Shown: piece after piece, positions 1 through 32,000 of the stretch
How the letters are laid out: every line of letters starts with the position of its first letter
How positions within the stretch are numbered: the stretch's first letter is position 1
From: Amoeboradix gromovi X-113
Lineage: Eukaryota; Fungi; Sanchytriomycota
Direction: 5' to 3'
NCBI GenBank assembly: GCA_018985225.1
Contig: JADGIF010000029.1
Coordinates: 973-32,972 of the forward strand
DNA: 32,000 nucleotides
Program-made: the position numbers and the translations under genes
The notes under the pieces: generated by a model
Database searches by the model: none
Told to the model about the DNA's origin: nothing
What the model saw: the letters and a program-made list of their open reading frames with translations, nothing else

Positions 1-2193
1 GGTCCTAGTAAACTTGTCCTTGACATCCCACAATCTTACGGCCTTAAGTCTGTCCTCGCATATACCTCTCACTTGTGCTTTAGGTACATTCTTAAGTTCT
101 GCATACAGTTCTATATGCTCCATTGCTGTTAAATCTGCAAATAGCAAGTCAAATTGTGGGCATATTCCCATGAGTGATTGAATACTTCCAATGCTGTTTT
201 TTATTGAATAGTTGTAAATCAAACCATCTCCATTACTGCTTTGTGATAAACCTGCTATGATATTCATTGTTGTGGATTTACCTGCCCCATTCTTTCCTAG
301 TAATGCCAAAAGCTTAGACTGTGGAAACACAAAGCACAGTGACTTGACAGCGCTCTTCACAGTATTCCTACTTTTATACTCCTTGTTCAAGTGTGTAATT
401 CTTATCGGGTACTCTCCAATTGTAGTTGCTAAATTCACTTGATTCATTACGTCCTCGGGTAAATCAGTATTGAATTTTACTGCTTGTTTCTGCGTTCTTT
501 TTAACACATTATCTAACCATGATTGAACGTTGACCTTGCTGTTCACTACGCCACCCATGGATGGTATGCAATTTAACCAGAATTGAGGAGTAAGCAAGAA
601 GTATACTGGCTGTTTGCTGCCAAACTCATCTGGTATAATCTTGTCAAAGTACCAAGCAAGCGCATAATAAAGTATGATGTTCATCAAAAGCAACAAGAAT
701 GCCTCGCTTGTTGGTGGGATGTCATAAGTCGTAGATGCGTCAAATCCCCGAGGCAAGTATGAGCTAGGAAGTGTGTTTGCCACATTATCCCATGTATAGC
801 CTGGCCCTTTGACATATATACGAGTTATTGGATCCAGCGCACCAGTAGTTAATTGCGAAATATCTAAATAGATCTTACCGAAATTGAAGAATGGCAAGAA
901 CATAAATATGTATTTTATCCAATATGAGCTGCCCATGGTACTAGACCACCAAATGTACCCTAGAGTGGTATTACCAAATATGATTAACTGAAAGAACAGA
1001 CCAATTATGATCACGAATATAGCACATAGAATGGACTGCGAGGTATTTCTAAACAATGAACTTATGGTAAACCCCAGTGCTACCATGGCTAAACCGAACA
1101 TAGTGTACATCAGTAGAATAATAAAGAAGTTGCAGTATTTGAAGAATTCGAAACCACATATTAAACCCATTACAGTTGTGACTAGAGCGTTAACAAGAAC
1201 CATAATAAAAGCAGTTACAAACCAGGTAAAAAAGTATACCGATGGCTTCAAACCCATCATTTCCATAGCATTTCTCAACCTATCATTTTTCTCAGTGGAC
1301 AATGTGTTTATAATACCAAGAAATATTGCGATTTGCATACAAAAGAAAAATAAAGGACCTAAAGACTTCACAATACGGTCACTTAGTTCTTCAGAGCTAG
1401 GTTTAGGTTGGGGCCAGTCCTTTAGCTTCATGTTAATAGACATTTGGTTGGTTGTTGTGTCTAAATTGAAGGAGTTGCGAGCCAAAGATAAAACTGTTTC
1501 ATCCATATTTCTGGCGACGCTGAGCAACTGGTCACCATATATATCTGTACCGTTTTTAGCAATACTAGCATTATACCAAATTTGGTACTTAATGTTCTTA
1601 TCGGCTATGTTGTTGTTTGAGTTCCAAAAAAATTGAATTCCATATAGCGTTTGGTTGGGATGGTTTAAAATAAAATCGCTGAGATCTTTTTCAGTAGCAA
1701 CAGATCCTACACCTGTGTTTTGGTTAATAGGATCATCCCATTTAAATTTAGAAGATCCGACACTAAACAGATCGTCACCGCCATGTCGAATATTGTATGC
1801 GTTGAACTGCTTCATAACCTTATCTGTCAAATCATTTGAGGGTGTATACATGACAGTAACACATGGCTTGGTGGAATAGCATTGTTTTATGCCGCCAATC
1901 TCATACGCTTGAGGATATTGGATAACTGACAACTGGTTACTGTAATCTATGGCTTGAAGAACTAGAAGCAAGAGCATAAGTAGTATAGGAGCAACTATAG
2001 CTTGGCACAAACTAGCCTTGTAGTATCTGAATTGTAATTTTAAGTTACGTTTCATCAAGGTTTTACTCTGAGAAGCAATTTTAATAAAAGAGTTTTGGTT
2101 AACAATAACTGCATGAGCTTCTGATTCAGGGATATGAATTTTGACCAATGGGTCAGAATTAACTTCAGCAGGTGCTGTTGAAGACGAATTCAT
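1..2193 (-). CDS. ABCA-subfamily ABC transporter, 5' part (continues past the left window edge)
   Basis: Minus-strand frame from ATG at 2193 (MNSSSTAPAE...KTLMKRNLKLQFRY). It has TM segments, Walker A LLGKNGAGKSTT (~270-303) and the ABCA-typical MGICPQFDLLFADLTAMEHIELYA. It is absent from the ORF track because no stop codon falls inside the window. Confidence 0.92.
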   Translation of the reverse strand, partial: MNSSSTAPAEVNSDPLVKIHIPESEAHAVIVNQNSFIKIASQSKTLMKRNLKLQFRYYKASLCQAIVAPILLMLLLLVLQAIDYSNQLSVIQYPQAYEIGGIKQCYSTKPCVTVMYTPSNDLTDKVMKQFNAYNIRHGGDDLFSVGSSKFKWDDPINQNTGVGSVATEKDLSDFILNHPNQTLYGIQFFWNSNNNIADKNIKYQIWYNASIAKNGTDIYGDQLLSVARNMDETVLSLARNSFNLDTTTNQMSINMKLKDWPQPKPSSEELSDRIVKSLGPLFFFCMQIAIFLGIINTLSTEKNDRLRNAMEMMGLKPSVYFFTWFVTAFIMVLVNALVTTVMGLICGFEFFKYCNFFIILLMYTMFGLAMVALGFTISSLFRNTSQSILCAIFVIIIGLFFQLIIFGNTTLGYIWWSSTMGSSYWIKYIFMFLPFFNFGKIYLDISQLTTGALDPITRIYVKGPGYTWDNVANTLPSSYLPRGFDASTTYDIPPTSEAFLLLLMNIILYYALAWYFDKIIPDEFGSKQPVYFLLTPQFWLNCIPSMGGVVNSKVNVQSWLDNVLKRTQKQAVKFNTDLPEDVMNQVNLATTIGEYPIRITHLNKEYKSRNTVKSAVKSLCFVFPQSKLLALLGKNGAGKSTTMNIIAGLSQSSNGDGLIYNYSIKNSIGSIQSLMGICPQFDLLFADLTAMEHIELYAELKNVPKAQVRGICEDRLKAVRLWDVKDKFTRT

Positions 2194-2683
2194 AATTTTG
2201 AACTGTTTCAGATCTAGTCACGCAAATCGCCAAGATTTTGTTAAGTGTTACGACGTTTTAATCGTTTCATAGAGTGAAATTGTAATCCAAGCAGGATTAA
2301 AAATCTCAAATCAATTAATTTTAATAAATGCTCATGCACTAGTGCTTGCAACGCAGCTAAGTGTCATTACATTCTCTGAATCTGTACGTAAATGCCGCAG
2401 CATTCAGCAATCTTTATTTACCACCTGAATCTCTTTGACTTTATTATGGTTACATAAGCCTCTTGATTTTAATTAAAAATGGTATAAAAATATGGTTCAA
2501 CTGTCATTTGAACCATCAAACCAAGAACATTAAGGTTTAGCATTTCATAGTTCATCAGATACAGAATCTATTAAGCTTGCAAATATGGTGCAAGTACAAT
2601 CTATTGTGGCTCAACCAAATGATTTTTGCATTTTTTTATAATCAAAAGCTTTAACTTTCTGCGCATTAGGAATTCTAAAACAG

Positions 2684-4384
2684 ATGTCAACTCCACCCAT
2701 ACTATCTCAATCGTCATCATCAGAGTCGCTCATTCCAGAGGGCAGACAAGAGTTTAATGAAAATAACCTCAGCTCTTCATTAACAGGTACAATTCATTCT
2801 TCTTTTGCAGCCGATGTTCAGGATCAGTTTATTAAGGAATTTAATAAAACAAGAGATGAAAAGTTGACTCCAAATGCATTACTAGGAACTTATGAGCTAC
2901 GAAAAAACAAGTCAACCCCTGATCTTCGTGATGTTGACACCTCTTCAAAGCTACTAGGGCCTGGTAGATTCCGGAGACATCACATCAATAGCAATGAGTT
3001 CGATGTTAGTAGTAGTTTGGGACAGGCTTTAACACCCAGCACTTTGGATTTTATTCTGCTATATGGCAATTTCGCAGGTGGCTATTATTTTGAAGAATCT
3101 TCTGATGAAGACATAGATGAGGAACAAGCCTTACTAGGGTCCCCTTCCCGTGAGCTTCAAAGAATTACAGGCGCGTCAGTCAAAAAAACTTATTTTCTGC
3201 TAATGAAATCATTTATTGGAACTGGGATTCTTTTCCTACCCCGTGCATTCTTAAATGGTGGTTTAATCTTTTCTGTGATCTCTCTGCTAACCGTAGCTTT
3301 CCTGACTAATTGGGGTATGCTGCTGGTCATCCAGGTAACTCAGGAAATCCCTAATAAATCGTTTGGTGATGTCGCTCTATCTCTATATGGCCCTAAAGCT
3401 AAGGTTGTTGTATTGATGTCTATAATTTTCTCTCAACTAGGGTTTTGCATATCTTATTTTGTCTTTGTTGCACATAACTTAAGAGATGCCATTAGCCTAT
3501 GGACTAACTGTGCAGTGCAACTTAATGAAACCTGGCTTATATTTGGTCAAATAATATTTTATATTCCCTTGTCTTTAGTTCGCAAAATTCACTATTTCTC
3601 TTATACTTCTATAATTGCTGATTTGTTTATATTGGCAGGTGTTTGTTACGTTTTAGCAGGTGATTTTGATATGTTTAGCAATCTACCAACGGTTCAATAC
3701 ATCAACTCTCCTGATAAAATCGCACTATTCCTGGGCACTGCTGTATACACATTTGAAGGAGTAGGCCTTATTATTCCTATATCTCAGAGTATGGCAGAAC
3801 CCCTTAAAATGCCGAAAGTCCTCTCTCTGTGTATGTTTACCGTTTCAGTCGTGTATACGTTTGTTGGGGCTGTATCATACATGTCGTTTGGTGAAAAGAC
3901 AGAGACGATAATACTTTTGAACTTAAAGGCTACCCCAATGCTAAGTGTGATCCAAATGCTTTATGTCTTAGCAATTATCTTGAGTCTTCCCTTGCAGTTA
4001 TTTCCAGCTCTTAGAATATTGGAACAAGGAATATTTCCCCCAGAAGTTTATAACGGTAAGCATAATGTATTTCATAAATGGCAAAAGAACATCTTTAGGA
4101 TCGGCCTTGTTTCAATTCTAAGTTTTGTCGCATGGGCTGGACAACAGCAGTTGGAGTTGTTGGTTACTTTTATAGGGGCTTTTGCTTGTATTCCGCTGAG
4201 CTTCTGTTGGCCTGCTGTTTTACATTTCAAGGCTGTTGCTGCCACTAGATTTGAGAAGACTAAGGATGTTTGTCTATTCATATTTGGATTAAGCGGAATG
4301 TTAATTGTATGCGCTATAGCATTCCAAAAATGGGCTAGTGGTATACAAGATATCCCACTAAACCGATGTTCACCAATAAACTAA
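2684..4384 (+). CDS. Vacuolar amino-acid transporter, Aa_trans/AAAP family (Avt3/Avt4-like)
   Basis: Long hydrophilic N-terminus with GRFRRHH, then LLMKSFIGTGILFLPRAFLNGG and GTAVYTFEGVGLIIPI, with about 11 TM helices. Confidence 0.93.
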   Translation: MSTPPILSQSSSSESLIPEGRQEFNENNLSSSLTGTIHSSFAADVQDQFIKEFNKTRDEKLTPNALLGTYELRKNKSTPDLRDVDTSSKLLGPGRFRRHHINSNEFDVSSSLGQALTPSTLDFILLYGNFAGGYYFEESSDEDIDEEQALLGSPSRELQRITGASVKKTYFLLMKSFIGTGILFLPRAFLNGGLIFSVISLLTVAFLTNWGMLLVIQVTQEIPNKSFGDVALSLYGPKAKVVVLMSIIFSQLGFCISYFVFVAHNLRDAISLWTNCAVQLNETWLIFGQIIFYIPLSLVRKIHYFSYTSIIADLFILAGVCYVLAGDFDMFSNLPTVQYINSPDKIALFLGTAVYTFEGVGLIIPISQSMAEPLKMPKVLSLCMFTVSVVYTFVGAVSYMSFGEKTETIILLNLKATPMLSVIQMLYVLAIILSLPLQLFPALRILEQGIFPPEVYNGKHNVFHKWQKNIFRIGLVSILSFVAWAGQQQLELLVTFIGAFACIPLSFCWPAVLHFKAVAATRFEKTKDVCLFIFGLSGMLIVCAIAFQKWASGIQDIPLNRCSPIN

Positions 4385-4673
4385 TTACATTTCAATTTTG
4401 ACATGATTTCATTATTTGAGACAAAAGTATGAAATGGCTTTATTTTTTGAATGTATTTATCAATCATTAGAGCTGGTAGACTTAAATGGTTGTGATATGT
4501 AAAATTAAGGATATAAGGGCTAAGCGGTAAGTTTTACTAAACCCACTAAAACTACTTGTGCAGTGACTAACGGCTTGAAAATTGATTTTGATGGCCTAAT
4601 TTATTACAGAGTTCGCTCTACTAGCATAAAAGAGAGAGGGTTTACCTATCCAAATACCATATTTTTAACATTT

Positions 4674-5183
4674 GGGACACCAAATATAAAAACTAGACTA
4701 ACTCGTTTTTAAAGGAGGTGCTCCATACTGAGGAAATCATTAATAAAAGATCTTCTATTATACCAATTTTCTTTCATTGATTGTATTCCCCTCTTCAAAA
4801 TAAAACTAGAAAACCCTGCATCTCGTTCATATATATGAGGTCTTTGAGCATCTAAGCAAAAGGTGTATTTTCTTAGACGGTACTCTTTCTTCATTTCATT
4901 TAGTGTTATACTAACATCATTACTCTTATCTATTCTAATTTTTACAGGGTAATAGTGATATTTTATTTGAAGTAAAGATTGGATGAAAGAGTAAGAGAAT
5001 AGCTGTACAGAATATTTATTTTTGAAATTTCGATACAAAAAGTTATTTATTTTTCTTTCATACTCGTCAACTCCGCAACTAGCTGAATGTCCACTCGCCT
5101 CTTGAATCCATAAAATTAATAAAGCTGAAATAATGTTCCAATTTGTTACAGAAAGTTAGTCCAGTTTTTATATTTGATGTCCC
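4674..5183. mobile_element. 510-bp non-autonomous TIR element (Sola1-type ends)
   Basis: 30-bp TIRs: gggacaccaaatataaaaactagactaact (4674-4703) and the reverse complement of 5154-5183, with 2 mismatches. Flanks are ATTT and ATAT (AWWT). The same TIR bounds the element at 19130-22866. Confidence 0.85.
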
Positions 5184-5382
5184 ATATGTAAGTAGAAAAC
5201 AATAAATTATCGCTCTAGGAGCTCCACGTTTTCTAGCTGTGGTGATTTGCAGAAGCATGTCACAGATGAAAAAAAGAATGTTAAAAGTCTGTGCAATCCA
5301 AACATTCTAGAAAGAAGGAAAACTGAGAAATAGAATTCATGAAATTGCGATTAAGAATTTATTCAACTGGAATCGGTGACTA

Positions 5383-7467
5383 CTATTTGGAACTGCCTCG
5401 CCTTACTCTTATAACTGGAGATGTCCATGTTGTATAATGATTCTTATTGTAAACATTGCCCAAGGGTTTCTGCGCAATCATCTTAAAGTAGTATTCACCA
5501 TCTACGATTGGAAGCCATTTGGTCATCTCCTTGTCAGTTGCATAGCATCCCTCGCAGTACTGGCCATTCTCAAAATATTTAGTGAAGTTGTACGTCTTGT
5601 GAGATGATTTCAGATCTTCAAACTCGCCGTCATAGTTTCTAATGTTTTTCTCGTAATGAGTAATACCAAGCGAGGTGTTTGTTTTCTTACTTATCACTTG
5701 AATTTGCAATGCTTCTACTGGATGCTGAAAACTAACCCATAAATTCACGCTATTTTCATCTGTAAAGTTTGTTGTAATTGTGCCACTCTCTTTCCCGACT
5801 GGACTAGTCGAGTATCTTAAACTGCTATGGTCTAATAAATTGTGAACCATACTCGGACTCTGCGGTTGGAACACTAATCTCTCTTGATAGTTACCTTTGT
5901 AGCCTGCATATGGAACAAATAGTTTCTTTCCATCACCTCCAGTCAAGATGACATATCCACTAAATACCCATCCGTCCCCATTCATCATTTTGCTGTCAGG
6001 ATAGATATAAATGCGCAAAGTTTTGCTTTTACCACTTGGAATTGTTACAGATGCAATCATACTTAGAGTGTGATGAAATGCACGTTGCTCAACTTGCTTA
6101 AATCCTCGTACTGAGAGCGCGTTTAAGTTACTTAAACTATACGTCACGTCAGTAGCTCCATTATTGCTTATTTTGATAGATTTAAACGTACCTCTCCCAA
6201 CTGCACCCAGCTCCAATTTATTAGGCTCAATAACTGTAGTTGTAGATAATAATTGAAATGCATCAACCATTCCGCTTCCTTGTTGCAAGACACTATAAGC
6301 TATATTTGCATTAGCCATTGACGGAGAAGATGTTTGCATTGCTCTGGACGTGAAGTTAACATTCGTCTTGTAAAGTTCAACAAATAACGCAGCAACGCCT
6401 GCAATGTAAGGGCTACTCATAGACGTGCCACTTTTTCTAGCATAGCAAGGCTTATCTGGACACAAAGTGTTAGGAATAGCGCTCAGTATGGCTTGACCAG
6501 GTCCCCCAATTTCTGGTTTAATTTGCAGCTTAGGGCCTGGGCCCCAAGAAGTAAAAGTAGTAGGGATGTAAGTGCCGTTTGGAAATGACCTAAATGCAGC
6601 AACTGCAAACGCATGTTTAGATACTCCTGGAGATCCGCTCATGAATAAACCATACGAACCCGAGTTTCCATTTGAGTTCACGACTATCACCCCATTGTGC
6701 TCTAACTTTGCATATATACTTTCAATTATACCTCCATCCCATCCACTAGGTAACCCCAAGGACAAATTAATGACTTGCATTCCATCTTGGTAGGCTTGAT
6801 CTAGCGCCATATAAACCTGAAAGTAATCTTCATCTTTAGCGCCCTTTTTAAAGACTTTGTACGATCCGTATACAACATTTGGTGCTACGCCATGAATCGT
6901 GTCATCAAGTCCTCCTACAATACCAGCTACATGAGTGCCATGTCCCAATGAATCTAAACAATCTGGCTGTTCACCAGTAAAATCATAGCATTCGATTATG
7001 CGGCAGCCGTTTCCGACACAAACAGTACCATTCTTGTTTCTAAACGCAGAATGAGTGTAATCTATTCCGGTATCTACTATTCCTACTTTTACTTTATTCC
7101 CACTTACACCAAGCCCTGACCATGCGCTTTTTACCTTTGTAATGTCGTGATTATCAAAAATGTTCTCTTCTTCTATGTCAGACACGCTAAACGGCTCAGG
7201 AACTCTAACGAGCACAGATTTTTGAACTTCTCTTACACCTTCGATTCCCTCGACCTTTTCCAGCATTGAGTCTGGAAACTCCACTTTAATGAGATTCGCA
7301 ACATGCGATATCATTTTATGCTCATAAATTCCTATTTTTTTCAAACCTTGAAGAACTTTGTGTTGGGACTTTGCAACATTTTTCTTTGACACGCCGTCTA
7401 TAACTGATCCCTGGCGCACATTAATTATCCAACTGATTGCATTAATGCAGAATACTAAAGAAATCAT
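5383..7467 (-). CDS. Secreted subtilisin-like serine protease (S8) with C-terminal Fn3-like domain
   Basis: Signal peptide, propeptide and catalytic motifs IVDTGID, HGTHVAG and SGTSMSSP. Confidence 0.95.
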   Translation of the reverse strand: MISLVFCINAISWIINVRQGSVIDGVSKKNVAKSQHKVLQGLKKIGIYEHKMISHVANLIKVEFPDSMLEKVEGIEGVREVQKSVLVRVPEPFSVSDIEEENIFDNHDITKVKSAWSGLGVSGNKVKVGIVDTGIDYTHSAFRNKNGTVCVGNGCRIIECYDFTGEQPDCLDSLGHGTHVAGIVGGLDDTIHGVAPNVVYGSYKVFKKGAKDEDYFQVYMALDQAYQDGMQVINLSLGLPSGWDGGIIESIYAKLEHNGVIVVNSNGNSGSYGLFMSGSPGVSKHAFAVAAFRSFPNGTYIPTTFTSWGPGPKLQIKPEIGGPGQAILSAIPNTLCPDKPCYARKSGTSMSSPYIAGVAALFVELYKTNVNFTSRAMQTSSPSMANANIAYSVLQQGSGMVDAFQLLSTTTVIEPNKLELGAVGRGTFKSIKISNNGATDVTYSLSNLNALSVRGFKQVEQRAFHHTLSMIASVTIPSGKSKTLRIYIYPDSKMMNGDGWVFSGYVILTGGDGKKLFVPYAGYKGNYQERLVFQPQSPSMVHNLLDHSSLRYSTSPVGKESGTITTNFTDENSVNLWVSFQHPVEALQIQVISKKTNTSLGITHYEKNIRNYDGEFEDLKSSHKTYNFTKYFENGQYCEGCYATDKEMTKWLPIVDGEYYFKMIAQKPLGNVYNKNHYTTWTSPVIRVRRGSSK

Positions 7468-8054
7468 GAAGAGCAGGGTATGGCGCCTTTTTATGTTGAA
7501 AGATGTTCTTATTGCGTTAGATTACAGAATATGATACAATTACCCCACAAAAAACGTACTCAAGGTTGTACCATATAAGTCTTGCTAAACCATTGCACTA
7601 GTGCGAAAATCGTTTTTAGCTCCAGGAAACTCAAAAAAAGAGGGATCTGCCATGTATAGAGTTTGTACTTCGAGATATTTGCATCAGAAATGGAGTACTA
7701 TCATACTGAAAAATAACAGCGACAAAGTGATTTACTGCACTGAGGTATCTATAAGCACAACGGGAAATGGCGTCCCAAAGACCCAAAGGATGAACTAATA
7801 TAGGGACTTAGTAGAAGAGCATTGGAAATCTGTATTTTTGAACTCGGAACATCCAAGGACTGCTTGAGTTGTTATGGGAAGGAAAAAAATAACGGGGAAA
7901 GTAGATAGCGCCCAGAGAAATTTGTTGTCTATAGCCCGGGTGTTATATATAGGACATTTATACCTCTTTAAGACATAAGCTAGACGATTTTGTCTAGTTT
8001 TTGTAAACTGCGTCAATCTTCTTTCTTATAGAAATCCTGAAGTCAAATCTTAGA

Positions 8055-8639
8055 TCATTTATTTGATTTGGACTTTTTCAAAATTTTAGCAAACTTCAGC
8101 TTCATATCAATATGTTTGACTACTGCTTCCTTGTGCTCCAATTCCAAGGCTTGCTTTTTAAGTATCCTGTCTTGCCTTTCTAATATTTTTGACTGTTTTA
8201 TTTTACTGCTTTCTGCTTCAAAGGCTCTTTTTTCAAGACTCTTGAAAACTTTATGAAACTCGTTCAACATCTTGCTAGTCAACTCTAGCTCACAAGTCTT
8301 AGAATGCAACTCTTCTTTATAATAGGCCTCAGATCCCAGCATATCATTTCGATCACTTTTCACGCTTTGTAACTCCAAAAGTAACTTTTGAATTAATGTC
8401 GACTTTAATGCCATTTCTTCATTATGAGCTGCCAGTTGCTTTTTGTATATATCTAGTTCTTTCTCTATTGCTGCATTTACCTTATATATTGTTTCCAGTT
8501 CTCTTTCAAGCTCTTCTAGTCGAGGAATATCTGAAGTAGACTGGAATCCCGATTTACCTGCAAATTTACTGTCAGTATGTGGCAAGGTCGCTGATATACA
8601 TGAGTAGTAAGAAGTAGCAGAAGAAGATCGAGATTTCAT
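8055..8639 (-). CDS. Hypothetical coiled-coil protein
   Basis: 194-aa ATG ORF with E/K/L-rich heptads and AATAAA next to the stop codon. Confidence 0.7.
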   Translation of the reverse strand: MKSRSSSATSYYSCISATLPHTDSKFAGKSGFQSTSDIPRLEELERELETIYKVNAAIEKELDIYKKQLAAHNEEMALKSTLIQKLLLELQSVKSDRNDMLGSEAYYKEELHSKTCELELTSKMLNEFHKVFKSLEKRAFEAESSKIKQSKILERQDRILKKQALELEHKEAVVKHIDMKLKFAKILKKSKSNK

Positions 8640-8670
8640 GGAGTTATATATCTTGAGGCTTGAAACTAGA

Positions 8671-8785
8671 CCTCATTAAAAGACACGATTTCCGAGAAGA
8701 TTGAGAATTTTCAGAGAAACTAATTACTCCATTAAAGTGACCACTCACGCTTTCACTACCCTCAGGCGGGATTGAATAAGGATAC
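8671..8785 (-). ncRNA. Putative omegaRNA scaffold (copy A)
   Basis: Conserved 3' block downstream of the RuvC-III motif, containing hairpin AGUGA-aa-GC-GUGA-GU-gg-UCACU and ending in GAGG. The 5' boundary is approximate. Confidence 0.55.
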
Positions 8786-9108
8786 GTATATTTGGTGTTA
8801 AATTCCTTGCTGCATATGATCACTATCCACACAAGTTTCACAGAGTCGATGAGTGCGTGCTGTCTATTAGTTATTTCTTTAGATCTTACATATTCAGGAC
8901 CGCGAGACTAGAACAACTTATCATTGATGAATGGTGAGGATATCGCGTTTATCCCATTGGAATTGTCTAGAAAAGAAGAGTATTATTATACAAGAAGAAA
9001 TGTATTCTCGAATAAGACGATCTCTTTTAAAGAAGATGTGGATAGAAAAAGTGACTTCTAAATGTATTGTAAAATTTATGGGAATCTATTTTTTGGTGTT
9101 CAGTGACC
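8671..9108 (-). mobile_element. IS607/Fanzor2-like element, internally deleted copy A
   Basis: The minus strand encodes a decayed TnpA HTH (EYVRSKEITNR..HSSTL*N) joined to a Fanzor tail (DSDHM-AARN..TKYTYPY). It aligns with copies B and C. GG is present at both inferred junctions. The left boundary is less certain than the right. Confidence 0.8.
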
Positions 9109-9372
9109 TGGACAGAGTCTAATGGAAGAGTGTATTTTGAGTCTATTAGCGATTTCTTTAAATTTGACATCTGAGGTCATCGTAGAAATATTTCCGCTAA
9201 GCGTTGCTGCACTTAATATAGTTCTCAGGCACAAAAGACAAATCATATATGATTTAAAAAAGGAAAGTCATTTATTTAATTTCATTTTAATAAATCGATT
9301 ATCGTAATGAACGTATCGATTTGTTTTACCCATGATCCTTTAATAATTTTCAAAACAAAACTCTCATTTCAC

Positions 9373-11205
9373 ATGGCGTCCGAATCAAATTCTAAACAAA
9401 TGGCTAGTTTAACCTGGCATGATGTAGAATATTCAGTCAAAACCAAGAAGGTTGAAAAGCAACTACTTAAGAAAATTAGTGGTGAATGTTTACCTGGTCA
9501 ACTAGTTGCCATTCTAGGCTCAAGTGGTGCTGGTAAATCCACGCTATTGAACGTTCTTAGTGGTAGGGCAACTGGAAATATATCTAGCTCTTCCCAAGTA
9601 CTAGTGAATGGCCAACCTCGGGACCCTGCAGACTGGCTTAAAATGACTTCTTTTGTTGAGCAAGATGATTTATTTTTCGAGAACATTACTTGCAACGAGT
9701 CCATTCAATTTAGTGCCGATCTTAAACTACCCCACTTAACATCTAAGCAGCGAAAACAGGTTGTAGAAGATACAATTAATGAGTTAGGACTCGTAAATGT
9801 AAAAAATTCCCCCATTGGAAATGCCAGTACACGTGGTATAAGTGGAGGCGAGCGAAAACGAGTGGCAATTGCTGTTGAATTAGTTACTGACCCTGCGATT
9901 ATATTTCTTGATGAACCCACTAGTGGCCTGGATTCATTTATTGCTTTAAATATCATAAAAACCTTGAAAGAAATGGCTGTATCTAAGAATAAGACCATCA
10001 TAATGACCATTCACCAACCTCGTGAAACCATTATTCAGTTGTTTGACAATATTATGCTTCTTAGTCAAGGGAAGATGGTTTTTTTTGGCAATTTAGAGCA
10101 AGGCATTAAACACTTCTCTGATCTCGGTTTTCCGTGCCCCGATAACACAAATCCTGCAAATTTCTTTTTGGATTGTATAACAGAAGACTACAGGTCTCCG
10201 GAGCTGCAAGAGTCATCAAAGTTGCGAATTACGAAACTGCAAGATAACTGGTACTCCGACACAAAGCTGCAAAATCCTAAATTAGAATCCTCTGATTACA
10301 ACAAGTCATTTAAAATGACTTTAATGAAATTTAATGCTTCATGGCCATATGAAATGATTCTGCTGCTACAACGCGATTATAAGAACATATTTAGAAATGC
10401 TTCGACATTCGGTGCCACTATTGGAGGTGGGTTGGTTTCTTTGCTAATATTTAGCATTATCTACCATGACACGTCTGACAGTCCTGCGGGTATTCAGAAC
10501 AGACAAGGGTTGATATTTAATGTATGTATTAATGCGATGTTTGGTAGTTTAAATGTTATTAATTATTTTCCTGCTGAAAAACCTATAATTCGAAAGGAGA
10601 GATCTGCTGGGATGTACAGAGCACCCAGTGCATATTTATCAAAGGTTTTCGCTTATTTTCCGTTGATAGTACTGCAGGTCGTAGTGCTAAGTGTCCCGCT
10701 GTACTGGATAGTGGGACTACGGAACGATGTTGTTATATTTCTGATTTATGTGCTGGTTATATTTATAACAACGATAACAGCTACATTCATGGGATTTATG
10801 TAATTAAACGATTAACGTAGGATAGGTGCATGGGCGCCCAATGTCACTGTAGGTCAGATTTTTGGACCAATGATTGCCATCTTGTTCATGGTATTTGGTG
10901 GATTATTTGCAAATCTGGACTCTATAACACCTGTGATAAGATGGATACAGTACATATCACTAGTAGCAAATGCAAATAAAGCGCTAAACCAGAATGAATT
11001 TGATGGGACAGAGTACAGCTGTGCGAAAGAAGTCCAGGGCAAGTGTGTATCATTGACTGGAGAAGACATAGTCAAGAATTCAAGTTTAAACACACCTGGG
11101 TTATGGATAGTTACATTGGTCAACATTGGAATGATTTGTGTATTTTGCGTAATTGGAATGATTGGATTTTACAAGACAACACGACCACAAATCAAGCTGA
11201 AGTAG
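9373..11205 (+). CDS. ABCG (White-like) half transporter; exons 9373-10799 and 10821-11205
   Basis: Walker A GSSGAGKST, signature ISGGERKRV, FLDEPTSGLDS and TIHQP. Removing the 21-nt GT-AG intron at 10800-10820 joins the two ORFs in frame (GFM-IGAWAPNV). Confidence 0.94.
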
Positions 11206-11474
11206 CTACAATAAACACAACATTGACTTAAACAATCCCCAATCTTCTTAGGATCAAGTCAATGCAGCCATGACACTCAATAATTTATTCCAAATCGACT
11301 CTCTTAGCAGTTTCTATCTAGGTACATATTGATTAATCCAAATAGAAATGAAATTTAAATCAGTTTTATTAACCCGTCACCTTAATGTTCTCTTAACATG
11401 TAACGTCTAAACTGAACTAAATGAGTAAAATGTACGTTATATGTTTTGTCTTTAACATGCCTCTGATCGGTACT

Positions 11475-11600
11475 CCTCAATAAAAGTCCTAATTAACGAG
11501 AAAATCGAGAATTTCCACAGAGAAACTAACAATGCTAGATGCTCCGTTGCAGTGCCTGCTCACGCTCTCACTACTCATAGGCGGGATTGAATAAGGATGC
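11475..11600 (-). ncRNA. Putative omegaRNA scaffold (copy B)
   Basis: Same conserved block, with hairpin AGUG-aga-GC-GUGA-GC-agg-CACU, ending in GAGG. Confidence 0.55.
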
Positions 11601-11815
11601 ATATACTTGATGTATATGTTCCTTGCAGCCATATGGTCTCTATCTATCTTCAAATGACAGTTAGTTGGTACAGGTTCAGGTTTCTAAGTTGGTTTCTTTA
11701 GAGTACCATACCTCGTACATGTCTGACTAGTAAATGATTCATTTCATTCGACCATCGTCTTTCCTCTTTGTTTACACTTGAACTTCAAGCATTCCTTGAA
11801 TAAATTATGCAGATA
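11490..11815 (-). pseudogene. Fanzor2/TnpB C-terminal remnant (zinc finger plus RuvC-III)
   Basis: ESFTSQTCxx(C>Y)G ... C..IDRDxxAARNI motif order, with in-frame stop codons. Confidence 0.88.
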
Positions 11816-12191
11816 TCACTGTCTAGGCATTGAAAGACATCTAATTCTTCCATGTTTGGATCAGTTCCTCAGTGTTGATGAATGTACACTACAACTATTA
11901 GTTATTTCTTTAGATTCCATTTACCATCTGCGAAGATAAAGAATATCGAGTGTTTAAGCTGTTGGAAAAATCTGGAAAAGTCATGAAATTATATAGAAAT
12001 GCATACAAATTCGCGATAAATGATTTATTCAAGAAAACAGTCGACCTGACCCCAAATTTTCTTAATTTTCTAAAAATAGTAATCAATTACTGCTCTATTT
12101 CCCATTTTATTATATTTAATTGAGGATGAGTAGTGGACAGTATCTCGGATCTGTCACAAATATATGATACTGTATAATCAAACAATACGAT

Positions 12192-13721
12192 CTATATGAG
12201 TTGATAAATTACAAAATTGCACTCTTTCACTTGGTTCGGAGTTCTAGCTCTAAAAAGCCACTTTGTTTGAATTTCAATGTTTTTGAGAAATTCAACCTCG
12301 ACGTTGGGTAAGTTATCCTTCTTCAGAGTCTTAACCTTGAAACTCGAATCACTGAATTTAAACCCAATATAATACTTTTCATCAGAATAAAAGTTGAAGG
12401 AAGAATCTGGAACAATTTTCATTGCCTCGATAAATTTGTTTCCTTCTTTTCTGAATAAGTAGGCAAAATCGGACAATTCGTTATTGGATGATAGCATATA
12501 GCTGCTCTTTCCATTTTCTCTTTTCAGTTGGTAAAAGTCGCTCACCCAATATTTCCAACCTTTGACGCAAATCTCATCTTTTTTTGAATCTGGAACATGC
12601 AGGTTTATTTCTTGCTTAACACCGTACATTCCTATTCCGGTGTTCTTTTCCAAATTTGGGGGAATATCCGACTCTGGAATAAGATTTAAAATAAGATCTA
12701 AAATGTGGATCACTTTGGCATCGTAAGGCAAAAGAGATCCGGAGATAGTTGACGAAGAACTCGAACTATCGAAATTAGAGCTGGTGTGACCGATGTCAAA
12801 CCCAACTGAAGTTTTGAAGAATATGGCATCTGCTCCAACATCGGCTTTTAAAGCCCAGTCTCTCGCATTTGCTTTACTTGAAACATCAATTGAGCTGGAA
12901 CCTGTGCTTATCCTGCCTAGGTAACCCTCAACAAGGACAAATTCTCCGTATTTCTTTATAAAGTCTTGCAACTTTTTAGTAGAGATTATGCCGTTAATCA
13001 TTATTTTTTCTTTCAATTCAATGTAAAGTTGGCCGAAAGTGACTAATCTTCTATTCTGGGATCCAGAAACTGTCAAAGATTTGGATCTCTCGGCATTGTA
13101 TATTGCAACTTTTGATGTAGAATAACCTACTAGGAAATTAAACGATAATCTGTCAGAACTGCCTTTCGAGATAAGAGAACCAAAAGATGAAATTAAAGAC
13201 GATTCATTTTCATCTTGAAAATCTTCGTATATGCGATTAAAATCGAATTCCATGATATTTGCAAATGATGGGCCGGGTGTCAAAAACGCGTAGTCAGATG
13301 ACAATTTATAGCAATAAAGATGCCTTATTTTTCTGAGTTCCAAATGACCTCTAATGATTCGTGCCCATTCTTCAACATTTGAAACTATGCGGACAGGGGA
13401 TAACCTAAATTTAAACTGGATTGAGTTGACTACACCAAAGGATCTAACAATTTCAATTTCCAAATCATTGTCTAACAGAAACAATATACTGTCATTCCTA
13501 TACAAGTAGTGCTTTTCACATTGATGGAGTACCGTCAATAATACCTCTGGGTTCAAACTCATTAGATTACTCTGTATCATATCCTTAACAAGGACGAAAT
13601 TCTTTGCATTGCAATAAACGAGAGTCACCAAAAGACCGTTAACAAACTCTTGAGATATCGCAGGATCATCGGGTTTATTACTATGTTCAATCAGCTCGGA
13701 AAAGCTAAAGTAGGGGCCCAT
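12192..13721 (-). CDS. Hypothetical protein with possible divergent MACPF-like domain
   Basis: 509-aa ORF. LQDFIKKYGEFVLVEGYLGR resembles the MACPF F..YGxHx6GG signature and is followed by Ser/Gly-rich amphipathic beta segments. The ORF is secure; the domain call is tentative. Confidence 0.55.
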   Translation of the reverse strand: MGPYFSFSELIEHSNKPDDPAISQEFVNGLLVTLVYCNAKNFVLVKDMIQSNLMSLNPEVLLTVLHQCEKHYLYRNDSILFLLDNDLEIEIVRSFGVVNSIQFKFRLSPVRIVSNVEEWARIIRGHLELRKIRHLYCYKLSSDYAFLTPGPSFANIMEFDFNRIYEDFQDENESSLISSFGSLISKGSSDRLSFNFLVGYSTSKVAIYNAERSKSLTVSGSQNRRLVTFGQLYIELKEKIMINGIISTKKLQDFIKKYGEFVLVEGYLGRISTGSSSIDVSSKANARDWALKADVGADAIFFKTSVGFDIGHTSSNFDSSSSSSTISGSLLPYDAKVIHILDLILNLIPESDIPPNLEKNTGIGMYGVKQEINLHVPDSKKDEICVKGWKYWVSDFYQLKRENGKSSYMLSSNNELSDFAYLFRKEGNKFIEAMKIVPDSSFNFYSDEKYYIGFKFSDSSFKVKTLKKDNLPNVEVEFLKNIEIQTKWLFRARTPNQVKECNFVIYQLI

Positions 13722-13737
13722 TAGTTTTACTCCCTAA

Positions 13738-14391
13738 ATGTCAAATTATTCTGAAGAATTTTTAAAAGTCATGGAAAGCTGCTACATCTCATTGAGCAAA
13801 GATGAGTATAAACAAATTCGTGCTAAAAATACTGCAGCTGCAGATTTCCGAAAAATTCTGAGCGAAAAGAATGACTATTATAAAAAGAAGACTGTCAGAG
13901 AATTACAAGAATGTCGCGACAAGGTGGACGCATTCGGTTATGAACTCACGAAAGAAGATCACGAAAATCTGTTTTGTGTTCTTACAAGTGCTCACCTTCT
14001 CGCTTTAATTAGGGAAAGACCTTTGGAGGAACAATTTCCAAAAAATGTAAAAGACGTCCAAAAGCTGCAAGGCATCGCTGAAGTGCTAAAAGAGAAGGAT
14101 CCAAACATCCGAGCTAGTAATAAAGATATTCTCATGGGTAACAAGACATTTAGAGTCAATGAAATATTGGACAACCCAGAAAGAATATACGCACAATTTG
14201 ACAAATCTGATAAAATTTATGATGCTGATTTTGCTATTTTAAGAGAAATTGTAGCAAACCCAGAGTTAATAGACAAAGCACAGGAGTCGAAAAGTCATGG
14301 CTACAGGTCCTTTCAAAATAAGTTTGGTACAAATTTTCCAGTTGATAAAGTCCAAAAGCTGCGTACTGAACATCCGAGCCTATTTAAATAA
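13738..14391 (+). CDS. Hypothetical charged helical protein
   Basis: 217-aa ATG ORF whose stop codon overlaps AATAAA. No motif recognised. Confidence 0.7.
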   Translation: MSNYSEEFLKVMESCYISLSKDEYKQIRAKNTAAADFRKILSEKNDYYKKKTVRELQECRDKVDAFGYELTKEDHENLFCVLTSAHLLALIRERPLEEQFPKNVKDVQKLQGIAEVLKEKDPNIRASNKDILMGNKTFRVNEILDNPERIYAQFDKSDKIYDADFAILREIVANPELIDKAQESKSHGYRSFQNKFGTNFPVDKVQKLRTEHPSLFK

Positions 14392-14445
14392 ACTGCGGGT
14401 TGTCTTCAAGTTGGTGCTATGAGGAGCAGTTGAGAGATCATTAAT

Positions 14446-14491
14446 GGGACACCAAATGGGACCTGATCTGACAAAATGTCCCTAACTCCAA
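14446..14491 (+). repeat. Partial Sola1-type TIR (gggacaccaaat) abutting a second transposon-end-like motif
   Basis: The first 12 bp of the TIR are followed by gggacctgatctgacaaaatgtccctaactccaa, which recurs at 16329-16359. Confidence 0.75.
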
Positions 14492-14650
14492 TTTTAATAA
14501 ATTTCTATTTATTGCGAAATCAAGTAGCTTAAATCGTAAACTATCACCTGTTCAAAGTAGAATTTTATTATACCAACACCTCTTGAAGTTATACCATTTC
14601 TCCGTCTGATAAACTCGTAACTCAAGTCTTATTCTAAGATAGTCCCTAAC

Positions 14651-16276
14651 TTGGTTCAGCCAATCAAAAAAAAATATTTTTATAGGACAAAGCATGAGAT
14701 AACTGTTAGCTATGACGGAATTGAATCGTCTCTATCTTTTGATGAAGGAAAAATGGCTGGACATTTACGTACAAAGCTAGCAGAACTTACTAAAGAAAAA
14801 CTAGAATTAATTGAAATTTATTATGGCGGAATTAAGATGATTGGAGGAGAATTATTGGTAGCAAATGCTATTTATGAATATAGATATTCAACAGATCAAA
14901 AAGAGTCCTTTAAAACTACGACTAAACAAGCGAAAGATATTTTAAGTCGTTCAAAACAAAAAGAAATTCCTGAGTTGATTAAGACATTTTCTTCGCAATC
15001 TGTCGACATAAATGATGAAGCATTGACCAGTGCATCCGATGAGCTTCAAATGCAATCTGCCATCATTGATTTTCTTAAAAACCTTTGCGAAGAGAAATGT
15101 TTGCTATCATTTCACGATACTTCTGCAAAACCAATTATTGGATCAAATCGAAAGCCTGATGTCACTTGTGTGTCTAAATCGATTACTGGGCATCCTTCTT
15201 TGAGTATGGTTGTTACAGTGATTGAATTAAAATTTGAATGGGATAAATCTTCGAGTAAGAAGTATAAAGAAGCAGTTCAGCAGGCATATACATTTGCAGA
15301 GGAAGTTTTCAAATGTCAACCAAGTCGTAGCATGTTTTATGCCATTGTAACAGATATTAAGGAGACACAAATATGGAAATACTTTAATGGTAAGTCAAAA
15401 TTAGAATGCCAATGTAGCCAACTTCTTGATTGGACAAGCGCTAAACCAGTAATTAAACACTTACTAACACAATCACTAATGGAATTGGGTTTTACTAAAT
15501 GTTTGACCTCTTCCATAGGTAACATTTCAGATATTGAGAGTATCAAGGCCAAATATTCTAACAGTAGTGCTCGGGTATTCCGATGTAGATATAAAGACTC
15601 TGAACAAATTGTTCTTAAATGCCGTTTTAGTTCAATGTTGATTGACTATGAGCGAAAAGTGATGAATGAGCTTATTCATGATAACATTGCTAAATCCTCG
15701 GAAGTATTTAAAGGCATCATTGATTTTGTACATTATCACTATATTCAAATTCGTCCATGTGGTCAAGTATTTGATAGAGAACATAAAGCTATAGCAAATG
15801 ATGTTTACACAAAACTGAAAGGAGCACTTGAATTTGCTCATAAGAGTGGATATTGCCACAGAGATGTTAAACCAATGAATATCGTTATTCATACTGATAA
15901 CACACCTATATTGATTGACTGGGAACTGGCAGTCGAGTCTGATACAGATGTTGAATTTGAACTATCATTTACGTGGGCATTTGCATCAGACGAGTATTTG
16001 AAACTTATATTTCAAACTGAAAAAGCCAATTTTAAAAAAGAATATGATTTTGATTCTTTATTGTATTCAATAATATATGTTAAAATAGATCTCTGGCCAA
16101 CAATTCGATTGGAAAGTATTGAATCCGTGAAGAATTTTATTCAAAAACGACAGAAAATAGTGGACAACATATTAAATCGAGAACCAGAATTTCGAGAATT
16201 AGTCAATCCTCGAATCAATAACGACTTGGATATTGTGCCAAAAATGGATGGATTGAAAATCTTGGACACCAAATAA
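14651..16276 (+). CDS. Crinkler-type effector: ubiquitin-like header, PD-(D/E)xK nuclease and protein kinase (start uncertain)
   Basis: Beta-grasp-like N-terminus, RKPDVT...VIELK...QQAYTFA nuclease motifs, and kinase motifs IVLK, HRDVKPMN, IDWELA and YDFDSLLYS. Confidence 0.8.
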   Translation: MVQPIKKKYFYRTKHEITVSYDGIESSLSFDEGKMAGHLRTKLAELTKEKLELIEIYYGGIKMIGGELLVANAIYEYRYSTDQKESFKTTTKQAKDILSRSKQKEIPELIKTFSSQSVDINDEALTSASDELQMQSAIIDFLKNLCEEKCLLSFHDTSAKPIIGSNRKPDVTCVSKSITGHPSLSMVVTVIELKFEWDKSSSKKYKEAVQQAYTFAEEVFKCQPSRSMFYAIVTDIKETQIWKYFNGKSKLECQCSQLLDWTSAKPVIKHLLTQSLMELGFTKCLTSSIGNISDIESIKAKYSNSSARVFRCRYKDSEQIVLKCRFSSMLIDYERKVMNELIHDNIAKSSEVFKGIIDFVHYHYIQIRPCGQVFDREHKAIANDVYTKLKGALEFAHKSGYCHRDVKPMNIVIHTDNTPILIDWELAVESDTDVEFELSFTWAFASDEYLKLIFQTEKANFKKEYDFDSLLYSIIYVKIDLWPTIRLESIESVKNFIQKRQKIVDNILNREPEFRELVNPRINNDLDIVPKMDGLKILDTK

Positions 16277-16328
16277 ATTGAATGCAGTAATTCGTTTTTT
16301 AATTTAACTATGTAAAATTGATATTTAA

Positions 16329-16359
16329 GACCTAATCTGACAAAATGTCCTAACTCCAA
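16329..16359 (+). repeat. Direct-repeat copy of the 14460-14491 motif; possible Merlin left end
   Basis: gacctaatctgacaaaatgtcctaactccaa, about 45 bp upstream of the Merlin relic ATG. Confidence 0.7.
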
Positions 16360-16402
16360 ATGGATATACTATAGTAAAGCAACAAGAGGGCAAAGGAGAA
16401 AG

Positions 16403-16743
16403 ATGAATCGAGATTTACCATGGGTGAACGTGAATGAAGACGACTACATTCAATATTGCTTTGACAATAATTTACTTTACAAAGAGTTGCAGTGTTCAAT
16501 TTGCCAATCATCTATGAATTTGAAGATCAATCAAAAAGCATTTCGTTGTATAAATTCTTGTTGTAGCAAAAAATCATTATAAGATACGATAACTTCTTTT
16601 CGATGTCCAAATTGAAGTTCAGCCACATTCTTTTGGTCTCATACTATTAGGTCCACTCTGTACCAACAAATTCTGTGATCTCTATGACAGGGCATTCGCC
16701 CAGCACAGTAGTTTCATTTTTTCAAATATACAAGGTGTTATGA
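16403..16743 (+). pseudogene. Merlin/IS1595-family transposase N-terminal relic
   Basis: CSICQSSM...FRCINSCCSKK, then after a frameshift IRYDNFFSMSKLKFSHILLVSYY*...TGHSPSTVVSFF. This is the zinc ribbon plus HTH typical of Merlin transposases; the DDE core is missing. Confidence 0.78.
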
Positions 16744-16904
16744 TCTCCACAGAGTTGTTGAGCTATCAGTAGTCATACGGGAGCTGTTGTGACTCCCTGT
16801 AAAGTCATAGGATTGTACAACCCCTGAGTCATGTCATCATGGACTTGGGAGTCCAACAAGGGATTCCTCCTAGGTCACAAGTGAGCATCGTGATCCCTGG
16901 ATGT

Positions 16905-16912
16905 TATAAATA
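16905..16912 (+). promoter_or_regulatory. TATA-like box of the transposase gene
   Basis: TATAAATA about 27 nt upstream of ATG 16939. Confidence 0.4.
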
Positions 16913-16938
16913 GAGTGTTTATCTTTAGTAAATAACTT

Positions 16939-18999
16939 ATGACTTCCAACGCTACTTCACCTCGAAATAGAGATTCTACAAGAGAATCTACAAGAGATCC
17001 CAGTGAGAATCCAAACATGACGCACCATCTACTATCAACTCAAAATCCATTTAATACACAGGAAAGCTATTTCGTATCTCCTAACGTAGAAACGTTTGAT
17101 GATATGACATCGTCTAGTAATCATTCAGAATCTGATGAGGAACAAATAGACATTGTGGAAAATTGGGTAAATGAATCTACTCACCTTGAATGTTGTCAGA
17201 AGAGATGTTTACGAGGGAAAGATAATGAACTAACACACTTTAGAATCAACTATTTAAGTTGGACAAGTGAACAAAGAAAATCATGCACGAAAACAATTGT
17301 CTACTGCTCTAGAAGAAAGAATCAAAGTAATCCAACTACTGGACGTGAAGTCCTTCAATACACTTTCTATCCTTTTCAGGAGGTATGTGTTAATGCCATT
17401 ACAAGATTATTTAGTATTAATCATAAGACAGTGAAGAGATGGCTACATAACTTTAAACATGATGGCCTACAATTGAAATCACATGGTAATACACGTAGAG
17501 AACCTTCTCATGCATTGTCAAGTATATTGAAGGAAGATATAGCTGAGTGGCTTACAGCCTTTGCAAATCGAGAAGGTGAACAACGACCAGGTCAGTGGAG
17601 AAATAATGGTCAATTGGTAAGAGATACAAGTACCTACACAGTCATTCCATCTCACTATATGATTCAAGCAATCTACAACCTGTATCTTTCAGATAATCAA
17701 GTTAGTGTAAGCTACTCAACCTTTAAACGACTCTTTGACCTACAGCCTGTTAAAATCCAAACACCCAAGTCTGATATCTGTGATGAATGTACACAACTCA
17801 AATTGAAAATCACTCAATGTGTAGATGAAATGACATTGACAGAGTTAAATCAAGTACTCTCAACTCATTTGAAAGAAGCAAGATACACTAGAGAAGAGTA
17901 TCATGTAGACTCAAGACAAGAAGAAGTTACACACCTTTCATTTGATTATGCTCAGAATCTATGGTTACCTCATCTTGCTAATCAACCTGCTTCCTTTTAC
18001 TTCATGTCATTGTTAAATGTATGTGTTTTTGGAATATTAGATGAAAAAAAGAATGTTCAGATGAATTATATTTACAATGAAGGTCAAGGTAAGAAAGGAA
18101 GTAACAATGTCATGTCAATGTTAATTCATTATTATTATAAATTAAGACCTGAGAAACGAAGACAAATTGTTTGTCACTGTGACAACTGTACAGGTCAGAA
18201 TAAAAATAATTGTACCGTCAAGATGTTATGTTGGCTAGTTCTTCAAGGACATTCAGAGGATATTCAATTGAAGTTTATGGTACGTGGACATACAAAGTTT
18301 GGTCCTGATTCTCATTTTGGTGTGATCAAGAAAGCTTTTCAATTAAGAGATTGTTATACCCTTGATCATGTTTGTAATACAATCAATGACTCCTCAGAGG
18401 AAATGAATCAATGTTATATTTTTCCAAGTAGAAAGTTTAAAGATTATAGAAGTTCTTTGGATCGTATCTTCAATGACGTGAAGAGCATTACAAGTTATCA
18501 ATGTTTCTGGTTCAACAAGGATTGGAAAGGAAAAGTCAAGGTAAGAAAATCTGTGAATGATGAATTTGAGATGATTGATTTACTTAAGATATCATTAGCC
18601 TCTTACACTTTTTATCCTCAACAGCTGGAAGTTCCTGGACTTAAGATGATTAAGAAGGAAGGATTGTATACAAAAGTACGTCCATTTATTCCTGAAGCAT
18701 TTAAAGATATTTTATGTCCTAGACCTACTGTTGTTCAAAATGAAGATGAAGTTGAGTTAGAAGTAACTGAAAGAGTGGAAGATGAAAGCAATACTGTTGT
18801 AGATGTAGGTGTAGATCCAAATGTAAATCTTAAGAAACGTAGAATAACTAATGCGGATGAAATTCGAAAGCTGACAAGTGTGTTCAGTATAAATCCAAAT
18901 CCAGATAAACAAGTATTGGAAACTCTAGCAGTTGATCTTGGATGGGACATTCAACGTGTTAGTTTTTGGTTTGGAAACAAGAGAAAGAGAACAAAATGA
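16939..18999 (+). CDS. Intact Sola1-type DDD transposase with C-terminal homeodomain
   Basis: Motifs CCxxxC, HGN, DICDEC, SFDYAQN, CDNCTGQNKNN and GHTKFGPDSHFG. The C-terminus KKRRIT...LTSVFSINPNP...LAVDLGWDIQRVSFWFGNKRKR is a homeodomain. Confidence 0.88.
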   Translation: MTSNATSPRNRDSTRESTRDPSENPNMTHHLLSTQNPFNTQESYFVSPNVETFDDMTSSSNHSESDEEQIDIVENWVNESTHLECCQKRCLRGKDNELTHFRINYLSWTSEQRKSCTKTIVYCSRRKNQSNPTTGREVLQYTFYPFQEVCVNAITRLFSINHKTVKRWLHNFKHDGLQLKSHGNTRREPSHALSSILKEDIAEWLTAFANREGEQRPGQWRNNGQLVRDTSTYTVIPSHYMIQAIYNLYLSDNQVSVSYSTFKRLFDLQPVKIQTPKSDICDECTQLKLKITQCVDEMTLTELNQVLSTHLKEARYTREEYHVDSRQEEVTHLSFDYAQNLWLPHLANQPASFYFMSLLNVCVFGILDEKKNVQMNYIYNEGQGKKGSNNVMSMLIHYYYKLRPEKRRQIVCHCDNCTGQNKNNCTVKMLCWLVLQGHSEDIQLKFMVRGHTKFGPDSHFGVIKKAFQLRDCYTLDHVCNTINDSSEEMNQCYIFPSRKFKDYRSSLDRIFNDVKSITSYQCFWFNKDWKGKVKVRKSVNDEFEMIDLLKISLASYTFYPQQLEVPGLKMIKKEGLYTKVRPFIPEAFKDILCPRPTVVQNEDEVELEVTERVEDESNTVVDVGVDPNVNLKKRRITNADEIRKLTSVFSINPNPDKQVLETLAVDLGWDIQRVSFWFGNKRKRTK

Positions 19000-19450
19000 G
19001 TAAATGACTTTTGTAGTTGGACATTTAACTTTTTTAAATAGATTTAACAATTATTTATACTATATCAGAGTTTTAAAGCAAATTGAAACTATTGTTTGGT
19101 AAAAACTAGGTTGTGGAAAGTTTTCATTTGGGACACCAAATGTAAAAACTAGACTAAGCCGAAAATTTCCGTTTTGAGATATTTCAATTTGAAATTTGTA
19201 TTGTAATTCAAATATAAAAACCAGACTAAATAATTTTCAACCAATTAAGTAATTTTTCAGAAATTTCTACAAATAGCTAACGTTATAATTCTTTGATCCA
19301 ATTAAGATAAACAAAATTATTACTATTATTAAATAATATCTTAATTAAACAATGGGTATGTAAATTGATTTAAGAGTCTTTCATGGTGTTACTTTGATTG
19401 GGTAAGAGTTAATTTTTTAAAGGGTTTAAAACATTGGAAATGAAAAATCA

Positions 19451-21205
19451 ATGAAAGTTGAAAATTCTTCTGAGAATACTTTTGAAGATATGATGAAGCA
19501 GATTACAAGTTCATCTGCATGGAAATATTTAAAGGGGGTCGAGTTTAAAGATATCCAGTTCAGGGATCTTTCCTATAAATTCCCTTTGATGAATTGGGAG
19601 AATAAACTAAAAGAAAAAGAATGGAATGAATTAAAGCCGTTGTTGGAGATGAAATATGCTTGGCTATCATTGGTTGACAACAAGAAAATCATCAAAAACA
19701 ACTTTCGTTCTGAGATTACCGAATTCCCTGTCAATATAACCAAGCAAATAGTTGCAGTATTTACAAATATCATGCATATTCACAAAGTGGATCCGATCAA
19801 CAAGTGCGTATATCTAACAGAATTACGATATTGCAAAGATCAAGGTTTTATTTTGAAAAAGAATAAAATTGAATGTATCAATTCACTTGAATGTGATTGT
19901 AGTGAATTTAGCACCACAAGACGTGCTATTAATGGTGTTAAAAGATTCAAGAATAATAGCTTTTGTAGGCATGTGTTTTTTATAAGCCATTTTTGTTTGG
20001 GTAAACCACAACATGAGTTTACTATGGACACATGTTTTGATTTACAGGTCCCATATGCAAATAATTTATTTCAAGTAGAAGGTCATAGTGTTATGCAAAG
20101 AAAAGATGTAATTGATACACCTGATAAATTTGAGATTTGTGGTAGTTGTTTTAATAGTGTCATAAAAGATCACGAGTATTCAGGTGATATATGCTTTAGA
20201 TGTAATTCCCATCCTATTCGTATTCTAAATCATTATATTTCTAAATTAGAATTCAACAAATTTCCTCGTGATCTAGTAGAGTCTTGTCAATTTAATGATA
20301 ATAAATGGAAGAAATGGTTAAAAATGCATGATGATATTGAGCAGTATTTATATGGTGGTAATTTGGTCTTGTCTTTCCTGGATGAGATGTTATCCAGTGA
20401 CTCAACATGGTCCGATGTATTTAATTTATTCAAGGGTTATTCAAAGTTATATGAATGTTGTGTACTATTTCATGGTACAACAGATAATTTAAAAAAGGAT
20501 GTATTGTTGGCTTATAAATCTATCCGATGTGCATTTACTTCAACTGATGTTATATCCAACTTAAAAGTGTTTGACGATAGTTTAGCTTTGCAGTTTAAAA
20601 ATAATTGTCTGCTATCTTTTACTCAATCAAATGTGTCTGGGGATGATAATAAGATATTTATTTCATGGAATAAGAATCAACAAGAATTACAACTTGATAC
20701 ATTAACAAATGAAAATGAAATATTAATGCATCATGGCACAAGTAGAGGTTATTGTTTAACTTGGATTGAAGCTTGTACATGGGATTTAAAATCCTTATTC
20801 TGAAGGCCAAGATTTTAATACTACGAATCAATCAGCATTTTACTTGCAAACAGATTTTGATTCTGCCAAGATGAGGGCTGACGCTGCTGTAAAGTTTAAA
20901 GGGAAAATGACATGTGTAATGGTATATGCAGCTAAAGTATCATATAATATGTCTAAGAATTACACAAAGTTGAAAGGAAAGGATTGGAAAGATGCGGTCA
21001 TAGGCTTTCGAAACGACAAGAACCCAAAGAATTAGGATATAAGCATTGTATTGAAGGACCTATGGTTACCAATTCAAAAGGTGTTGGCAAAGGGGAGATT
21101 CCAAATGGAGGAGGTAGGGGTGATAATGTTCAAATATGTATTAAAAACCAGAACTTTTTCAAGGATAATTTTCGCTTTCTAGGGCTTGCATTATATGGGG
21201 CTTAA
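19451..21205 (+). pseudogene. SWIM zinc-finger plus putative ADP-ribosyltransferase-like (DUF3990-type) cargo gene, frameshifted
   Basis: SWIM CDC..CRH and CxxC..CxxC. Across three ORFs: HHGTS...GQDF...AFYL...A...WKDAVIGFR...IEGPMVTN...VQICIK. Two frameshifts (~20760 and ~21025) and one stop codon. Confidence 0.62.
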
Positions 21206-21241
21206 ATTATATGAATAAATCTATTTACTTGCTATATTCAC

Positions 21242-22320
21242 TCATTCACCATAAATAGCATGAAATTCCTCAGGGATATATCTGAGTGCACGACCAATGT
21301 CTCGTTTCTTCCTCTCAGACAATGCCGTTGGAATTAATGATTCAGGTGTAAATAAATAGTCATTTTGACTCAAGTCCTCTTCAATAATAGTATCAAATTC
21401 CACAAACATCGGATCGTTGACTTGTTTCTTACAAAAAACAACACCTGGGTGTTCAGCCTTGAATAAAAAGACGTGATATTTTGCAATGCTTGAAACATCA
21501 TTGAATACAAGATCTAATTTAGATCGATAATCTTTGAATATATGACTTGGAAATATCTTGCATTCATTGGTGACTGAAGACGATTCTATAATTGATTTCA
21601 CTTGATCCAAATGAAATACATTTTCTCTTGCATATTTCTTTTTAATGTGACCAAATCCACTATCAGGACTAAATTTAGTATGTCCTTTTATCATAAATTT
21701 AAATTCAATCGTATTGCATTTTCCAAGTAAACACATCCATGACATCAATTTAATAATGGTGTTGTTTTTATTTTGACCAACACAATTATCTGCATGCAAT
21801 ATCAAGTTCACTCGTTGTTCTTTTGGGAGGCAATAGGCATAATCTAGTAGTAACGTGGCCACATTATTATTTGCCTTTCTGCCTTGGTCTTCTCTGTAAA
21901 TGTGATTCACTTGTTTGTGATGGGTTTCATTGCGTATTCCAAATAAATTAACGTTTAATAAAGAAAGAAAGTACAAGTCACTTGGTTGATCGTGTAATTG
22001 TGGTCAACTTAAATTTTGGCTGTAATCAAATGACAAGTGTGTAAATCCTTGTCTACTGTGATCGCGGTTGTAATCGAGTCTTGCTAATTTGGCTTGTCGT
22101 AAATGTAATTGAAAGGCCGTGGTCAATTCCAAAGTAGCACTTTCTGATAAATCTATTGTATTAAGTTGTTCGCGAAAGACAGTTCAAGTGTCGCAGACAT
22201 CCGTTTTTCCTGATTTTATTTTAATATTGCCACATAATTTAAAATACTTGCGAAATGTTTCTATATTGATATTCAATGTAGTGGTGTCACAGATGTACAT
22301 ACCATGTCGACAATTCATCA
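21242..22320 (-). pseudogene. Sola1-type transposase pseudogene (5'-truncated, two in-frame TGA stops)
   Basis: KTDVCDT*T, HLSFDYSQNLS*PQL, ADNCVGQNKNN and GHTKFSPDSGFG; paralogous to 16939-18999. Confidence 0.9.
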
Positions 22321-23708
22321 AACATTGATGTTAATGGTCTGTTGAATATATCTTGTGATATTAGAGGTGATAATAATGATGAAAAACGACAACATTTATA
22401 TGAATGGTTCAATAGAAATTTTCCACCAGCAATTATCAATGGATTAAGGGTCATGTTACTTGTAAATTTTAATTATGCTCGATTTGGGAGGTTGATCCTT
22501 GGATTTATTTCATCACATGCTAATGCTGGAAATCACCGATATATTAGTACAACATTTAGACTATACGGTTAGTCTAATATTCATACTTGAATAAATATTA
22601 TAAATAAAATCATTGGTTCATTTATTTAGTCTATTTTTCATATTCGAATCAAGATTTAAAAGTCATTTCATTGGTCAAATGTATTTAGTCTAGTTATTAC
22701 ATTTGATTAACACGATTATCTTTAAAGTGACGTAACTAAGTGAATAATGGCTACATTGACTCGAAATTATGATTTTTGAAAAGATCATGTTCTAGAGATT
22801 CTGAAAAGTCTATTGTTTAAATTTCTTATAATTTCGAGTCAGTCTAGTTTTTATATTTGGTGTCCCATATAGTCTTGGTAAACTTTCAAACTTTGTATAA
22901 TTGTGCAGTTTCAATTGCGGCATATTTTCAGACCCCTCGCAGCATGACTTTGCATAAAAAAGCAGAATTATCAGATAGAATTTAATTTGGTAATTCTTTA
23001 GAATAAGTACTAGTTTCAGCTTCTATAGTAAAGTCTTCAAACTGCTAAAAAGTCATCTAGTTTCAGTATTCCTGACGCAATTTAACACTGATAGTAAGCT
23101 TGAAACAAATCTTTTGATGTTTTTGAGAGTCGATGTCAGTGCAAGAAAATATTTACGAGGTACATAGGTCTTGGTAGATGATGTTCTGCATGTGTTTTTA
23201 CACTTAAGATGACAGCTCTCAATTGCACTTGAATAAACTAATTATTATGATTGCACGAAATAAAATGCTCCAACATGGTCTCTTTCCAGAGTTTCCCGCT
23301 AGGAAAAACGATACTCAATTTTTTATCGATTGCAAAAGGCTCCAAACCGATAACTCAATTATGTCATTTCTAAAGAAATCATTAATTCAGGCAAAACATA
23401 CTCTTCCACACTAAAAACTCGTACAAAGGTACAGCTTTCATGACGATTCAAAGAAATAATAAGATTAAGAGAGAAATGAGCCACGGGCTTTGTAATCATG
23501 ATAGTTTCGCTACTGTTGCTATCACGGCGATTATATCAAATAAGCGCGTTTCCATTAACACTATGGAGCTCGCATAAAATAATTTTTCCGGTCATGTTTG
23601 GTGCCATTTCGGCATACCTGGGTTTAATTCAACAGTATTATCTGGGCTCATTGAGTAAATTCATCTGGCACCTTGTGTGTCAGGCAAACGAAAAATTAAA
23701 TTTGAAAC

Positions 23709-24668
23709 ATGGCAAATCTTGCACCATGTCCCTACAAATTGGGAAAAGAATTGGGTGAAGGAAGTTATGCGATAGTTAAAGAAACGTGTCATATGCCAAC
23801 AGGAAAGAAGTATGCTGCTAAAATATTTAATAAGAAGTTAATAAAAAACAAGCAACATGTGGTATTAAATGAGATAAATATACTGAAAGAACTTTCAGAC
23901 TGCCCAGATTGCATTTTAAAGCTAGTAGATTATTTTGAGAGCTTGAATAACCTTTATGTAATTATGGAATTGGCTAGTGAGGATTTATTTGATAAAATGC
24001 TAAGAGGTGTAACTGAGACGGATACCATAATAACAATCAAGAGGGTCTTAAGTGCATTAGAATTTCTTCACTCACACAACATAACACATAGAGATTTGAA
24101 GCCAGAAAACATTTTGTTGCGACAATATGATAATGTGAATACTGCAATGGTGGGCGACTTTGGACTAGCAAAGTTGATTTCTGTGGATGGAAATATGCGA
24201 ACTTTATGTGGAACTCCTGGCTATATGTCACCAGAAGTATTGAATAAAGCGGAATACACAAATGCAGTCGATGTGTGGTCTGTAGGTTGCATAGCATTTT
24301 TTATGCTAACAGGTAGCCCACCGTTTGAAAAGCCAAGTACTCTGGAAGAACTAAAAGCTATACTAAATGTAGATGTAAATATTCCTCAGAATCTGACCGT
24401 AGAATCTCAAGACTTTATTAAAAACTGTTTAAAAAGAGACCCCAGACATCGATTCACAGTATTGCAATGTCAAGCTCATTATTGGATTAATGGTAAGTCT
24501 GCAAACATGCAGATAATAACAGGGCAGTCTAGAATGAGATGGAAGAAGGCAATCGATGCTGTTCAATTTATACGTTTTATTAACAAAAAGGCAGAAGGGA
24601 ACAAGATATTGTTAGATGTACCAGCTCCCGTTAAAGAGGAACTGATAGAAATGGTAGTAAACGAATAA
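23709..24668 (+). CDS. Ca2+/calmodulin-dependent protein kinase (Cmk1/2-like)
   Basis: LGEGSYA, YAAK, HRDLKPEN, DFG and TLCGTPGYMSPE, with a CaM-binding-like tail RWKKAIDAV. Confidence 0.92.
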   Translation: MANLAPCPYKLGKELGEGSYAIVKETCHMPTGKKYAAKIFNKKLIKNKQHVVLNEINILKELSDCPDCILKLVDYFESLNNLYVIMELASEDLFDKMLRGVTETDTIITIKRVLSALEFLHSHNITHRDLKPENILLRQYDNVNTAMVGDFGLAKLISVDGNMRTLCGTPGYMSPEVLNKAEYTNAVDVWSVGCIAFFMLTGSPPFEKPSTLEELKAILNVDVNIPQNLTVESQDFIKNCLKRDPRHRFTVLQCQAHYWINGKSANMQIITGQSRMRWKKAIDAVQFIRFINKKAEGNKILLDVPAPVKEELIEMVVNE

Positions 24669-25163
24669 ATAGTTTATGTTTTGAAGTGGTATTTGACCGT
24701 GAACAAATAGTCATCGGTTCTGCTTGAATGAAAAATGAAGCACTTTTCTAGAAGTAATATCAGACGCCTCTAATTGCAAAGGAGAGATTATTGTATCGTT
24801 AAAAAGGCGCTCAATATTTGCCTAGTATTTCCGCATCTCTCTCAATAGAGATCATTTTGTCTGCGAGAGTCCCGTTCAGTTAATAAAAAGAAGATATTAA
24901 ACATCAAGTCAAAAAATTATCTCATAACTTCTCAGGTGCCAGAATTAAGGACATCGAGAACGTTAATCCGAATGTTGATAGTGGCTATGCTGCGACAAGG
25001 GGGATACGCGTTAAGCCTTTCCGCTAAAGGTAATATTTTCTTCAGAATTTCGAGATTTCAATTAGGCAGCAACCTTGAATTCATCGATGCAATACCGTAA
25101 ATAGCTGGAACATTCCGATCTGCGCAAAACTCCTTCAGAAGGCTTAAAAAGTGGCTCAAGATA

Positions 25164-26246
25164 ATGTTTCTCACTTTGATGTCTGTATACTCCGTGATAA
25201 GTGATTGTGCAGACGTAATAAACTTAGCTAGAGGCTTGAACTTTCAAATGCACGATCCGGATTATTTTGCCGCTATTCAAAATAATTGTTGTGAACTAGT
25301 TTACTGTACGGAGACTCATGTGAACATAATAGAATGGGATTTATCAGGTATGTTTACTCGTATAAATGGAACCGTAAACGCCTCAGCGATTCCTTATTAC
25401 GTCGAAAGATTAAGTTTAGCTGGTAATGAAATTCATGGTGGTATTCCGCAAATTTCTTCTCCTTTCATGCAAATGCTGGAATTGTCAAACAACAACTTCA
25501 ATGGGACTCTTCCAAGTCTGCCACCAAACATTCAAATTTATGCTGTTTCTCAAAACAATCTACATGGCGATGTTCCTTATTTGCCACCTAGCTTAGCCGA
25601 TTTCTATCTGGGATTTTTCCCATATGAGGGATGGCAGTATCATACCCAGAACCGCTTTACTGGCGTCGTTAGGCTAAACGCACCAATTGCGCTTAACTTG
25701 ATCGGCAATTGGATTACTGATGTTATTATCGATGATCCCAGCAGATTGGAGAAGGGCCTGTGTGATTTATCAAATAACCCGCTTTTGAACAATCCAAACG
25801 TTGCAAAGCTAACAAATTGCATAATGAAAGATTTGTATGATAGCAGACTGCTTTCTAACACAGTGATTGCTTTGAGCACCACAAACGAACTCAAAGCTGG
25901 AACAACTGACCCTTTAGTACAAACCAAAATCACCACTGACAATCCAGTAGCGACATTCAGGAAGAGATTGAGTAACTCAGCAACGAGAGATCTTCAAATG
26001 TCTACCACAACTGCCGCAACGAACTCTGTCAAAACCGAGAAAGTCTCAATGCCAACTGCCTTCAGAGATGTCAGATCCACAATTCGTCTGGACTTTACCA
26101 GCTACTCAGTGACTCAGTATATATTTGCGGTGCTCAAGATTGTGGTTGATATAGCATTGTCATATTACACGCTCTTGACTGCTCCATTTAAGAGAGAATG
26201 GGAGAACAGAAACACTTCAAAGGTGTCCACCAAGTCATTTCTTTGA
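25164..26246 (+). CDS. Secreted or membrane-anchored LRR protein with Ser/Thr stalk
   Basis: Signal peptide, Cys cap, LxLxxNxxxGxxP repeats, CDLSNNPLL, Thr-rich region and a C-terminal TM segment. Confidence 0.85.
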   Translation: MFLTLMSVYSVISDCADVINLARGLNFQMHDPDYFAAIQNNCCELVYCTETHVNIIEWDLSGMFTRINGTVNASAIPYYVERLSLAGNEIHGGIPQISSPFMQMLELSNNNFNGTLPSLPPNIQIYAVSQNNLHGDVPYLPPSLADFYLGFFPYEGWQYHTQNRFTGVVRLNAPIALNLIGNWITDVIIDDPSRLEKGLCDLSNNPLLNNPNVAKLTNCIMKDLYDSRLLSNTVIALSTTNELKAGTTDPLVQTKITTDNPVATFRKRLSNSATRDLQMSTTTAATNSVKTEKVSMPTAFRDVRSTIRLDFTSYSVTQYIFAVLKIVVDIALSYYTLLTAPFKREWENRNTSKVSTKSFL

Positions 26247-26488
26247 TTTGTTATACTGAAAAACAATAAATACCATTTCAAACAGCTAAAGAGTTAGTTA
26301 AATACATATTAAAAGCATAATAATACTTGTTGAGTTAGTTCTTTATGGTTCTGTATACCATCTCTTTGCAAAGGGGACAGCCACCAGCTATCTTTCTCTT
26401 TCAAATGTTTAAGGTCTCTGCATGCCTAAGCAAAAGGCACAACCAATAAGATTAATTTATTTTAATTTACTATCGGTTAATACACACT

Positions 26489-26545
26489 TGAAATAATGCT
26501 TCAAACTGTTTCAGAAAGTTAGTCCAGTTTTTATATTTGATGTCC
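26489..26545. mobile_element. Solo right end of the Sola1-type TIR family
   Basis: About 57-bp match to 5126-5182, including agttagtccagtttttatatttgatgtcc. Confidence 0.8.
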
Positions 26546-26871
26546 AATTTGTATAGCACCAGAATGTAAAATTTGAAAACGAGGATAGTAAAATTCTTCA
26601 CACAGACAATGCAACAAACTGACCAAATATCTTAACTTAAGTTGGCTAATTTGCAGAAATCTCAAGTAATCATATTTTATTTCATAAAAACCATTTTTCG
26701 TAATTGAATTGGTAATCTTTAGACTCTGAAGATTATTTCTAAAATCTCTGAAGTACTAAACAAGTTGTATACAATCATATAATCACAATCCACTTCATTG
26801 TGCAGTAAGAGGTCCGAAATTTATTAGCAAACAAAACCATCAAAAATTCTTTAAATCACCTTATTTATTCT

Positions 26872-28147
26872 CTATTTGCTCATATACAAACTCGGATCAA
26901 TATTATCAGGTTTTTCTGTAATATTCACTTCAAACTTTTCTTGTACTTCGTTCAACACATCTGTATCTCCAGCACTGCTCACAAATGTAATACCCAATCC
27001 TTTTGTACCAAATCTACCAGCTCTTCCGACTCTATGCAAATACTGATGAGGCTCTTAATTAATTTGAATTACCGTCAGGCATATCGTAGTTGATGACAAC
27101 ATTAACACGCTCTACATCTATACCTCTTCCAAAAAGATCGGTAGCAACCATCACTCTTTTCTCGTAGCTTTTGAAGTCGTTGTATCTTCTAATTCTTTCA
27201 TTTTGGTTTAAGTCACCGTGAATACTAATGCTAGGAAATCCTTTGTCACTTAATATCTTACTTAGTCGCTCTGTAAATCTACCACTTTTCACAAATATGA
27301 CAATCTGATTGAACTGTAAGTTGTCGAGCAACTGAATGACAGATTTGATTTTATCTTTTTCTTCTAATTTCATGTAGTACTGACTCAAACCATGCAGAGT
27401 TAATTTAGCCTGATCGTCTACGAATATCTCTAAAGGGTTTGTCATGAAGAGTCTACAGGTCTTTTTCATCGCATCGTCCATTGTAGCTGAGAACATCATA
27501 ACTTGCTTGTTCTTTGGACAGTGCTTGAAGATGTCTTGTACATCCTGGCGCATGCGAGGCTCACCTAACATTTTGTCGCATTCATCGAGCACAAAAAATT
27601 TGGTTTTATCTAAAATGACATGCTTTTCATTAACCAACTGCTTCATTCTGCCCGGAGTAGCTACAATAATGGATGGCTTATTCATCTTCAGAGCATCCAA
27701 GTTGTCTCTTAAACTAATTCCACCAAAAACAACTTCAGTCTTAACGTCCGGTAAATATTTCGAGAAACGATCGAACTCCTTCTTGATTTGGTAAGCCAGC
27801 TCTCTAGTATGACACAGGATCACGCATGATGGATAATGCGGTAATCCCAATTGTTCTTGCTTTGGTTCGCTGTCTAGTTGATGTAAAGTACTTAATACAA
27901 ACACTGCAGTCTTTCCCATCCCAGATTTAGCCTGGCAGAGTACATCACATCCCAACAATGACTGAGGAATGCATTCTTGCTGAACCATTGAAGGGTGTTC
28001 AAATCCATTGTCTTGGATAGCACGTAATAATTCAGGTTTAAGCATAAAGTCCTTAAAACCTGTTGAGTGAGCACCCACGTAACTACCTTTTTGTTCGCTC
28101 TTTTTGGTTACCTTTTTGGTTGTTTGCAATTCTTCAAATTGTGGCAT
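26872..28147 (-). CDS. SUB2: DECD-box RNA helicase UAP56/Sub2; exons 28147-27073 and 27053-26872
   Basis: [16 protein letters not shown] and SAT. Removing the 19-nt intron at 27054-27072 gives [22 protein letters not shown], ending IDPSLYMSK*. Confidence 0.96.
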
Positions 28148-28491
28148 CTTGCAAATAGTCTCCAAGTCTCGAAAAATAAACAGAGTTTGCAAATGTTCCT
28201 AAAATACAAACACAACATAAGTCCTCTGGTCTATTTTCAACCGTTTAAATGTGAATCAAAGGCGTCTTTAAAGAGCTATTTGAATTAATTAAAGATAGTA
28301 TCTAATCAACAAAGTGTACAAACTATTTTAGAAACTATCAAGAAATCTAGCGTCAAGCAACAATCTCATCAATTTTATTAGAATTTTGTGGAATTCTAGA
28401 CGGAAATGTGATTTTCAAATGAAAAATTTATTTTGAATATCTACGTTAAATGTGAAGTTCTTCGGTTAGGCAGTGCCCACAATTCATACAT

Positions 28492-29151
28492 AATATTCCA
28501 AGTACGTTACCACCTGGATTAATAACTTTATATTTAGAGCATCCTGGTTATCCGGGCAATCACTTTACAGGCACGTTAAAATTAAATAAGCCAGCCTATT
28601 TATACATTAATGACAATTACATTACTGATATCATTATTAGCGATACAAGTAGTTTATTGGAATGTGATTTATCCAATAATCTATTGTTGGGGAATCCGAA
28701 TGTTATAAGTCTTACGATGTGTACAAAAAATAATCTTTACTTTGCTAATCTTCTATCAATTACAGTAACTCAAACAACTTCAATTAGTTTTGCAAATAGT
28801 GCAACCTTTTTCAGTAGCATTATCAGTAGCATTATCAGTAGCATGACATCAGATATCATCAGTGTTCAAGAGAGTAGCTCAACTAAAAGCGCCGATACCA
28901 CCGTTTATCAAATATCCATAAATGCAAAACCTTTCACAACCTTAGAACGTAGTCAAACCAGTGCGAGTACTATGAATATGACCACCAGTGAAAAAACTGA
29001 AATTGTAGTGACAGCATCACAAACAGCAATATCATCCACAACAACTGCTACATCAAATACTACAACTATTACAACCATCCCTACAACCTCAAAAACCTTT
29101 TCTGCCACCAGTGTCCCAATTTATATGGCTTCTTATTCTCAAGCACACTGA
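28492..29151 (+). pseudogene. 5'-truncated paralog of the LRR surface-protein family
   Basis: NIPSTLPPGLITLYL..GNHFTGTLKLNKP...ITDIII...CDLSNNLLLGNPNV aligns with 25164-26246. There is no in-frame ATG or signal peptide upstream (stop at 28453). Confidence 0.72.
28811..28844 (+). repeat. 12-bp tandem repeat, about 3 copies (tcagtagcatta)
   Basis: Directly visible; encodes SSII repeats in the stalk. Confidence 0.85.
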
Positions 29152-31145
29152 GACATACTCTTATCTCTTCTGAATCAAGTGTCTGAATATCGACTGCTTT
29201 TATCAAGTCTTCAAACAAATAGCACCAAAATTTTGTAGTACGATACCAATGAGCCACCTTACTAGAAAGCCTTATGAATGCCATCAGCTCTATTGAGCTA
29301 ATACCTTTTGCCTAGCTGAAGCACTTGAATACCGAAGACGCATTATTCCATAAGTAATCATCTAAACGTTTATAAGAAGAGTTGCGTTCAACGTCAAGAA
29401 GCATCTCTAGGAATATAGCAACGCATCGGAAGGCTTATCTGAAATACTCTGCGTTACCTTTTTGCAACACAATAGCTTGTTCTGTTCAGATACGATAGGC
29501 ACGAGAGCATCTTGTACAGGAGAAGATAATTCGTCTCCAATTACACAAAATTATATAGGTACCAATTTATGATTTACATAACACAGTACAGTGCTCTTGA
29601 TTGTATTTTCTTTTTTTCTTCTTCCAAACTATCTACAAATTCCCAAATATCTGCCCAGCTTGATGACTTGGTTTCTTCCGGAACACTCTTCAATCTTGCA
29701 TATGTTGCGGAATCCTTGATCCAGCGGGCAACTTTAAATTTGGAGGATTTGATTTGAAATTTGCTTGGCAATTTCCGCAAATTGTAATCCTTGTACAAGG
29801 CATCTGCACCACTGTAATATTCGTATTGCTGTTTAGCAAATGGAACAATCAGGTTCTCAATAGTAGGTAGGTTATATTCCAACACCACCAGTTTCTTGTC
29901 ATCCATGTTATTTGCAATGAAATGGAGAGCAGCAGTAGTCATACTACCATGAGTACATATACAGTAAAAATAAGAATTGCTATCTCTACCCATCGGAGCA
30001 CTATTTATACTAACATTATTAGGAATATCACTGAAATATTTATGCTATAGGAATTAGAAAAGCATTTAATTTTAAATGCATCAGGTAATTTCGTGCAATT
30101 ACTAGCAACTGTTTCGGAATCAAAATAACCACAAAATGCTTCAACTCTCAAATTATGTGGATAGGAGCCCTTCTCATATTGTGCCATTAAAAACTGAGAC
30201 GCATTCTCCAGGAAAGCTGTAGATGAAGGAGATTCAGAGGTGAAAAACACTGTAGAATCATTTGTTTCAATAACTGCGTAAACGCCAGAATTAGTTTTGA
30301 ACACTGTGTTGATAACAGACTCGACTGCTTTTTCCCATTTTGACTCTGTTGACGCATTGTCTGACTTGCAGCATTTCTGGGCATATTCAGCTACATTTCT
30401 ACAATTTTCATCATTTCTGCAAGAGTTGTATTCACCTTGTAACAATACTGCTTCTAATTCAAACCCACCCTGTTTCTCGACAATGCTAGCTTGGGTAGAA
30501 TCCACCTCTTCTGCAAAAAGTTCAGCTACCTTTCTACAATTTTCATCAGTGTTACAAGGCTTGTCATTACCCAAACCACCCTGTTTCTCAATAAAGCTAG
30601 CTCGAGTGGAATCAGATTCGTCTGGAAAAAACCTACCATGGCGTGCATTTCAGATAATGCTATTGAGGGTCTCCTCATTCTCAATATAATTATCATATAT
30701 AGCATTGCAGTGCTCTGCTGCCAGTGAAAAATGACCGTTATGCCCGTTCTTGTAGTTGTCAATTGGCCATATTACATCATCGTCTTCCTGTATATATTCT
30801 CTTAACTGTAGTTTAATGTGTTTTGGATGTGGTAATTATTACTTATTGCCTTGGTTCTTTCTAGCCCTTCATATTATCATCTTTTTCAATGGCTCTTTCT
30901 GCATGGTTTCTTAAGGATGATAATGTGTAATCTAGTGTGGTTTCTAGGTGTTCCTCCTGCTCTTTGTGAAGCAGAAAAAAGAAACGGAAGACTGCACGTA
31001 AAGAGTATGTAGAGGTACTGCGACAAACAGCACTGTTGTATTTGATGTCATTTATTGTGAAAAGTCGTTTAGGATATCTATGCGAGCACTTAATCAGGGA
31101 TCGTGGGTCACTAACTGGATAGTACCGCTTGACTCCCACAGACAT
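29150..31145 (-). pseudogene. Decayed large gene of unknown family with an internal duplication
   Basis: Chain of same-strand ORF fragments (30861-31145, ~30815-30005, 29574-29993, 29081-29284) broken by stops and frameshifts. The peptide DSTxASxxEKQGG...CxxDENCRxVAE is duplicated. Confidence 0.5.
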
Positions 31146-31248
31146 TTAGGTGAATCAGACATTGGGTTTTATTAATCATTTACCGATTAACCAACCAATG
31201 TAATACAGCATTTTTAATTTCAAAAGTATAATTTTATTTTAAAACACG

Positions 31249-31755
31249 ATGGCATCGATCAACATGAATGGAAGGCAATCTTTTTTGTTAAATGATATTA
31301 AAACCACCATAAGAAATGGTGGAACTGTTACTCATATTTTAAATGTCAAGGTGTACAACGAACAAAATCCCAAAATAGGTAATGAAATTAGAAAGACCAT
31401 ATTTAAGGTCATTAATCATATTCCCATCACTAAGAGAGTTTATGGAATTGATGTTACAGTCACTTGGAGATCCAATGCTACTACGAGTTCAGCATACTAT
31501 CATTCTGATAATGCTTTTATTGATAGGTATGTTAAAAAACATACTGAAATACTATTGAAAAGCTTACTCGGTAATGCCATTATTAGTACAGATGGTGCAA
31601 ATCAAAGATTCAGCAATATCTTCAGTGATAACATTACCGGTTTAACGTTTTTAGTAACAAAACCACTTGTAAAAGAAATTGTTCTAATTGAAGATGATTT
31701 GTGTAATGATAATGATAAAGAATTAAGCATTGAACAAGAGCAACTTTACGAATAA
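31249..31755 (+). CDS. Hypothetical protein
   Basis: 168-aa ATG ORF whose stop codon overlaps AATAAA. No motif recognised. Confidence 0.6.
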   Translation: MASINMNGRQSFLLNDIKTTIRNGGTVTHILNVKVYNEQNPKIGNEIRKTIFKVINHIPITKRVYGIDVTVTWRSNATTSSAYYHSDNAFIDRYVKKHTEILLKSLLGNAIISTDGANQRFSNIFSDNITGLTFLVTKPLVKEIVLIEDDLCNDNDKELSIEQEQLYE

Positions 31756-31821
31756 ACTGATCGCTTTGAATTCTAATAAATTTATTTTTCAATTTTGGGG
31801 TTTTGAGAATCATTTAAGGCT

Positions 31822-31945
31822 CCTCTTTAAACGTCCTGATTTCCGAGAAAATCGAGAATTTCCACAGGGAAACCAATGCTAGCTTCTCCGTTACAGTGAT
31901 CGCTCACGCTTTCACTACCCTGAGGCGGGATTGATTAAGGATGCA
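31822..31945 (-). ncRNA. Putative omegaRNA scaffold (copy C)
   Basis: Hairpins CCC-gccuca-GGG, AGUGA-aa-GC-GUGA-GC-ga-UCACU and UUUCC-cugu-GGAAA. Similarity to copies A and B ends sharply near GAGG. Confidence 0.6.
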
Positions 31946-32000
31946 GATACTTGATGTATATGTTCCTTGCTGCCATATGATCTCTATCTATCTTCAAATC
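31822..32000 (-). mobile_element. IS607/Fanzor2-like element copy C, right end (continues past the window edge)
   Basis: The minus strand from 32000 reads DLKIDRDHMAARNIYIKYLHP*, followed by the conserved 3' block ending in GAGG at 31822. Confidence 0.88.

Follow-up and report, generated by a model that had tools for sequence, protein, structure and literature searches.

The locus lies on contig C556 of the 10.55-Mb assembly of Amoeboradix gromovi, within a stretch of 32 kb that was analysed as a whole (the window); genome-wide counts were made on the same assembly. A. gromovi is a sanchytrid fungus that parasitizes the alga Tribonema and has a genome of 10.5 Mb with 36.3% GC (PMC8371127). 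On the minus strand, positions 11473-12048 hold a non-autonomous mini-element of ~575 bp. It is a whole copy of an IS607/Fanzor2 mini-element family, here termed family A (subfamily A1), and agrees with the family majority at 91% across all 573 nt; the end positions of the family have been set from 36-60 copies. The parts follow each other in the order left end, TnpA helix-turn-helix (HTH) stub, Fanzor2 tail with RuvC-II, zinc finger and RuvC-III, and structured right end. The single-frame minus-strand translation of 11480-11932 crosses five stops. In this translation the HTH stub reads SKEITNSCSVHSSTLRN*SKHGRIRC, and HNLFKECLKFKCK, ESFTSQTC and LKIDRDHMAARNI lie downstream of it in the same frame. 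The window copy has no working protein and is dead.

The left end (11985-12048, minus strand, as are all parts of this copy) begins with CAG, in which the AG at 12047-12046 is the probable core dinucleotide, and its 22-nt motif has 562 hits in the genome compared to 2 for the reversed control. The broken 5' stub of an IS607 tnpA gene at 11801-11927 encodes a MerR-like winged HTH without the catalytic domain. This piece matches an intact IS607 TnpA (9/17 identical, E 4e-5) and shares 75% DNA identity with a longer copy, L066, which runs on into the YARVSS serine motif. Since both L066 and L067 carry the same family A left end followed by TnpA through the catalytic serine motif, the HTH stub of the window copy is tied to IS607. 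The broken 3' part of Fanzor2 at 11486-11800 matches an intact Fanzor2 at 49% (E 7e-11), and its sister copies score above the PF07282 cut-off. It contains the codon of the alternative RuvC-II Glu (11740-11738), a C4 zinc finger and the RuvC-III DRD (11644-11636), and is fused to the tnpA stub by a deletion at 11801/11800. The right end and candidate omegaRNA scaffold occupy 11473-11622, as judged from a predicted fold, pair counts and a 21-nt motif with 610 genome hits (0 for the reversed control). Stem-loop 1 is predicted at 11585-11574, its predicted pseudoknot partner GAGG lies at 11478-11475, and the copy closes with AG at 11474-11473. By the architecture of TnpB and Fanzor2, the host flank at 11455-11472, which varies among copies, would take the guide position.

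Because the HTH and tail matches are accompanied by a family of hundreds of copies, the likeness to TnpA and Fanzor2 is not due to chance, and the origins that a sequence-only reading had proposed for the two pieces are confirmed. That reading had also described a TnpA+Fanzor2 element, and here only the ancestry stands. The copies in the window are deleted mini-elements and not TnpA+Fanzor genes, since the TnpA catalytic domain and the RuvC-I, REC and WED regions have all been lost.

Two homologous copies that had been noted near 8671-9108 and 31822-32000 are real. The first is an older composite relic (8669 to ~9170, minus strand; 79% to the family majority) made of two stacked tnpA 5' stubs and a right end, and the other is the right end of a third copy (31820-32000, minus strand; 93%) cut by the contig end. 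A fourth, diverged copy is represented at 23212-23430 on the plus strand by a remnant of its left end and of the start of the HTH, which matches L066 in blocks of 77% and 70%. Elsewhere, the copies at L010, L043, L044 and L046 are nested within or adjoin older family A copies. Other features of the window include an ABCG transporter gene with a 21-nt GT-AG intron (10801-10821), removal of which restores the frame, and an ORF at 14651-16276 (plus strand) with Pfam hits to DUF6826 and fungal kinase domains. Two ORFs encode DUF7869 (Sola-like) transposases, one at 16939-18999 (plus strand), which is intact and has a C-terminal homeodomain fused to it, and one at 21242-21976 (minus strand). An abundant family of elements with terminal inverted repeats (TIRs) of 36 nt is found at 4668-5189 and also at 16253, 19120, 22870 and 26552; its TIR is also present, unchanged, in L085 from an unrelated assembly.

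The proliferation first suggested by three copies extends far beyond them, to about 560-610 copies genome-wide. The PF07282 profile finds 560 candidates in the genome, with 150 of the 150 scored lying above the cut-off, and ~575-bp copies at this count make up about 3% of the genome. In the contigs of a public read set, the depth over the element is, roughly, several hundred times the single-copy depth. Family A copies occur on hundreds of contigs, with differences of 6-20%. Identity to the window copy is 82-89% in its 40 best DNA matches, and the closest pair among 44 sampled copies, a sample biased toward best hits, reaches 94%. Two deletion subfamilies have been distinguished, A1 (the window type) and A2, which retains more of RuvC-II. 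Most copies have stops or frameshifts. RIP or CpG decay of the copies was rejected, as the changes show no context bias.

The ends of family A are precise to the base, with purine-CAG at the left junction and GAGG-AG closing the right end; 38 of 40 copies have this purine (p 7e-10). The flanks of the copies are unique. Target site duplications (TSDs) of 1-8 nt, sought in 23 clean copies, occur at counts equal to those in shuffles, and a search for TIRs at the family A ends found none, the ends not being complementary. Motifs of the TTTYY type repeat in both ends without a clear phased direct-repeat array. The right end closes with the same two bases that follow the first C of the left end, namely AG in family A and CG in a second family, B. 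The same rule is seen in viral relatives (AG in L149/L166, one of which ends in AT) and in a metagenome relative of family B (CG). The GG core of characterised IS607 elements is absent, the junctions being R-CAG and R-CCG. Most IS607 members end in GG (PMC13565253), so the AG and CG junctions are a variant feature, and a 2026 review describes IS607 insertion as GG-specific. From their junctions, families A and B appear to use the non-GG cores AG and CG, and the predicted target-adjacent motifs (TAMs) would be CAG and CCG, respectively. Measured Fanzor2 TAMs include CCG and TAG (PMC10432273).

Family B is a second IS607/Fanzor2 lineage (loci L072-L082) with R-CCG at its left and GGCG at its right junction. 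It has 117 right ends, 69 of them exact; many of these are close to the edge of a contig, and younger copies may thus have been collapsed. Near-identical relatives of family B occur at four different metagenome sites (L247-L250).

Both the TnpA profile NF033518 and PF07282 score above cut-off in the genome, in keeping with the element type that the sequence-only reading had named. NF033518 does so at 9 places, and among the longer copies it reaches 160 bits against a cut-off of 110. A look for full-length TnpA+Fanzor copies had been proposed as well; longer copies do exist, including family A fragments among the matches on C385, C477, C565 and C1, but a search of the whole assembly for an intact family A TnpA or parent found fragments only. 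On C459, TnpA is intact and belongs to family B, and the Fanzor has one stop. A single, divergent element on C542 (L071, 1476-3495, minus strand) has an open Fanzor2 frame of 671 aa, overlapped by a TnpA frame that a single stop interrupts in the HTH region. Its right end is unlike that of family A.

The C542 Fanzor2 has DPG, a Glu placed six residues ahead of the zinc finger, and the RuvC-III Asp, which together form the fingerprint of Fanzors (PMC10711439); P0001 and P0125 match the published DPG/Glu pattern. The mini-elements retain the alternative Glu and RuvC-III and have lost DPG. Subfamily A2 has LPS where C542 has LPE, and a nuclease-dead parent was considered for this reason; it has been ruled out because the catalytic Glu six residues before the zinc finger is kept. 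The C542 protein also has an HTH_OrfB_IS605 domain (PF12323 hit), and its best solved relative by sequence is the mimivirus Fanzor2 (9B0L). A Foldseek search with a pLDDT-90 model likewise places 9B0L best, with a TM of 0.63 compared to 0.40 for SpuFz1. In VIA-align, the mimivirus Fanzor2 is tied with TnpBs at Z 22-24 against the C542 model, and SpuFz1 reaches 12. On its sequence and modelled fold, the C542 protein is nearer to Fanzor2 and the pro-Fanzors than to Fanzor1. A FastTree tree, in which the family A mini row fills 24% of the columns, unites family A, C542, P0125, P0127, P0066 and P0263 in a clade with support 100 that does not include the cyanobacterial pro-Fanzors, with family B as a separate lineage; having no Fanzor1 rows, it says nothing on the Fanzor1/Fanzor2 split.

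In every long element, the Fanzor frame spans all of tnpA and the Fanzor ATG lies 7 nt after the tnpA ATG. Full overlap in the +1 frame has been observed in L071, L072, L084 and the cyanobacterial L171-L222, where 4-13 nt separate the start codons. The lack of stops in the +1 frame goes beyond that in synonymous shuffles (P 0.02 to <0.001), compared to 22-38 stops in non-overlapping IS607s. Its presence in cyanobacterial and viral elements makes the overlap ancestral, and an origin as a eukaryotic invention has been ruled out by the cyanobacterial cases. Leaky scanning would yield both TnpA and Fanzor from such an arrangement. No description of the full tnpA/Fanzor overlap was found in the literature searched.

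Among the copies used for mosaic analysis (L001-L049), linkage does not extend beyond about 30 nt, and of 34 sites, 29 are variable in A1 as well as in A2. Since linkage is lost over distances contained within one read, the assembly alone is an unlikely cause, and gene conversion in patches, involving both the copies and diverged coding parents, is the likeliest one. Substitutions private to single copies are near neutral (pN/pS 0.74, 15 stops, equal density in all regions). Polymorphisms shared among copies in the coding remnant have a pN/pS of 0.24, with 19 of 25 at third codon positions (p 2e-5).

Among intact relatives, the one closest to family A is L084, which has CAG...GGAG ends; its neighbours are DUF5832 and a divergent gene for PCNA, as is typical of giant viruses. 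In the same assembly (GCA_013565735.1), L085 carries the exact TIR of the A. gromovi Sola-like element. Both loci are on giant-virus-like contigs within a very fragmented eukaryote assembly, which thus has two transposon families in common with A. gromovi. These sequences suggest a viral shuttle, in one direction or the other, and the nearest intact relative suggests a giant-virus source for family A. Single-protein scans of viral and metagenome contigs gave no hits.

Taken together, the locus is probably a non-autonomous, internally deleted IS607 transposon of the Fanzor2 (IS607EU) clade that has been spread by TnpA acting in trans. In the proposed scheme, the parent encoded the serine recombinase TnpA together with Fanzor2 as an RNA-guided nuclease, and longer copies in the same genome do join the family A left end to the TnpA catalytic domain. 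Internal deletion left only the two ends, as seen in the window copy. TnpA from autonomous copies would bind these ends in trans and, by analogy with bacterial IS607, recombine the two matching AG dinucleotides so that the element is excised as a circle. The bacterial enzyme recombines over a 2-bp core via a circle and leaves a scarless donor site (PMC6188088). The circle would then be inserted at purine-C-AG sites without target duplication. The right end, if transcribed with its host flank, may serve as an omegaRNA and direct Fanzor2, acting in trans, to the site left empty, for which a CAG TAM is predicted; the target motif of bacterial IS607 equals the TnpB TAM (10.1101/2023.11.20.567912). 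Sister-chromatid repair would restore the copy, making each excision a net gain.

Several observations count against this transposition model. L010, the one nested insertion, lacks 2 nt of the family sequence if the core model is applied, no intact family A TnpA was found, and characterised IS607 cores are GG. Simple transposition does not predict the mosaic copies. No clean empty site has been found either: joined-flank BLAST gave one ambiguous case, and the sibling pattern search and metagenome flanks, the latter in mixed frames, were ambiguous as well. Likewise, no copy interrupting a recognisable coding frame was found, and no circle junction or empty allele was seen among the assembled contigs of one amplified DNA run. 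On the other side, hundreds of base-precise copies provide strong genomic evidence for IS607-type spread inside a eukaryotic nucleus. The burst of family A appears to be mostly past, as sampled copies are at most 94% identical, decay is near neutral and the assembly has no intact parent.

Other explanations for the copies have been weighed against spread by TnpA. The genome was obtained from whole-genome-amplified sporangia and was heavily contaminated with bacteria until it was cleaned (PMC8371127), and the contigs of the only public read set break inside the repeat, which would be in line with a contaminant, a chimera or an amplification artefact. However, ordinary fungal genes with tiny spliceosomal introns flank the copies, GC is at the genome average, and the copies differ and are dispersed as described above. 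One contig of depth 52 from the read set covers both the copy at 8669-9170 and the ABC-transporter gene. The unique DNA on either side of the copy at 11473-12048 has a depth of 41-52. The run probably derives from the source sample, so it serves as a check on the assembly and not as independent data. An artefact is hardly credible on these grounds, contamination is an unlikely origin for the element, and the nuclear location proposed earlier holds. It could also be argued that a eukaryotic transposase resident in the genome, whether Sola-like, of a Helitron or of another kind, took over an IS607/Fanzor2 relic and multiplied it, in the way seen for Fanzor2* in molluscs and Chloropicon. Such captures are already known (PMC10711439), DUF7869 transposases and their TIR elements abound in this genome, and no intact family A TnpA remains. 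The TIRs or TSDs that mark Fanzor2* are nevertheless absent around family A, its ends coincide with those of the intact IS607 relative L084, and family B shows the same end logic with CG, all of which makes capture improbable.

Spread via an RNA intermediate (SINE-like retroposition of an omegaRNA-bearing transcript) or by gene conversion would fit the structured 3' end and the strongly mosaic copies. Yet both ends are precise in most copies, the left end, which does not look transcribed, is as well conserved as the right end, and there is a fixed upstream purine without poly(A) tail or TSD. Gene conversion can shuffle existing copies but cannot create new sites with unique flanks, and we regard this route as very unlikely. 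Much the same weight is given to domestication of the copies, as a host library of guide RNAs or as a small fused HTH-zinc-finger protein. The low pN/pS of shared polymorphisms, the HTH and zinc finger in one frame, the intact Fanzor2 frame and the working ghost omegaRNAs of SpuFz1 (PMC10432273) speak for it. The near-neutral private substitutions, with stops and even density, the broken frames of most copies and the different right end of the intact C542 Fanzor2 speak against it, and the first of these also makes a functional fused mini-protein unlikely.

The last 150 nt of the family majority have a predicted fold z of -3.5, compared to -1.7 for the window copy. In 96% of cells, the loop CCTC is paired with the GAGG that immediately precedes the terminal AG, although the pair counts are inflated by the relatedness of the copies. 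The pair is changed on both sides in L084/L085, and two-sided changes come mostly from these two outside relatives. The modelled pseudoknot is a candidate match to the pattern described for IS607 TnpB and Fanzor2, and the right end is a candidate omegaRNA scaffold; an Rfam search of the right end gave no match. A broader and rather doubtful proposal is that Fanzor2 in trans once read, or still reads, the ~600 mini-elements as omegaRNA genes arrayed across the genome, that the burst and the fine-scale shuffling alike resulted from breaks linked to Fanzor and TnpA together with homologous repair, and that the frame overlap lets a scanning ribosome make both proteins from one mRNA. If true, dual translation would help to explain why only this IS lineage entered eukaryotes.

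Fanzor2 is found broadly in fungi (PMC10432273), and IS607-like sequences in eukaryotes, including fungi, have been reported (PMC3627910, PMC3673617, PMC10432273, PMC13565253). The fungal host alone is therefore not surprising (PMC10432273, PMC3673617). No paper on Fanzor or IS607 in sanchytrids was found in a search that left Repbase and most subscription journals outside, and the literature searched contained no report of this copy number, of non-GG ends or of mosaic copies. An earlier survey could not establish IS607 transposition in any eukaryote and ascribed multi-copy cases to segmental duplication (PMC3673617). Here, hundreds of copies with precise ends, unique flanks and a target motif are evidence of transposition for two families, which make up over 3% of the DNA of a 10.5-Mb fungal genome. 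The sequences point to a large, mostly past IS607/Fanzor2 burst in the nucleus, with non-GG ends. For assays, the genome also offers a natural Fanzor2 and a natural TnpA, one of each being intact, and the system could test whether Fanzor-driven restorative homing works in the nucleus.

The known systems most like this one are the IS607EU/Fanzor2 elements (ISvMimi/ApmFz2, Acanthamoeba, Ectocarpus). They have a serine-recombinase TnpA, a Fanzor2 with DPG and the alternative Glu, no TIR or TSD, and an omegaRNA-like right end with a pseudoknot (predicted in A. gromovi), and 9B0L is the best structural match. In contrast, they are reported at few copies per genome, compared to about 600 mini-copies and a second family in A. 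gromovi, which has AG/CG rather than GG junctions. Bacterial IS607 elements (IS607, IS1535, ISXfa1, CboIStron) and the cyanobacterial pro-Fanzors share a TnpA above the NF033518 cut-off, a matching end dinucleotide and a 4-nt upstream motif ending in that dinucleotide; in the pro-Fanzors the TnpB frame also overlaps all of tnpA. Unlike bacterial IS607, the A. gromovi elements have a probable core other than GG, a nuclear host and no group I intron, and the family A left end showed no clear phased direct-repeat array. The SpuFz1 'ghost' loci of Spizellomyces punctatus are similar in that many protein-less copies keep both ends and the omegaRNA region, with their own flank as guide. The ghost loci belong to Fanzor1, with inverted repeats and no linked transposase, whereas the A. 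gromovi copies are of the Fanzor2/IS607 type, have no TIRs and keep stubs of both tnpA and fanzor.
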